Part shown: piece after piece, positions 1-64,000 of the stretch | How positions within the stretch are numbered: the stretch's first letter is position 1 | Layout of the letters: each line of letters opens with the position of its first letter | Virus record (IMG/VR): IMGVR_UViG_3300027797_000016 | Span: 1-64,000 of that record | Length of the DNA stretch: 64,000 bases | Strand: one strand, 5' to 3' | From: a virus | Translations under genes and position numbers: made by a program | Notes under the pieces: model-generated | Told to the model about the DNA's origin: nothing | The model's database searches: none | Seen by the model: only the letters and a program-made list of their open reading frames with translations

Positions 1-202
1 TATTTTGAGAAATTTTTTGTAGCAAATCTTAATTTACTACCGCATTATATATCAATACTATTAAAAATCCAATAGGCACCCACACAATTTTTGGATATCT
101 TATTACCCACCCTGCAAGTACAACTCTGTAGAAATTCCAGTAAGGTCTCCTACGATTATATCTGCGGGGGTTTCGAGGACTTATCATACTGCCGGAAAAA
201 TT

Positions 203-559
203 TTATCTATTTCTTATGTTTGTTGCTCTATCACACCATCTCAAATTCTTGATATCATTGTTCAGTTTATTTCTGTCTATATGATCTACTTCTGTATAAC
301 TGTGGATATTATCTAACAATGTTTCTACAATCAATCTATGAACATATTCTTTAATTTGGTAAAGGGTTTTGCCTTTTTCATTTTTAATGGATATATTAAC
401 AGAAGCATATTGTCGAGTATAAGCACCTCCTCGAAGAAATTGTTTAACCTCTATTAAATCTTTTTGATGCATACCATCAAAGAATTTATGCGGTTCTCTA
501 AAAACTTTACCATCCTCAGTGATATAATATCCTGCGAACTTTGTGAGGTGTTTTTTCAT
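203..559 (-). CDS. HNH endonuclease (NUMOD4/HNH type); likely start MKKHL at 559
   Basis: YYITEDGKVF N-terminus, YVHRLIVETL, VDHIDRNKLNN..NLRW HNH motif. Confidence 0.85.
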   Translation of the reverse strand: MKKHLTKFAGYYITEDGKVFREPHKFFDGMHQKDLIEVKQFLRGGAYTRQYASVNISIKNEKGKTLYQIKEYVHRLIVETLLDNIHSYTEVDHIDRNKLNNDIKNLRWCDRATNIRNR

Positions 560-699
560 ACTCCGGAAAAATTTTATGAAAGAGAGATATAGGTCGAAAA
601 AGACATACAGTGTAGGTTGGTAGGGACCCAAAAATAATAACGCCCCCCGCCCCGCAACGCCAAAATATAAACAATAAACAAACAATCAGGATACTGTCG

Positions 700-1060
700 A
701 ATAACGAATAACTCACTGACGACGAATAAGTGTTTTATTCGTGTTGTTTTATACTAATTGCCATTAAAAACACTCACAAACACACAAAACACCACGAATA
801 AACTATATTTTGTAGAGTTCTTTATACTAACTGCCACCATAAAGTGTAAGAAATATACAAAACACTACGAATAAACTATATTTTGTAGAGTTCTTTATAC
901 TAACTGCCACCATAAAGTGTAAGAAATATACAAAACACTAGAGTTCTTTATACTAACTGCCACCATAAAGTGTAAGAAATATACAAAACACTAGAGTTCT
1001 TTATACTAACTGCCATTAAAAACACTCACAAACACACAAAACACCACGAATAAACTATAA
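700..1060. repeat. Tandem repeat array A (units of 73, 73, 53, 53 bp)
   Basis: AGAGTTCTTTATACTAACTGCCA at 814, 887, 940, 993 and a degenerate copy near 741-763; ACGAATA at 704, 722, 794, 867, 1046. Confidence 0.95.
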
Positions 1061-1132
1061 AATCTCACGAAGATATAGACTTATGCTTACTGTTATGCCA
1101 GTGATCTAACAATTCTGCAATGTAATTCTATT

Positions 1133-1300
1133 TTACCATCGCTCATTGAGATCTTCAACATAACTTTCGATTGATTCATTAGACTCAAGATCAAAGAGTT
1201 TGTTCCAATCTATTTGATGTGGATTAAAATCACTCATCGCATCAATCTCCAACGTAATGCGATACTTATTCTTTTGTGCTAAGAGATACGAATGAGACAT
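1133..1300 (-). CDS. Small hypothetical protein, 55 aa (not in ORF track)
   Basis: Manual translation MSHSYLLAQKNKYRITLEIDAMSDFNPHQIDWNKLFDLESNESIESYVEDLNERW*. Confidence 0.7.
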   Translation of the reverse strand: MSHSYLLAQKNKYRITLEIDAMSDFNPHQIDWNKLFDLESNESIESYVEDLNERW

Positions 1301-1502
1301 AAGACGAAGAGAAGAATTAACTGCTTTAACGTAATCCTAAACGAACTTATCCTTTCTGTCAAGTTCTTTTCTTTACACGAAACTTGAGATACAACAATAT
1401 GACTCTTTATTACAAAAACTTATAAAGAGTTTAAACGAATTGAATTATAAACGAATATCTTCTACTTGTCAATGAGTGTATATGCTTCTATGAGAAAACA
1501 TT

Positions 1503-1898
1503 ATACGAAACTTCTTCAATAACGAATGAACTTTGAGACTCTTTATATCAAAAATGAATATAAGAATCTGTCATACGAAATCTTATCTAATAACGAATGA
1601 ACTTTGAGACTCTTTATATCAAAAATGAATATAAGAATCTGTCATACGAAATCTTATCTAATAACGAATGAACTTTGAAATCTTATTTCCTGTGTGCTGT
1701 TCTATTATAAGAAAGCATACGAAATCTTATCTAATAACGAATGAACTTTGAGATTCATTATGATTAGAATTGGATATAAGAAATTGAGTAGACGCAAAGT
1801 ATCTAATAACGAATGAATTGTATAAGACCTGATATCATATCAAAGATGATATGAGAATTCTTATACTTCAATTACCTAATAACGAATGAACTTGGCAC
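1503..1898. repeat. Tandem repeat array B: six copies of a ~38-bp core with 71-73 bp period
   Basis: CATACGAAATCTTATCTAATAACGAATGAACTTTGA(G/A)A at 1572, 1643, 1716; degenerate copies at ~1503, ~1788, ~1861. Confidence 0.95.
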
Positions 1899-2450
1899 AT
1901 CGAGAAACATATAGTTAAACTCTGTTCGCCTTTTATATGTTGAGTGGTAATATAAAGATACTTAGAAATCAGGATTTACAGGGAATCTTATGTGGTCCAT
2001 ATAAAAGTCTTATCTCATCGGGTAAACCGCCTATTGTGCTTTTTGGAATAAGATTGTGTATGTGCCCTGAGTGTAAGTATTCTCAGTTCATTTATTTATA
2101 CCACATCTTTTCCGTTTTGTCAAAGTATTGTTAAGATATTCAAATATAAGGTATAAGGTGTCTGCATACCTAAGAGAGTTTATAAGTGTGCTGTGAGGGC
2201 ATATAGAGGTGTCTGGGAGTGTTCTATAAGTATCATTGAATCCCTGTGAAATCTTATGTTTTTGGGAGTTCTGGGGGAATTGATTATACTCCCTCTCCTC
2301 CCACCCTATAAATCTAGCACGGTGGCGGTGAGACTTATGAGTCCAGTGTGCGGTCTGTGAAGTGTCTGTGTCTCATAAGTCTCAGGAATACATAGCAAAA
2401 AAGGTGCGAGACTCATAGTTCTTATGAGTCTTGTGAGTCTTATGTGTCCT

Positions 2451-2508
2451 TGTGCCAGTATTTTATGTGTCCGGGGGTGTTGACATTTTTGAGAAAGCGT
2501 GTTATAAT
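2451..2508 (+). promoter_or_regulatory. Perfect consensus sigma70 promoter with extended -10 and upstream box pair
   Basis: TTGACA 2480-2485, 17-bp spacer, TGnTATAAT (-10 at 2503-2508); TGTGCCAG...GTGTCC box pair at 2451-2472. Confidence 0.9.
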
Positions 2509-2540
2509 ACGTCGGCCAAGATCACTATAAGATCTCACAT

Positions 2541-2600
2541 TTATAAACACTCATAAACACTCATAAACACTCATAAACACTCATAAAGATTCATAAGAAT
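2541..2600. repeat. 10-bp tandem repeat (TCATAAACAC)n
   Basis: Four copies of ATAAACACTC followed by two degenerate copies. Confidence 0.95.
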
Positions 2601-2786
2601 ATCAAAAACACTCATCAACACACATAAAGACTTAATGATTATAAAGACTCTATGCGTTTAAAGACATAAAGTCTTTGTTTTACACTTTCTTTTTCATTTC
2701 ACGTTTTCCACAGGAGGAAAACTTTTACACCATACAACTTTCACACCATATAGATACAATCATTAGGTATAAGATATTAACAACCA

Positions 2787-3329
2787 ATGGAGACACGATT
2801 TAAGTTCTTGAATGAAATTGAAGGACTAGAAGATTTCACAAACTATGCAGTAGATACTCTAGGTAATGTTTGGTCCTTTAAGAATAATAAACAGAAAATA
2901 CTTAAACATAACTGGAGATATAAGAGTAAAGGCAACTCTTATGGTAAATGCATTGCTCTAATGAGTAATAAAGGAAAGAGAAAACCATTCACGATACAAA
3001 GATTAGTTGCTATTGCCTTTATTCCAACTGATGACACAAATCGTAAAGTCAGACACATTAACGGAGACTTAAATGATAACAGTGTGCCTAATCTAGAATG
3101 GACTTATCCTATTCCCAAAAGAAAAGAATCTGAATATAAACAAACAAAGGTTAAGGTAGACAACTTTATCATTGAAAAAGATTTACTGAATAAGATTAAA
3201 CAAGTTCACACTGCATCTATACTGAAAGGTTTACCAGTTCCTGATACAAATGCCTTTCTGAATAATATAGTTGAAGGATCATTGGATGAGTATATTATGA
3301 GATATGGATTAAGGCGTTTAATGATATAA
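2787..3329 (+). CDS. HNH endonuclease-like protein (NUMOD4/HNH)
   Basis: YAVDTLGNVWS, IQRLVAIAFIP, VRHINGDLNDNSVPNLEW; the only convincing plus-strand gene. Confidence 0.85.
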   Translation: METRFKFLNEIEGLEDFTNYAVDTLGNVWSFKNNKQKILKHNWRYKSKGNSYGKCIALMSNKGKRKPFTIQRLVAIAFIPTDDTNRKVRHINGDLNDNSVPNLEWTYPIPKRKESEYKQTKVKVDNFIIEKDLLNKIKQVHTASILKGLPVPDTNAFLNNIVEGSLDEYIMRYGLRRLMI

Positions 3330-3643
3330 GGATTCTGGATCAATCTCTTTCATAACTTTTGTATAAAGATCTATTGCTGCTTCATTACAATTATCTTCTT
3401 TAAGTTTGATGATATAATAATCAAGTGCCTCTACGATTGCTTGAGTTTTTAGTTCTTCCCACGTTGGTAATGTCATTGTTTATTCAGGATAGAGAATGTC
3501 GTTCACTATTTGGCGAAACTTATCTGCATCTACTACACATTCATAAGACAGTTGCGGATCTTCGATATCATACTGTTTCATCTCCAGAGTATGAATCACA
3601 TCATTCATAATTTCAGTCAATGCGAAAAGTTTGTCTGAGTCAG

Positions 3644-3844
3644 TCATGATGATTCAGGAATAAAAGTCTTTTCAGTGATCACATCAAACTCATCAGTCAT
3701 CTTTACATAATTCCATTCATCTTCATCCTCACCTTCTTGATAACAATGAATGATACCATCTTCATCTTGTTTTACATAGCAACCATCGTAATCTTCATCA
3801 TCATAAACATAACCATCTGCAATGAGTTGTTGAATGAAAGTCAT
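3644..3844 (-). CDS. Acidic hypothetical protein
   Basis: ORF track; in co-directional early array. Confidence 0.7.
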   Translation of the reverse strand: MTFIQQLIADGYVYDDEDYDGCYVKQDEDGIIHCYQEGEDEDEWNYVKMTDEFDVITEKTFIPESS

Positions 3845-3988
3845 TTGAGAATGTGCAAAAAAGAAAATGAGAGAGATTACCAGTCTCTCTCATATAATCA
3901 CCATACACCATTTGATTGAATTATTCATACTCTACGATGTCACTTTCTTGTATAGTAGAGGCGAACATCTTCCTCTCTGTATTATACT

Positions 3989-4402
3989 CTAAAAAGAAGA
4001 ACTAAACATATAACCATCTACAAAGTCAAAGTCATAATACAGATTTTGCTTCCAAGTTGCTTCCCAATCAATTACCAAATCAACAGGAAGATCATTATAC
4101 ATATTTTCGCTATAGTATTCTTCAGCAAAGTCAGCACCAGAATTATAAACTCCATAGTATGCTTCTTCAACGTGATCGACATAAGAAACATCACCGTGAT
4201 GTTCAATAAAAGTATCAACTACATCATAACCAATACTTTCACCAGTGCGAACATACTCATCATAATATGCAACAAAGGCATCCTCATTATAATCATCAAT
4301 GAACTTAAGAGCAGCATCTAAATCATACTCACCCTCTTCAATAAACTCTACGGTTTGGGGTTGAAGAACTTCTTTGTAATTAGCAGTTAAAGTGATAGTC
4401 AT
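3989..4402 (-). CDS. Acidic ArdA-like (antirestriction/DNA-mimic) protein, paralog 1
   Basis: Very acidic; AYYGVYNSGADFAEEYY...IDWEATW...GYMF resembles the ArdA C-terminal pattern; paralog of 11055..11489. Confidence 0.5.
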   Translation of the reverse strand: MTITLTANYKEVLQPQTVEFIEEGEYDLDAALKFIDDYNEDAFVAYYDEYVRTGESIGYDVVDTFIEHHGDVSYVDHVEEAYYGVYNSGADFAEEYYSENMYNDLPVDLVIDWEATWKQNLYYDFDFVDGYMFSSSF

Positions 4403-4443
4403 TTTGTTTGATGAGTGAGTGTGAATAAGTTTGTGTATGTGTA

Positions 4444-4650
4444 TCAGACCTTCATTTTTGCAAGATCTTTCATGCAGTTAGGCATCATCTCCTGAACATA
4501 CTCATAAAAGTAAGAGTTATTCATTGATGAAAGTTGTTGACGTTCTGCATCTTCGCTTCCATCAGTAAACTCTGACTCAGTATCAATCAGGCAGTCAATA
4601 TACCAGTCGATTAAGATTTGACGTTGTGCTTTAGTCAGGAAACTAGTCAT
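4444..4650 (-). CDS. Hypothetical protein
   Basis: ORF track; ATGA overlap with upstream gene. Confidence 0.7.
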   Translation of the reverse strand: MTSFLTKAQRQILIDWYIDCLIDTESEFTDGSEDAERQQLSSMNNSYFYEYVQEMMPNCMKDLAKMKV

Positions 4651-4859
4651 TTAGCAGACTTTACAAAAAGAGAATCCATTACACACAATGAAAGATCAAA
4701 AAGAACATCATCATCAACTTGTCCTAAAGTTGATATAATTGCATCAGGAACAACTTCATGTAGAAATTTTACCCAACGTTCATCATTAAGAATATACTCA
4801 ACAACTTCTGGCGCAAGAGCATCTGAAAGAGATTGAACTGTTTGATTTGAAAGTGCCAT
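4647..4859 (-). CDS. Hypothetical protein
   Basis: ORF track; in early array. Confidence 0.7.
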   Translation of the reverse strand: MALSNQTVQSLSDALAPEVVEYILNDERWVKFLHEVVPDAIISTLGQVDDDVLFDLSLCVMDSLFVKSAK

Positions 4860-5307
4860 TATTTTGAAGATTTGAGAATTGCCTGTGCGATCAGAAGTAA
4901 TTCATTACCATCAATTGCTTTTGACAGTAGATCAAGTTTAACTTTCTTTTTCATAATTAGTTGCCCATTACTTTGTCAAACATTGAATCATAAGCATCTT
5001 CACTTAACCAATCAGGAATCTCAGAACCAGAATGAAATTCAATCAGTGCTTGCAAAACTTCTACTTCTTCAATAGTGAATCGGAAAATCAATTCTTCTTT
5101 GTTCATTTCAGGCACCGATCAGTTGTTGAACTTCATCAAGAGACTTACATTGCCCTGCCTTAATTGCATTAGTAATTGAATAAGTCACAAACCCACATTG
5201 TTGAGTTGAAGGATCGCAAATTGCATATCCTTTCTCTTGAGTTTGAATGTCGAAAACAGTTTTAATCAGCATTGAATGTTGTGGTTTGGAGAAAAGAAAA
5301 GAATCAG

Positions 5308-5481
5308 TTAGACCAATGCAAGAGCATCTTTCTTTTGCCTTGGATTGGAAACTTGCTTCATCCAAGAAGACTTGCGATTGGAATTAAGTTGCGAAGGAAG
5401 TTTTTGTTTGCCTTGCACTTCATTGATAAGATCAATGAAGGAAAGAAAGAATTGACGTTCCATTCTTTGGGCGACAGACAT
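5308..5481 (-). CDS. Small hypothetical protein, 57 aa (not in ORF track)
   Basis: Manual translation MSVAQRMERQFFLSFIDLINEVQGKQKLPSQ...DALALV*; first ORF after a promoter cassette. Confidence 0.7.
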   Translation of the reverse strand: MSVAQRMERQFFLSFIDLINEVQGKQKLPSQLNSNRKSSWMKQVSNPRQKKDALALV

Positions 5482-5491
5482 TTGAAATTAG

Positions 5492-5602
5492 AATTAAGAT
5501 TGGGACTCGGGTGGGACAGGCACCCCTGCTCCCTCCACCCCTTTAATATACCACATTTTCAGGTCTGTGCCCGTTGAGTGTGCCAGCACAACAAGTGGCA
5601 CA
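5492..5602 (-). promoter_or_regulatory. Early promoter cassette (long subtype) with conserved 5' leader
   Basis: TGTGCCA-N10-TGGCACA palindrome 5579-5602, TGTGGTATATT extended -10, leader GTCCCACCCGAGTCCCAA. Confidence 0.85.
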
Positions 5603-5774
5603 AGGTATAAGAGACTCAGGTAAGATGCCCGAGAAAGTGGATGCCCTATAAGGTCGTTATATCCAGGATCGACCCATACCCCGCAGGGGACGCCAGACCG
5701 CCTCACAGGGGCACCTAGGGGGCGCTGACGGGCGTCTAGGGGGGGCGGTCAGGGGCACGGACACATTGGGGATA

Positions 5775-6020
5775 CTACTCACCTTGAGATTGGGATTCAA
5801 TATCCCAATGATGTTTCCAATCATAGTCTTCATAGTATCCACTTTTCACAATATCATCATAAACAGTGGGAAGATTATGAATCTTTGCTTTATCTCTATT
5901 TCGAAGTTCTACTTCATCATCTTGAATTATACCACCAAGTTGTTTGATTTCATTAAATGTCTTTGGTCTTCGATATGGGTAATAATCAGAAGAATTACCG
6001 TTGCGTTGAGTGTCTGACAT
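5775..6020 (-). CDS. Hypothetical protein
   Basis: ORF track; AAGGA Shine-Dalgarno upstream. Confidence 0.65.
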   Translation of the reverse strand: MSDTQRNGNSSDYYPYRRPKTFNEIKQLGGIIQDDEVELRNRDKAKIHNLPTVYDDIVKSGYYEDYDWKHHWDIESQSQGE

Positions 6021-6032
6021 AATTAAATTCCT

Positions 6033-6299
6033 TTACCAATCATACTTCCTGAACTGATCCTCTACATTTCCATCAGCATCAAACATTACATAAGCAACAT
6101 CATTGTATTGTTCCTTAATCAATTTCAGCAAATCTACCAAACAAGGGAGACTTTCTTCAATATAAAACTCATACATTTCTGGATCAGTATTCACCATAGA
6201 ACTAGTATCACTGTGAGTATAAGAAACCTTATCAACCTTTGGTCCCTCCAAAGGATGAAGATGTGCTGTTGAGAGTGTGAGGATTTTGGAGATTTCCAT
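6033..6299 (-). CDS. Hypothetical protein (LSTAH motif family)
   Basis: LTLSTAHL...YVMFDADG...YDW pattern seen in phage/plasmid hypotheticals. Confidence 0.7.
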   Translation of the reverse strand: MEISKILTLSTAHLHPLEGPKVDKVSYTHSDTSSMVNTDPEMYEFYIEESLPCLVDLLKLIKEQYNDVAYVMFDADGNVEDQFRKYDW

Positions 6300-6301
6300 A
6301 T

Positions 6302-6538
6302 TTAGTGAGTGTTAAGAACGTGAACAAAATCCAGGGAGACTACACACCAACCAGTGGCATCTGTCACCTCTTCGACTAGAGCATCAGCAACTTCCCCATC
6401 ATCATTTTCATTGTCAACTTCCACCTCAAAGACATTACCAAGCACAGAATCTATCACAGATTGTTGGTGTTCGAGAGTGAAATCTTCATCATCAAAATCA
6501 AACAGAACTTCAGTAACTTGTAGAGTGAGAGTAGTCAT
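6302..6538 (-). CDS. Acidic hypothetical protein
   Basis: ORF track; TDATGWCV motif. Confidence 0.7.
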   Translation of the reverse strand: MTTLTLQVTEVLFDFDDEDFTLEHQQSVIDSVLGNVFEVEVDNENDDGEVADALVEEVTDATGWCVVSLDFVHVLNTH

Positions 6539-7167
6539 TAGAAACGGATAACAGGGTGGTTTACATCAAGAACATCTTGAGTATTGTCTACAAAGACTAA
6601 CCCAACATCCAGTTGATAATACTCATCAAGAAGATCATTCCAGATAGCAACATCCTGATTGAGTTGTTCTTCGTTAAGTTTTTGAAGTTCGGCAAGAAGT
6701 TCTTTGTAAGTCATTTTGTTTGTGAAAGAATGGTGACTTCAGTAACGTCGGGGTTTGACTTTAACAGTCGATTGAGTAATCGTTTTCGGTTTTCTAAAGA
6801 GTTGATGATAACTTCTTCAGCAACTGTATCTTCATAAGAGAACCTAACTTTGTAAATCATCTCAGTGAGTGTTAAGAATGTGGTGTGGGATTACAGTTGA
6901 GACAGCACCCACATCATTGCAGAAACTTCTTCTTTACTATTCCAACCATTTACATCTTCAGTCATATTTCCATTTGGTCTTATGATTGCAACCTCATAAG
7001 TATTCTCATTGATGTTGCCATAAAGACCACAATTTGGTGGTCCAGCAACTACAGAAATCTCCCAATCATTTTCAAATACATGCCTTGCTGCAATCGCATT
7101 TGGAATACCATTTAGGTGTGGTTGAAAGTTGAGAAGATCAAACATTGGAAGAAAAGGTAAAAAGAAT

Positions 7168-7743
7168 TTAGTTAAACAGTTTGGCACAGATAGGTCCAAT
7201 TCCCATTTGTACTGAGAGAGGATCATTCAGTGTGCGACCACAAATCGAACAAGATCCAGATTCGTGCCCGTAAATCTTTGCAAGTTGCATAAGATTTTCA
7301 TTAGCGTCTTCCAGAAGATTTTTAACATCTTCAGAAGCATTGCCAATCAACTCACCGTTATGAGTGATTTTAGCAACATATTGCCTGTTTTCATAAACAT
7401 AAACACAACCAATGTTTTGTCCTTGATTTACGGTTGAAAGAGTGATACCAGGCAGTCGCACTTGAAACTTACTGCGCTTTGCACCTGCACTATACATTTT
7501 CGTCACCAGATCATAATACTCACCGCGAATAGCAGGAGTTTCTGCATCAATCACATCTTGAGTTGCAAGATAGTGCATCCAGGCAATTTGATTCACACTT
7601 GCTTTCTTTTTATCAAGCAAATCATTCACAAAAGTATTATAGTTCATTTCCTTTGCAAGATACTGCTTAACATCTTCCAGAGACTCAAACTTGCTCTCAA
7701 AGTTGATGTCTTGACCTTTTTTAACAACAGTGAAAGAATTCAT
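7168..7743 (-). CDS. DUF6011-like zinc-finger protein
   Basis: C-terminal CSICGRTLNDPLSVQMGIGPICA. Confidence 0.75.
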   Translation of the reverse strand: MNSFTVVKKGQDINFESKFESLEDVKQYLAKEMNYNTFVNDLLDKKKASVNQIAWMHYLATQDVIDAETPAIRGEYYDLVTKMYSAGAKRSKFQVRLPGITLSTVNQGQNIGCVYVYENRQYVAKITHNGELIGNASEDVKNLLEDANENLMQLAKIYGHESGSCSICGRTLNDPLSVQMGIGPICAKLFN

Positions 7744-7759
7744 GAGAAGAAATAAACAA

Positions 7760-7853
7760 TGGGACTCGGGTGGGACTTGCTCCCTCCACTCCTTAAGAAT
7801 ACCACAATTAAGTCGCTGTGCCCGTTGAGTGTGCCAGTGGTATTAGTGGCACA
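7760..7853 (-). promoter_or_regulatory. Early promoter cassette (long subtype)
   Basis: Near-identical to 9203-9297; palindrome 7830-7853. Confidence 0.85.
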
Positions 7854-8416
7854 TCTCAACACTGGACTCACTGATTGTTGGATATAATATCAGCAATCGT
7901 GTAAAGTGTATTTGCGGTTATAGTCTTAACTTGATGAGAAAAAATAAATGCAAGTGCAAAGACAACAAGTATCATTTTCATCTTATTTGGTGCCTTGAAT
8001 GTAAGAGTTTTAGTTTTCATCAGGCACAGACTTTTGTAAGAGGTTTGAAGTCATAACCATAATTACCTTCAACTGCCTCATAAACAATTACATTTTCACC
8101 AGACAGTTCTACACTCCAATTCATTGCATCTTCTTTTGCATCATAAAGATCATCGTGCCATTCGGCATCTTCTAGATCAAAACTTACAGGACAAATAACA
8201 AACATTGGAATGTAGAATAGAGGACTTTTTAACAGAAAAAAGAATGAATCAACCTTCAGCGTTTTCTTGATTCACTTCATTTTGATCAGGAACAATTACA
8301 TTTAGAATCTCCAGAAGTTGAGTTCCAGTTGCACCGTTGCGAAGCATATCAAGCATCATGTCGCGGGAGAAATCAACAGTCATTTGAGTTAGAATTAAGT
8401 TGGAAGTTTGTGAAGG

Positions 8417-8495
8417 GGCGGACCTCTCCACCCCTTAAGAATACCACATTTTCAGGTCTGTGCCCGTTTACTGTGCCAGTGGTATTAGTGGCACA
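8417..8495 (-). promoter_or_regulatory. Early promoter cassette (long subtype)
   Basis: Palindrome 8472-8495, TGTGGTATTCT -10. Confidence 0.85.
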
Positions 8496-8503
8496 GGGCA
8501 TCA

Positions 8504-9178
8504 TCAAACTCCGCAGAGTTGACGTTGTTGACTACCTGATGCTTGGCGATGCAAAGAAACACCAGCACCTACAACACTACCAGAATAAGCACCTTCACCG
8601 CTTGCACCATTCATTCTACGAGCGCGACCAAATCGCATTGTAGAAAGTTTGCTACTCACTGCTTTTGCATCATCGTGAACTCGATTTTCTTCTTCTTTCA
8701 TTTCACGCAGACGCAGTGCAACTTTATCTGCAAATGCCTTGCGGAAATTAAGTTTGAAGGACCGAGATACAGATTTACCAGTAATGTCTGCCATTACTTT
8801 TTCTGCTTGATGTGCGACTTCTGCCTCTTTCTCCATCACCTGAACCAGATAATCATAATAGAGACGCACTTGGATTTGTTGTGCCTCACTACCAATGATT
8901 TGTAGAGATTTTACATCGCCATTTTTCATATATGCTTTTGCATCATAGAAAGTTGCAATCGCATTGAGAAGAGTCGTAAGTGCAACATTCACACGTTTGA
9001 AATTGATGAATGACTCATCAAGAACTTGAGTTTCAGTTGCCTCAGTAATCGTAATTCCATACTGTTTACACAGTTTATCAATTAAATTTGCGGCAGCAGA
9101 TGCTTCCCCATCAAAAGAAGTTCCCTCTTGAAGTTTGAGAATTGATTGAATCTTTGCAATAATTTGCTTGCGATCCAT
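8504..9178 (-). CDS. DUF2786-like domain protein
   Basis: IIAKIQSILKL...GEASAAANLIDKLCKQYGI N-terminus; SFKLNF..AF..V..RL. Confidence 0.75.
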   Translation of the reverse strand: MDRKQIIAKIQSILKLQEGTSFDGEASAAANLIDKLCKQYGITITEATETQVLDESFINFKRVNVALTTLLNAIATFYDAKAYMKNGDVKSLQIIGSEAQQIQVRLYYDYLVQVMEKEAEVAHQAEKVMADITGKSVSRSFKLNFRKAFADKVALRLREMKEEENRVHDDAKAVSSKLSTMRFGRARRMNGASGEGAYSGSVVGAGVSLHRQASGSQQRQLCGV

Positions 9179-9202
9179 AATGAAAAAAATAAAGAATTAA
9201 GA

Positions 9203-9297
9203 TTGGGACTCGGGTGGGACCTGCTCCCTCCACTCCTTAAGAATACCACAATTAAGTCGCTGTGCCCGTTTAGTGTGCCAGCACAACAAGTGGCACA
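9203..9297 (-). promoter_or_regulatory. Early promoter cassette (long subtype)
   Basis: Palindrome 9274-9297 plus shared leader. Confidence 0.85.
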
Positions 9298-9317
9298 CGG
9301 TATATGAGACTCAACCT

Positions 9318-9651
9318 TCAAAAATTGTAATCGTGAAACTTTTCCCAACCACCCTGAAGAACAGAAGATTGAGAACCTGTCATCACAAACTTTTGAGGAT
9401 TCTTACGATAAGTGAACTTTCTCACAACTCCATTTACATCATCACTAAACTCCCATTGTTGAGAGTGTTGATTGCTGCAATGTCCTGCAAATCCACCTGC
9501 TTCAATTTCAGGTTTCCAATCAGGATGTAGAGTTGCTTGAGAGTCTCGAACTGATATAGTCTTAGGTGTAATTTTAATCACCACACCAGGAAATATATCA
9601 CTACCAATAGAGTAATGAACTCGATCATTAACTAGAAAAGTGTCAGTCATT
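9318..9651 (-). CDS. Hypothetical protein (probable start MTDTF)
   Basis: ORF track; YSIGSDIFP...FHDYNF. Confidence 0.7.
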
Positions 9652-9900
9652 TCAGTTGTTCTGTAGAACATCCTCAAGCAGCAGTTTGTGAATACGATCT
9701 GCCTCTATAAGTTCATCTTCATCCAGTTCATCCCACTCTACCCAATCATAGGCAGATCCTGCGGTTTCATAAGAACCGTCAGGCAACAGATTAGCATACA
9801 TCAGCACTCGTTGATTGTTGGCATCCAGTTTATAGGTGCAACCATTGAGTTGAGAGATGACAAAAACCATTTGATTAAAGAATAAAGAATGAGACTTGAA

Positions 9901-9983
9901 TGGGACCAGACCCCTCCACTCCTTAAGAATACCACATTCAAGTCTCAGTGCCCGTTTACTGTGCCAGTGCTACAAGTGGCACA
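9901..9983 (-). promoter_or_regulatory. Early promoter cassette overlapping the 3' end of ORF 9956..10387
   Basis: Palindrome 9960-9983. Confidence 0.85.
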
Positions 9984-10387
9984 TTGCTGATGTAGTTTTG
10001 GATCAAATCCGTGGTAGTAATGTATTTGCCATCCTTACCCAGATAAGCAACATCAACCTCAACACCATCACGACTATCAATACTGGCGGATTTAATCTCC
10101 ACAAATCGAGATGTCATCACAGGAACAAATTGATCCACCAACCAATCCCAAACCTCACTATTACTATTATATTCTTCAGTATCACATTCAATCAAAATGA
10201 CATCATCATTTTGGTGAACATAAGCACCGAAATCTACATCGACTTTACCATTCTCTTCACCAAACTCATCAAAGATAGAGTTTTGCTCTTCTACACATCG
10301 AACTGAAATAGCATCCAAATAAGATTGAAGATTGAATCCATCAACAACCGTAAGAGTGGCAGTAGAAACAAATTGAGTGTAAGACAT
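9956..10387 (-). CDS. Acidic hypothetical protein
   Basis: ORF track; C-terminus VPLVALAQ* is encoded by the promoter palindrome. Confidence 0.7.
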   Translation of the reverse strand: MSYTQFVSTATLTVVDGFNLQSYLDAISVRCVEEQNSIFDEFGEENGKVDVDFGAYVHQNDDVILIECDTEEYNSNSEVWDWLVDQFVPVMTSRFVEIKSASIDSRDGVEVDVAYLGKDGKYITTTDLIQNYISNVPLVALAQ

Positions 10388-10799
10388 TGAGATTTTGTTT
10401 GTATGAGTGTATTATAGGGCATTTGATGCCCTTATGGGGGGGTTCTGTGCCACTAGAAGAAGTGGCACATCCATTAGTAAGAATATGCGGAACTTACATA
10501 ATCATCATATGCTGCTTCGCCATATCCTTCATTGATGTTGTCAAGAACTTCATCATTAGAAGGAAGTTCTTTATCTACTAGATTCCAGTAGTAAAGAACA
10601 GTTTCTAGTGCAAGTTTATCATCAAGTTCCCACCATTCATAATCGTAAGTAGGATAGAGTGGATCTACTGGAGTATTTGCAAGGTTTGCCTTGACAGTTT
10701 TTGCATTATCTAAAACATCAAGATAATCAAGAAAATCTTGAGGAAGATTCTTCCAATTTTCTTGAGTTTCAGGATAGTCGATAGTTTGACGAGTCATGA

Positions 10800-11051
10800 T
10801 TAAACCTCTGCAAATGGATTGGCAAGTTGTGGAATTGTATTAAATCCAACAACTTCATACGGAATGGGAATGTTATTGAGATACTCTCGAATCTCAAGAT
10901 CCATCTCAACTCGATTGAGAAACTTTTTGGATTGAGTTTTCCCCATAAAAGTGAGAGTTTTCAAGTACCACTCTTTAGATACATCACCGAATGGTGTTTT
11001 GATGGGGTAGAAATCCACCATCATATTACCATCTTTGGATTGAAGTTTCAT
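10800..11051 (-). CDS. Hypothetical protein
   Basis: ORF track. Confidence 0.7.
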   Translation of the reverse strand: MKLQSKDGNMMVDFYPIKTPFGDVSKEWYLKTLTFMGKTQSKKFLNRVEMDLEIREYLNNIPIPYEVVGFNTIPQLANPFAEV

Positions 11052-11054
11052 AGT

Positions 11055-11489
11055 TTAGAATTGAGTATCGAAAACAAATCCATTGGAATAAACACAGTCA
11101 AGATTATCGAAAGTGTTTTCCCAATCAACCTCAACACAACTAGGAATGTCAAGGCAATAGCAAGAACTCACAAAGTCTTCTGCATAGTCTGCTTTAGAAC
11201 TCCATTCGCCACGGTAGGCGTCCTCAAAACCACTAAGAGAATCAACACCAAACTCCTCAATGAAAACATCGACTGCTTCATAAGAATTAGATTCTCCTGC
11301 CTCCACATACTCATCGTAATGATCGCAGAAAGCAGTATCTCCATATTCTTGAATGAAAGCAATCATATCATCAATGAAGAAGTTTTCTTCAAGATAGGAT
11401 TCAATCTTTTCTACAATAGATTCACCCAAGAACTGATTATAGTTCTCGCTTGTGAGATTGGAATAATCAACAGCGTAGGTCGAAGTCAT
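11055..11489 (-). CDS. Acidic ArdA-like protein, paralog 2
   Basis: AYRGEWSSKADYAEDFV...VDWENTF...NGFVF. Confidence 0.5.
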   Translation of the reverse strand: MTSTYAVDYSNLTSENYNQFLGESIVEKIESYLEENFFIDDMIAFIQEYGDTAFCDHYDEYVEAGESNSYEAVDVFIEEFGVDSLSGFEDAYRGEWSSKADYAEDFVSSCYCLDIPSCVEVDWENTFDNLDCVYSNGFVFDTQF

Positions 11490-11579
11490 AGAAGTTATGT
11501 GAGGTTGAATGTGATGAAGTTAGATAACAGCATACTTGCCAAGATGTCAGTTGACGTTATCAAGGTGGTCTTACTGCCT

Positions 11580-11653
11580 CCTTCACCACCCCTTTAATAT
11601 ACCACATTTTGAGGTCTGTGCCCGTTTACTGTGCCAGCACAACAAGTGGCACA
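11580..11653 (-). promoter_or_regulatory. Early promoter cassette (long subtype)
   Basis: Palindrome 11630-11653. Confidence 0.85.
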
Positions 11654-11720
11654 AGGGAACCTTTAATAAGACAAATCCTTATTAAAGGATACGTTCCGCT
11701 TGCATAAGTGGCACAAGGCA

Positions 11721-12956
11721 TCACTTACTGGTCGTGGTGATACAAGGTTCGCCGCGAGTAAAAATAGTATCTACAACTGCTTGCACTTTGCGAGCAGTTG
11801 AAATACCTACAGAGTTGTAGACTGGAATCACACAGAGAGCAAATGACTTGGTGTATTGATGTAGTGCTCCAGGTTGAATCCTACCCTCAGCAAGACCTTT
11901 AGCATCATCGTGATGCAACCTAACAACTCTTCCAATCGTTTGAGCAATTGAAGTATAGTCCATGGGGCGCATAAAGATGACTGCTTCTAGACCAGAAACA
12001 GAAATACCTTCGCTGATGATAGAGTGATGAATAACGACAAACTTCTTGGAGTTATCCTTCCCCCAAGCATTAAGTGTATCAAAAAACAATTCACGATTGA
12101 CTTTTTTACCATCAATGATTGCTCCTGTTTTACTCGTAATGACCATCCAAGAGTATCCACGTTCTTCTAGTTCTTTACAGAACTCAGTCTCACTAATCAA
12201 ACCAATGATTTGTTTGGTTGTTTTAGCACAGATAAGTGCCTTACCTACTTGATAATCATCAAGAGTTTCGATAAGATTATCAGCATCTCGATCAAAGATA
12301 ACCTGACGACCTTGAACCATTGGTAGTTGCTTCACTTCTACTTTGGGTGGAACAATATAACCACCTTGAACCATCTCAGGACCAGAAACATTTGCAATAA
12401 TCTGTCCGTAAACTTCAGTCCAATTCATACCTGGTTTACCAATGACAGTAGAGTTCTTTGGTGTTGCAGTGTAAGAATAAAATCGCTTTGCAGTCTTGGA
12501 GAAGTGCTCTACAGCAGGAAAGAAATGTTTCTGTATGCTATTATGTGCCTCATCCAGATGAATAGTATCAACCTCAATCTCAGCATCAACAAGACGTTGA
12601 AGAGAGTGATAGGTTGTGAAAATCAGTTTGTGAGAGGAGTTATGACTCCCGACCCAATTGTAGATTTCAAGAGGACGTGTAGAGGATTCCCAGCGTGTTT
12701 CTCCACTGTGAACGTGAAATACTTTTGCATTAGTGATAAACTCCAGATACTCGTGAGAGAGTTGCTCTGCCAGCAAAATCCTTGGAGAAACTACAACAAC
12801 AGTCTTGGGAGTTTCTGTCTCAAACTGTCGCATTGTATCAACAATACCTACAAGAGTTTTACCTGCACCAGTTACGGCACAGATAATACCTTTGTTATAT
12901 TTTTGCATTGCATCAACAGATCGTTGTTGATGTTCACGAAGGTGCAGTTGCATCAA
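11721..12956 (-). CDS. Superfamily 2 DEAH helicase (ResIII-like)
   Basis: LREHQ Q-motif, TGAGKT Walker A, LDEAH Walker B, TATP motif III, QTIGRVVR motif VI. Confidence 0.92.
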   Translation of the reverse strand: MMQLHLREHQQRSVDAMQKYNKGIICAVTGAGKTLVGIVDTMRQFETETPKTVVVVSPRILLAEQLSHEYLEFITNAKVFHVHSGETRWESSTRPLEIYNWVGSHNSSHKLIFTTYHSLQRLVDAEIEVDTIHLDEAHNSIQKHFFPAVEHFSKTAKRFYSYTATPKNSTVIGKPGMNWTEVYGQIIANVSGPEMVQGGYIVPPKVEVKQLPMVQGRQVIFDRDADNLIETLDDYQVGKALICAKTTKQIIGLISETEFCKELEERGYSWMVITSKTGAIIDGKKVNRELFFDTLNAWGKDNSKKFVVIHHSIISEGISVSGLEAVIFMRPMDYTSIAQTIGRVVRLHHDDAKGLAEGRIQPGALHQYTKSFALCVIPVYNSVGISTARKVQAVVDTIFTRGEPCITTTSK

Positions 12957-14919
12957 TTAACTTCCAATAGAAATATTGTAGCACACTTTGCGGTGTGCTA
13001 CAGGTGTGAGTGTGCCAGTTAAAAAATTGGTCTTGATATTATGAAGAGTGGAAAAGATATTCTATTTTTTATTACCTAAAACTCACATTTGCTCCCACAA
13101 CTTTACAAGATGGATTTCGCACTTTGGCGGTTTCTTTAGCTTCTTTTACATCATTAGCATAAACTTCCTCTGTGAAAGTTTGTCCGCCCTGATATAAAGT
13201 TACGATATATTTCATAGTAGATCAGTTGCGATTTTTACGTTGTTGATTGTGGCGATAAGATGCAGATGGGTCGGGATCATAAATTCCACCACCGATTGCG
13301 AGAGTAATCATAATTCAAAGAATACAGAAGGAACCACAGAACTTACGAACCCATTGCAGGGTATCATAATAACCGCGAGGATTAGACATTACCATACTCA
13401 CATTCTTTTCAGGATTGAAAGCAATAGCAACATACTTATAAACATCATAAGATTCCTCAATCTCTTCAATCCACATTTGATTGACTTTACCTTCTTTCCA
13501 GTTGGTTGTGTAGTGAAAAAGCATGGTATGCATTAGTTTGCTGCCAAAATTAAATGTGCTACTCTATTCTCAGGAACAAAATCCTGAAGTTTATCATTTA
13601 GCATTTCAAACTGTTGTGCCATATTGAAATAGTATGCTGCCAGAGTATAATTCTCGGCATCATCCAAACTATCTGCCATCTTGATAAGTTGAGTGATAAT
13701 ATCCAACAACTCACCAGATGTGAATGAAATCGAAGTCATTTTACGTTGAGTTTGAGTTTGAGTGCTTTGAGCGATTGCTTCCTTGCTTTGAGTTGTCCCT
13801 TGCAAGTTCCTTTTGTATTCTTTTGTTTACCAGAGTTATGAACCCAATTTGGAGTTGGCACAACTCATTTCACCTCTGAACTGCGTTCATCATAGCACCT
13901 CTTGGGGTGTCGCAGGGGATTACTGTGCCACCCCAAGAAGTGGCACAGATTTATTTTAGTATTTCTTTAATGTCTTGAGTGTAAGTTATTTTAATCTAAT
14001 CCAAGTGCAGTGGTGAGTTTTTGAAGTGTTTCTCTGGTGATAATATCTTCTTCCAGTTCTTCAGGAGTTGCAATACTTAAATACATCTCATATGCTTCAT
14101 TCCAAAAATCTTGTGATGGGATTTTACCAAGATAAGACTTTTGTTTTTTACTGTGATAATCCCAAAAGTCATCGCAGTTAATCTTAGTCATTTCAGTTGT
14201 CCTTCAGCGATGTGATTGAGAATGTTGCGGGCATACTTCATAAAGTCATATGCAGACACATTACCATTGTAATTCTCAACACAATACCCATCAAGAACAT
14301 CAGAACCGTTGTAAGTGTTGACAATCAGCAAGCAAGCATCATAGAGTGCTGCCTGGTGCTCTTCTTTAGAATGAAACTGAATTGCGTTATAAGAGGGAAG
14401 CATAATAATCAGTTGGTAGGTTCAGTAATCCATACAGCACGGTCAGTTCCCATTCTAAATGAATGGTCCCAAATGAAATGAGTTGCTTGTTGATTCGACA
14501 TAGCAAACTCTTTCATAAAGAAATGAACTGCTTGAGTAAGAGTCTCAAACCGATGTGTTTGTTTCATTTGATATCAAAAAGGTTGAATAGATCGCGTTGA
14601 GTTTGAGTAAAGAGAGTATCAGGTTCAGGATAGTTATGAACTACCTCCTGAAGGTCTTTATACACATAAAGCATATCTTGCAGAACAAGAAGTTGCTTTT
14701 CAGTCAGGATGTCTTCAATCATTAGAACTTTATCAAGCATAGTTTCAGTAGTCAGTTCCATCATTTTCACATCGTTGAATCCAATAAGAATAGCACGGAA
14801 AGTTTTGTGGGCGGTCTGGTTGTCGTTGATACCAATTAAATGCAAGATTCAATCGGTTTTCTGGCACCTGCAAATACGGAATGTAAGACAGATGTGGTGT
14901 GTAGGTCATTGGGTGCTCT

Positions 14920-14989
14920 CTTCACCCTTTAAGAATACCACATTTAAGTCGCTGTGCCCGTTTAGTGTGCCAGCACAACAAGTGGCACA
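14920..14989 (-). promoter_or_regulatory. Early promoter cassette (long subtype)
   Basis: Palindrome 14966-14989. Confidence 0.85.
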
Positions 14990-15345
14990 AGGTATCAATA
15001 ATCCCCCACTTCTTTCCAATCTAGGTCATAATTAACACACTCAAGATACTGAGACATAATATCCTGAGATACAACATCACAGTCCATATAGTCTCTAATA
15101 TTCTCAAGATCAATAAAAGTTTCTACGATTGCTGACCTATACTCTGGAGGATCATAAAGTGTTTGTGTCCTATCTAAGATAAAGTCCTCTGCAACTGCCT
15201 GCACGTAGACAGTTGCATCATCAAGAGTTTTAATTTCTAGGATTTCCATTTTGCATCTTTATGTTGTTTGTTCTTGTATTATAGGGCATCCAGAGGCGCC
15301 CAGAGAGGTCAGTGTGACAGTTCCTCAAGTGGCACAGCAATACAA

Positions 15346-16317
15346 TTAACTGAAAAATGAAGTGAGATTATTATTTGATTTTTTACATTCTTCTATTGCT
15401 TCAGTTACAAGTCTAATTGACTGTTGGTTAATATCTAAAGTCATACAATTTCTTTCTAAAAGGTTTGAAGCAATTGCAGTAGTTCCAGAACCAGCAAAAG
15501 GATCCAAAACCCAACCATTTATAGGACAAGATGATTTTACAATTCTTTCTAATAATTTAAGTGGTTTTTGTGTTGGATATTTGCGTTTGTTTGTTTCACT
15601 TCTTGAAATGAAATAAACATCATCCCATAGATTTTGGACTGGAACACCTTTATTGTCATCAAGATAGATTTTCTTGTAAATCATATTTTTTCCAAAGTGA
15701 AGAAGATTATTATTATCCATTTCTTTCAACATATCTTCACTCACTCTCCAACCATAAGTTGGTTTGTATCCTTTATATTCAAAGTCTCTGCCTGGACGAC
15801 TTTTTTCACCTGTAGTTTTAGCAAGAGCATAATAACCTCTTTCATCTTGGTTTTTGAAACTATTTTTCTCATATTTTTCATCAAGATCAACATATTCCAC
15901 TTGAAAGTATGGATTACCTTTTCTCAAAACCATAATACTATCTACAATGTTTCCCCAACCATTTTTGATATTATTTTTTGGACCACTCCTTTTCCAAGAG
16001 ATATTAGTATAAAAAGCATTTCTAACTTCTTCCTTTACTTTGGATAAAACAAGTGCATTACCAATAAAGTTATTATGTAAATACATCCATCCATTTTTAT
16101 TCAAAACAGACCATCCTTTATTGATAATATCAGCATACCAATCAATATAGTCATCAAAGGACTTCCAGTTGTCTGAAAATCCTTTTTCTTCACCATCTTG
16201 CTCCAACATCTTAAAGTCTCTTTGTAATCCAAAGGGAGGGTCCATATAAATCAAATCAAATGTTTGATTTAAGGTATTGATAGTTTCGGCAGATTGATTA
16301 AGAATGTTAATAGACAT
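15346..16317 (-). CDS. N6-adenine/N4-cytosine DNA methyltransferase (beta class)
   Basis: LIYMDPPF catalytic motif before YPTQKP..LLERI and VLDPFAGSGTT SAM-binding motif. Confidence 0.93.
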   Translation of the reverse strand: MSINILNQSAETINTLNQTFDLIYMDPPFGLQRDFKMLEQDGEEKGFSDNWKSFDDYIDWYADIINKGWSVLNKNGWMYLHNNFIGNALVLSKVKEEVRNAFYTNISWKRSGPKNNIKNGWGNIVDSIMVLRKGNPYFQVEYVDLDEKYEKNSFKNQDERGYYALAKTTGEKSRPGRDFEYKGYKPTYGWRVSEDMLKEMDNNNLLHFGKNMIYKKIYLDDNKGVPVQNLWDDVYFISRSETNKRKYPTQKPLKLLERIVKSSCPINGWVLDPFAGSGTTAIASNLLERNCMTLDINQQSIRLVTEAIEECKKSNNNLTSFFS

Positions 16318-17053
16318 ATATTTGAGGTTTGGTAACTGAAAGAAGTTCTTTGATATTGTCTTGCTGAAGTTTGATTACAACTTGAGAGTTTTTATTTGAT
16401 TTACTCATACCAAGAAAAGCATTGATACCATTATTACTGGTTATACGAATGCGAAGTCCACAATCATAAGTATGTATGCCATCACTAAAAATTACTTTTC
16501 GTGATGATTTACCCTTTCCTTGTAGAGTAATTGTATAGTTGGAATTGAGATATTGATTGACTGAATGATTCTCAAATGGAAATACAAAAAGACTTTTGGT
16601 TTCAATATCATTCACAACAACATCAAATCCAGAAAGAGTATCTTTCATTCCTTGTTGAATAATAGTTGCGACATCTTCACCTGTTAGATTATTCAAACAA
16701 GTTTCACAATAAACATCAAAATTATCTCTAACTTGACAAACAAAAGTATCATCTTCTAAAATTGATTTTGGAAGAGAACGAAACTCTTTTACATTTTCAA
16801 GAAAAGATTGGAAAATGTCTCCCAAAACACTATTATACTTACTGGTATTAAACCAGTCAAATGAACCATTTTGTATTCCTTTTTTTCTTTTAATACTTAT
16901 TTGTTTAGGACCAGAAACAGCATCTTCTTTTTGTTTGGTTCCACCTCGTTTTTCAACTTTATTTTCATAAATTTTCAGTTGATTGAGGAGTTTGATGGTA
17001 TCCTTTTCATTCTGCACTCCTTCGTAATGAACCGAACCGTCAGTTTTGAACAT
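16307..17053 (-). CDS. Putative PD-(D/E)xK restriction-like endonuclease; probable start MFKTDGS
   Basis: E...KEDAV...ISIK arrangement; overlaps the start of the methyltransferase; preceded by a promoter cassette (17074-17131). Confidence 0.45.
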   Translation of the reverse strand: MFKTDGSVHYEGVQNEKDTIKLLNQLKIYENKVEKRGGTKQKEDAVSGPKQISIKRKKGIQNGSFDWFNTSKYNSVLGDIFQSFLENVKEFRSLPKSILEDDTFVCQVRDNFDVYCETCLNNLTGEDVATIIQQGMKDTLSGFDVVVNDIETKSLFVFPFENHSVNQYLNSNYTITLQGKGKSSRKVIFSDGIHTYDCGLRIRITSNNGINAFLGMSKSNKNSQVVIKLQQDNIKELLSVTKPQIYVY

Positions 17054-17139
17054 TTGTGTTTTATTGATTACCTTATTATAGGGCATCAGGACGCCCAATG
17101 GTGGAAGTATGGGACACTTCAACAAGTGTCCTTTGAGAA

Positions 17140-17211
17140 TAGGAATACCAAGATTCGAACTTGGATTTATCGCTTATCAAGCGATTATTCTAACCATTGA
17201 ATTATACTCCT
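17140..17211 (-). tRNA. trnI: tRNA-Ile(GAT)
   Basis: Cloverleaf; anticodon arm ATCGC-TTGATAA-GCGAT; TTCGAAT T-loop. Confidence 0.93.
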
Positions 17212-17245
17212 AAGAAAAACAGTAGAAACTACTGCTCGTTAAATA

Positions 17246-17401
17246 TCAAACAGCAACAGGAGTTTGTGCGGTATCATAAGCATCCAGTGCTTCTACAAGA
17301 TCAGCACCAGTTTCTGCATTAACGATGCTTACAACAAGTTGAGAACCAGCAGAATTAGTATCGGCAAGGTCAGTAGCAAGAGCAAGCAGTTGAGTAGACA
17401 T
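17246..17401 (-). CDS. Small hypothetical protein, 51 aa, ending in TPVAV
   Basis: Start MSTQLL; the longer ORF-track start overlaps tRNA-Glu. Confidence 0.7.
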   Translation of the reverse strand: MSTQLLALATDLADTNSAGSQLVVSIVNAETGADLVEALDAYDTAQTPVAV

Positions 17402-17443
17402 AATAAAGAAGATAATTGAATAATTTGGGAATAAAGTTCCCAA

Positions 17444-17515
17444 TAGTCCCAATGGGATTCGAACCCATATGCCCAGAATGAAAATCTGGTATCCTAACCC
17501 TTAGATGATGGGACC
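17444..17515 (-). tRNA. trnE: tRNA-Glu(TTC)
   Basis: Anticodon arm CCAGA-TTTTCAT-TCTGG; GGTCCCA/TGGGACT acceptor stem. Confidence 0.93.
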
Positions 17516-17518
17516 ATA

Positions 17519-17590
17519 CGACTCTAACGAGATTTGAACTCGTGATAATACCGTGACAGGGTATCGTGATGACCGCTTCACTATAGAGTC
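17519..17590 (-). tRNA. trnD: tRNA-Asp(GTC)
   Basis: Anticodon arm ATACC-CTGTCAC-GGTAT; GACTCTA/TAGAGTC acceptor stem. Confidence 0.93.
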
Positions 17591-17598
17591 AATGGATG

Positions 17599-17629
17599 AA
17601 AAAAGGGATACTCATACAAGCACCCCTTT
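17599..17629 (-). terminator. Intrinsic terminator or 3' hairpin of the tmRNA coding piece
   Basis: GGGGTGCT-TGTATG-AGTATCCC followed by TTTTTT. Confidence 0.75.
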
Positions 17630-17798
17630 CATATAAGTTTTGGATGAGAAGGAAACTTATAGAACCCCCTTCACTCATTTAGAGTCAAACTGCAACAGGT
17701 GCGGAATGACGAGTGAAATTGACAATGTTGTTGCCTTTTGTTTGTTTGTTCCGTCAACAGATAAGAACTTTATGCTTTATCGAAACCAGTGCATCCCC
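17599..17798 (-). ncRNA. ssrA: tmRNA, coding piece of a circularly permuted (two-piece) gene
   Basis: 5' end GGGGATGCACTGGTTTCGA; tag frame 17735-17685 GNNIVNFTRHSAPVAV*, like cyanobacterial ANNIV..F.R..APVAA tags; pseudoknot and terminator hairpin downstream. Confidence 0.92.
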
Positions 17799-17799
17799 G

Positions 17800-17874
17800 T
17801 GGCGAAGGGTTAGAGACTTGAACTCTAATCTTTGGTTTTGGAGACCAAGGTGCTACCAATTGCACCAACCCAAC
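17800..17874 (-). tRNA. trnW: tRNA-Trp(CCA) with encoded CCA and two U-U mismatches in the acceptor stem, inside the tmRNA intervening segment
   Basis: Anticodon arm TTGGT-CTCCAAA-ACCAA; T-arm TAGAG-TTCAAGT-CTCTA; acceptor GTTGGGT/ACCCTTC. Confidence 0.85.
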
Positions 17875-17960
17875 GTAATGCTATGTGATTGTGAATCCAA
17901 ATTAAGTTAGACAAAAAAGATGCCCCACTGCAATCTTTTTCTTAACTTAAACCATAGCGA

Positions 17961-18019
17961 TGGAGATGTGGAGAATCGAACTCCAGTCTAAAACATCAGT
18001 AATCTCATCCTCTTGAACT
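17961..18019 (-). ncRNA. ssrA: tmRNA, acceptor piece of the permuted gene
   Basis: GAC-TGGAG-TTCGATT-CTCCA-CATCTCC-A pairs with GGGGATG including G3:U70; ATGTTTTA and GATGAG pair with TAAAGCAT and CTTATC of the coding piece. Confidence 0.92.
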
Positions 18020-18023
18020 TTTA

Positions 18024-18031
18024 TATTTAGT
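18024..18031 (-). promoter_or_regulatory. T4-like late promoter candidate for the tmRNA precursor
   Basis: ACTAAATA immediately upstream of the acceptor piece. Confidence 0.65.
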
Positions 18032-18105
18032 AATATGTGTTTATATTACTAGGAGACTATAAGGGCAACTACCATTCCCATTAGCAATAGAAATCAAACA
18101 CACAG

Positions 18106-18194
18106 CAGAAGTGGTTGGATTCGAACCAACGGATGCCCTAAAGAACATCAAAGGATTAGCAATCCTCCGCATTAGACCTCTCTGCCACACTTCT
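18106..18194 (-). tRNA. trnS: tRNA-Ser(GCT)
   Basis: Anticodon arm GAGGA-TTGCTAA-TCCTT; long variable arm; AGAAGTG/CACTTCT acceptor stem. Confidence 0.93.
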
Positions 18195-18454
18195 AAAAAA
18201 GAAATCAAACACCCAAAGGATATTCAATTTCTATCTCATCTTCATCAGGAAGACCCAGTTGAAGACCTACATAATCCTCATAATCGACTCCTAGAAACTT
18301 TTGTGCAAAGGTTTCATAGTCATCGTGAAGAATACAAGTGTTAATCATTACAAACCTCCCTCCTTGACTTGATGAATACATCATAGCACAGGTTTTGGGT
18401 CTCGGCAAGGGTCATGTGCCACCTCCAAAAGTGGCACAGTCTCTTGAGTCTTAC

Positions 18455-18889
18455 TTAGAATTGCTTCTCGATAATGTTTGCAAGTTGAGGAAAAGTGTAT
18501 CCAGCGTCGTTAAGATTTGAAATCTCATCAAAATAAAATAGTGCCTCTTCATATTCTTCAACTTCAACTCTTACTTGAGGATTTTTGACCCTGAGTTCTG
18601 CCCATTCTTTTACAGATTCGGGAAGAAACTCACTTTCATCATCAAAGTAAAAATAGTCGCACTTTTGAAGTTGTGATGGAACAATTTCATCTTCAGTTTT
18701 GATTGTATCATCACCACGAAACTCCCACTTTAGATTATTCTCTTTTGAATACAGATCACAAAGAACTCCAAGGCAACAATAACCCTGTCCAGAGTAAAGT
18801 TTTCCATCACCCTGTTCATACTCACCAGAACGCAGAGCACTTATCCACTTCTGCTTGATTTCAGGATTCATTTTATTAAGAAGACTCAT
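18455..18889 (-). CDS. Conserved phage hypothetical protein
   Basis: KWISALRSGEYEQG...YCCLGVLCDL...LNDAGYTFPQLANIIE. Confidence 0.8.
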   Translation of the reverse strand: MSLLNKMNPEIKQKWISALRSGEYEQGDGKLYSGQGYCCLGVLCDLYSKENNLKWEFRGDDTIKTEDEIVPSQLQKCDYFYFDDESEFLPESVKEWAELRVKNPQVRVEVEEYEEALFYFDEISNLNDAGYTFPQLANIIEKQF

Positions 18890-19055
18890 TTGATGAAAAG
18901 AAGATTCACTTACGAAGAGGACTGTTCCAATAAGACTTAAAGATCCAATAAAGAATCACAGGAGTTGCAAACAAGGCAATAGCACCAATAAAGGTGTTTG
19001 CATTACCAGCAAAATCGTAGGTAGAGGGGGTCATCGAAATCTCAAGAACAAATGT

Positions 19056-19114
19056 AGTATAGCAGGTCAGGCAGGGCAGCGGAGTGCCCAATGTGCCAGT
19101 TCAATAACCGTCCA
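19056..19114 (-). promoter_or_regulatory. Early promoter cassette, near-identical to 19547-19605
   Basis: GTATAGCAGGTCAGGCAGG....CGGAGTGCCCAATGTGCCAGT shared by both copies; TGCTATACT -10 on minus strand. Confidence 0.8.
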
Positions 19115-20040
19115 GTGCATCCTCAAGCATTGTTAAAAGACCATCAAAATCTTCGCTTGAAGGAAGAACAGTAATTAAGGCATTTACCAACTCTGCACCA
19201 TACTCATCACGAAGTTCGTTGAGATATTCTTTGCGGTTGGCATAACCGTTTTCAGTGTAGACAGACATTTGTTTAATAATAAAGTTGAATAAAAACAATC
19301 AATCTTAAAAATTAACTTTTTTTATTTTTGCAAGAGAAGAATAAAAAGCACGACGCTCTCCACGCCAGCGGGGAACATCCTGAGAATATTGAGACATTCG
19401 CTCTCTCGCACACTCTGCAAGATGAAACCAATCAAGATTACCCATATAATCTTTGGGTTCATATTCAACTATCGAATCAACTAATGTAGATTTGATCGTG
19501 TATTGACGATAAATCATCAAAGGTTCTCTCTCTGTTATCTGGTATCAGTATAGCAGGTCAGGCAGGACGGCGGAGTGCCCAATGTGCCAGTCCCTCAACT
19601 GTCCTCAGGCAGTTCCTCTTCTACAACTTGGTTTTGTAGTGCAAGTTTGTCTGCTGCTGCTTTGCTGCCCTTAAAAACACGACCTTCTTTATAAAATCCC
19701 AGAACCCTTTCTCGTCGTGCTGCAATTAGAATATCATATTCTTCTTGTTGCGATTTGTTGAAATTAAAATCTTGTTGACGCCATTTAACTTGCAGTTCTT
19801 GAAGATGATGTAAAATATTAGAAGTCATAGTTGTTAATTAGTAATCAATGTTAGAGTTAAGATAAGTATCAAAGGATTTAGAGTTGTCATCCTCTTCCTC
19901 AAAGAGTTCTTCCACAAAATCAAATGTAGAAAAATCTTCTATTGAAAGATCATCATAATCATTCATATGTAAGGTTTGAGTTAGGCAAATACACTATACA
20001 GGAAATTAAAGTTCTTGTATAGTGGTCTTGTGCCAGTCGC

Positions 20041-20238
20041 TCAAGTGTTTGCTTTTAACTCTCTTTTAATTTCTTTCTTTAATTCTTCTCTTTCTTGTGC
20101 TGCTGCTCTCTTTTTTTTCTGTCTAGATTGGTAAGATGAAACTTCATCTTTATGTGCTTGCATTTGCTGCTGCTGTCTTTGACGAAGTTGTATTGTTCTT
20201 TGTTTAATATCCTCATTAAATTGTTGAAAGGTCTTCAT
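20041..20238 (-). CDS. Candidate capsid-internal protein (MKTFQQF N-terminus)
   Basis: N-terminus resembles the T4 capsid-targeting sequence; late promoter TATAAATA at 20257-20264. Confidence 0.6.
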   Translation of the reverse strand: MKTFQQFNEDIKQRTIQLRQRQQQQMQAHKDEVSSYQSRQKKKRAAAQEREELKKEIKRELKANT

Positions 20239-20263
20239 CTTACAATACTTTTGAGTTATTTAT

Positions 20264-20288
20264 AAAAAAAGAGGGTGGTGAAACCCTC
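20264..20288 (-). terminator. Intrinsic terminator
   Basis: GAGGGT..ACCCTC hairpin followed by a T run on the minus strand. Confidence 0.75.
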
Positions 20289-20323
20289 TGTGTTAGATTG
20301 GGAAGTGTATTAATTGTTTATCT

Positions 20324-21361
20324 TCATTTTATATAATATTTACTTTCAGGATCGTCATGGTGCTTAAACCCACCTTTTGCCATATTATCATACGATTTCT
20401 GTTGCGATGCACTTCTAATTTCTTTATTTTTCTTACCCAAAACATTTTTCATAGAATCAATTCTTTTTTGAAGTCGTGCATTTCTAAATCCCAAATCTTC
20501 GGGGTTTTTAGTTTTCTGTGATTCAAATTCCTTTACTTTAGACTTTACTCTTTTTCTTTTATCTTTAAATGGCTGATACTCCAATATAGCTTCACAAATA
20601 CTTTCTCTCCAATCTTCACTCATATTTGCCATAATAACGAGTGCTGATTCTTGAGTATTTGCATATCCTTCATCAAGAAGATACTCCATCATATAATCAA
20701 AAAGGTCATAAGAGTTGTTGAGTGCTTCTGCTCTTTTACGTGCCTTACTACCTCTACCACTTCCTCCACTACCACCTTGACCACTACTAACTGGAAGATC
20801 AGCACCATACTTACTATAACCTGCTTTCAAATACTTATCGTGTGCTGCTTTGGATTGGTTAGCAACTTGCTTCTGGAATGGTTTATCTCCATAATCTCTT
20901 TCATCTCTCTCTGCTCTTGCACGAGACCTATCTAGAATTTGTCTTTTAGCAGAGGTGTCTGATTTCTCAGGACCTACATTATACTTCTTACGAAGTTGAT
21001 CACCTCTACTTTCTGGTTTTTGTGCCTCTGGTTCTTTCTTTTTACCAAAGAGACTTTTGATTGCTGACCCAATACCTTCATCAAGATAAATCTCAGACAT
21101 TTCGTCCCAAGTATAATCACTTAGATCATAACCTTCATCTAAGAGGTCATTGACCCAGAGTTCAAAGTCTTCGTTATATTCTTTATTTTTAACTGCTGCA
21201 ATTGCCTCTGCCTTAGACATTCCAGATGCAACCATTCTTGCAACTCTTATATCCGCAAAATCATTATCACCATCCTCGTCCTGATCTACTTTCTTTGCTT
21301 CATAGACACTCAAATATGCATCTTGAAGTTCTTTCAGTTGTTTAATTTCTTGTGCGTCCAT
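20324..21361 (-). CDS. Late protein with repeated (Y/L)LDEGY modules and basic low-complexity segments; candidate internal head protein
   Basis: LLDEGY twice, MANMSEDWRESI; late promoter TATAAATA at 21380-21387. Confidence 0.65.
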   Translation of the reverse strand: MDAQEIKQLKELQDAYLSVYEAKKVDQDEDGDNDFADIRVARMVASGMSKAEAIAAVKNKEYNEDFELWVNDLLDEGYDLSDYTWDEMSEIYLDEGIGSAIKSLFGKKKEPEAQKPESRGDQLRKKYNVGPEKSDTSAKRQILDRSRARAERDERDYGDKPFQKQVANQSKAAHDKYLKAGYSKYGADLPVSSGQGGSGGSGRGSKARKRAEALNNSYDLFDYMMEYLLDEGYANTQESALVIMANMSEDWRESICEAILEYQPFKDKRKRVKSKVKEFESQKTKNPEDLGFRNARLQKRIDSMKNVLGKKNKEIRSASQQKSYDNMAKGGFKHHDDPESKYYIK

Positions 21362-22412
21362 TTTACAATACTTTTTAGTTATTTATAATGATACACTTTA
21401 CGGGTTTAGATTCTGCTGGAATGATATGTGTCCTGACTGCATTAAACACGATAAAGCAGTTAGTTATAAAAATAGACAGAAATGCCAAAAGACGGATCAA
21501 AGAAATTTTGTCCGCCTCTTTATTATTCTTACCAGACTTTTCTCCCAGAGCACAATAGATGTAGTACAGGAGACTTTTCTTCCTATTCTTCATAAACAGA
21601 TTTTCTTGATTTAATGTAAGTCAGTTCATTCCACTGATCATTATAACAGAGAACCAGAACTCTATCATTTCTGTGTATTGGACAGAACTCATAGTTTTCT
21701 TTACTTTTTTCCCATACATCAGTTTCGATTGTAATATATTCTTCGTGCTTAAAATACACCCAACCCTCAATACCTTTGGCCCATACCACATAGTCATTAA
21801 CTTTGGGTTCAAAATTCATACAAATATCTTACTTACTATGTTGTAAATGCTTCAACCACTCGGGATTCTTCATTTTCTACAAGTGCAAACTTTTGAGAAT
21901 CAACAACTGCTTGCATAATCAAACCATCATACTTATCAAGGTAATCGTCTCTCCACTCCAAAAGAATGTCGTGAACCTCATTATCATCTTTACCAATAAC
22001 TGTAAGCAATCCTCCGTATTCTGAGGTAGGGAACTTCGGCCAGAAATTAGTCAAATATAGAAACTTTTGAGTCATTAACCTTTTTTATTTAACTTGTTTA
22101 TTATAGCAATTTTGACGCCAAAAGTCAAGTAGAGACTTTGGACCATAATCCTTGTTGAATAAGAATCTTTTTAATTTCTTGATAAATGAATTTTTTCAGT
22201 TTAATATCATTCGTAGATTCATACGCAAGATACAAACGATCAAGATACTCATTTTTGTTTACAATCTTAACAACTTTAGTTTTGGTTATTCCAATGTCAT
22301 TGAGAGTTGAACCTGCTTTCCTACGAGGTTGTGAAACAGCACCAGACGTTCTAAACTTGGTAGAAATCTTTGAGAGATTAGATGTTGCAAAATCAAATGT
22401 CATTTTAGATTC

Positions 22413-22631
22413 TCAAAGAGTTTGCAGAGTTCCATCTTTCTTCAAAGACGAAATAAGTTTTCCAACACTTTCAGTAGATTGAATCTGTTGCTTCACACTC
22501 TCAAGAATATCACAGTGAAAGATGTAAAACATTTCTGGTTTGTATGTATATGCAACACCTACTTGTTTTTCACTCTCATCAAAATAAATCTTTGCAATTG
22601 CAGAGGAGTTTGAGATTTTAAGAACTTCCAT
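22413..22631 (-). CDS. KTSC-like domain protein
   Basis: SSAIAKIYFD...YIF...ESVGK pattern. Confidence 0.6.
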   Translation of the reverse strand: MEVLKISNSSAIAKIYFDESEKQVGVAYTYKPEMFYIFHCDILESVKQQIQSTESVGKLISSLKKDGTLQTL

Positions 22632-22711
22632 AAGAGTCTTTGGTTGATGCTCTTATCATAGCACCAACCCGACCTCCTGGGAGGGTGAGGGGGACAGTTC
22701 AAAAAGTGTCC

Positions 22712-22870
22712 TTAGTCATTCATAATTAAGTTGAACCAAGTCTCACTCATTCCATTGATAATAGCATTTGCAGACTCATTATCATCTGCATATCCTTCAG
22801 CAATTAGATGTTCTACAAGTTGCGAATGAATCTTATACGTTTCTTGTAGTTGTCTTGGTGTTGATTTCAT
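22712..22870 (-). CDS. Small EGY-module protein, 52 aa (not in ORF track)
   Basis: MKSTPRQLQETYKIHSQLVEHLIAEGYADDNESANAIINGMSETWFNLIMND*; late promoter at 22890-22896. Confidence 0.75.
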   Translation of the reverse strand: MKSTPRQLQETYKIHSQLVEHLIAEGYADDNESANAIINGMSETWFNLIMND

Positions 22871-22901
22871 CGCACGAATACTTTTTAGTTATTTATGAGT
22901 T

Positions 22902-23243
22902 TCAAACACCAGGAAGAGCAGCAGTTCCTTTAGGGCGAACATTTTTAACTCTTCCTGCACCTAGATTTGGAACAACACCCATTTCTGGATCAATTTTTAC
23001 AGGAGTGCTAGGTCCAGCATTTGCTTCAACAATACTCTGTCTCCACTCTTCACTCATATTTTCCATAATAACGACAGCATCTTCAAATGTATCACTATAA
23101 CCTTCATCAATCAAATACTCAAGAACACCATCACAATTAAGTTCTTCTAAAACATATTGTGCTTCCTCATAAGAATCTGCATATCCCTCAAAATATAAGA
23201 ACTTAAGAAGTTTGTGATACTCATAGTTGTCTTGTGTGTTCAT
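22902..23243 (-). CDS. Late EGY-module protein
   Basis: FEGYADSYEEA and YLIDEGYSDTFEDAVVIMENMSEEWRQSI; late promoter at 23262-23268. Confidence 0.75.
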   Translation of the reverse strand: MNTQDNYEYHKLLKFLYFEGYADSYEEAQYVLEELNCDGVLEYLIDEGYSDTFEDAVVIMENMSEEWRQSIVEANAGPSTPVKIDPEMGVVPNLGAGRVKNVRPKGTAALPGV

Positions 23244-23260
23244 CTTACAATACTTTTTAG

Positions 23261-23671
23261 TTATTTATTCAAGAGACCTTTCATACCTGTATTTTTTACA
23301 AATGCCTCAAGACCTTGATTGATGGGACGCACTTTAATGTAAATCTCATCAGGAACTTCACCAAAGAAACCTTGCAACCAATTGCATAACCATACAGGGC
23401 AGCAGAGAGTTGTATCAGTATAAGTTGTTCCGTCTTCATCACTCACTTCTTTTACAAGAAGAGTATCATAATCATCAGGTTCTTCGAGAAACAAAGAAAT
23501 CTCAACTTCATCACCTTCAATAGGATACTTTCCAGTCTTGAAGTAGCAATGTTCGTCAATAGCCTCCTCGGTGCCGTTGCAAAGTATTTCTTCAACCGTG
23601 TTTTGGTGTGAATGATTAAAGTGATACAGACCATCCTCACGTTTGATTGATACAACTGTAAGTTCTTTCAT
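23261..23671 (-). CDS. DUF6717-like protein
   Basis: WLCNWLQGFFGEVPDEIYIKV C-terminal pattern. Confidence 0.55.
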   Translation of the reverse strand: MKELTVVSIKREDGLYHFNHSHQNTVEEILCNGTEEAIDEHCYFKTGKYPIEGDEVEISLFLEEPDDYDTLLVKEVSDEDGTTYTDTTLCCPVWLCNWLQGFFGEVPDEIYIKVRPINQGLEAFVKNTGMKGLLNK

Positions 23672-23792
23672 CTCTTGTATGTGTTTTGGGTATCATAACA
23701 TAAAAAAGGTGCCTTGAGAGCACCTAATGGACGGTTTGGAAAGTGGTTTACTTGGATTCTTAATAAATGGTTTTTATTGAGATTCCAAGTAA

Positions 23793-24641
23793 TTATGATT
23801 TATTTTGTTTTCTTTCTTTATTAGTTAAAGTTGTAAATGCCCGAGATGGTGAAATAGCAGTTTCTATATCTTTTAGTTTTCCTCTATTTCTTCTTTCAAA
23901 TGCGTGATATCTAGAATGATGAAATCCTGGAGAATCTGTTGATGTTCCAGATGGATTTGCAAGAGTTAGGTTTCTTCGGTCTTCTCCGTGATATTTTCCT
24001 TTTTTTGCATCTGCTTTTTTCTTTGCTTCTATTTGTTCTGGAGATAATCCCTCAAACTCTTTTGCAGATCTTTCTAATTCAGTTTGATGATGAACTTCCT
24101 TTCCTTTTTGTTTTGCAAGTGTTCTTTTTTTTGCGGTTTTTCTTTGTTCTTCGGGTGTTTGAGTTCCAGTAATTGATACAAGTCTTTCTGCTCTTCTCGT
24201 TCTTTCTGCTACTCCCCCAGATTTTGGTTTAAGTCTCCATTTTGGATTTTCACTGCTTCCTGCATTATTAGGATATTTTTCTGCTGGAACACCCCCATAA
24301 TGTTTCTCAAGTTCTGCTCTACTTGAGAAAAATTTTTGTTCTTCAATCTCACCAAGTGCTTTTTGCTTTCTTAACTTCTTGGGGTTTTTAGTTCTTGTAG
24401 ATGTTCCTTCAAGTTCAGGAAAACTTGATGTTCTTCCAGATGGAATTAAGGTCTTATCTTTTCTAGCAGATTCTCTTCCTGGATAATCTGGATATAGTGG
24501 TGCTTGCCTTTCTCTAATTCTATCCAATAGAGTTTTATAAACAGAATTATCTGGATTTTTTGCAATTAACTTTGCTGTTGCAATTTTCAATCTCTGTGTT
24601 GTAGATGCCTCGTATATAAACTGTTTAAATGTTTTCATCAA
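23793..24641 (-). CDS. Candidate capsid-internal protein with a C-terminal HNH-like motif
   Basis: MKTFKQFIYE N-terminus; EVHH...RNLTL...HHSRYH. Confidence 0.6.
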   Translation of the reverse strand: MMKTFKQFIYEASTTQRLKIATAKLIAKNPDNSVYKTLLDRIRERQAPLYPDYPGRESARKDKTLIPSGRTSSFPELEGTSTRTKNPKKLRKQKALGEIEEQKFFSSRAELEKHYGGVPAEKYPNNAGSSENPKWRLKPKSGGVAERTRRAERLVSITGTQTPEEQRKTAKKRTLAKQKGKEVHHQTELERSAKEFEGLSPEQIEAKKKADAKKGKYHGEDRRNLTLANPSGTSTDSPGFHHSRYHAFERRNRGKLKDIETAISPSRAFTTLTNKERKQNKS

Positions 24642-25387
24642 TCCACTTTCCCCGTCATAAGTCCCGTTTTAGGACTTGCTTTGGTTGATTTTTTACCAAA
24701 GATTTTACCATAAAGTTTTGCTCGTTTTGCTTCACCAGTTTTCTTATCTTCACCCGACATAACGGCAGTCGGTTTTCCTACGACAGTATCTCCTTTTTTA
24801 GCACCTGCTTTTTTAAGTTCTTTTGGAGTATCTTTAATTGCTTGAATAAAGTTTCTACCCCTTTCCATTTGTTGGTCCCTATCACCCTTTCCAACATCAC
24901 TATCCCGATGCATAATATCTACTGTATGAACTCTTCCCGTTTTAGAAGCACCTGATTTAGTCATTTGCTTTTTCAAATCTTTCACCCTTCTTACACTTTC
25001 ACTTGAAGGTGCGGTTTTGAGTTTAGTCATACCAGATGCATTTCTTCCTGCTGGTTTTATTTTAGTAATAAGTCTTTCAGCCTTTGCTGCCTTTCTTGCG
25101 GATGCTTGAGTACGAATGAAATGGTCTTGTTCGGTGCTTCCAATATCATCCTCAGTATCTTCACTATCATAAGTTGTATAATCTTTTGCTCTGGTTCTCA
25201 AATCTTTAGTGGAATACTTACCAGTTCCTTTCAATCCTGCTTTTCTTGCAATTGCAGCAACAGACCTTTCTCCACGGTCCATCTTATTTCCAGCACGACC
25301 TAAAGTTGCTCTTCCTCTAGTTCTTTCCCCACTAGAACTCTCTTCTAGTTCATAACACTCTAAAATAAATTCTTGAAAGGTTTTCAT
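24638..25387 (-). CDS. Basic candidate capsid-internal protein
   Basis: MKTFQEFILE N-terminus; K/R/G-rich. Confidence 0.65.
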   Translation of the reverse strand: MKTFQEFILECYELEESSSGERTRGRATLGRAGNKMDRGERSVAAIARKAGLKGTGKYSTKDLRTRAKDYTTYDSEDTEDDIGSTEQDHFIRTQASARKAAKAERLITKIKPAGRNASGMTKLKTAPSSESVRRVKDLKKQMTKSGASKTGRVHTVDIMHRDSDVGKGDRDQQMERGRNFIQAIKDTPKELKKAGAKKGDTVVGKPTAVMSGEDKKTGEAKRAKLYGKIFGKKSTKASPKTGLMTGKVD

Positions 25388-25391
25388 TTTA

Positions 25392-26072
25392 TTATAGTGT
25401 TGTCTTTTTGCTGAAAATATCCTTCCCTTTATTCGCTCTAGCTGATTTTGCCCAACCCACTTTCATTGCAGGACTTGGACCATCAGTGTTAAAATCACGT
25501 TCTCTCTTTGCCCCTGGAACTTTCTTCTTACCACGAAGTTCACCTGGTTTACCATCTTTAGCACCACTTCCACCACCTCCTTGTGGTTGTCTGCGAAGTT
25601 GTTCTCTCTCACTTCCCCATCCTGGATGTGGAGAATGTTCTGGTGCAGCAGTCATTCCTTGACGCCTTCTTCCTATCACTGCATCTGGATTAGGTCTCTT
25701 ATATTCAGTTTTCTCTATTTCCCATTTACCTTCTGGAGTTTTTTTAGCTTTCTTGCTAACTAGACCAAGATACATTGGAGTTTTTTCTTTCCCCTTTACT
25801 TTATCTTCTTTACGCATCTCGTAAAGATATGCTTCTTCTACAAACTCTTTAAAAGTTTTCATTTTTTTATTCCTAGGAACTACTACACCACTATCAAGAT
25901 TTCTTTCTGCTTCTCCTCTCACCCTTCCCCATCTTTGCATTAAAGCAACACCAGGACTTTCAATTTTTCCTGTTTTTACAAAATCTTTTGGTGATTGTGC
26001 GGCAGATAAAGCCATTGTTGCTGCTAAAAAAGCATTTGCAGCTTTTTCTCTTTTTCTTGCTTCGTTAAGCAT
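25392..26072 (-). CDS. Basic candidate capsid-internal protein; probable start MLNE, internal MKTFKEFVEE at 25862
   Basis: CTAAATA late promoter near 26099-26105, inside the inverted repeat 26087-26121. Confidence 0.6.
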   Translation of the reverse strand: MLNEARKREKAANAFLAATMALSAAQSPKDFVKTGKIESPGVALMQRWGRVRGEAERNLDSGVVVPRNKKMKTFKEFVEEAYLYEMRKEDKVKGKEKTPMYLGLVSKKAKKTPEGKWEIEKTEYKRPNPDAVIGRRRQGMTAAPEHSPHPGWGSEREQLRRQPQGGGGSGAKDGKPGELRGKKKVPGAKRERDFNTDGPSPAMKVGWAKSARANKGKDIFSKKTTL

Positions 26073-26906
26073 TATTATACAAAAAAATAACCTTTGACTA
26101 TTTAGTAAAGTCAAAGGTTATTGTTATTTTTTTTTAATTTGATTAATATGATCCTTATAAAACTCTTCTTGAAACTTCTCTGTATCCATTAGTTGACCTA
26201 CAGTCATTTCTTTTGGAGGTGATGGTTTAGAAAAGTTTTTATGCTTTTTCATTTTTTTAATTTGATTGATTTATTTATCAGCAGCAAAGATAAATGCTAC
26301 ACCGATTACAAGAATTGCTCCTAAACCCATACCTGCAATAAAAGTCATCGCTTTACAGAAAGATTAGTGAACTCTGCAATAAAATAATCAACAGTGACGC
26401 CCAAGTCCGCCGCTTGTTCTTCAAGTTCTACTACAAGATTTTCGTGCAACCTATCAATTTGCAAATCCTTGCGGTCTTCGTTGTAATCAATCATCGTGTT
26501 TGCTCCTTTGTTGTTGAATAAATTGTGCTTCATCCCTGGGTCGTATCACTTTGAAATAGTATGTAAGTGATCCTACCACAAAAGCAACCAAAAGTAAATA
26601 GAGTGAGATTGCAAGAATAACAATCATTTCATCTGTTGAATTGCTTGTTGTTTGTAGTATGCCTTAAACATTGCATCATCACGTTGAATAAGAAAGGCAT
26701 TCCACCCAATGATTGCAGCAAAGGCAAAAAGAGAGCAAAGAATGTACTTGAGTTTCATTGATTGTTGATTAAACAATAGGAACATAAACATAATCAGGAT
26801 GCTTGGATTTGAAAGCATCTACTTGTTCTTGAGTCTTAAGAAACACTGAAAGAGTAGTGTTTGGATGTTCTTTGTAGTAATACTTAACGCGAATCATATT
26901 CATAGT

Positions 26907-27320
26907 TCAGGTAGCAACGGGAACAGGGATTTCTACCACTTCAGGTAGTTTAGTGTTGTCGAACTGGTGCATATTGTAGCACACCCACTGATTGTTTCGT
27001 GTGAAAATGTAGTGATATTCTTCACAACCATCAGGAAGCAGATATTCACACAGGTCAGCATCAAGAAGAGGAGGACAATTTTCACCACGGGAAGAATAAG
27101 GTAGTGGTCCAGTTTCAGGAAGAGTTTCCTGATTAAATCCAAGATTAGTCCACACAGCACTAATGTCTCCACCATCAATCAAGGAAGATACTTTCTCGCG
27201 GGTGTTAAAGTTCTCTACAAGTTTGACTCCAAGAAATTCTGGATAGGAGTCAAAATGATTGTAAATTGATAGAATAGAACCATCAGCAAGTTCAATTCCA
27301 ATTCTTCCACGAGTAGCGAT
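26907..27320 (-). CDS. Conserved phage protein with an ATC start (non-canonical start or fresh pseudogene)
   Basis: Open frame ATC-ATRGRIGIELADGSILSIYNHFDSYPEFLGVKL... continuous with ORF 26907..27182; GAGG SD upstream. Confidence 0.65.
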   Translation of the reverse strand: MATRGRIGIELADGSILSIYNHFDSYPEFLGVKLVENFNTREKVSSLIDGGDISAVWTNLGFNQETLPETGPLPYSSRGENCPPLLDADLCEYLLPDGCEEYHYIFTRNNQWVCYNMHQFDNTKLPEVVEIPVPVAT

Positions 27321-27405
27321 GGGGGGTTCCTCAAATCAACAAAGGTATTATAGGGCATCCACTGGGTCTGTGCGGGGGTCTTGTGCCAGTTCTCCAAGTG
27401 TCCTA

Positions 27406-27816
27406 TCAATTACAAAGAGCATTTCCTACAATTCCGCCAGTTACAGCACCTAATGGAATACTCCACCAACGATTAGAAACTCTGCTAGTTGCTCTATAAG
27501 CACCAAAACCTCCAAGAATTGCACCTATTGGAGCAGCAGCACATTGACGATAAGGTTGTGCTATAGGTGCAGCAACTGGTGATTGTTGCACATTACCACC
27601 ATTAGGACGATAATATGTTTGATTTTGACAATTTACATTATATCTTTGAGTATTTACATTGCCTTGGACATAATTTCCATAGGAATCATAATATCCAGGA
27701 TTATAGTTTTCTTGATAATTGGTACAAGTTTGGTATATATTAGTCTGCTGTGCAAATAATGGTGCTGTGGGCACGAATGTGAGCAGTGGAAGTAATGTGA
27801 GTGGTAGAAGTTTCAT
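27406..27816 (-). CDS. Secreted/membrane glycine-zipper protein
   Basis: Signal-peptide-like N-terminus; GAILGGFG...LGAVTGGIVG. Confidence 0.7.
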   Translation of the reverse strand: MKLLPLTLLPLLTFVPTAPLFAQQTNIYQTCTNYQENYNPGYYDSYGNYVQGNVNTQRYNVNCQNQTYYRPNGGNVQQSPVAAPIAQPYRQCAAAPIGAILGGFGAYRATSRVSNRWWSIPLGAVTGGIVGNALCN

Positions 27817-28487
27817 TTATTTAATTAAGTTTAATCGGGAAGTCTTGCCAAGGATTTTCCTTTTCTGTGAGCATCAACATATTTTCTTGCAGATCCCTCT
27901 GTTCTACAAAGTTTTTCTAATTGTTGTCCCTGATGTATAACAAGATATTGATTTCCATAAGGAACAACTGCATATTCACCTTTATTGATTAAAAATCCAA
28001 CATTCATTTTTAATTACCCAATTCTTTAAGACTTCTTACCAGATATTCGGCAAATTCCTCCATTTTCTCTGGGACCACCGTTTGTGGATATTCATTGATC
28101 GCATTCTTAAGTGCAACCATCTCATTGTATTCTTTTTCTGTAAGTTTAGTGTTTCTTTTGTTTGCGTAGGTCATAGTTTTAATCGAAATATCTTCGTATC
28201 CTAACACTATCTATCTATATTGTTGTATAACTTAATAATGTCTTAAGAGTGTTGTTGCATTTCTTAATCTCCAAATATAGGACCAAAAGATCCACTACTT
28301 CCAGGGTTTCTATTCTCAAGCATATCCATAATTTCTTCGAACTTCTTGCAGTGTTCCATATCCATAAGAATTTTTGAGAGTTGATTTACTACCATGGGTT
28401 TTTCGCACGAAGCAGCAACCCTAATTGCAGCACGAATGTGTGACTCTGCTTCCAGAAGATTTTCTAGTGTTTGTTTTGAAAGAGACA

Positions 28488-28994
28488 TCAAACTTTCCTC
28501 AAAAGATAAGAACCATCCAAATTATCCACCCACTCCACTAAATCATTTTCTTTAAGATTTGCTGCTTCTAACAAATCATCAGGGAACTGTACATAATAAT
28601 CATCTATACCTTCCTCAATTTTCTGCTGAACAGGAAGAACCCACTTAACTACTTTATCACCTTTAATCACATCATCTTCCCAAAAACTATTCCAAGAACT
28701 TTTACATTCTGGTGATGGGTCTTGATTATTGCAAGTGGAAGAAACACTATATTCTTGTTGATGAACTTTGGTTACAGTTTCTGCCCAAGCATCCTTAAAC
28801 TTACGGTCAAACTCCTCAAGGTAATACTGCAAGAACTCATCCGCAGCATACATAAGAGTTTCTGCTTTATCATATTGATGTTCTTGAAGTCTATCAATAG
28901 CACTATCAAGAATTTCACGAGCATTGGAAATCTTTGATGTTACCATTTCTAAATCATTTAGAGTGGACCACACGCGATGGTAATTAAGCGTCAT
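28488..28994 (-). CDS. Protein with C-terminal AbrB/MazE-like domain
   Basis: YYVQFPDDLLEAANLKENDLVEWVDNLDGSYLLRKV. Confidence 0.65.
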   Translation of the reverse strand: MTLNYHRVWSTLNDLEMVTSKISNAREILDSAIDRLQEHQYDKAETLMYAADEFLQYYLEEFDRKFKDAWAETVTKVHQQEYSVSSTCNNQDPSPECKSSWNSFWEDDVIKGDKVVKWVLPVQQKIEEGIDDYYVQFPDDLLEAANLKENDLVEWVDNLDGSYLLRKV

Positions 28995-29455
28995 TTTGAT
29001 TAAGTCTATCTTGGATTGCTTCTCTTACTATAACCTGGATTTCTTTGCTCGTCAAGTGATTTAAAAATTTCCAAGTAGGATCTTTTTTGTCCCAACTCAT
29101 TTCATAAGAACCATCATCGTTTTGAGTAATTTTCAGGGAATCAGTCTCTGGGTTTGGGTGCATTACAGGAATTACAATAGTGGGAATAATTGTGCTTAAA
29201 GAATTTTACAACTTGATAATGTTCTTGATTTAATGGTTTCTCTTCACCGCACTTGGAACAAATTCTAGTTAGGGGTATCCCACTCAGATTTTTCTTGTTT
29301 ACGGAGGGACTTGAGTTCTTTGTAAAGGACACGAATTTGTTGATATGCTTCTTCAGGTGAGATTTTATCAGAGATTTCCAATGAAGCAAGAATTCCACAT
29401 TTATCTCCAAATCTTGCAAGTGCTCGTTCATATTCAGTTAAATTTTCATAAGGCA

Positions 29456-29746
29456 TTACAGGTTCTCCTCTTGTTCAGTCTCAATCAGTAAATCACTCAA
29501 AGGATATGCAACACAAAGAAGTGTAAATCCCTCATCCATTTGAACATCATCTAGGAATGTTTGTTCACTATTATCAATCTCACCCTCAATCACTCTACCA
29601 GCACAAGCACTACAGGCCCCAGCCCGGCAGCTGTATGGCAGATCAATACCAGCGTCTTGTGCTGCATCAAGGATATATTGGTCTTCTTCGCACTGAATCA
29701 CATTTTCAGTACCATCAGAGTTTCTTAAAGTAATCGAATAAGTCAT
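29456..29746 (-). CDS. petF: Plant-type [2Fe-2S] ferredoxin
   Basis: [27 protein letters not shown]...[10 protein letters not shown]. Confidence 0.97.
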
Positions 29747-30442
29747 TTTTCCAAAGTATAATTGTTGAGTGATGAGGTTTCTTCATGCAGAATATCTATA
29801 CGTGCATCTACAGCCCTGATATTCTCCATAATTTCATAAAGCACGTTGGTTGTTTCTACATTCTCTTCTTCTAACTTTATAATCTTTTGCTCAAGTTCTT
29901 CTATTTTCTTAAGCAAAACATCAGCAGGAACTTCAGGTAATCCCCACTTTTTTTGAAACCAATTTCTATCACTCATTATAAAATACCTATTTCTTTTAGA
30001 TAATTTCTATACCTCATAAATCTACCAACACTAGGTTGTCCTGGAACATCCAGTTGATAGCATATCTCACAATAACATATCCACTCGTACCATGGTGTTG
30101 TTTCATCAAGGACGTGATACTTCATACTTCTACAGGATTTAATTTACTTTCCTGAAGAAACTGAAGAAACCAACGTGTAGATGCAATACACTGCTCTTCA
30201 GTCAGTGATGTGACCAAAGATTTATCTTCCGTATCATAACTACACCAAGTTCCATATTTTTTATACTTAACATAAAAACAATTGTCTATAAGGTTTTCAT
30301 TCATAATGATTTAATTGCCTCCGTATCTCTATTTTCATTGTAATCAAGGAACTATACAAGTACTGTTGATACTCATTACCATCAAGAAGACGCAAAAGAC
30401 TATCAATCTGCATCATCGCTAGAATAAGTTTTTGTTTTTCCG

Positions 30443-30754
30443 TCATTTTTTAGGTTTACGAGTGCGATTAACAGGTCCAGAGGGATCCAAGTCTTTGGTG
30501 CTCCTTCGATGTCCACCTCCACTTCGATGATCGTCCTTCTCAATTGTTTGTTGTAAACTTTTCGGGTGTTTTTTGCTAGGCTTAATGGGTTTCTCATCTC
30601 TGTATAGAACCTTTATATCTTTGGATTTAAGTTTAGTGGAAGTGATGTATTTTTGCAAATAGAAATCATCTTGGAACCAAGCAATTCGATTTTCTAAAAG
30701 AACTTCTAACCGAACTGGATGGTTTTGATACGGGAAGAGTGAAGTATCAATCAT
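30443..30754 (-). CDS. Hypothetical protein
   Basis: ORF track; FPY..HPVRLE...IAWFQ. Confidence 0.65.
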   Translation of the reverse strand: MIDTSLFPYQNHPVRLEVLLENRIAWFQDDFYLQKYITSTKLKSKDIKVLYRDEKPIKPSKKHPKSLQQTIEKDDHRSGGGHRRSTKDLDPSGPVNRTRKPKK

Positions 30755-31149
30755 CTTGTTCCTGTGATGTCCTCATAGTCTTGTAGTTTTCCTTGGATGA
30801 AATGTAATCTCAAAGTCGGCCAAGCAGTCCATTCCCCAGTCCAACCTGATCGATAAACGGATATGTATTTTGTGATGGGATGAACTTTATACTTACCTCT
30901 TTGCCCAGTTGAAATCCACTCAAAGTTAAGAAAGAGATGTTTATCACTATACCTCTCATCATCTTTTGGGATTTCTTCAAATGTTGAGGTTCCAGTGTAA
31001 TCAGGATACCATAAAAGACCTGACTTATCAAGGTAATAATGGGTCATAGTACCACCATACCCTTCTTCTATGTCTTTTGTGTTTAGTTCGGTTTCGGTAA
31101 ATTGTGGTCCAAGGTCATAGCTACTGCGTAAATAATCAAACATCCCCAT
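30751..31149 (-). CDS. Conserved phage protein (MGMFD family)
   Basis: MGMFDYL...LNTKD...F..GKL. Confidence 0.75.
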   Translation of the reverse strand: MGMFDYLRSSYDLGPQFTETELNTKDIEEGYGGTMTHYYLDKSGLLWYPDYTGTSTFEEIPKDDERYSDKHLFLNFEWISTGQRGKYKVHPITKYISVYRSGWTGEWTAWPTLRLHFIQGKLQDYEDITGTR

Positions 31150-31544
31150 CAGTCTTCCTCCTCATCATCAAGGTTAACATCATCAATCAAATCACCAACA
31201 AGGTCTTTAAGGTCATCAAACATATCTTTGGTAAATGGAACTGTCTTGACTTTACCTGTATCAATATCATCAACCATTTGTAAGAGTTCTTCTAAAAAGA
31301 ATTTGGGATAAGTTTCGTCGGTACAAATACCAGACCAGAAGTAATCATAGCACATTTGGAAAGGATCGTCATCTTTTAAAAGTTTATATGGTTTATAATT
31401 TTCTGTGATGAGGTCTCTCCACATCACAAAGTTCTCATTAAAAGACTGGAACCAAGTGGGAACCAAATGTGTGAAGATATACTCCATCCAACTCATTTTA
31501 ATCTTTTTTGTGTCTGTACCTAATAATGCTCTTGAAAATATCAT
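31149..31544 (-). CDS. Hypothetical protein directly downstream of homing endonuclease 1
   Basis: ORF track; N-terminus duplicated at 32357..32395. Confidence 0.75.
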   Translation of the reverse strand: MIFSRALLGTDTKKIKMSWMEYIFTHLVPTWFQSFNENFVMWRDLITENYKPYKLLKDDDPFQMCYDYFWSGICTDETYPKFFLEELLQMVDDIDTGKVKTVPFTKDMFDDLKDLVGDLIDDVNLDDEEED

Positions 31545-31555
31545 ATTATTATAAA

Positions 31556-32263
31556 CTAATGTTTTTTAATTCTACCTCTTTCCCAACCATCACCTGGACA
31601 TTCTACACCTCTTTTTTCAATTTGTCCATTATTCCACCATAATTTTCCTTTCATATTTTCTCTATTTTTTCCCCCAATTTTTTGTTTTGTTTCCTCCGTA
31701 TGTTTTTTTCCATACATTGCATTTTTTTCTCCTCTATTTGCTTCACTTATTTTTTTCCTAACTTCTGGTCTTTGAGAAACTCCCGCCAATCTTAATTTTT
31801 GTTTTGTTTCTTCTGTAAATTTTCTACCTAATGCTTTTTTTCTTATTTTTTCTTTTGTTTCTCCTGTGTGTTTTCTTCCTTTAGATTTTTCCCCTATCTT
31901 AATTTTTGCCTTTTCCGACAAACTCCATCCTGTTCTTTTTATATTACTTTTTATTACTGCTTGTCTTTGTGTTTCGGTAAAAATATATCCACTTACACCT
32001 TCTCCTCCACCAGTTCTATTATGGAGAATACCAGTTCCTAAATCTTTTCTACCAAAGACAGCAATCATATAGATTTCGTGCTTGAATGCTTCTTCTTCAG
32101 TAAGATTTTGTTTTAGGAATATGATACGATTTTTATCTTTAGGAACATATATTCCTTTTTGATGTTTTTCATATAATCTGTTTCCTCCACCTTTACCAAC
32201 ATAATAAGGAGTTCTGTTCTCACGCAAATATGCATAAGTATAAAATCTTTTAGGATTTACCAT
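31556..32263 (-). CDS. Free-standing homing endonuclease (GIY-YIG-like with NUMOD3 repeats)
   Basis: YTYAY...PYYVGKG, EIYMI..ILHNRT.GG, repeated HTEETK.KI, WWNNG. Confidence 0.88.
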   Translation of the reverse strand: MVNPKRFYTYAYLRENRTPYYVGKGGGNRLYEKHQKGIYVPKDKNRIIFLKQNLTEEEAFKHEIYMIAVFGRKDLGTGILHNRTGGGEGVSGYIFTETQRQAVIKSNIKRTGWSLSEKAKIKIGEKSKGRKHTGETKEKIRKKALGRKFTEETKQKLRLAGVSQRPEVRKKISEANRGEKNAMYGKKHTEETKQKIGGKNRENMKGKLWWNNGQIEKRGVECPGDGWERGRIKKH

Positions 32264-32365
32264 TTCTACTCTTAAACTGACTGCATTATTATTTATATTA
32301 AAAAGGAGTAGATTTCTCTACTCCCACCTTACAGATTGCAGTCAGTTAAGGCATCATTATTTAGT
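32264..32365 (-). promoter_or_regulatory. Dual late promoter / antisense small RNA / terminator module 1
   Basis: CTAAATA 32358-32364, arm 32337-32350, hairpin 32305-32324, TATAAATA 32290-32297, complementary arm 32271-32285. Confidence 0.8.
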
Positions 32366-35300
32366 ATTAGTACCTAAAAGTGGTTTGCTAAACATATTAA
32401 AATACTGGTAAAACTTCAACTTTTTTGCATCCTTGATATTCTACCACATTTTTCCAGAAAAAGGCACTCTCAACATCCAGAAATACTACTGATTGCTTAC
32501 TGAACTGACCTTTCTTTTTGGGTTTGAGGTAGACAACACTATATTTCATTTTATTTTTTCTCCCCATACCCATTTTGTTTCTCCTGTTGGATTTGGATGT
32601 AGTTCATAATATTCTTCCTCACCCAATCTTCTATAAACATAATGAGTTCCATCCTCTCTTTCACAAACATATTCACACTTATGTGGTGAATATAATCGTG
32701 CCTCAATTATTTTGTCTTTTAGATTTAACATCGTAATCAATTATAATTCTTTTATGTTCAGTATAAGAGTCTGTGCAGATATAACACTCTAACTTACCAC
32801 CAAGTTCTTCTACAAGTTCATTCAGTTTTTCTTTTTGTTCTTCAGTCATTTTTTGCAATCTAAGAAATAAGAATACCTTGCACTATTATCAGGTGTATAT
32901 CTTACAACATCACATTCCTTATATGCATCCACCACCTCAAACTTTTGCTCTGGTGGTGATGGTTGTGATTCTAACCAGTTCGCAGCACCATTTATAAGGA
33001 ATGAAAGTGCTGCAATTCCTACAATAATAACAATAATACTTTTCATTCTTCTACCTCCCAAGGGGATTTGCGGTTCATAAGTTTTTTCAAACTCTCTATT
33101 TGTTTTGGGTCTGGGTTGTTTATTTTTTCAACCAGGGTATCATAATCCCTCGCAGAAAGCAAGATGCGTTCTGGTTTTGCTCCCTTACCCCAGAACTTCT
33201 CAAACTCCCACTTGTAGTTCATATCCAACCACCCACCATTTAAGGAAGACCAGAATGAAACCCAGATATGATAATCATCAAATCTAAATCCCTGATGAGA
33301 CATCAAACGATACCACCACCAGAAACTTGAGTATTTTAGATAACGATTAGAGATTATCCATTTGTTTAAGAACACTGGAAGGTTCATTTTTTCCACTCAT
33401 ACATTTCACACCACCCATTACTCAATTCCGTCCAAAAAGCATTAGGAAGTTTATAAGAATACTTCATATCTCTCATCCAATATGTATATGCTTCCCAAGC
33501 ATATCCTACACCAATCCAACCACAAAGAAAGTCATACCATTTCGTATTTCTATACACAAAAAGATTATTAGTATCAAATGGGTTCCACCGAAAATAAGGT
33601 TTGAACTCATAAGAATGAAAATCTACATACTTATCGTATTCTTTTTGAGTGTAGTTCTTATATCGTTCAAAGAGGTTCATTTTCCTCCTCCCAATCAATC
33701 TCAACGGTTTCTGATTGTTCTACATTAGTATAAGGCATCGGATTACCATTCCCTGTTACATCTTCATATATTGTTTCAAACATCCAGTTACAAGCAAAAC
33801 TCTCAAATGCTTCTTGAGTTGGTTCTTCCTCAAATAGTTCTTCTGTGGGAGTGAATGTGAGAGTTCGGGTGTATGTGACTGTGACTGCTTTGAGTGGGAT
33901 TTTCATTTTAGGTTCTCCAGTTCCTGTTTGATTTGTTTGAGGTTCATTCCTGCCCAAATATCAAGGGCAATATCTGCTTTTTGAATTGCGGTCCAGAGTT
34001 TAGGATAATTCCTCCAATCCACAACATCCTCATCAATTGCTATAAGCAAATCAAGAATACAGATTTTATAGAGTTTTTCTGTTTCAGTCATTTTCCTTCC
34101 AGTTCATCAAGAATACCAGCAGCATAAGAACCAAAGTCAATCTCACCCAACGCTGTATCACCACAATACTCGGGCACATTCTCCATCATAAATTCATCAA
34201 GATAAAGAAACACACGAATTGCTCTGCGTTTATCGTGCTCGGTGATTATGGTATGAGGTTCCGCAATAGTTTTCGCAACCATATCAAAGAGTTCGTCTAT
34301 AGTAAGTTTCATTTGCTATTTGCGAATTGTGTATGAGTGTATTATAAGGCATCTGGTGGGGTTTTGGTGGGGTCTTGTGCCAGTTCGTCAGGTGTCTCAT
34401 CACTCAAAGAAATGCGGAGATTATCCCCCCCAATATGAAGGTGGAATATCCTCCCATCATTCAAGTATATTCCGCACCAATACACATCTTCCGTCATATT
34501 TTCCCAATGGACCATCTTCACATCTTCTAACACAAACTCATCAGGATTGGTAAGTCTTTCGGTCATTGATAGGGATTGGGTAGATTTTTGATGATTTCAG
34601 TAAAGAAAGCAAGACGGTCTTTGGTATAAGCGACATCAACTCCGTGTGTCTCACAGAGTTTCATAATCTTTTTACTCTTTTCGTTGTAAAAAGAATATCC
34701 CTCAAATTGCCCATACTCAACATCATCAATAAGTGATTCCTTCATCACCTCAAATAACTGAAATAATTCTTGTTGAGAGAGTTCTACTTGTCGTCCAGTT
34801 TGTTGGTGCCCGTTGAATGTGATTTTCATTTCAATTTACTCCATACAATTCCAAAATCCTTTTCGCAACAACAATAGAAAGTTCTTTGTTCCCAATAGAC
34901 ATATCTTCGGTGATGTTTTTAGAACCTTCTTCAAGTCCTCGTTCTCCAGATTTTATGTAAACTCCACCATTATCTGCTTGGAGTTCCACCCGATAAGTCA
35001 TTCCTTCTGCCTCATCAGTATATTCGTAGCAGTCGGTGGTACTATGAAGAATTTGAGTTCCGGGAACGATATTGTAAGGTTGAAAAGTCATTAGGTTTCT
35101 GTGTGTATGAGTGTATTATAATGCATCCAAGTCACCACCGGGTCTTTCGTGTGCCTCTTTCATAAGTGTCTCCGTTCTCTTGAGGAACTCATTACCTTGT
35201 GCTTCAATCAAATCGGCAAGGTTATTCAAATCTTCTACTGGAATACTGTCCTTCATACCATACTTACGGGCAAAGGCATAGATTGCTGATTTTAATGCGA

Positions 35301-35474
35301 GAGATTGTAAATGTTCCATAGAAATTGGACCTCCGTGTGGAAGACCAGCACAAGTATCGTTGTAGTATTCGTTATATCGATCCAACAAAAGCATTTTCTT
35401 TCATCAAGATAAATCAATTATACAACAAAAGGCACCTAAAATCAAGTGCCCTTGTGCCAGTTCTTCAAGCGTCC

Positions 35475-36254
35475 TTATGATATTCTAACTCTTTTGGAAG
35501 TATCTATTCCCCGTGCCCTTTGGTATTTTGCGAGATTACCAGCGTTTGTAATAAATCCAGTTTCTGTACACATCCATCTATGAGAATTTGCTTTTTTGCT
35601 ATTAATACTTCGTTCCTCAAAAGTAAGTGAATGAACTCCTATACCATCTTCATAACATTTTTTTCCTATTTCTCTTCTCTCTTCAATTGTTAAAGAATGT
35701 ATTCCTACACCATTTTCATAATTTTTTATTCCTATTTCTCTCAATTGTTCAGTAGTAAAGGAATGAACTCCTACACCATCTTCATAACATTTTTTTCCTA
35801 TTTCTCTTTTCTCTTCAATTGTTAAAGAATGTATTCCCTTCCCATCTTCATAACTTTTTTGTCCTATTTTTTTGCTTAATTCACTTCTTTCTTCTTGTGT
35901 TAAAGAAAAACAAGCATTTTTATTTTTATAAAGATTTTTTCCATTTTTTCTTCTTGTATCTAACGAAAAATTTCCACTACAACTTTCATTTAAGCACCAC
36001 TTATCAACATTATAAAATGGTTTTATTAATTGCCCCTCAATTTTTTGTGCGTGTTTCCAACCTTCATCAGTATAATCAAAAAGTTGTAATGTTTGTTTCT
36101 TTGGAGTATAAAGTTCCCAACACCACTTATGAGTTTTAGGAGAACCCACATAGTACTCACCAAACTTTTTCTCCTTATGAACTCCATAATAATAATACAA
36201 AACTTCCTCAAAGGTAATTTTATATGTGTATATTCTTGGACTTTGTGAAGTCAT
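35475..36254 (-). CDS. Free-standing homing endonuclease (Seg-like GIY-YIG with tandem repeats)
   Basis: IYTYKIT...YYYGVH...YVGS, CLNE; about five GIHSLT.EE.REIGKK repeats. Confidence 0.85.
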   Translation of the reverse strand: MTSQSPRIYTYKITFEEVLYYYYGVHKEKKFGEYYVGSPKTHKWCWELYTPKKQTLQLFDYTDEGWKHAQKIEGQLIKPFYNVDKWCLNESCSGNFSLDTRRKNGKNLYKNKNACFSLTQEERSELSKKIGQKSYEDGKGIHSLTIEEKREIGKKCYEDGVGVHSFTTEQLREIGIKNYENGVGIHSLTIEERREIGKKCYEDGIGVHSLTFEERSINSKKANSHRWMCTETGFITNAGNLAKYQRARGIDTSKRVRIS

Positions 36255-36360
36255 AGTTCTGCTTTATGGTGTGTCGTATTACTATTTATACAAGAAAAGG
36301 TGCCCGAAAGCACCTAATCTCCGCTTCTGGTTACGACACACATAAGCATCTTTATTTATG
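36255..36360 (-). promoter_or_regulatory. Dual late promoter / antisense small RNA / terminator module 2
   Basis: ATAAATA 36353-36359, arm 36332-36347, hairpin 36298-36315, TATAAATA 36283-36290, complementary arm 36261-36278. Confidence 0.8.
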
Positions 36361-39300
36361 AGTAATTGTAATGTAAATGTGTTTCCCAAGTAAAGAATGG
36401 TTGGTCACGACGAGCAATCATTTCTACAATATAATCCGGAACCAGTTTACCATACTTTTCCATAAATTCATCTTCTGTTGGTTGTTCCAATCCTTGCATA
36501 TAATAATCAGCACCTTCACCAACAAACTTCTCAAAATAACAAAGGTCGTGGTCTTTATCACCAATCGGTAGATAGTTACGGCAAATCTTCAACCAATAAA
36601 ACCTACCTTCCCCAGTCGCAACATAATCAATAGCAAAGAACCTGTAAAATGGTCTTTTATTTTCTGCTTCTCTTTCGGCAGCAATATCAAGCATTTCATC
36701 AAGTGTAAGGTCAGTCATAATGCCTCCAATTCATCAGCAAGTTTAAGAATGTCTTTTACATTTACAACACCAATTCCGTGGTCTCCATCTACACTAAAGT
36801 TCCAGTATGAAAGTTCTGTTACTAATGTTCTCAATACGGCAGCAAACTCATAATGTGTTTTTTTAACCATAGGGTCTCTACCCTCACGAATAAGTTTCCC
36901 AAGAGTGGGAGAACCTTCGGCAACATTTCGTGCTGCTGCTATAATTTTTTGTGCTGTTTCAGTCATTCAGTTTCTCCGCAAGTTCTTCTGTGGTGTATTT
37001 TTCTCCATCAAAATTGAAAAAGGTTCTATCTTTTCCAAGAACTTGATGTTCGTAATAAGTTTTTCCAGAGACTTGTGGAAACTCACCATTCACTTTTTCT
37101 TTTATATAGTTGATGTCTCCAATATAGTCGTCACAATCAAGACTACCCGTAAATTGTTTTGGATGATTGTTCATAAACTTCACAGTTGCTTCTACCAAAC
37201 TCATATCAGGTTTTGTGGATACTAACTGAAATCCAAAGCGGGCAAGTAGTTTGTTGAATAGGTCAATCATTTTCCCCGACCTTCATTTTAGTAATAACAT
37301 AATGAAATTGAGGTTTGCCTTCCTCATCCAAAATATCCTCTCCAGGACACATATAAAAGATGATTTTAGCACCACTCGCAAGTTGTTCTTCAATACCTTC
37401 CATCGTTCTATATGTTCCAGTTCTCATATATTCTGGAAGTGAATTGAATGCGTCCTCAAGGATTTTTATTTGTTCTTGTGTAAGGTTTCTTTCAGTCATT
37501 AGAGTTTCTCCAGTTCATCTCTCAATTTAGCAAGTTCTTTTACATCAATAATAGAATAATATGAATCTTGTGGATTTGGATATTGTGTAAGTCGAATTAT
37601 AATTTCTGTGATACTTTGGCAAAGTGCTTCTTTCATATCATCTGTTGGTTCTTGTCTAAGTCCTCCACAAAACTCATCCCAAACTAATTGTGCTCTTTTG
37701 AGGTCAGTCATTTTTCTAACCTTTCAGTAATATTTTCAAAAGAACTATAATCATAAGAAGTTGGTTGTCCCATTCTCAATTTCCCATCAGTATAAGAATG
37801 TTTATGAATTACCATCTTCCCCCCAAGTCCAACGAAGTCAATCAGTATTCTATCACATTCATAGAATTCTTTGAGATATTGTGATACTTTTACATAATCT
37901 ATGGGTTTAGCAGTCATTTTTCTGTTTTTCCATAAGTTCTTTCAATTTTTGTTTAGCATAATCCGTGAGTTCTCTTTTTGACTTTCTCAACTCGTCAATT
38001 TCACTTTGAGATAGAAGGAACCCGTCTGGGATATTCCCGTATTCTTCACTCATCTCTTATATCCTTGAACCATTGGGCGAATTTAATCCATTCTTTATCA
38101 TTAAATGCTTCTGAACGATTGGCAGCACTGTAATCTTGGTTCCCATTTTCAGCACAAAATTTATGAAATGCGTGTTTAATCTCACACATCATAAGGTATC
38201 GGTGCATATTAACCATTTCGCATATTTGGGCATCAGTCATACTTCCCACGCATAAGATTTCAGGAGTTCGTTGTCTCTTTCAAGTGTCTCAATTTTATCA
38301 TACAAATCGTCAATAATTTCAATCAAAGCACAATAGTCAATACTTTCAATATCAGCACCATTTTCCATATCGGCATAGGTGTAATAAGACAATTGCTGTT
38401 TTAGGTTGCGTTCAGTCATTTGTTTTTTTGTTTCTCAAAGTATTCAGTAAGTCCTTCAACTGCTCCAATAGAAAAGGCAATCCAACCTGGAGACAATACC
38501 CAAATCCAACTCCAATCAATAGTGTGAGTTAGTTTAGCACAAATAAAAAGAAAGAGCAAACTTTCAAAAATGCCGATTTTGAGTTTGCCGATTTTGATTG
38601 GGTTCATTTCAGTTGTCCTCCTTCAAACGAATATTGCCTTCAGTATCACCACACATAGAATAGAAAGCATCTTCAGCAATAGAACGCAAGAATGTATCAT
38701 AGTCATTTTGTGTGGGTTCCCCTTCTTGTCCGGATGTTTCCTCTTCCCACATTTTCAAGAAATCATCTACGGAAAGTGTGAATTCACGGGGAATGTATGC
38801 GACTTTGGGAATGATGTGATTAGTCATAATGTGTTTGTGTATGAGTGTATTATACAGGATTTCCGTCAATAAACATAGGGTGATTTGGATAAGAACTCCT
38901 AACCATCATCACCCTAATCATAAGAGAACCATAACTCCCAGATTGTTTCATAGGAGTTCCCTTTCTGGTGTGGTTCCAAGATAGAACAGACATAATCAAT
39001 CTCCAAGACTACCAGACCTTACACTATCCACACCAGATAACCACCCATCATTATAACCATTTTTACCACCATCTTCCCATCCATCATCATAACCAACACC
39101 ATATGCTTTATCAGCAACCGCAAGAGCAAACTTTACAGCAACCTCACGAAAGGCATTATTCATAGCACCAGTCATAACACCAGCACCAAGAGTATTCATT
39201 CCAAACTGGGTTCCATCACCCCAGAGTTCAATAAGTTCTTGTTCAGTCATCAGGTGTTTGTGTGTATGAGACTATTATAAGGCATCCAGAGGCACCCAGA

Positions 39301-41576
39301 GCATCCCCTGTGCCAGTTCTTCAAGTGTCCTCACCCAAGTTCTTATAAATCGCATCCATCCATATCTTATCAAAATATTTCCTGTCTTCATCAGTAATCA
39401 TATTTGCTCTCATATACTCTTCAAGTGTGATGTTATTATCATCCAAGTATTTTTGGAGTTCTTCAAGGTTTATAGACATAAACCTCAAAGGTTATTTTAT
39501 TCATATGGTCTCCAAATTCCATATTCATACTTACTACCTGTGCTTTTCCTGTTTGGATTTGTCCTGCTACTTGTTGAAAAGAAGTTTTCAAATCATCAAG
39601 GTCATAAGATTTGAGTATTGGAGGTTTTGATTTCTTCAGTTCATCTGCAAATGTTTCTTCACCCTCATAATCTTCTATTCTTGGAAATTTTGGTTTCTCT
39701 TTCTTTCCGTAAAGTTCCTCATATTTTTGTAGTAAAGGGTTCATCATTCTAAAATAATATCACAACCATCGTTTCGTAAGTTCAACGACCACACAGATTT
39801 TACCACATTTGATAGATTATTACCAACACTCATCCACACCTCAAAATCCTCACCATACTCATTTGTATCAGGAAGAACACTCAAGATTTCTTTGAGTTCC
39901 CGAATGGTGAGTGCGTCAGTTGTGAATGGTTGGTTTCTTATATCAGTCATTTCTCACACCGATGTAATGGAATACGAAGAAACTGAAAGAACCTTCCAGT
40001 CCATCCTATCATATCTCCACATTTAGGACAACAATACGATGGGTAGGTCATTTCAATCCAATCAGTTTAGCAAAATCAGGAGTGATAGTAAGGTTTTGTT
40101 CTCTTACAAGATTACGAACTTCCTTACGAAGATTTATCCACTTGCTGTAGTAATCTTGTGATGCTTTTTGTGCTCTGTTTTTAGCATCAAAGTCGCACTG
40201 GTGCTCGTAAGTTCTGGTTTCGTAGTATCTCATTTTTCATCCACCCAGAAAAATCCAAGAAGATTTTTCATACAAAAACGGATTACAAAATTCGGTTTAG
40301 TCGGCATATAATACCTGAAAGACCTACAATTACCGAATGTATAATATCCTTCGTGGTCATTTCCTTGTTTAATTACAAAACTGGAAGTAATATTACTACC
40401 AGTCGCAATAAGGTTAGAATATGTAAGTTTAGGTGGAAATTGTCCGTGTTCCTTCGCATACTCAAAGTTATCAATAATTCTATTGAACTTTGTATCATAC
40501 AAAGTTTCAGCAATATACTTTGACTTATAAAAACTATTCTTTGTTCTCTCAATCAAATCATCAATCTTCTCATCCAATTCTTGCGATATTTCTTCCAGAG
40601 TTTTACAAGGTTCAGGTATATCAAGATAATCTTTGATTACATCAAAATACTCATAATCTTCGGTGAAATAAAAACAACCAAGAATATAAGGAAGAACACT
40701 TTGAGGTGCTCCTTTCAGTTTCTCTGGATTGAGTTTATATCCTGATGGTCCTATTTTTAGTGTTGGTTCAGTCATTTCAAATACCTGCGTCAGCATCAAT
40801 AGTGAATTCTGCTTTGTCTGTGATAATCTCTACACTCATATCATTCATAATGTCGGCAATCAAATCCCTTACCCTCTCCCTTGACTTGTGAGTATATACT
40901 CCATTCCAGTTTGATACCATTAGAGAGTGGTTGAAAGTATCAATAATAACTGCAAGTTCGTGTGCTGTGATTTTCATTTGTTCTTCACCCAGTTACAATC
41001 AAAAAATACTTTAGACCAGAACCTTACCCAAGCATTAGGAACTTTACCTTCTTGTGGCACCCAAGTCATAGGAGAAAAACTAGCATCACCACCAAACGCA
41101 TAACAAGTCCAGTTAGATAGTTTTGGTTGTGTGATAGTATATGTGTTTGATTTATTGTAATCAGCAGGAAAAGTATATTCAGTATATTCAGTCATCGTAT
41201 TCCAATTTTGAGAGTGCCTTTCAGTTCATTATAAAGTCCATTCAATCCCTGTCTCCTATCATTATCAGTTACATCAAGAATATGATACAATAGTCGTGCC
41301 TGTTCTTCGTCCAGTGTGATTTTGTAGTTCTTTTGAATTTCAATCATTTTGGGCAGTGGAGAAAATATTTGTATTCAGAAAGCATATTATATTGCCATTG
41401 AACTAAATCACAACCTTTGTATTCACTGACAACTGTAAAAGTTCCATGTTTCTCAACTGGTTCTGCAACTGCTTGTGCTTCTGGTTGTTTGAAACTCTCA
41501 AGAATAGCAGGCACCATAAAATACAGACAAGCAAGACAAAATCCAGTAAGTAATCCAAGTGCGTATTGTGGGTATC

Positions 41577-42326
41577 TCATCGTAGTTTCCTCTTGATTTT
41601 ATTGAGACAATCGTTGAAACCTTCTACAGTACACTCAACATAAGCATTTTGAGACCCAGCGGCAGATTGTTCTTTCGGCAACCATTCTTCAATGGCATCC
41701 ACAAGTTCCTGAAGTGATGTTTCTTTCTTGGTGAATGTATCATCCCACCAGTCAGCAATCACATCATAAAGAGTTTGTGGTTTGGTAGATGAAACTACAC
41801 CTTGCTTGACTGCTTCCCTGAATGCTTCTTTCAATCCATCAGCAACTTGCTCTGGTGTTTGAGGTTTCAAACAATCTAATGGGTCTTTATCTGGATTTTC
41901 TTCACACCATTTCTTACTCTCACGAACAGCATCTTTTATTTGTTGTCCTTTCCCATAAGTAAATACCGCCCACCTAAACCAAGCAGCAGGAGAAAGTTCA
42001 TAATAACCATCACTCAAATATCCACTCAACTTTTCACCAAAACGAAGAGCAACAGATTTCCATTCATTATCTTCTTGTTCTTCTTGAACTTTTTCCATTA
42101 CTTCCTTTGCGGTAGAGATTGCGTAAGCAAACTCATATCCTGCTTGGAAACCTTGCCACCTTGTATCATCATACTGGGAGTCAGTTTCTAATTCAGGATA
42201 TTGCCCCCACCAATCTTTGTAGCATTCTTCTACTGGTGATTTTGTTCGTTGCTGTTCTTCAAGTTTTTGTAGTTTCTCTTGGAGAATAGCAATATCCTCT
42301 TTGAGTTGTTGAATAGTTTCAGTCAT
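41577..42326 (-). CDS. Mosaic hypothetical protein
   Basis: Contains modules shared with 44315 (PQTP..V..GL) and 51805 (G(F/Y)N.C). Confidence 0.7.
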   Translation of the reverse strand: MTETIQQLKEDIAILQEKLQKLEEQQRTKSPVEECYKDWWGQYPELETDSQYDDTRWQGFQAGYEFAYAISTAKEVMEKVQEEQEDNEWKSVALRFGEKLSGYLSDGYYELSPAAWFRWAVFTYGKGQQIKDAVRESKKWCEENPDKDPLDCLKPQTPEQVADGLKEAFREAVKQGVVSSTKPQTLYDVIADWWDDTFTKKETSLQELVDAIEEWLPKEQSAAGSQNAYVECTVEGFNDCLNKIKRKLR

Positions 42327-43505
42327 TTCAAGTTCTCCCTTGCTTTGCGAGCAGTATCATAAAGTTCCCGAAGTCGTTGCGACCTCTCCTCTCGTTTTTT
42401 GACTTGTTCTGGACTATTATGCCACACACTATCAGTTCCGTGTAAAGGGCAATCTGGATTGAGGTTTTGAGTGTTTGAAGTTTTGGTTCCTATTTGAATG
42501 TAGGAACAGGTGCATTTGGTAGTCATACATCCTCCATATCAAAACTCATATCATATTTTGGTAGTGGTTGTCCTGCTACATTATAGCACCAATCACAAAA
42601 GTTCATACTCTCTACCATATCAACATCCCATCCACAACACTCCACAGCACTATGAAGTGTGGAAAGAAACTCTGGTGTGAGAAGTTCTTTGAGTTCTTGT
42701 TTCGTCATCGGTTCATCCAGTCTCTCAAATCAACAATTTCATACCAGTCATACCTATACTTTTGTTTTGATATTTCCTCCCATTTTTCTTTTGCTTCCTC
42801 TTTGGTTTCGTAGCATTCAATCCAATCATCAGTATAGGCAGAAGGATAATAGTTGTCTCCAGCAATCAATAGATAAGGTTTCATCGTTCAGCAACCACAT
42901 CGTTGATAGTGAGCAAAATCACTCAAACTGGTGCTACCATATTCTACAACACCATCAAGTAAGCAAAGGTAGTTCATTTCAGTTGCTCCAAGCAAATAGA
43001 ACAGAGACAATCATCAGTTTTAGGAACTCTAAACATAATATGGTTTCCAGAGCAACAATCTCTATCACCACATTTTCTACATTCATCACAAACCCACTCC
43101 TTTTGATTACGACATTTTACGAAATCTTCAAGAGTGTATTGTTGGAGAATAGAAGTCATTCTAATACATCAGTAAGTTTGTTATACATCCAAGAGATTAT
43201 GAGTGCCTGTCCCCAAGTAAGAGGAAAGAAAGATACAAGTGCCCAACCCATCAATCCCACAAAAATATAAAATCCAATTGTTTCACCAATCTCTTGTTTA
43301 GTCATTTGAGGTTCCTCATCAATCGTGCGTAAGAATAATTCCAAGTAGAAGGGTCTTCTGGGTCAAAAGGGTTCTTGTATTCTTTTGGTTCATAAGGTTC
43401 TGGTGTATATTGGAAGAATTTAGAAGCAATATAAGAACCAAGACAAGGAAACAGAAAGCAAAGAAGAGCAGATGTAAGGGTCATCAGGGTTGTTTGTGTA
43501 TGAAA

Positions 43506-43566
43506 CTATTATAAGGCATCAGGGCACCGAGTTCAAGTGCCCTGTGCCGGTTCTTCAAGTGTCCCC
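43506..43566 (-). promoter_or_regulatory. Early promoter cassette (stem-loop subtype), representative copy
   Basis: GGGACAC..CCGGCACA boxes, TTGAAC-17-TATAAT; AGGGCAC/GTGCCCT inverted repeat around -35. Confidence 0.88.
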
Positions 43567-44585
43567 AACAGAGTTGAGAGCAAGACCAATTCTACTAATT
43601 TTATTTTCTAAACTATTGTAATACTGATAAACATAATTATCATCAAGATTATCATTTTTTGCTTTCCTCACAAGAGCAAGCAAATCGTTAATCTCATAAT
43701 TACTAAAGGGTTCTACCGTCCATTCACCGATAGATACAACTTTTTTAGTCATCAGGTGTCTTTGTGTGTATGAATGTATTATAAGGCATCTGGTGCCCCT
43801 GTGGAGTGGTGTCTGTGCCAGTTCGTCAAGTGTCCTCTGCTCTTCAAGGATTATTTCAAAAATCATTCTGGTGTAGCTTTCTGTTGCTCCCCAGTGTCTT
43901 GCTAATCTTATAATGTCTTTATGTTTATTAGTCATCCCCATAAACCTCAAAGATAATTTTTGCTCCACCCATTACATCCCTTTCCATACTCATACTCAAC
44001 ACCTGTGCCCTACTAGTTTGGAGTTGTTCTGCTACTTGTTGAAAAGATACTTTCAAGTCATTAGGGTCATAACATTTTGCGAGTTTTCGTAGTTTTGATT
44101 TCTCTACTGGTTTTGGAGGTTCTGGTGGTTTTGGATTATGGATTTCATTATATTTTTCAATTAGTGGATTAGTCATTTTCTTTACAATACCTTTGATATT
44201 CCCAATGATGAACCATTTCTACAAGGTCTTTGGTAACTAAACAATCTTCATTATCTTTAATTTTATCCCAATCAATAGGATTTTTTTCACTCCATTCTTC
44301 GTAGGTTAGTTTAGTCATTTGTTCTTCACCCAGTTACAATCTAAAAATACTTTCATAAAAAACCTCACCCAAGCATTAGGAACTTTACCTTCTTCTGGTG
44401 TCCAAGTGATAGAAGAAAATGAGGCATTACCACCAAAAAGGTAGCAGGTATAGTTAGATTGTTTTGGTTGGTGAATAAAAAGATAATCGTTGGGAATTGG
44501 GAATACACCATCTTCCTTTGCTTGTTTCATAGCACCACGAAGTCCAGCATCTACTTCATCTGGTGTTTGTGGCGTTGGTTGATAT

Positions 44586-45056
44586 TCAGTCATAAGGAAT
44601 CCATTCAGCAAAACTAAAGATATACGCAAGTCCCCATTCTAATGTATGAGGTGGTAGTTCGTCAATATGATTAAACGCAAGTCGTCTTGCTTCCAAGATG
44701 CGTTCTTTACCTACCGCAAGTAGATTTGCTTTAGAACCTTTGAGAAACTCATTATAATCTGCCTGATTATTCTGTTTCGCACCAGAGATATACAATCGTC
44801 TCATTTCAGTAAAAAGTTCTGCGGTTTCGGGGGCAAATGTAATCACTTCTTCCCCCAAAGGGATTTCCATAGTTTTCATCGCACTCATTGAAAATTTCAT
44901 CGCATCTCTGGTTTCTTCTACTGATAAGGCATCCTCATCCTCATCACGAAACTTATGTTGTATTATACCGTTACTGCACTCAACTAATCTTAAAAGAGCA
45001 ATCTTGTCCTTCTCAGAGTCAGGTAGTGCTTGAAATCTTGCGTCCCAGTCAATCAT
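44586..45056 (-). CDS. Hypothetical protein (probable start MIDWD)
   Basis: ORF track; ATGA overlap with the endonuclease stop. Confidence 0.7.
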   Translation of the reverse strand: MIDWDARFQALPDSEKDKIALLRLVECSNGIIQHKFRDEDEDALSVEETRDAMKFSMSAMKTMEIPLGEEVITFAPETAELFTEMRRLYISGAKQNNQADYNEFLKGSKANLLAVGKERILEARRLAFNHIDELPPHTLEWGLAYIFSFAEWIPYD

Positions 45057-45724
45057 TTTCTTCCAAGTCTCCAACCATCACCGGGACATTCTACCATCCT
45101 TTTACAATTTCCGCAACCATCATTCCACCACTTTTTACCTTTTCGTGTCTCACTCATTTTTCTTCTGGTTTCTTTGGAAAGGATTTTACCTTTTCGTGTC
45201 TCACTCATTTTTCTTCTGGTTTCTTCTGAAACAGGTCTGCCTTTAAGACCTTCAATTATTTTATCTATATGCTCTTTTGAGAGAGTTTTACCAATTTGTG
45301 ACTCACTCATTTTTCTTCTGGTTTCTTCCGAATGAATTTTACCATAGTTATGATTTTTTTCCCCTCTCCTTGCTTCACTCATTTTTTTTCTAGTTTCTTC
45401 TGAAGGGGTTCTTTCTCTCATTTTTTTTCTGGTTTCTTCACTAAAAACATAACCAGAAGCACCATCACCACCATCTGTAAGGTTGTGAAGAATACCAGTT
45501 CCCAAATCTTTCCTACCAAACACAGCAATCATATAGATTTCGTGTCTAAATGCTTCTTCTTCTGTTAAGTTTTGTTTGAGGAATATAATTCTTGATTTAT
45601 CTTTGGGTGGGTTATTTCGTCTGTTTGTAGAATAAATCCTATCTCCAGTACCTTTACCAATATAATAAGGTGTCTTATCTTCACGCAAATATGCGTAAGT
45701 GTAAAACCTATTAGGATTTACCAT
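45053..45724 (-). CDS. Free-standing homing endonuclease (GIY-YIG-like with NUMOD3), paralog of 31556..32263
   Basis: MVNPNRFYTYAYLRE..PYYIGKG; repeated SEETRRKMSE. Confidence 0.88.
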   Translation of the reverse strand: MVNPNRFYTYAYLREDKTPYYIGKGTGDRIYSTNRRNNPPKDKSRIIFLKQNLTEEEAFRHEIYMIAVFGRKDLGTGILHNLTDGGDGASGYVFSEETRKKMRERTPSEETRKKMSEARRGEKNHNYGKIHSEETRRKMSESQIGKTLSKEHIDKIIEGLKGRPVSEETRRKMSETRKGKILSKETRRKMSETRKGKKWWNDGCGNCKRMVECPGDGWRLGRK

Positions 45725-45833
45725 AGTTCTGCTTCTAAATTGTGTTCGCAATACTATTTATACAAGAAAAGGTGCCCGAAGACACCCTTCCCACTCTTAT
45801 GGATGCGAACACATTAGAGCACCAGTATTTATC
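45725..45833 (-). promoter_or_regulatory. Dual late promoter / antisense small RNA / terminator module 3
   Basis: ATAAATA 45826-45832, arm 45804-45820, hairpin ~45769-45789, TATAAATA 45755-45762, complementary arm 45731-45750. Confidence 0.8.
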
Positions 45834-46006
45834 TGTTTAGCACAACTCCACCCTATAACAAGCAAGAAAGCATGATTTGATGTGCTAATTTGTCCCGCAA
45901 AAAATTAATTCTTTCTTCATCATACTGCTGAAAGTTTCCTTTCTTCTCCACTTTCTTATAATAATGTAGAGCATTTATAATTATACCATAATCTTCTATT
46001 GTAATA

Positions 46007-46237
46007 TCAATTTTCATAACTCAATTGAATAATCTTTGATATATCTATTGTTGCGAAGAATGCCTGTAATCCTACAATATCCCAAGTTTTAATTTTAATG
46101 GAGAACGGAACCATTACTAAACCACCAACCAAACGAAAATAACACCCTAACTTTACATCCACATAAAGAAGAATGAAGTATCCAACCAATAACAGAACAC
46201 TACCAATAATACGAAGAGATGTTGGTGTTAATTTCAT
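46007..46237 (-). CDS. Small membrane protein
   Basis: Hydrophobic helices; LRIIGSVLLLVGYF. Confidence 0.7.
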   Translation of the reverse strand: MKLTPTSLRIIGSVLLLVGYFILLYVDVKLGCYFRLVGGLVMVPFSIKIKTWDIVGLQAFFATIDISKIIQLSYEN

Positions 46238-46422
46238 TACATTCTCATTTTTAATACTTCTGCCGTTACTTCTTGTTGTTTCATATACAACTTTAGCATA
46301 CCTTTGAGTGAAATCTGTAGTTCTTCTACATTCTCACAATTATCAATATTTCTTGCTAATTTTTCATACTCAAACATCTTTGAGGGATTTGTGAGTATAA
46401 TATCATCTGGATGTCCCGTCAT
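46237..46422 (-). CDS. NblA-like phycobilisome degradation adaptor
   Basis: L...KMFEYEKLARNID...EELQ..LK..LKLYMKQQEV resembles the NblA two-helix pattern. Confidence 0.5.
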   Translation of the reverse strand: MTGHPDDIILTNPSKMFEYEKLARNIDNCENVEELQISLKGMLKLYMKQQEVTAEVLKMRM

Positions 46423-47632
46423 TTTTCTTATAAAATTCTATTTTGAGTTGAGTAATGAGTAAATCAACTTTATCTTCAATACGAGTAAGTCGTTCCTCAA
46501 TAGTATCTATACGATACTCATCAAGTGCTTCTTTTTTAACTGAATAAGGGTCAATCGTAGCCATAGTTCCTTGTAGTGAATTGAGTAGTTGTTCGTCAGT
46601 CATTTACCACCTCCATAAACTCATCATAAGACAAATCAACAAAATCTTCATAATACAATTTATTCACAATTTTATTCACCACTTCTAAATCAAAATATTT
46701 TTCTAATTCAGTTCTGGTTTCGCAGGATACTCTTCCGTGTCCGTCGTGAGTTGTTTTTAGTTTCTCAAAGGAACTCATATCAAAAATATTAGTATCAGTC
46801 ATTTTGTGTCTCCTCTGGTTCTATCCATTCTTTATAGTCATCTGCTTTTACATAAGGAGCAGTTTCCCAATCACTCCATTCTTTCCAGAGAGGGGGAGCA
46901 ATACAACCTCTAGGCAACTGATTTTTATACCGATACTGAAAATCTGGACGGCACATCAGTCCATTATCAACCACTCGGATTTCGATCATTCTTTCTCTCC
47001 AAATCTAAAAGGATAAAGTCGTTTCACACCACCAGAAGCATACTTGATTTCATCTTCTAATTGACGAATATAAACGAAAATTGAGTATGGAACCTCAAAG
47101 TGCTCTAACTCTTTGGTCTCATTATTATAGCACGAAATGTAGGATTTACTCATCATCTAACACTTCATCCCTTTCAATAAGTTCATCATATTCATCAAGT
47201 TGAGTTTCGTATTTGATAAATCTCAAGTTATTCAACATCTCAAAAAGTTCAGTTTTCTCATCAATTAATTCTTTACGATAATTATCACTAAAAACTAATT
47301 TAAGTTTTTCTTCTGGATGATTTAACTCTTGTTTAATATATTCGTATCTTTTAGATAGTATGGTCTCACACCTTTCAATCGTTTCTACGAGTTTCATTTC
47401 AGTTCCTCAATAGTCAGTTTCAGTCCGTTTCCATTATCGTCAATTGTTTTGTTGATAAAGTCCTCATAATCACCAATATCTTCCCAAGCACCAAACTTAT
47501 AATAGAGTGTCTTCTCAACATAATGCTGATACATTCTTTCAGTCTCTTCAACATCTCCATCACACCATTCACTAAAAGTTTCAGGAGTGAGTGTGATTTC
47601 TGCTGTGATTTTTACTGGTTTCATAATGCCTC

Positions 47633-47879
47633 CAAATAATCTGCGATTTCTTTAATACTTTCCAATTTTGGTTCAGTCTTTCTGGAAAGGTCAATCATTA
47701 GTCCGTCATTTTGATTTACAAAGGGTGATGTAGTTGGAGTATTTTCCTTATACCATTCATCATTTCTTTTTTCTCTTGTGAAGTTTGTCCAAAGAAGTCT
47801 TGTTTTGTATTTTAGATTCAAATAATCTGCGATTTCTTTAATACTTTCCAATTTTGGTTCAGTCTTTCTGGAAAGGTCA
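47633..47879. repeat. 61-bp direct repeat at both ends of ORF 47621..47884
   Basis: 47633-47693 equals 47819-47879 (DLSRKTEPKLESIKEIADYL). Confidence 0.95.
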
Positions 47880-50800
47880 GTCATTCCAGTTCCTCAATCA
47901 TATCATAATAACCATCATTTACTATATACCAGAAGTTCACAGCAACTGTTTTCTTATCCTTACTATAAGACCAATAAGTATTTCTCACAGAATAATAACC
48001 AGTATAAGTCTCTAACTTCTCGTAAGGAGTAAAAACCCAATGTTTCCAACTATTACAAGTCAGTTTCATACGATAAAAGTAGTAAGATAAACTATTCATA
48101 ATGCCTCCAATTCATTAGCAAGGTCATAAAGCACCCGAGCATCAACTACCATATCTTCTACACCTTCTTCTTCACAACACTGATAGTATTGAAACTCATT
48201 CACAATCTCACGAATAACAGCAGCAAGAGAAAGTTCTTCGTGATGTGTACTGTCCACCCACTTATCTTCCCAAGCACGATAAATTCTTTTTGCCCTTTCA
48301 GTCATAGTGCCTCCTCCAAATCTTTCGGGCAAATAAACGGAACATAAAATTTAGGATTTTCTGCCCAAGTATAAGAAAGTGATTTATTATTCATCTTATA
48401 CCAAGAAGCATTCAAAATCCACCAAAACTGAACCTGTGGATATTCTGAATGAGAAGGAAAGTATATCCCCTCTACATTACTACAAAATTCTTTTGGTTGT
48501 CTTATCAAAGTTTTCCAGTAATCAAAAATGAGTTTAGTTAGTTTCATTTCTGGTTCTCCTGAAGTTCAAGTTCTTCAATCATACTTTCACTCCAAGTAAT
48601 ACCATCAAAATCTTCAGGACATCCCATCCAATTCCTTGCTTCTTCTTCGGTTTCAAAATCAAGAAACCCAATATTGGTTTCAACAATTTTTACTGTGTAA
48701 GTCATCAGGTCTTTGTGTATGAATGTATTATACGACAAAGGGCACTCGGTTTCAAGTGCCCTTGTGACGGTTTCTCAAGTGTCCTCCAGTTCATCAAGTT
48801 CATCGGCAATCTCAAGAATATCCTTTGATTTTACCATATAAGTTCCATCTTCCCAACTCTCATAATCACTTACAATCTCACGAAGAACATTAATAAGAGA
48901 AGATATCTCATTCCTTTTTGAGAACTTTGGTTCCCGTAAGAATGTTTCCAAGATTTTTTGTGCCCTTTTAGTCATTTCAGTTTCTCCTGAAGTTTTAGAT
49001 AATCATAAGAAATCTTACATTTCTGTGGTTGTTCCATACATAACACAATACCTTGATTTTTTCCATCTACCACACCATCATCAAAACCAAAACGAACACC
49101 TATAAGAAATACAACAGCAGAGGTTGCGAGAACGGCAATACAAATTATTCCAGATAAAACAGCATTATCATCACTCATTTCAGTTCCTCCACCCGAACTT
49201 TTACAATACCATTAGACAAATCATCTGTATTATTATCTTCATCATAAACAGAGACTTCTACATTATCATTAGCAAGATTGAGAACTTCTTTGATATATTC
49301 TGTGAGTTGTTTGTTTTTAGTCATTCCAGTTCCTCCACAGCATTAGCAATTTTGTTGAAGTCATCAGCAGTCAACCAAGCAAGTCCATAATCATCATACA
49401 CAAAACTATCAGCAACAGCACGAATAGCAGCAGCAACTCCATCCTTTGGAAAGTTGTAAGTATCCTCTGCTTCGTATGCTCTCATAATCTTTTTTGCTCG
49501 TTCTTGATTAGTCATAATGCCTCCAATTCATTAGCAAGTTCATATAAAACTCTCGCATCAACTACCATATCTTCTACACCTTCCTCTTCACAACACTGGT
49601 AATACTGAAACTCATTCACAATCTCACGAATAGCAGCAGCAAGAGCATCATTATTAAGTTTTTGAATAATAAAATCTTGTCTTTTATCTGCGAAAGTGAG
49701 ATAAAATGCTTCCATAATCCTTTGTGCTCGTTCAGTCATAATGCCTCCACATTATCAGCAAGTTCGTTGATATCTTCCATAATTTTATGGACTATTTCCC
49801 ATTCAGCATACTGCATATAGGAAAGCACTACTTCAATAACAACCTCACGAATAGAAGATGCTAATGCTTCTTTCATATCATCTGTTGGTTCTACAATCAA
49901 TTCTGATTTGAATGTTTCCCAGATTTGGTATGCGGTGTTAGTCATCAGGTTTCTGTGTATGAGAGTATTATAAGGCATCTGGTGCCCCTGTGGAGGGCTC
50001 TTGTGACGGTTCTTCAAGTGTCCTTATGATTAGTCATTCCATTCACATTTTCAATATTTTCCTTTACAAGTTCAATAAGAATATCTGATGCCCCTTTACA
50101 TATGAGAGTTTCCCAATGACCAACTACAAGTTCATTATTTACAAGGTTTAGAAGGTCAAGAGCAAAGGAAATTGCTCTTTCCTGTTGTTCGTCAGTCATT
50201 TCTTCCAATCCTCATATTTAATCTTTTTACATTCAGTCCTATCTTTGAGTGTTAATACACCTCCACAACTGCTTATCACTGGATTTTTACTGGTTTTATC
50301 AAGAACTTCAATATTTCCATTTGAATATTGAGCGATATATTTTCCACCGTCCCATTCAGGAAGTTCTAAATCATTGGGATTAGTAATCCATCCAATACCC
50401 CACCAATTAAATCCTTCATTATACACAACCATTAAAACACCTCCACTTTTCACTAGAATAGAATGAGGATTTTCATTCAACCATTCTTGAATATATGGGT
50501 GATTTACAAGTTCTTCTGTGGTATCAAAGTCAAATTCCGAAGGATTGTCACCATCAACAAATCCAGGAATTCTTTGTCTAAAATGGTTTTTTGGTTTAGT
50601 CATTTTTCGTTCCTCCATAATAATGTTGTGCGTTGAGTGTTCTCCACATTACAATCTGCTCAAAACATTCTCCAAGAGAACGGCAAACAAAACTATCTTC
50701 ATCTATTCCATCTGGTCCATCCCAGATTGTTGCCGTGTATCCTTTGGTTGGATGTGGGGTATAAGTGATTTCAATTCTCATTCTTCATCCTCATCATCAG

Positions 50801-52669
50801 CACGACTTACACCAGAGTGAGTCATTTGGTAATTATAAACACCACGAACATCCCACATCATATTTTTTAGTAGTTTTTCTGCTTCCTCATAAGTATCAGC
50901 AGCAATTACAACTTCACCAGAATATTTGAAGTGGTAGTCAGTCATTTCAGTTTCCTCAAAATTTCTCTTCAATTTCTTGTTTTGTTGCTACCTCTACACT
51001 AGGATAACTCACATCCTCATAATCACCAAAGTCAAAATCCATAATCAGTTTTGAGGCAACATTATCACACAGATAATCCGCAAAAATGTTAGGGTCAAGT
51101 TCTCCGTCATCTGTAAGCATATCATCATTCTTATGCTTTTCGGGGTCAAACCTCATATAAAAAGTTACTTTATAACCTTTTAGATTTTTTAGATTATCTT
51201 TGTGTTTTTCTTGTTCCTTATGTTTTTGGATTTGAAGTTCAAGTTCGTCGATTTGGTCTTCTGTCAGTTGAGAAAGGTCAATCATCGGTTTGGTTGCTTA
51301 TGAGACTATTATAAGGCATCTGGTGGGATTTTGGGAAGTCCTTGTGCCAGCTCATCAGGTGTCCTTGTTTCTTCTATTTTAGTTTCACTCAATCTTCCTA
51401 TATTATAACCAGAATAAAAACTCGCATATATCCATTTTCTCATCAGGTCTTCACGGGTCTTTGGGTCTTCAACAGCACAATCTCCATAAAAGTATTCGTT
51501 TTTGAAAGAATAGTCAGTATGATTGGAATAAAACCATTCGTTGAAGGAAGTTTCAATATTATCAACAAACTTCCAATCTTCTATCGGGTATTTTTTAGTC
51601 ATAAGTTTTCCCAGTCATAATCAAAAATAATTCTTTTATGTTTTATATCTGTGACGACAATTACTTTACCCACACTATAAGGATTACTACTACATTCATC
51701 CCAGTGTTTCTTTGCTATTGATTTATCCGTTGTGCGACCAGAGTAATTTGCATCACCCATACCATCAGCAGTTGTTCCAGCAAACAAAAGATACCAAGTT
51801 TCAGTCATTCAAACAACCTCTCATTTACTTCACGAATACAAGCATTATAACCAACAGAATACTCTGGTAGTCCAACACCTTTTTTATATTCGGGAATATT
51901 CTCCCTAATCAAACGCAGCACTCTAATAGTCATATCGTCTATATCAACTCTCTCATCAAGGTTAGGTTTTAGCAATTCCCAGAGTTTATCATAAAAACTT
52001 TCAGGTTCTATGATGCGTTGATACTTCACACCCATAATGGTTGCGGTATCTCCTTCTATGAGAACTGTTGAGATGTCTATTTCTTTAGTCATTTGTGATT
52101 TTAGATAAGGGCAATAGTCAGGTTCAAAACAAGCACTTTGAAAACTGGCACTTGTTTCTACATCATCAGGAGCATAACACCAACCGCAGTCCAAGTATTT
52201 ACAGGAATTCATAGTTTTACGGGTTGTTGTAGGTCTTGTGTCCAAAGTTGTTTATATGTAATCCACCTTTCTACACCAGTTTCCTGTTGTGCCGTCCAGT
52301 GATTCCCATACTCATCAACCGCATCCAAATAATGAATACCTGTCTTGGGGCAGATTACTCTGGATACTTGTGTGAATTTTAGTCGTTCAGTCATAATTTT
52401 TCAAGTTCCATAATAACAGATTGAAGGTCTCTAACACCTATAACCCAGTCATCCTCTACATCATCTTCAATCTCATATACATTCTTGAATTGATTGATGA
52501 GTTCTTTGAGTAATTCGGCAACAGATTTATTATATTGAGAACATTCATATGCAATACCGTAAATATAAGTATCTCTTCCGGTTTCTGGATGATTATAATT
52601 CTCTGGATGGTTCGGGTTGTGAAGATAAATCGCACCCGTTAGTTTTTCAGTTTCAATCATTTTAGTTCC

Positions 52670-52837
52670 TCAAATATAAGTATTACAAAAACTACGATGT
52701 CCTTTTACCCATTCAACTGCCTTTTCAATATTCCCATCACACATATAAAGACCTTTCAAACACTCCAAATACCCAGCACCAGTTTTTTCACGAACTTCTG
52801 GAACTAACTTTTTATAATATTGTATTTTTTCAGTCAT
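52670..52837 (-). CDS. Stand-alone EF-Ts N-terminal (UBA-like) domain protein, 55 aa (not in ORF track)
   Basis: [55 protein letters not shown] versus EF-Ts VKELREKTGAGMMDCKKAL...GD.EKA.EWL. Confidence 0.8.
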
Positions 52838-53188
52838 TCCCCCCACCCCTCAAAGTATTCCGCAAAAAATGCAAATCCTAACCCGAATTTATATTGTTGC
52901 ATATTTACACTAAAAAGAGAAGAACCGAAGAAAGAAAGCAAGATGTTAAACCCCCCAGAAGAATGAACTATACCACCAGGAGTATCATAATACACCCAAA
53001 GAAATGAACGATTTTTGAGAATACCAAACTGCCAAGTGTGGGAGGTTTCACCATTATCCCAAACTTTTTTATCGTGCTGGAAGAGTTTCATCAGGTCTTT
53101 GTGTATGAGGTCATTATACGACAAGGGCACTCGGTTTCAAGTGCCCTTGTTCCAGTTTCTCAAGTGTCCTCAGTTTCTACCAAATACC

Positions 53189-54112
53189 TTATACAACACT
53201 ATTAATCCAGTTACGATCTGGTTGTAAACTCTCTTGATTTCTCAGCATAGTGCCCTTAAATCCATCCATCACCCAAACACTTCTACCATCATCCCAAGCA
53301 TTTTGTAATCCAGCAACATTAGACCACAAAGGCCAAGCATGATCGGTATCAAGTATTTGTGGTCCTTTAAATCCAGATAGTTTTGTTGGACCAGATGGAG
53401 CAATCCAATCAGCATCAATATTAGTTAACCAATCTTGTGTCCTACCCTTTGATGGTTTCATTCCAGTAGCATAAGATGCTCCAACTGGTTTATCAGTATA
53501 ACCTTTCACCCACTCAATCACTTTACCCTGAAACCATTTTACAGATTCACGATTTAACTCATTACCAACTTCATATATCACATTATCATACTTTTCAAGT
53601 CGTGATGTAACCTCTTTTACATGAGCACGTTGATACTTATTCCACGGACCTCTACTATGAACTTGTGAAGGATCTTTTGGTCCATTTTTTATACCATTAA
53701 AGGGATGTAACCTCCAAGAATCACCACCCTTTGGAAAATATGGAACAATAGCACCCTCAAACAAACAAACACCCACAGTAATACCAAGTTCATCTGCTGC
53801 TTTGACTGCTCTCTCCAGAGCATCATAGTATCCACGATTTAACCTCCCACTTTTATCTTTTCTCCACGGCACATCATCAATCTTCACAACTCCTGGTGTA
53901 TTACTTCCCCAAGGAGAAGCAGCAAAGTTTGCTCCTCCTGTCTCTATAGTCCACAGACGAGTAAAGTTTCCAGTAATCTTATTCATACCAATAAGTTCAC
54001 CATTTATAGCCTGAACCGTATTCCAAGTATGATTACCTGCCAATTGTTCTTTCTTTCCGTCAATATAAAAGTTATTACGTTTAATTGTAATCCCAGTTAT
54101 ATTGTCTTCCAT
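53189..54112 (-). CDS. Putative glycoside hydrolase (TIM barrel, GH-A clan-like)
   Basis: NVIYEVGNE acid/base motif; YYDALERAVKAADELGITV; late promoter-like ATAAATA near 54137-54143. Confidence 0.65.
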   Translation of the reverse strand: MEDNITGITIKRNNFYIDGKKEQLAGNHTWNTVQAINGELIGMNKITGNFTRLWTIETGGANFAASPWGSNTPGVVKIDDVPWRKDKSGRLNRGYYDALERAVKAADELGITVGVCLFEGAIVPYFPKGGDSWRLHPFNGIKNGPKDPSQVHSRGPWNKYQRAHVKEVTSRLEKYDNVIYEVGNELNRESVKWFQGKVIEWVKGYTDKPVGASYATGMKPSKGRTQDWLTNIDADWIAPSGPTKLSGFKGPQILDTDHAWPLWSNVAGLQNAWDDGRSVWVMDGFKGTMLRNQESLQPDRNWINSVV

Positions 54113-54166
54113 TTTATTCCCATTACTGATATCTTGTATTTATTTGATCATCAGTATCCTCATCAA

Positions 54167-54451
54167 TCATTGAGGTGTCTCTGTTACTGGGGGTGGAGGG
54201 GTTAATGGTGGTAGTATAACAGGTTCTGGTGCTGGTAGTTGTAGTGGTTGTGGTTGTGGTTGTGGTTGTGCTTCTACAACTGGTTTTTGTGTTTTTACTT
54301 CTTCCAGTTGTTTCTCAAGTTGAATAATCTTCTCCTCAAGTATTGGTGAAGGAATATTTGTAGAACCTTCAGCAAGTTTATAACCAGCAACACTCACACC
54401 AAAGATACTTGAGAGTGCTGCAACAATAGAAACAGTCTTAGTGAAACTCAT
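54167..54451 (-). CDS. Membrane-anchored proline-rich protein
   Basis: Hydrophobic N-terminus; (QP)n and poly-Pro tail. Confidence 0.7.
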   Translation of the reverse strand: MSFTKTVSIVAALSSIFGVSVAGYKLAEGSTNIPSPILEEKIIQLEKQLEEVKTQKPVVEAQPQPQPQPLQLPAPEPVILPPLTPPPPVTETPQ

Positions 54452-55489
54452 AATCAGTCAGCAAGTCCTACGATGGGTTTAATGTTCATAAAGTCGTTAT
54501 ACAGCAACCTGGCGAATATAATGTGGGGTTTCTGTCTAGTTTCAATTGCTGAACTGGTTGCGACTGCCCACAGTATATTCAGTTCTTTTTCAGTCATCAT
54601 AATTGCACTTATTATCCTCAATATTATTCAAATAATCCCATTTCCAAGTTCTTGATGCGAGACTCACATCAAATCCTATGCGATGGACCCAAAATAGAAG
54701 TCCAAAGAGACCATTAGAACCTACATTAATTTGCAGATAAGGCCATCCTGCATAATCGTTAATGGAAAATGAGACCTGAAGTAAACTCCAATTTCTTATA
54801 TTGAGAATTTGTACATAGAAATCCGTTCCAAAATCTTTTCTAACATTAAATTGAATTAGTTTTTTCATTCTTGGAGTTCCTGTGCGAGTTGTATCATATC
54901 ATCACGGTCTAAAACTTGCAAATCATTTTGTGCTGTATAAGACCTTACAGTTTCTGCAGCAACTTGTAGAATTGCAGAAACCAGTTTCTCTTCAGTATCA
55001 GCACCTTGATTGTTTCTACAGTCCCAGATTGCATTCATAAAATCCCGTGCTCTTTCAGTCATTTGCAATTCCCTCCCGATAAGAATTTAAGTTTCTACAG
55101 AACCAAGAAAGAACATCAACAGAAACACCATACCTCCAGATTGTAAGGTCAAATCCAAATAAGGAAGAGTGTCCAACATTTACAAGCAAACCAGAACTTC
55201 CTGCATATTCATTAAGGTCAATATTAAACTGAAGCAGACATAATCGTTTGATTTGTAGAATATTCAGGTAATACTCTTTGCCAAAATCATCAACAAACAG
55301 ATAATCAATTAGTTTCATTGTTTTCATCCTCAAAGTCAAAGTATTCGTGAATTTGTTCCATTACACACATTTCAATATGGTCACAGATAGACTCTTCAGT
55401 CGGGTTCTCAATATGCTTATGAGCACGACGATAACCCCGACACACACCCTCCTCGATTGCTCGTTCCAGTATAACAAGTGTTTTTACTT

Positions 55490-56095
55490 TCATTTGCTCA
55501 ACTCCTTAATACCTTTTTGCAAGTATCCATAATCTCTTGTTTCAGTAATGTTTTTCACTTCTCCACAAACATTACACTTACCTTCCCAGACCGATGATAC
55601 TCTGTCGTGGTATTCTCCATATTTACTTCCACAATCAAAACAAACTACATCAGCATTCTTAAGGGTATCAACAGTCACCTCATTTTCAGCACACATTGCA
55701 GAAATTTCTTCCTCTGTATATTGCTCTGCAGAAGGATTAAGTGCGCGGGAGAGTTTTGCTTTTAGGTCACGAACTTCTGCTTCTAACTTACAGACCTCAT
55801 CACGATAATCCTCAACCAATTTTAGATCATACTCTTCAGCAATCTTACGCATCTCTTCTTCACTACGCATATCATTAAAGGTGACAGCACAAGCACCTTT
55901 CATAATACCCATTTCAGTATGTCCAATCGCACGTGCAAAGTTACTGAAGAGAGTAAAGAGTTGAGTTGAGTTCAGGTCTTGAGCAGGAACCTCAAAGGTA
56001 TAATGCTCCTCTGGAAGTGTCTCATCATCATAGATACCACCAGTGTGGTCCCAAGTGGAATCAAATTTGAGAGTGATTTTTGCTTCGTAGGTCAT
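55490..56095 (-). CDS. Hypothetical protein with C-terminal CxxC-CxxC zinc ribbon (probable start MTYEA)
   Basis: CFDCG...CNVCG...TETRDYGYL. Confidence 0.7.
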   Translation of the reverse strand: MTYEAKITLKFDSTWDHTGGIYDDETLPEEHYTFEVPAQDLNSTQLFTLFSNFARAIGHTEMGIMKGACAVTFNDMRSEEEMRKIAEEYDLKLVEDYRDEVCKLEAEVRDLKAKLSRALNPSAEQYTEEEISAMCAENEVTVDTLKNADVVCFDCGSKYGEYHDRVSSVWEGKCNVCGEVKNITETRDYGYLQKGIKELSK

Positions 56096-56172
56096 TGCTT
56101 TGGATTTGTATGTACATACTATAAGACCCTCAACTGCGAAAGTCAAGGGTCAGTGGACGGTTTGTAAAGTGT

Positions 56173-56358
56173 CTATGAAATCAAAACTTCTTTACATATT
56201 CGTTTACATACTTGTTGATTTTCATCACACTCAATTAGACACTGATAGTAATCGTTAATCAAATCATTATGTTCGTTAGATTTTTCAGTTATTCCTCCAA
56301 GATTTTGAGTAGTATCGTTCCAACCTGCAAGTTGATTAAAGGAAATTAAGTTATGCAT
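56173..56358 (-). CDS. Small Cys-rich hypothetical protein of cyanophage/cyanobacterial type
   Basis: MHNLIS..QL..W...DYYQCLIECD...CKRIC. Confidence 0.7.
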   Translation of the reverse strand: MHNLISFNQLAGWNDTTQNLGGITEKSNEHNDLINDYYQCLIECDENQQVCKRICKEVLIS

Positions 56359-56469
56359 AATAGCCTCTACGCACAAGTAACATTATAATAAAGAGTTTTT
56401 ATGTTGTTGTATTCTCACCTTACTATTTTAACATCATAAGTTCTTTTTGTGTTGATTTCTTAACATATC

Positions 56470-56778
56470 TCAATCTCTTCTCATTTCATCGTCATTACGA
56501 AAGAAATCTGCAATATCATCAACACTATTAAATTTAGTGCGATGGTTTCTGGGATCAGGATCACCCAGGTCAAGAGCATTTAGAAATCCATCAAGACTTT
56601 CTTCAGTCATTTCTGGATTTGCTGCTTTTCTACGTGCTTGTCTTAATATTGATCCAGCACTTCTGTTAGATTTACTTAATTTTTCTGCCCATATTACATC
56701 ACTTAAACTTACTTCTTCTTGATTTGCAATACGATCACATATCTCCTGAAGACGAACACGGTAAGCAGTTGATAACAT
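56470..56778 (-). CDS. Conserved cyanophage hypothetical protein
   Basis: MLSTAYRVRL...LRQARR...LDLGDPDPRNH. Confidence 0.75.
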   Translation of the reverse strand: MLSTAYRVRLQEICDRIANQEEVSLSDVIWAEKLSKSNRSAGSILRQARRKAANPEMTEESLDGFLNALDLGDPDPRNHRTKFNSVDDIADFFRNDDEMRRD

Positions 56779-57467
56779 AATGGTATTATCCAGATATGGT
56801 GTATTTATTGTTCTTTTAACATTTTAAAATACATCTTATAATACTTCTGTTTCATTTTTTGTATATATTCATACTCTTCTGGTTCATCATAACAACTCAA
56901 AAGGTATGAAATTCCCTCCAATTCACTAATCAATCGTGCTATTGTCGTTGGATGCTTTGGATCTACGTTCCATTTCATCTTGTATTTCTTTTGCAAGTTT
57001 ATATGATCTTTGCTCAATATTCCATCTAACAATAGGATTTCGTGGGTCATTTAGTATTATCCATTTTGTTTTCTCATAATGAAGACGCAAAAGATGACTT
57101 GAGTAGGATACAAGACCAGCAACGTTCTCATCAGTTGCAATGAGATATGCGATACAGAAAAATATGAGAAGATAAAGGTATACTGAATTCATTATAAGAA
57201 TAATTACATCTTACTTATTTAATCATTCTCCAGTTCTTATCCTCGTTGTTTTCGTTCATCCAAAACTCATATCGTCCAGAGATACTTTCCAGTTTCATCA
57301 TTCCATCTTTACGGTCGGTGACTCTGCAAGAATGTAGTCGGTCCATATCATATACAAAGATATCCTTCGCATTAGAATTTTTTGGGCTGACATAAACGAA
57401 TTCAGTTTTCATAATGTTTTTAAGTGGTTAAAAGTAGTCTCAAACCTAACAAAGGTATTATACAGGT

Positions 57468-57887
57468 TTATTGAGTATCCGTCAAGTATTGTTGGTACAG
57501 GATGCGTTCATTCCATCTCGCAGCAATTTCGTGGGGTTGTTCCCAGTACTCCAAGTTCTCCATACATTCACCTTTGTAGTATCTTTTAGATGCTTTGAGT
57601 TTTAGTTCTCCTTTACAAAATTGCAGGACATGATATAATTCATGAATCAATGTTTTTGTATAAGTTTCCTTATCCAAGTGAGTATCCAGTTCAATAAGAA
57701 ACTCACGAGGATTGTAATGTCTTCCAGCAACATCACAATATCCATATGCCTGCTCTTTTTTCATACCACGATGAAGAACCTCAATCTCCAGTTTGTGCCT
57801 TGGAAGATGCTTGGATACAAACCAACTCACCACATCTTCACAGAGTGTCTTGGAGTAACCATACCCTTCTGTGTAAAGCGTTAGCAT
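57468..57887 (-). CDS. Zinc metalloprotease-like protein (HExxH)
   Basis: TLIHELYHVLQ...YWEQPHEIAA. Confidence 0.8.
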   Translation of the reverse strand: MLTLYTEGYGYSKTLCEDVVSWFVSKHLPRHKLEIEVLHRGMKKEQAYGYCDVAGRHYNPREFLIELDTHLDKETYTKTLIHELYHVLQFCKGELKLKASKRYYKGECMENLEYWEQPHEIAARWNERILYQQYLTDTQ

Positions 57888-58077
57888 TTAGAATGAGGTG
57901 ATAATGGTGTAAGTCACACGAGTTCCCCATTGCATAAAGGTGAGGAATGAGACGACAAAAATCAGTCTATCAAGGTTAGAAAGGGACATTAGGTCTCTTG
58001 GGTTACTCACCTACTATAAAGCACCTTGCAGACGATCCTGAAGGTGCTTGTGACGGTTTTAGAAGTGGATAAGGTAT

Positions 58078-58410
58078 TTAACTTAAGACAGATGCATTGA
58101 CAATAATATTACCTTCTCTTTGTTTCTCTTTGACTGAACTTCCATTCACAGTAAAGACATTATAATAATATCTACCACTATCAAGAGAAGCAGTTATAGT
58201 ACTTGCCATTGAGATTCTAATTGTACTGGTACTTGTTGTAATTCCAGTCGTAAATGGATAAGTTGTTGTGTCTCCTGCATACTTTGCAAGAAATGCAGAT
58301 GCTGTGTATGATGAAATACCAACAAGAGATTGGTCTGGGTTTTTAAGAATAAAATCTCTTGTAAAATCTTCACCTTGTTGTATTGTGAAGTTCTCTGCGA
58401 TGACTGACAT
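58078..58410 (-). CDS. Virion structural protein (beta-sandwich)
   Basis: TIQQGEDF...TASLDSGRYYYNV...EGNIIV. Confidence 0.75.
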   Translation of the reverse strand: MSVIAENFTIQQGEDFTRDFILKNPDQSLVGISSYTASAFLAKYAGDTTTYPFTTGITTSTSTIRISMASTITASLDSGRYYYNVFTVNGSSVKEKQREGNIIVNASVLS

Positions 58411-58413
58411 TTT

Positions 58414-59742
58414 TTATCTTGTTAATGCTTGGAGTTGTTGATTGGGAAGTCTTTTTGGGTAGTATTTTAAGTATTTGCAATGACAATTAATTCTAGAATT
58501 GCTGGCTATTTCGGTGAGACCTATAATTAACATACTAACATTAATTTTATCTGGAACTACACCTAAATTATCAGTACCCATCAAAATACCATTTCTGGCA
58601 GCAGCAAAATTATTCTCTTTAAATGCAAAGGAAACTTTTGATCCTGTTGCTGCCAACCCAAAATCAATTCCAACTTGATCGTTATATGCACCTCCAGGTC
58701 GAACTCCATTTCTTACAAGAAAATATCCCCCACCAAATCTGGTAGTTATAAAATATTGAATTGTATAAAATGAATCTCCAACTGCAGTACCTGCAACACC
58801 AAATCCTGGATATCCTTCTGGTGCATTGACATTAAACGGGAAATCAGTATGTTCCAATAAAATAGTTCCTTCAGTTCCATTATACCAACTAAAATTATTT
58901 TGTGTTATTATTGCAGTATCTTTATCTCGGGTTCTTGTTGATCCTATTGTGGGTATGTAGGAGGTTGGGAATGCTCCTGCTTCCAGTTGAGCACCCCAGA
59001 TGTAGATACCTGATGTTCCGTCTCCAGTATATTGTGTTGTAGAACCATTATATATTATAATGGATGGGTTATTGGTTGTATTTACTGTACCCTTTGTTGC
59101 AGTTAAAATGCATCTATACCATCCGTTTGGATATGCTATTGTTGTTGCTGATATTGCAGTATAATCTGCACTTGTAAGACCAGTAGATACAATTGCACCA
59201 TTAGATAAATTAAAAATTACTTGTGCAGCGGCATTTAAAAAATTAGAAAGAGATAATGAAACATAACCTCTTTCTGCTGCTTTTGCAAATACACTCAAAG
59301 TTACAGTTTCATTACTTGCAGTTCTTCCAACATAAGCAAAATGTTCTACATTAGATGCAGTATTTTCTACTAATTTCTCTGCACTATTAGTTCCATCAGG
59401 TGCAGTCGTTGCTGATGTATTTGTTGTAATACCTATATTTGATTTAGTCCAAGCAGCATTATCAAACTGCTCACTATAAGTCAACAAATTAGTCCTACTC
59501 TCCTCCACCAACAAACCCAAACTCTCACCAGTCACCGGGTTGTGGTCAAAACGTGCCTCATTGACTCCGGATAACTTAATCAACCCATCAGCACCCGTAT
59601 AAGACCCACCAGATGCTCTTGTGAAGGTGATTCTTGAGTCTAGTGCCTTCACCCGTGCAAAGTTTAGATCCAGAGTTGGTCTAACCTCTGGATAGTCTAA
59701 ATCAGTTGTATCAGCAGAAAGCAGAAAGGTATCAATACTCAT
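58414..59742 (-). CDS. Fibre/spike protein, paralog 1
   Basis: LDLNFA...ITFTRAS...GLLVEESRTNLL...GIYIWGAQLE...PTSYIPT; LamG-like C-terminus. Confidence 0.8.
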   Translation of the reverse strand: MSIDTFLLSADTTDLDYPEVRPTLDLNFARVKALDSRITFTRASGGSYTGADGLIKLSGVNEARFDHNPVTGESLGLLVEESRTNLLTYSEQFDNAAWTKSNIGITTNTSATTAPDGTNSAEKLVENTASNVEHFAYVGRTASNETVTLSVFAKAAERGYVSLSLSNFLNAAAQVIFNLSNGAIVSTGLTSADYTAISATTIAYPNGWYRCILTATKGTVNTTNNPSIIIYNGSTTQYTGDGTSGIYIWGAQLEAGAFPTSYIPTIGSTRTRDKDTAIITQNNFSWYNGTEGTILLEHTDFPFNVNAPEGYPGFGVAGTAVGDSFYTIQYFITTRFGGGYFLVRNGVRPGGAYNDQVGIDFGLAATGSKVSFAFKENNFAAARNGILMGTDNLGVVPDKINVSMLIIGLTEIASNSRINCHCKYLKYYPKRLPNQQLQALTR

Positions 59743-59748
59743 TGTTTA

Positions 59749-60171
59749 TCAGGTAGTGGTTATTCCATATCTCCAAGTCCCAGCTGGAGTTCTAATATAA
59801 AGTCTGTTATTTGTGGTATCATAAATCAACGGAACAGTTCCAATTGGTACTGCAGGTTCTGCACCAGTAGGAGGACCTACAGTAGGAGCACCAGCACAAG
59901 TTGGAATACATAAGAACCCATTTGTTGCGGTGGTTGCTAATGAACTTCCAGCACCAATGACTACATTACCACTATTTGGTTGTAGTGTAAGGTTAGTATA
60001 ATTATTTGTTGTTCCAGTTGTAGGAAAACCAACAATGGTTGTAGTTGATGCAATACCAACGGGTGACTGAATATTTCTTACAGTAATACCAGAAGAGTTC
60101 TGGAATGCAAGTTCACCAAGCATTCCATTGGTAGGAATTTGATTAGAATTTGAGCCTATAAGACTTGCCAT
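59749..60171 (-). CDS. Fibre-associated structural protein
   Basis: NQIPTNGMLGELAFQ; YDTTNNRLYI. Confidence 0.7.
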   Translation of the reverse strand: MASLIGSNSNQIPTNGMLGELAFQNSSGITVRNIQSPVGIASTTTIVGFPTTGTTNNYTNLTLQPNSGNVVIGAGSSLATTATNGFLCIPTCAGAPTVGPPTGAEPAVPIGTVPLIYDTTNNRLYIRTPAGTWRYGITTT

Positions 60172-60195
60172 ATGACTTATACTTTATTTTACTAT

Positions 60196-60546
60196 TTAGA
60201 AGAAGGTTCTCTGTGGATTTTGTGGAGTTACTACATAATCTTCTAACTCATTAGGAAGTGGAATTTCTGGTTTGTTACCATAAACCGTTCTGTAGTTATA
60301 ATGATATCCTTCTATTTGAGTTGGTGGAGTAATGACTTCTCCAACTTCACTATAAACACCATCACCATTAAAAAGAATACCAACCTCATCAATTGCAAAA
60401 GTTTCAGTTTGAGTTGTGATTTCTAATGAGTCTAGTGGTTCATTAGTTTCTGGGTTATATGAAGTATGAGTGTGCTCTGGGATTGTGGAGAACACTTGGA
60501 GTGCTTCTTCTTTGGAAGCGAACTTAAGGAAATAATCTGTTATCAT
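60196..60546 (-). CDS. Fibre assembly/chaperone-like protein
   Basis: DYFLKF...GYHYN.R...VTPQNPQRTF, between fibre genes. Confidence 0.6.
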   Translation of the reverse strand: MITDYFLKFASKEEALQVFSTIPEHTHTSYNPETNEPLDSLEITTQTETFAIDEVGILFNGDGVYSEVGEVITPPTQIEGYHYNYRTVYGNKPEIPLPNELEDYVVTPQNPQRTFF

Positions 60547-60562
60547 GATGTTTTTGTTTTAT

Positions 60563-61894
60563 TTATGATGTGAGGGTTTGGAGTTGGGAGTTAGAAAGAC
60601 GGACTGGGTAGTATGAGAGTCTGGAGATGGTTCCATTTAGGTATCTATTAGTATCACTTTCACGACCAACAACTAATATATTAAATCCACTTTGACTTAT
60701 ATTACCTGTAGCATCCAAAGAAATATTTCCTCCATTTAAACATTGTGAGAAGTAATTTACATCCTCATAATTAAATATCGATTTACCATTTCCTGATGTA
60801 TAAGTATTTGATATAAATTCAACTGCATATGTAAAATCTGTTAAAAATGCAAAACTTCGCATGGTTGATATATACACTCCGGATTCTTGCCCTCCTATTC
60901 TTGAGGACATTCTACGACTAATATTAGAACTATCAAATATACTAACTAAATACATATCTAAAATACTACTTGGGTGAATTTTGTTATTAAAATTCACTAA
61001 GAAACTCCCCTCATCCTGTCTATACCAACTACTAAAGTTCTTACCAGTTATTGATGCATTATCTGCTGCTCGGGTTCTTGTTGATCCTACTGTGGGTATG
61101 TAGGAGGTTGGGAAGGATGCTTGTTCTATTTGGGCGCCCCAGACGTAGATGCCACTGGTGCCGTCTCCTGTGTAAACAGTATTTATACTCGTTGTATTTA
61201 AAGTTACATTAAAATTAACTGCAGTTCCACTACCTGCGGTTGAAGGAATTCCCGTTAAAATACATCTATACCACCCGTTTGGATATTGTTGAATATTTGT
61301 TGTAATTACCGATCCATTTCCTTCTGCTAAAGTACTAACTACACTTCCAGTATCACTATCAAACCAAGCAGATGCTCTATTTCCTGCTGCACCTGCTGCA
61401 ATTATTTGAAATCTTATTCTATATCTTTCTGCAGATTTTATGAAAATAGAAGCAGTATATGTTGCAGATGTTGATCCGGATACATCTAAATTTATAAAAT
61501 GATCTGTGCTTGGACTTGTATCTTCATATAGTTTTTCGCAATCATTAGTTCCATTTGGAGATAAAGTTGCTGCAACATTTGCTGATACAGAAGTCCGGAC
61601 TTTACTCCAAGCAGCATTATCAAACTGCTCACTATAAGTCAACAAATTAGTCCTACTCTCCTCCACCAACAAACCCAAACTCTCACCAGTCACCGGGTTG
61701 TGGTCAAAACGTGCTTCATTTACTCCAGATAACTTAATCAACCCATCAGCACCCACATAAGACCCACCACTAGATCTTGTAAAGGTAATACGGGGGTCTA
61801 GTGTTTTACTATTTGCAAAATCAAGGTCAAGTGTAGGTAGCACAATAGGGTAATCAAGTTCTGCACTGGTATTAAAAACTTGTTTGACTGACAT
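60563..61894 (-). CDS. Fibre/spike protein, paralog 2
   Basis: Same conserved blocks as 58414..59742. Confidence 0.8.
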   Translation of the reverse strand: MSVKQVFNTSAELDYPIVLPTLDLDFANSKTLDPRITFTRSSGGSYVGADGLIKLSGVNEARFDHNPVTGESLGLLVEESRTNLLTYSEQFDNAAWSKVRTSVSANVAATLSPNGTNDCEKLYEDTSPSTDHFINLDVSGSTSATYTASIFIKSAERYRIRFQIIAAGAAGNRASAWFDSDTGSVVSTLAEGNGSVITTNIQQYPNGWYRCILTGIPSTAGSGTAVNFNVTLNTTSINTVYTGDGTSGIYVWGAQIEQASFPTSYIPTVGSTRTRAADNASITGKNFSSWYRQDEGSFLVNFNNKIHPSSILDMYLVSIFDSSNISRRMSSRIGGQESGVYISTMRSFAFLTDFTYAVEFISNTYTSGNGKSIFNYEDVNYFSQCLNGGNISLDATGNISQSGFNILVVGRESDTNRYLNGTISRLSYYPVRLSNSQLQTLTS

Positions 61895-61913
61895 ATTATT
61901 AGTTTATTTTTAT

Positions 61914-63515
61914 TTAGACTGTGATTCCACTTCTTATAACCTTTAATGTATTATTACGATATGTAGGTGAGAATAATAACCGTGCATTTGCTCCGCTAAT
62001 ATCAGCACCAAAAGAACCTAAAACCTCACTATTTGCAAGACTTGCATATTCTATATAATCACAAGCAGTCGCAGCAGAACCAACACTTTGTAAAATCATA
62101 ATATCAGTACTTTGATAGTTTCTCACTACACTTGTGGCAGGAAAACTAAATCCAGACCCTAATGCACCCAATGTTGCACTTAATGTATTTCCAGTCACAT
62201 AACCACTTCCGGGAGATACAATCACAACAGATGCAACTCCACCAGATTTAGTCATTGTATTACCAACACCAGCAAAGGTAGTTGTTCCAATACCAGTGAC
62301 TTGAGACCCTGCCTGATTATAAAAGAGTCTTAATGCAGTAGTACCAACACCAACTGCAAAGTAAATATTACCCGCAGTCACTGCAAACCCAGTAAATCCA
62401 GAGTTTGGAATACTAGATGCAAATGAGACTGCAATTGATGATGCAGTTCCTAGTCCGTGAACTGCAGTAGTTACAATTAAATTAGATGCACTTGTAAATC
62501 CAACTGCATTAAAGGAAAGTCCAATACCAATATTTGCTCTTGCATCATTACCACTACCACCAGTAATAGCAACATTCGTATAAGATGCTTCTGTAAATCC
62601 AGCACCAGCAGTGATTGTACCAACTGATGTAAGATTCGTAGACATTCCTGATGTAATCAGTTGTCCGGTGCAAGCAATCGAGACTTGATATCTTGCAGTC
62701 TGGAATGTTGCAGTAGGAAGACTATCTAATACTTGATTCGCAGTGGTTGCAGTAGTGGTAAGAATACCAGAGGTTTGAGAACCTATGACTCCAGTATTAA
62801 ATGTTGCTGATGTAGTAACTCCAGAAACATTTAGATTAGTTGCAGATGCACTTCCTAATATTGGTGTGACTAATGTAGGACTAGTAGCAAATACAGCAGC
62901 ACCAGTACCAGTCTCATCAGTAAGTGCTGCTGCTAGATTAGAACTTGATGGTGTTGCAAGGAAAGTAGCAACGTTAGCAGCAAGACCAGAAATACCTGTA
63001 GAAACCGGTAGTCCAGTACAATTTGTAAGAGTACCAGATTGTGGAGTTCCTAATATTGGTGTGACTAATGTAGGACTAGTAGCAAATACAGCAGCACCAG
63101 AACCAACATTATCAGTAAGTGCTGTTAAGAGTTGTAGTGATGTAAAAGACCCCAATGATGTTGCGGTATTAACTGATGTGATTGCACCAGTGAGATTAGG
63201 TATATTAGTTGTTGAGGTTGCAGTTCCACTGACTGCACCACTAAATGATGTTGCAGTAATGATACCTGCAGTTACATTTGCAAGTGTTGTGATACCAGTT
63301 ACATTTAAGTCAGTAAAGGTATTGGGTGCATTTGCGATTGCAGTTTCGATTGTTGCAGTTGTGGTTGCATCTAATGAAGCAATGTTTCTTAACTGTCTTC
63401 CTGCACTGATGACTTCTGTGTTACCAATACTTACTGATGTGACTGATGTGATACCAGCATTTACAATATTTCTACTATCATCGATGATAGTAGAGTTTGA
63501 AATTTTAATTGCCAC
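61914..63515 (-). CDS. Tail fibre-like structural protein
   Basis: G/T/S/A-rich; GAAVFATSPTLVTPILG twice; GTG start after CTAAATA. Confidence 0.75.
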   Translation of the reverse strand: MAIKISNSTIIDDSRNIVNAGITSVTSVSIGNTEVISAGRQLRNIASLDATTTATIETAIANAPNTFTDLNVTGITTLANVTAGIITATSFSGAVSGTATSTTNIPNLTGAITSVNTATSLGSFTSLQLLTALTDNVGSGAAVFATSPTLVTPILGTPQSGTLTNCTGLPVSTGISGLAANVATFLATPSSSNLAAALTDETGTGAAVFATSPTLVTPILGSASATNLNVSGVTTSATFNTGVIGSQTSGILTTTATTANQVLDSLPTATFQTARYQVSIACTGQLITSGMSTNLTSVGTITAGAGFTEASYTNVAITGGSGNDARANIGIGLSFNAVGFTSASNLIVTTAVHGLGTASSIAVSFASSIPNSGFTGFAVTAGNIYFAVGVGTTALRLFYNQAGSQVTGIGTTTFAGVGNTMTKSGGVASVVIVSPGSGYVTGNTLSATLGALGSGFSFPATSVVRNYQSTDIMILQSVGSAATACDYIEYASLANSEVLGSFGADISGANARLLFSPTYRNNTLKVIRSGITV

Positions 63516-63542
63516 CGTCTTCGTTTACACTAGGGGTTATTG

Positions 63543-64000
63543 TTATTTAGTTAATGCTTGGAGTTGAGCGTTGGTAAGTCTTTTTTGGTAGTATGAGAGT
63601 CTGGAGATGGTGTACTGTCCAATTGTAGTTCTTTGATCAGTATTTTTTCCAAATTCTAATTGATTAAATCCTGGAGAAGTTGCGTATATATTACCACTTC
63701 CTGTTCCTATTGTCCCATTTAATGCAGAAATAATTGGAGATGAATTTATATTGTAAGATTGAATTACTTTTTGAAAATTATTATTTGTTAAAGAAAATTG
63801 TGGATATAAATTTGTTCCTCCAACATTATATTGAGTATGAATACTGTTTGATATAGTTAGTAATCTAAAGTAATTATTAATCGTTCCAAATGTGGTTGCT
63901 GGGTAATTATTAATACTCCATATATTATTAGTAATATTTAATTCAGTTTTAAATTGTGCAAAAAATGTCCCCTCATCCTGCCGATACCACTCTCTAAAGT
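63543..64000 (-). CDS. Fibre/spike protein, paralog 3 (C-terminal part; runs off the window)
   Basis: WYRQDEGTF...TISRLSYYQKRLTNAQLQALTK*. Confidence 0.8.
   Translation of the reverse strand, partial: FREWYRQDEGTFFAQFKTELNITNNIWSINNYPATTFGTINNYFRLLTISNSIHTQYNVGGTNLYPQFSLTNNNFQKVIQSYNINSSPIISALNGTIGTGSGNIYATSPGFNQLEFGKNTDQRTTIGQYTISRLSYYQKRLTNAQLQALTK

Follow-up and report, generated by a model that had tools for sequence, protein, structure and literature searches.

Phased pairs of TTCGT boxes upstream of the phage gene orf55: a conserved cis-element and candidate row of docking sites

A row of TTCGT boxes, repeated at steps of about 72 bp upstream of the small gene orf55, is a real, strongly conserved cis-element that has not been described previously and is related to phased operator or iteron arrays. 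The row (array 2, positions ~1290–1935, minus strand, steps of 71–74 bp) is located in a 64-kb window, which here means the whole stretch of 64,000 nucleotides analysed, the first part of a single virus record of 105,059 bp. The analysis establishes how the element is built, its bias to one strand, its phasing and conservation, its restriction to a single locus and its link with orf55 and the promoters of that gene. In the reading we prefer, to which we give about an even chance, array 2 represents phased, operator-like docking sites for one putative sequence-specific protein that would control the early promoters of the orf55 unit; here, we infer both the binding of a protein at the boxes and the sign of the regulation. 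A literature search found no relevant description of a cyanophage origin or box array.

Genomic setting and organisation of the box arrays

The source genome is that of a T4-like cyanomyovirus, as indicated by PHROG matches to baseplate hub, wedge and tail-fibre proteins and by the kin of orf55. In the sea and in lakes, T4-like cyanophages rank with the most abundant viruses; to our knowledge, they do without the MotA/AsiA switch of T4, and we know of no replication origin or early-gene regulator described for them. The record is a fragment, the far end of which stops within a collagen-like repeat gene. Nearly all of its genes are carried by the minus strand, and the standard genetic code fits (alternative codes were tried). 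Synteny with phages S-SM2, Bellamy and S-SCSM1 places the locus just upstream of the baseplate module. The flanks contain homing endonucleases (two of the HNH type here, GIY-YIG/NUMOD3 in contig L036), small membrane or basic ORFs and the phrog_1574/2626 orphans. An HNH homing endonuclease gene at 203–685 (minus strand; PHROG HNH families, E = 1.9e-19) counts as an insertion when compared with the closest relatives, contigs L007 and L008, in both of which it is absent at the same place; this gene is context and lies outside the array. An ORF on the plus strand at 1937–2134 (ORF65) was rejected as a conserved gene because of frame-breaking indels relative to both L007 and L008. GANTC methylation sites number 16 in 600–2800, about three times the contig mean; other stretches are equally rich.

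The three largest gaps in the window without ORFs of at least 50 aa all fall within 717–2786. An earlier note on this DNA, made from the sequence alone, had described the locus as the largest non-coding stretch; this agrees with the position of the gaps, except that a real gene, orf55, lies inside it. The gene (1133–1300, minus strand, 55 codons; phrog_12516, E = 8.6e-21) is located between the two arrays. It is a conserved, acidic early gene and the only one strictly linked to array 2; its homologues were found only in Synechococcus and Prochlorococcus myoviruses. The AlphaFold2 model of its product (pLDDT 79) is mostly coil, with almost no secondary structure. A Foldseek search of the PDB yielded no match to the fold, and an atlas search returned only ‘hypothetical protein’.

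The box reads ACGAA on the plus strand and TTCGT on the coding minus strand. Between positions 700 and 1900, there are 22 copies of ACGAA, at 704, 722, 794, 867, 1046, 1067, 1288, 1304, 1341, 1377, 1435, 1451, 1505, 1522, 1575, 1593, 1646, 1664, 1719, 1737, 1809 and 1882. The positions listed in the earlier note were all right apart from one (1378 for 1377). This is a density of 22 per 1.3 kb at the locus against a contig median of one per 1.3 kb, an enrichment of about 20-fold; the reverse complement is present there in a single copy, and the box is nearly strand-exclusive. A partner box 16–18 bp upstream, as the earlier note had also recorded, is present at seven sites (704/722, 1288/1304, 1435/1451, 1505/1522, 1575/1593, 1646/1664 and 1719/1737). 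Seven of the eight TTCGT-N10-14-TTCGT pairs in the 105-kb contig belong to the locus, all of them on the minus strand.

The main series of boxes in array 2 advances in steps of 73, 74, 71, 71, 71, 73, 72 and 73 bp. The array comprises six units recognisable by profile (1502–1932) and three degenerate positions that are in phase with them. Its core (1501–1785, minus strand; nhmmer matches) consists of four canonical two-box units of 71–73 bp, with the core sequence TTCATTCGTTATTAGATAAGATTTCGTAT (TRF period 71, 3.9 copies). Two of these four units are a recent extra duplication, visible as an inserted stretch of 143 bp, the length of two units, that L007 and L008 do not have. Two older units at 1788–1933 (minus strand; nhmmer E = 7e-13) retain the first box only, with ACGAA at 1809 and 1882, and are kept in both of these relatives. 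A further box pair, TTCGTCTTATGTCTCATTCGT, lies over the orf55 start codon (1288–1308, minus strand); it is in phase with array 2 in the lineage of the window and is present in L007 and L008 as well.

An anchored alignment of 72 distinct units revealed an A-tract followed by TCATTCGTGATTAGATAAGATTCGTAT at 1.3–2.0 bits per position; the nearly invariant core of the unit is about 28 bp long. In the canonical upstream units, the two boxes bracket a −35-like TAGATA, and a weak TAwwAT is found 17 bp after TAGATA. The unit 71 bp after the last canonical one is different: here, the −10 hexamer of promoter P1 lies between two TTCGT boxes. P1 (TTGACA-17-TATAAT, scoring 12 of 12 in the promoter scan) occupies 1472–1444 on the minus strand within the unit at 1435–1472, the box pair of which is TTCGTTTATAATTCAATTCGT. 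The scan also found a second promoter, P2, of the form TTGACA-17-TAGGAT (1334–1362, minus strand) and a promoter-like site near 2283–2312. Other strong promoters of the contig have no box. Upstream of array 2, a T4-type late promoter core, TATAAATA, is located at 2093–2100 (minus strand); it is conserved in L007 and L008, and a copy of the core precedes the array in L036 and in L023 too. The window contains seven copies of this core, all on the minus strand. Late transcripts from 2093–2100 would read through the array.

Array 1, on the other side of orf55 (740–1072, minus strand), is composed of five units of 73 or 53 bp that are 98–100% identical (TRF periods 73 and 53). The 53-bp units lack ACGAA and the box is present only in the 73-bp ones, which is why the boxes of this array follow each other at 72, 73 and 179 bp. 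The repetition is a recent tandem duplication specific to one lineage: the tandem form is found only in the lineage of the window, where the window has five units and L007 and L008 have two. More distant relatives have this region in a single copy with irregularly spaced boxes; it also contains a conserved block CACGAATAA..TTATTCGTG, after which come two further boxes and a run rich in A and T. In the window, the CACGAATAA..TTATTCGTG block forms a conserved box cluster downstream of orf55 (700–746, minus strand), with two direct TTCGT boxes (ACGAA at 704 and 722), one inverted copy (TTCGT at 738) and inverted repeats I1–I3; the cluster is conserved in L007, L008, L016, L018, L023 and L036. Because the duplication in array 1 is recent and confined to one lineage, the period of about 72 bp that the earlier note had seen in both arrays is weak evidence of a shared constraint. 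The real link between the arrays is the shared box, kept on both sides of orf55. The same note had considered the arrays otherwise dissimilar; what they have in common is longer than ACGAA, namely the extended box WTTCGTK.

Conservation in related phages

The periodicity of array 2, tested by itself, gave p ~0.017; the comparative data are much stronger evidence that the array is beyond chance. Units of the array 2 type were found in about 45 IMG/VR contigs, with one to four units of TTCGTGATTAGATAAGATTCGT at steps of 69–73 bp; these contigs represent perhaps 8–12 lineages, not 45 independent samples. In 53 IMG/VR loci retrieved via orf55, the motif TTCGT-N11-14-TYCGTA is present in 38, and in 33 of the loci it occurs in two to four copies at steps of 69–73 bp. 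In all 38 loci, the two-box units share the strand of orf55 and precede the gene; none lies on the opposite strand. When 2.9 million viral contigs were searched independently for the 22-nt two-box core, 44 contigs matched. All 43 of the pattern-scan contigs that were checked have an orf55 homologue downstream of the array on the same strand, and in these 43 contigs the distance from the last canonical unit to the orf55 ATG is 167–225 bp.

The period proposed in the earlier note was thus recovered in relatives: in 30 distinct related arrays, the step length is 69–73 bp; of 48 steps, 34 measure 72 bp. Identity between adjacent units amounts to 93% in the core; in the spacer it is 61%, essentially the level of shuffled sequence (58%), while unit length is held at 69–73 bp. 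Since the cores are so alike, and the spacers are saturated with substitutions without any drift in length, the sequence of the box and its spacing are both under selection. For the spacing, the earlier note had drawn this inference, as phased sites of a binding protein would lead one to expect. The window can be aligned with its closest relatives, L007 and L008, throughout the non-coding region (84% mean column identity, gaps included). Both have two units fewer than the window, which indicates that the copy number changes by whole units. In four relatives’ contigs of 71–156 kb, box pairs cluster solely at the array locus; elsewhere in these contigs, the scattered hits are as numerous as the control counts.

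The promoters downstream of the canonical units are conserved together with them. The next in-phase unit, 69–72 bp further on, has the form TTCGTnTATAAT(N4-5)TTCGT in 26 of the 30 distinct arrays, with a perfect −10 TATAAT between the boxes. In L018, the slot of the in-phase boxed TATAAT is occupied by the late core TATAAATA. Counterparts of P2, namely promoters scoring 10–12 of 12 between P1 and orf55, are present in 26 of 28 related loci.

Among 50,697 phage records, no nucleotide match to the region was found in cultured phages. The phages S-SM2, Bellamy, SynMITS9220M01, S-SCSM1, RN05-S and P-TIM68 possess orf55 and lack the box array; in the first four of them, TTGACA-type promoters precede the gene. 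A search for the 22-nt two-box core in 185,579 prokaryote genomes gave one chance match, in Sphingobacterium, and none in a cyanobacterium.

Candidate functions of the array

If array 2 is a row of docking sites, each site would consist of two direct WTTCGTK boxes 16–18 bp apart, and a repeat every 69–73 bp, or about seven helical turns, would put the bound proteins on much the same side of the helix, where they might bind cooperatively. The boxes bracket the −35-like TAGATA in the upstream units and the perfect TATAAT in the last in-phase unit, after which a near-consensus sigma-70 promoter and orf55 follow, and a protein sitting on them would cover −35 or −10 elements. In the simplest case, the box-bound protein would shut off, or, less likely, switch on, this battery of host-RNA-polymerase promoters as a block. 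Transcription control is suggested by the constant coupling, in phase, of the boxes with the sigma-70-type promoters of a single small gene. A precedent is provided by C repressors of the P2 family, whose direct-repeat half-sites lie on either side of a hexamer of the early promoter, the −10 in P2 and W-phi and the −35 in P2 Hy dis (PMC2995052). Against the docking reading, we know of no characterised operator array that resembles boxes 16–18 bp apart centre to centre (about 1.6 turns) repeated every 72 bp.

A search for the gene of the putative binder with Pfam revealed no helix–turn–helix (HTH) or ribbon–helix–helix (RHH) family among 150 early-region ORFs, and yielded instead only NUMOD3 of homing endonucleases and DNA methylases; the genes flanking the locus also contain no HTH or RHH repressor family. 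We know of no dedicated repressor in T4-like phages. The product of orf55 itself was rejected as the binder, being an acidic protein with a mostly coil model and no fold match.

A replication origin, in which the boxes would be the iterons of an initiator or the locus a T4-like promoter-coupled (R-loop) origin, with the AT-rich DNA around orf55 as unwinding element, is rather unlikely. There is one such locus per genome, and its many same-strand direct repeats with one inverted copy recall iteron plasmids, but their usual iteron spacing is about two turns, or about 22 bp, and the 72-bp spacing is far from this. Positions 1301–1900 are among the lower-GC stretches of the window (28%), and the location just upstream of the baseplate module resembles that of T4 oriE, which lies among baseplate genes. 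Strong early promoters are found at the locus; in T4, oriE relies on an early promoter and contains repeats at even spacing. These ‘iterons’ of oriE, however, are 24-bp-spaced repeats within the coding sequence of gene 5, and their role is unproven (PMC3016281). No initiator (Rep) gene was found at or beside the locus, and orf55, considered as a relative of T4 RepEA/RepEB, showed no BLAST similarity to either. The 64 kb contain one exact DnaA-type box, TTTTCCACA (2704–2712), and DnaA boxes with one mismatch are not enriched (60 found versus 62 expected); no initiator gene, terminase gene or DnaA-box cluster is associated with the locus. The GC skew, a check of which the earlier note had suggested, falls steadily across the contig with no turning point at the locus.

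Docking and origin functions could also be combined. The row may be a platform for a wrapped nucleoprotein complex, in which a putative phage or host protein polymerises on the two-box sites, switches the orf55 promoters and marks a promoter-coupled origin; we regard this as unlikely.

Host RNA polymerase alone might be sufficient, with the array being a plain battery of tandem early promoters or decoys whose core is made of promoter elements (A-tract, TAGATA, TAwwAT) and needs no extra factor. The units fit TAGATA-17-TAwwAT, with the A-tract at the position of a distal UP element, and at least one unit of most arrays has a perfect TATAAT at the −10 position; T4-type phages also use many sigma-70 early promoters in cassettes called PeSLs (PMC2839356). 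Yet the best-conserved bases are those of the two TTCGT boxes, at UP and spacer positions, and the −10 reaches only 0.4–0.7 bits. In the promoter unit, the boxes are at other promoter coordinates, and the contig’s other strong promoters are without the box. Because the position of the box relative to the −35 and −10 differs between unit types, while the geometry from box to box and the phase are constant, a separate binder fits better than contacts of RNA polymerase, and a plain battery seems doubtful.

It is distinctly improbable that the array acts as RNA. Transcribed from 2283–2312 or 2093–2100, it could serve as a leader made of repeats, titrate protein or RNA as a sponge, or be a precursor cut into units of ~72 nt; the boxes are all on the transcribed strand, promoters are found upstream of the array and hairpins are possible in some spacers. 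Nevertheless, 42 units showed neither a consensus structure nor covarying pairs (RNAalifold, 0 pairs), and the best spacer stems match those of shuffles in length (3.5 versus 3.35 bp). In scans of 1–6000 and 1–4000, Rfam gave 0 matches at E up to 1 and ARAGORN found 0 tRNA or tmRNA genes. The bracketing of −10 and −35 hexamers by the boxes is, moreover, a DNA-level geometry.

A packaging (pac) site or physical genome end is very improbable. Many metagenomic contigs, the window’s included, end in or near the arrays, but tandem repeats break assemblies anyway, which explains why assemblies of related phages break here, and the other end of the window’s contig is also in a repeat, the collagen-like gene. 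T4 packages by headful from permuted concatemers (PMC3016281, PMC4122927), and the locus goes with a promoter and has no tie to the terminase genes. A CRISPR-like array was rejected: the spacers have orthologues in relatives and resemble one another in part within an array, a promoter takes the place of the last ‘repeat’, and no Cas family is among the 14 Pfam families matched by the 150 early-region ORFs of the window.

Returning to phased docking sites as the preferred reading, the locus is a sharply defined single-copy cis-element with simple rules: the box sequence, pairing at 16–18 bp, phasing at ~72 bp and the boxed −10. A 22-bp oligonucleotide would suffice as bait for the putative binder. 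Once found, the binder would offer a first handle on the timing of early transcription, or on the start of replication, in T4-like cyanophages, and would also give the widespread orphan gene orf55 a role.

Comparison with known repeat arrays

PeSLs of T4-type phages are repeated in hyperplastic early regions and promote whole-unit indels (PMC2839356, PMC4122927). The units described here are like them in their length of ~70 bp, the sigma-70-like promoter and the A-rich tract upstream. However, PeSLs are dispersed between genes and have a G/C-rich terminator hairpin, whereas the present units are joined head to tail without genes between them, have no conserved hairpin, carry TTCGT boxes and are confined to a single locus. 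The window’s contig has dispersed PeSL-type cassettes of its own.

In ParR/parC of plasmid R1 and in the heptad arrays of the omega repressor, as may be the case upstream of orf55, direct repeats in a row take in the promoter of the neighbouring operon and are covered cooperatively by their binding protein. These repeats are contiguous, with a length of 7–11 bp or 20 bp; their function is in partition, and the operon itself encodes the binder. The array upstream of orf55, by contrast, has variable spacers of 44 bp.

Iterons are direct repeats bound by an initiator and are usually 17–22 bp long. Like the iteron arrays of P1 (incC/incA), RK2 and R6K and the 12-nt repeats of T4 oriE, the boxes are same-strand direct repeats at a single locus; as in iteron arrays, some of the repeats overlap a promoter and one copy is inverted. 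The differences are that no Rep gene was found here, that the spacing is 72 bp versus ~22 bp and that the sites are in two parts. The oriE repeats, of unproven function, also differ in being situated in coding DNA at 24-bp steps.

P2-family phages are temperate, with the repressor gene adjacent to the operator; here, the phage is of the lytic T4 type, and no HTH repressor was found beside the array. Half-sites of the P2-family C operators are 2–3 turns apart (22 bp in P2), in comparison with 16–18 bp in the present case, and there is one operator versus a 72-bp phased row of three to seven sites. Cooperative binding to the C operators depends on both of their half-sites (PMC2995052, PMC1904268). 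What the array shares with these operators is non-palindromic direct half-sites on either side of the −10 or −35 hexamer of an early promoter.

Promoters and repeats of the non-coding region

A T4-type late promoter core, TATAAATA, lies on the minus strand of the non-coding region at 2093–2100, upstream of array 2, and is kept in the closest relatives' loci, L007 and L008. The same core is found upstream of the arrays in the further relatives L036 and L023, where it is followed by a conserved TTGAAyTyTCCTACGGG element. All seven copies of TATAAATA in the window are on the minus strand. The copy at 2093–2100 may drive a non-coding late transcript, or it may give rise to the leader of the baseplate operon.

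On the plus strand, a TG-extended promoter with perfect hexamers (TTGACA-17-TATAAT) and its leader repeats occupy 2480–2632; the promoter is directed at the HNH gene at 2787–3329, from which it is separated by a leader of about 270 nt. The leader contains nine 10-bp repeats, ATAAACACTC, at 2543–2632, resembling the runs of AAAACACAC (family D1) in array 1. Between the divergent promoters are a cluster of GANTC sites (CTTATGAGTC, GAGTC and GACTC) at 2330–2450 and a hairpin with a 14-bp stem at 2405–2435. GANTC is enriched about 3-fold across 600–2800, and the phage carries a gene for an N6_N4 DNA methylase (15346–16317).

The only exact cyanobacterial-type DnaA box in the 64-kb window, TTTTCCACA, is located in the non-coding region at 2704–2712 on the plus strand; a single copy is no more than chance expects. 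Repeats similar to TGTGGAAAA are present upstream of the orf55 homologues of S-SM2 and S-SCSM1.

Variable genes at the region edges

Two HNH homing endonuclease genes (203–685 and 2787–3329) are situated at the edges of the conserved non-coding region, and a GIY-YIG/NUMOD3 homing endonuclease gene occupies an edge in L036 (2256–2936). Since different relatives carry homing endonuclease genes at its edges, the region appears to be a hot spot for insertions. The sequence CCGGAAAAATTTTAT is repeated on both sides of the HNH gene at 203–685 (about 190–215 and 560–585).

Downstream of orf55, the block of conserved non-coding DNA is followed in some relatives by a tiny, very basic, K/R-rich ORF of about 45 aa with two Cys (L036, 4637–4775; L016, about 4643–4780). 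This ORF is truncated in L023; L007 has a different basic ORF of 27 aa instead, and in the window an HNH gene takes its place. Though an oddity, the ORF varies too much among relatives to be the TTCGT-box binder.

Contig end and dispersed early cassettes

The record ends (104800–105059) within a gene on the minus strand whose collagen-like GPP/GGP repeats run in tandem with a period of about 186 bp. The assembly probably broke on this repeat, and the genome is thus incomplete.

Early cassettes are dispersed on the minus strand across 5492–14989, for example at 5492, 7760, 8417, 9203, 9901, 11580 and 14920. In each, a hairpin of the GTGCCAC..GTGGCAC type is followed by AACGGGCACAG..TGTGGTATTCT and then by a G-rich leader; the cassettes show no sequence kinship with the TTCGT units. 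They look like the phage's own version of the promoter–terminator cassettes known as promoter-early stem-loops (PeSLs) in T4-type phages.

What the first reader, a model, noticed from the sequence alone, without database searches (positions are those of the whole stretch)
32264..45833. Co-varying small-RNA/antisense control module in front of all three homing endonuclease genes
Seen at 32264-32365, 36255-36360 and 45725-45833 (minus strand), always in this order: late promoter xTAAATA, a 14-17 nt arm, an AAG..G(T/C)GG linker, a terminator hairpin with U run, a second late promoter TATAAATA, the reverse complement of the arm, then the ATG within ~7 nt. Arms differ in each copy (CTTAACTGACTGCA, GCTTATGTGTGTCGTA, GCTCTAATGTGTTCGCA) but each stays complementary to its own leader, which is compensatory change. 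Established: T4 homing endonucleases such as I-TevI are silenced by RBS-sequestering hairpins that a late promoter bypasses. Inference: the extra upstream promoter plus terminator would produce a discrete ~60-nt RNA antisense to the nuclease 5' UTR. That would be a gene-specific repressor resembling a type I antitoxin, or an RNA partner of the nuclease, travelling with the mobile gene.
Basis: partly seen in the sequence, partly recalled or inferred. Interest (0 to 1): 0.88.

Follow-up and report, generated by a model that had tools for sequence, protein, structure and literature searches.

The report
Nuclease-gene control cassette with candidate small RNA
Selfish nuclease genes in T4-like cyanobacterial viruses travel with a conserved ~105-base switch that locks their start region into an RNA helix unless transcription begins at a built-in late promoter, and a second conserved promoter probably makes the locking half as a separate ~52-base RNA, which would be the first such trans-acting RNA candidate in this virus group.

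Summary
Three ~105-nt modules lie on the minus strand at 32365-32261, 36360-36252 and 45833-45722. Each runs: [A/C]TAAATA (P1), 5' arm, small stem-loop, terminator, TATAAATA (P2), 3' arm, ~6 nt, ATG. A fourth copy lies outside the window, and other first-stage notes on this genome had flagged the same cassette.

I found about 103 distinct copies in IMG/VR contigs and in cultured cyanophages S-SRM01 (6), B23 (3) and S-B68 (1). The arms covary strongly: 17 classes, 94.9% of cells paired, and the cognate partner always ranks best. G·U far outnumbers A·C, so the helix is selected in sense-strand RNA.

The core is the known T4 device of a leader-sequestering hairpin bypassed by an internal late promoter. 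Three features are added:
- a terminator inside the loop
- an invariant upstream late-type promoter (102 of 103 copies), with the same N4-T-R-C start context as P2
- a covarying stem-loop that starts at the predicted +1

Together these predict a 46-59-nt two-hairpin RNA complementary to the 5' end of the late mRNA. No expression data could be obtained, so this RNA is inferred.

"Gene-specific" is wrong, because the same arms precede unrelated GIY-YIG and HNH genes. "All" nuclease genes is overstated. This is a new variant of a known kind.

The parts
32358..32365 (-). Module 1, P1: ACTAAATA late-type promoter motif at the extreme 5' end of the cassette
   Evidence: The (a/g)C variant at -13/-12 is the known late consensus of phage Aeh1 (PMC2988020). 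The same variant precedes probable late genes in this window.
32300..32352 (-). Module 1, predicted P1 transcript (53 nt): 5' arm 32352-32337, SL1 32352-32326, terminator hairpin 32325-32304 and U run
   Evidence: The minimum-energy fold is two adjacent hairpins starting at nt 1.
32290..32297 (-). Module 1, P2: TATAAATA late promoter inside the loop
32269..32285 (-). Module 1, 3' arm (leader of the late mRNA); it ends 5 nt before the ATG at 32263
   Evidence: duplex -21.6 kcal/mol
31556..32263 (-). HEG1, 235 aa, NUMOD3 / homing endonuclease family (phrog_314), GIY-YIG-like N-terminus
36353..36360 (-). Module 2, P1: CATAAATA. Its TAA is also the stop codon of the upstream ORF 36718-36356.
36295..36347 (-). 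Module 2, predicted P1 transcript (53 nt): 5' arm 36347-36332, SL1 36347-36323, terminator 36315-36298 and U run
36283..36290 (-). Module 2, P2: TATAAATA
36261..36278 (-). Module 2, 3' arm; it ends 6 nt before the ATG at 36254
   Evidence: trans pairing ddG -13.3
35475..36254 (-). ORF2, 259 aa, presumed homing endonuclease of an unrecognised family (RIYxYKITF...YYYYG N-terminus)
   Evidence: No Pfam, PHROG or PDB hit. AlphaFold model poor. Atlas neighbours are NUMOD3/GIY-YIG clusters, score 0.94. It behaves as interchangeable cassette cargo.
35417..35453 (-). 3' end of cassette 2: terminator hairpin followed by sigma70-like TTGATT-17-TATAAT, likely restarting early transcription of downstream phage genes
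   Evidence: consensus matches only
45826..45833 (-). Module 3, P1: GATAAATA
45767..45820 (-). Module 3, predicted P1 transcript (54 nt): 5' arm 45820-45804, SL1 45820-45793, extended terminator hairpin to 45767
45755..45762 (-). Module 3, P2: TATAAATA
45731..45750 (-). Module 3, 3' arm; it ends 6 nt before the ATG at 45724
   Evidence: trans pairing ddG -18.6
45053..45724 (-). HEG3, 223 aa, NUMOD3 / homing endonuclease family (phrog_314)

Best explanation
This is the mobile 5' control cassette of free-standing homing endonuclease genes (HEGs) in T4-like cyanophages (Kyanoviridae). It inserts at gene junctions, and its first bases (TAAATA) often supply the stop codon of the upstream gene.

It works in layers:
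1. An intrinsic terminator stops transcription arriving from the upstream early genes.
2. A perfect T4-type late promoter (P2, TATAAATA), just after the terminator, starts a short-leader mRNA whose first base is the first base of the 3' arm. The nuclease is therefore made only late.
3. Any transcript that reads through the terminator also carries the 5' arm. It forms a 13-17-bp helix over leader positions about -8 to -25, including the Shine-Dalgarno position, and this blocks translation. Layers 2 and 3 are the established T4 I-TevI/segB/mobE device.
4. The added feature is a second late-type promoter (P1, N[A/C]TAAATA) 5 nt upstream of the 5' arm. It most likely makes that arm as a separate 46-59-nt RNA of two hairpins: SL1, which displays the ..TCGCA end of the arm in its loop, and the terminator hairpin. 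This RNA can anneal to the free 5' end of the P2 mRNA and damp or delay nuclease translation late in infection.

Shown here: the anatomy, the covariation and the conservation. Inferred: promoter activity, termination, the existence of the RNA and its action in trans.

My sub-estimates:
- cis lock with internal late promoter: 0.85
- P1 is an active late promoter: 0.8
- the small RNA accumulates: 0.65
- it regulates in trans: 0.4
For: Helix:
- There are 17 arm classes. The cognate duplex averages -22.6 kcal/mol against -9.7 for non-cognate pairs, and the cognate partner ranks first in 17 of 17 classes.
- 94.9% of cells are paired, and 15 of 17 pairs show changes on both sides. The covariation score is 0.47, against 0.18 for shuffles (0 of 500 reach it) and 0.06 or less for slid controls.
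- G·U cells number 52 against 8 A·C cells, so selection acts on the sense-strand RNA.
- Only 1 of about 103 modules (L130) is a recombinant with mismatched arms, although the modules share a ~45-bp identical core.

P1:
- A detection that did not require P1 finds it in 102 of 103 modules, including 22 with other terminators.
- It is also present in S-SRM01 (6 of 6), B23 (3 of 3) and marine S-B68.
- The hexamer is invariant while its flanks vary. P1 and P2 share TAAATA-N4-T-R-C: T in 88 and 91 of 98 modules, a purine in 96 and 98 of 98.
- The P1 variants match known late consensus sequences of the T4 family: NATAAATA in S-PM2 and (a/g)CTAAATA in Aeh1.
- The same motifs precede likely late genes in this window.
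- The stop-codon role covers only 57 of 102 contexts.

Small RNA:
- The P1-to-terminator stretch folds into exactly two hairpins in 101 of 102 modules. The first paired base is the 5th or 6th nt after TAAATA in 94 of 102.
- There are 39 distinct SL1 types, averaging -6.7 kcal/mol against -2.8 for shuffles. SL1 covaries.
- Trans annealing to the P2 leader is favourable in 99 of 99 modules (ddG mean -13.6).
- Modules on the same contig avoid cross-reactive arms. Only 1 of 43 pairs shares a class, against 13.9% between contigs. No within-contig cross-duplex reaches -17 kcal/mol or stronger, against 12% between contigs.

Cassette boundaries at empty sites.

The T4 paradigm: PMC2988022 and PMC3014915.
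Against: - There are no transcript data of any kind. Promoters and terminators are consensus matches only.
- The cis lock alone explains the arm covariation.
- The TAA of P1 is the upstream stop codon in about half of the contexts, which gives the motif a second possible reason to be kept.
- SL1 support is weaker than arm support (76% of cells paired in the MAFFT alignment; the cognate versus non-cognate difference is modest).
- The helix stops 5-7 nt before the AUG, and the Shine-Dalgarno-like element is weak, so the degree of translational block is uncertain.
- Simple modules without P1 or a terminator exist in the same genome (85842-85309) and in Sf-CH5, so P1 is not essential for HEG control.
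- Distinct arms within a contig could also reflect avoidance of repeat recombination, or assembly collapse.
- Many of the ~103 modules are related by descent, so the counts are not independent events.
Confidence: 0.5

Rival explanations
1. The device works in cis only. The module is just the T4-type lock (terminator, internal late promoter, leader-sequestering helix for read-through RNA). The upstream TAAATA is kept because it ends the upstream reading frame and marks the cassette boundary, or because RNA polymerase starting there and stopping at the terminator physically occludes P2. Any short RNA made is a by-product with no function in trans. SL1 is only a folding intermediate or a 3'-end stabiliser of terminated upstream mRNAs.
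For: - The paradigm is established for I-TevI, I-TevII, I-TevIII, segB and mobE.
- The TAA of P1, or the TAA at +4, is the upstream stop codon in 57 of 102 contexts.
- Empty-site comparisons put the cassette edge at TAAATA.
- Simple hairpin modules without P1 exist.
- No trans-acting RNA has been characterised in T4.
Against: - A stop-codon role does not explain invariance of all six bases in the 45 contexts where the upstream ORF ends earlier.
- It does not explain the T-R-C start context shared with P2.
- It does not explain why SL1 begins at the predicted +1 in 94 of 102 modules.
- It does not explain the SL1 covariation.
- It does not explain the distinct arm classes on one contig.
- T4-family late promoters need only this 8-bp element, so a conserved perfect match is unlikely to be silent.
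Confidence: 0.35
2. Type I toxin-antitoxin-like pair or RNA cofactor. The small RNA is an antidote that neutralises a toxic nuclease mRNA for addiction or stabilisation of the element. Alternatively, it binds the nuclease protein as a guide or partner.
For: - The adjacent RNA has 13-17 nt of complementarity to the 5' UTR of a potentially toxic DNase gene.
- This is formally similar to trans-encoded type I pairs such as ralR/RalA or zorO/OrzO (my own knowledge, not checked here).
Against: - The products are 145-330-aa nucleases, not small toxins.
- Both RNAs would come from the same class of late promoter in a lytic phage, so there is no post-segregational setting.
- The same arms serve GIY-YIG and HNH proteins, which argues against a protein-specific RNA partner.
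- The arms match no other site in the 105-kb genome, which argues against a DNA-targeting guide.
Confidence: 0.05
3. DNA-level element. The inverted repeat acts as a cruciform or recombination site, for example to promote cassette exchange, rather than as RNA.
For: - The conserved core clearly serves as a recombination substrate. Nuclease ORFs are swapped behind the same module at one locus, and one arm-swapped recombinant exists (L130).
Against: - There are 52 G·U cells against 8 A·C cells in the helix. This asymmetry is expected only for the sense-strand RNA.
- The arms are interrupted by bulges.
- The helix is positioned exactly over the mRNA leader.
Confidence: 0.03

Closest known systems
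T4-family RBS-sequestering hairpin with internal late promoter (I-TevI, I-TevII, I-TevIII, segB, Aeh1 mobE; also genes e, soc, 49)
   Same: - The helix covers the ribosome-binding region of a homing endonuclease gene.
- A TATAAATA late promoter lies between the arms, so late transcripts lack the 5' arm.
- The aim is late-only translation (PMC2988022, PMC3014915).
   Different: - A strong intrinsic terminator sits inside the loop here.
- A second conserved late-type promoter lies 5 nt upstream of the 5' arm.
- A covarying stem-loop (SL1) is formed by the 5' arm itself.
- The helix starts at +1 of the late mRNA and stops 5-7 nt before the AUG.
- The whole unit is a portable cassette shared by many nuclease families.
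IS10 RNA-OUT / RNA-IN antisense control of transposase (my own knowledge, not checked here)
   Same: A mobile element limits its own nuclease or transposase. The loop of a stable stem-loop RNA pairs with the free 5' end of the mRNA and covers the ribosome-binding region.
   Different: RNA-OUT is transcribed from the opposite strand across the same DNA. Here the candidate RNA is encoded on the same strand, upstream, as one half of an inverted repeat.
Promoter-proximal terminated phage RNAs (lambda PR'-tR' 6S RNA; StxS of Stx phages, PMC7547250)
   Same: A late promoter followed at once by a terminator gives a short RNA that can act as a regulator.
   Different: In those phages read-through depends on the Q antiterminator, and the RNA targets host genes. 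Here no antiterminator is apparent and the predicted target is the adjacent gene's own leader.
Type I toxin-antitoxin systems with adjacent trans-encoded antitoxin RNA
   Same: A small RNA is encoded next to a potentially toxic gene and pairs with its 5' UTR.
   Different: The product is a large nuclease, not a small toxin. The setting is a lytic phage with late promoters on both RNAs, and there is no evidence of differential stability.

Membership tests
T4-type translational lock of homing endonuclease genes | RNA helix that sequesters the Shine-Dalgarno sequence and/or the start codon | tested here: inconclusive
   The helix covers about -8 to -25, including the Shine-Dalgarno position (AGAG / AAGC). 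It leaves the AUG and 5-7 nt free. The Shine-Dalgarno-like sequence is weak.
T4-type translational lock of homing endonuclease genes | Late promoter lies between the arms, so late transcripts lack the 5' arm | tested here: met
   TATAAATA lies 4-5 nt before the 3' arm in all three window copies and in 101 of 102 modules.
T4-type translational lock of homing endonuclease genes | Pairing maintained by selection | tested here: met
T4-type translational lock of homing endonuclease genes | Early or middle read-through transcripts exist and are not translated; late transcripts are translated | not testable with these tools
   No transcript or translation data.
T4-family late promoter (for P1) | 8-bp TATAAATA-like element at -13 to -6, with no -35 element needed | tested here: met
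   P1 occurs as ACTAAATA (32), AATAAATA (30), GATAAATA (15), TATAAATA (15), CATAAATA (6) and TCTAAATA (4). These lie within the published variant range. A purine lies 6 nt downstream in 96 of 98 modules.
T4-family late promoter (for P1) | gp55-dependent initiation in vivo or in vitro | not testable with these tools
   No data
Trans-acting antisense small RNA | Discrete transcript with its own promoter and terminator | tested here: inconclusive
   Both signals are predicted and conserved, and a 46-59-nt two-hairpin fold appears in 101 of 102 modules. No RNA evidence.
Trans-acting antisense small RNA | Complementarity to the target sufficient for pairing | tested here: met
   ddG of -7.6 to -19.6 kcal/mol in 99 of 99 modules
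Type I toxin-antitoxin | Small (usually under 60 aa) toxic peptide | tested here: not met
   The products are 145-330-aa GIY-YIG/HNH/NUMOD3 proteins.
Type I toxin-antitoxin | Labile antitoxin RNA and stable toxin mRNA | not testable with these tools
   No data
Any Rfam family | Match to a curated covariance model | tested here: not met
   No hit on the module at gathering score or at E<=1

The most novel reading that the evidence does not exclude
The P1 RNAs are a large natural family of mutually orthogonal, 'addressed' trans-repressors, one per cassette. Arm diversification and the avoidance of cross-reactive arms within a genome would then reflect conflict among co-resident or co-infecting selfish nuclease cassettes and their phage hosts. 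Under this reading, an RNA from one genome, including HEG-less 'solo' modules, silences the matching nuclease mRNA of a competitor during mixed infection. That would be an RNA-based immunity layer in homing-endonuclease warfare.
Probability: 0.12. Interest if true: 0.85.

Novelty: new variant of a known kind. Interest (0 to 1): 0.65.

Why it matters
[quoted passage not shown] This cassette is a concrete and abundant candidate that can be tested.

- It has about 100 natural sequence variants.
- It occurs in at least three cultured cyanophages.
- Its promoters are of the type recognised by the T4 late machinery.

If the small RNA is real, it shows a new way to build an antisense regulator. The two halves of a cis hairpin become separate transcription units, and the result controls a selfish nuclease. 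It would also provide a ready-made library of orthogonal RNA-leader pairs.

Even if only the cis lock operates, the data are useful. A complete insulated expression unit moves as one piece and is recombined with many different nuclease genes at phage gene junctions. That unit has a stop codon, terminator, late promoter and translational lock at its 5' end, and at its 3' end a restart promoter or a replacement start for the downstream gene. This explains how such genes can invade densely packed early-gene regions with little damage.

Tried and rejected
No read evidence was obtained.
- Model cyanophages with published transcriptomes: the covariance model finds no module in Syn9, S-PM2, P-SSM2 or P-HM2. 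A 27-bit hit in S-RSM4 is only a terminator.
- Identity of ORF2. Pfam, PHROGs and PDB profile searches gave nothing. A profile-profile comparison with the GIY-YIG/NUMOD3 family aligned only a C-terminal stretch at 6.6% probability. The AlphaFold2 model was poor (pLDDT 52, N-terminus below 50), so I ran no fold search.
- Antiterminator idea (the 3' strand of SL1 pairing with the 3' strand of the terminator): it fits only some arm classes by eye, so I dropped it.
- Guide-RNA idea: the arms have no other match in the genome with up to 3 substitutions, apart from the related copy 4 and their own partners.
- Conserved peptide in the P1 RNA: there are only short, non-conserved ORFs, by inspection.
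- My first script for locating the start of the 5' arm was wrong. I replaced it.
- The cognate versus non-cognate duplex test for SL1 discriminated only weakly, because few distinct stem types exist.
- Literature searches found no description of this cassette. The S-SRM01 genome paper mentions no promoter, terminator or hairpin.

Full report
**What is there**

The window is a fragment of a T4-like cyanomyovirus (an IMG/VR record of 105 kb). The nearest named relative is the freshwater Synechococcus phage S-SRM01.

That order is: an N[A/C]TAAATA octamer (P1), 5 nt, a 15-17-nt 5' arm, a short complementary stretch, a GC hairpin with a U run, TATAAATA (P2), 4-5 nt, a 17-20-nt 3' arm complementary to the 5' arm with one or two bulges, 5-6 nt, then ATG. 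Exact coordinates are in the parts list.

Each region folds far better than dinucleotide shuffles (z -5.8, -4.4 and -4.7). Two of the terminators are picked up by the generic scan.

**Is it chance?**

No.
- TAAATA is depleted in the window (46 seen against 74 expected) and strongly biased to the coding strand. Between about 28 and 50 kb its only minus-strand occurrences are the six module sites.
- In the whole 105-kb genome only seven places have two same-strand TAAATA 40-85 nt apart. Four of them are modules with arm duplexes of -21 to -24 kcal/mol.
- The fourth module is at genome position 84666-84556, before an HNH gene and outside the window. Earlier notes of this scan had already pointed to it.
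- A covariance model built from related copies finds exactly three hits in the window.

**How widespread is it?**

The covariance model and a second detector that did not require P1 added modules with at least seven other terminator hairpins. The total is about 103 distinct modules.

Among cultured phages the counts are S-SRM01 6, B23 3 and the marine phage S-B68 1. Syn9, S-PM2, P-SSM2 and P-HM2 have none. Rfam has no matching family, and I found no description in the literature searched.

**The long-range helix is real and acts in RNA**

- The 5' arms fall into 17 classes. In every class the cognate 3' arm is the best partner of all, with a mean of -22.6 kcal/mol against -9.7 for non-cognate pairs.
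- On the alignment, 94.9% of cells pair and 15 of 17 pairs show changes on both sides. The covariation score is 0.47, against 0.18 in shuffles (0 of 500 reach it) and 0.06 or less when the partner columns are slid.
- G·U cells outnumber A·C cells 52 to 8. This is expected for pairing in the sense-strand RNA, not for a DNA cruciform or an antisense transcript.
- The modules share a ~45-bp near-identical core that would readily recombine. Yet only one module (L130) has mismatched arms, and its nuclease ORF is intact. Mismatched recombinants therefore seem to be removed.

**The known part**

This is the T4 device.

A simpler version with no P1 and no terminator precedes another GIY-YIG gene of this same genome (85842-85309) and a homologous gene in phage Sf-CH5. 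The complex module therefore looks like an elaboration of the simple one.

**The added part: P1**

My second detector required only P2, a T run and complementary arms. It found P1 in 102 of 103 real modules. The single exception (L098) has TATATAATA.
- The hexamer is invariant while the bases on both sides vary.
- The octamer variants are ACTAAATA 32, AATAAATA 30, GATAAATA 15, TATAAATA 15, CATAAATA 6 and TCTAAATA 4. These fall within published late-promoter consensus sequences of the T4 family: T4 with A at -13, S-PM2 NATAAATA, and Aeh1 (a/g)C at -13/-12.
- The same variants sit 13-25 nt before likely late genes elsewhere in this window.
- P1 and P2 share the same downstream context, TAAATA-N4-T-R-C. 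T occurs in 88 and 91 of 98 modules, and a purine in 96 and 98 of 98. Those positions belong to opposite ends of the helix, so pairing cannot explain the match.
- T4 late promoters occupy -13 to -6, which puts +1 at that purine.

**The added part: SL1 and the predicted RNA**

Examples are ACCTGT/ATAGGT, GCTCTAATG/CATAAGAG, GCTT/AAGC and CCTTA/TAAGG.
- The stretch from P1+6 to the U run folds into exactly two adjacent hairpins in 101 of 102 modules. The first paired base is the 5th or 6th nt after TAAATA in 94 of 102.
- There are 39 distinct SL1 sequences, averaging -6.7 kcal/mol against -2.8 for shuffles.
- The alignment-based covariation test is positive but weaker than for the arms.
- The loop of SL1 presents ..(G/T)TCGCA, the complement of the first bases of the P2 transcript.
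- Predicted annealing of this 46-59-nt RNA to the P2 leader is favourable in 99 of 99 modules (ddG mean -13.6 kcal/mol).

SL1 competes with the long-range helix. It is therefore a feature of terminated RNA, not of read-through RNA, and the cis-only model does not call for it.

**Cassette boundaries and the stop-codon question**

Comparison with empty sites in related contigs shows that the insert begins at TAAATA or 0-4 nt before it. It sits exactly at gene junctions.

The TAA of P1, or the TAA at +4, is the upstream gene's stop codon in 57 of 102 contexts. In the other 45 the upstream ORF ends earlier, yet the hexamer is still invariant. The stop-codon role is real but does not explain the conservation.

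At the right end, cassettes supply either a replacement start for the downstream gene (and copy 1 in this window) or a terminator plus a sigma70-like promoter (copy 2).

**What is not supported**

- The address is not nuclease-specific. One arm class (ACCTGTAAGTCGCA) precedes two GIY-YIG-like and three HNH families, and each family carries many arm classes. At one genomic locus the same module carries different nuclease genes. This argues against an RNA partner of the protein.
- The arms match nothing else in the genome.
- 'All three homing endonuclease genes' needs two caveats. ORF2 has no recognisable nuclease domain; its only support is a language-model lead to NUMOD3/GIY-YIG clusters and its behaviour as cassette cargo. 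The window also holds an HNH_3 ORF (559-203) and a weak one (2787-3329) without modules.

**Orthogonality**

In 24 contigs with two or more modules, only 1 of 43 within-contig pairs shares an arm class, against 13.9% of random between-contig pairs. No within-contig cross-duplex reaches -17 kcal/mol or stronger, against 12% between contigs.

This fits a system in which cross-talk between RNAs matters. Repeat avoidance, assembly collapse and relatedness of contigs are alternative causes.

**Verdict**

The cis lock with an internal late promoter is very likely (0.85). The conservation, start context and SL1 geometry make an active P1 and a discrete ~52-nt RNA probable, but no transcript evidence could be obtained. 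Its action in trans remains an inference (about 0.4).

I class it as a new variant of a known kind. It is attractive because it can be tested in cultured phages, and because no trans-acting RNA has been functionally characterised in T4 (PMC3014915).

Noticed in passing
window 17608-18034 (-), with tRNAs at 17139-17212, 17443-17516, 17518-17591 and 18105-18194: The phage carries a cyanobacterial-type (permuted, two-piece) tmRNA gene: Rfam cyano_tmRNA 93.5 bits and tmRNA_permuted 85.6 bits. It sits in a tRNA cluster (Ile, Glu, Asp, Ser). ARAGORN instead calls a tRNA-Trp inside it (17800-17874).
   Followed up: partly
window 32395-32357 and 31544-31500: Cassette 1 split the start of a phage gene. 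A 12-codon stub (MFSKPLLGTNTK*) remains upstream and ends in the P1 motif. The downstream gene restarts with a recoded copy, MIFSRALLGTDTKK. The same pattern is seen in L047 against the empty sites L129 and L088.
   Followed up: partly
L054, L057, L060, L099, L100, L132 (same locus as L037); L045; L123: These are 'solo' modules. The nuclease ORF is deleted or truncated (for example to MYYTYDY*), while P1, both arms, the terminator and P2 stay intact. The module now sits directly before the downstream phage gene.
   Followed up: partly
L130:304-408 (+): A natural recombinant with the 5' arm of one class (GCTTATGTGTGTCGCA) and the 3' arm of another (TGCGGTTTCAATAGAAT). The crossover lies in the conserved terminator/P2 core and the HNH ORF is intact (251 aa). 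It is the only mismatched module seen.
   Followed up: partly
G000 85842-85309 (-), outside the window; L160 (phage Sf-CH5): GIY-YIG genes of the same family carry a simpler control region. Two arms flank TATAAATA, with no upstream promoter and no terminator, and the 3' arm runs up to or into the ATG. This is probably the ancestral form.
   Followed up: partly
window 35453-35417 (-): Directly after ORF2 there is a terminator hairpin and then a sigma70-like TTGATT-17-TATAAT. The cassette seems to restart early transcription for the downstream genes. An embedded TGGACA-17-TAGAAT lies within the 3' end of HEG1 (31628-31600).
   Followed up: no
L028 (IMGVR_UViG_3300007735_000887, 14.4 kb): The covariance model finds six modules in 14 kb, which is a very dense array of nuclease cassettes.
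   Followed up: no
window 559-203 (-) and 2787-3329 (+): Two further HNH_3-like ORFs (E 1e-9 and 2e-4). Neither has the module or a late-promoter motif upstream.
   Followed up: partly
G000 87387-86659 (-), outside the window: An HNH-like ORF of 242 aa follows the 3' end of a tRNA-like sequence and a bare TATAAATA, with no arms.
   Followed up: no
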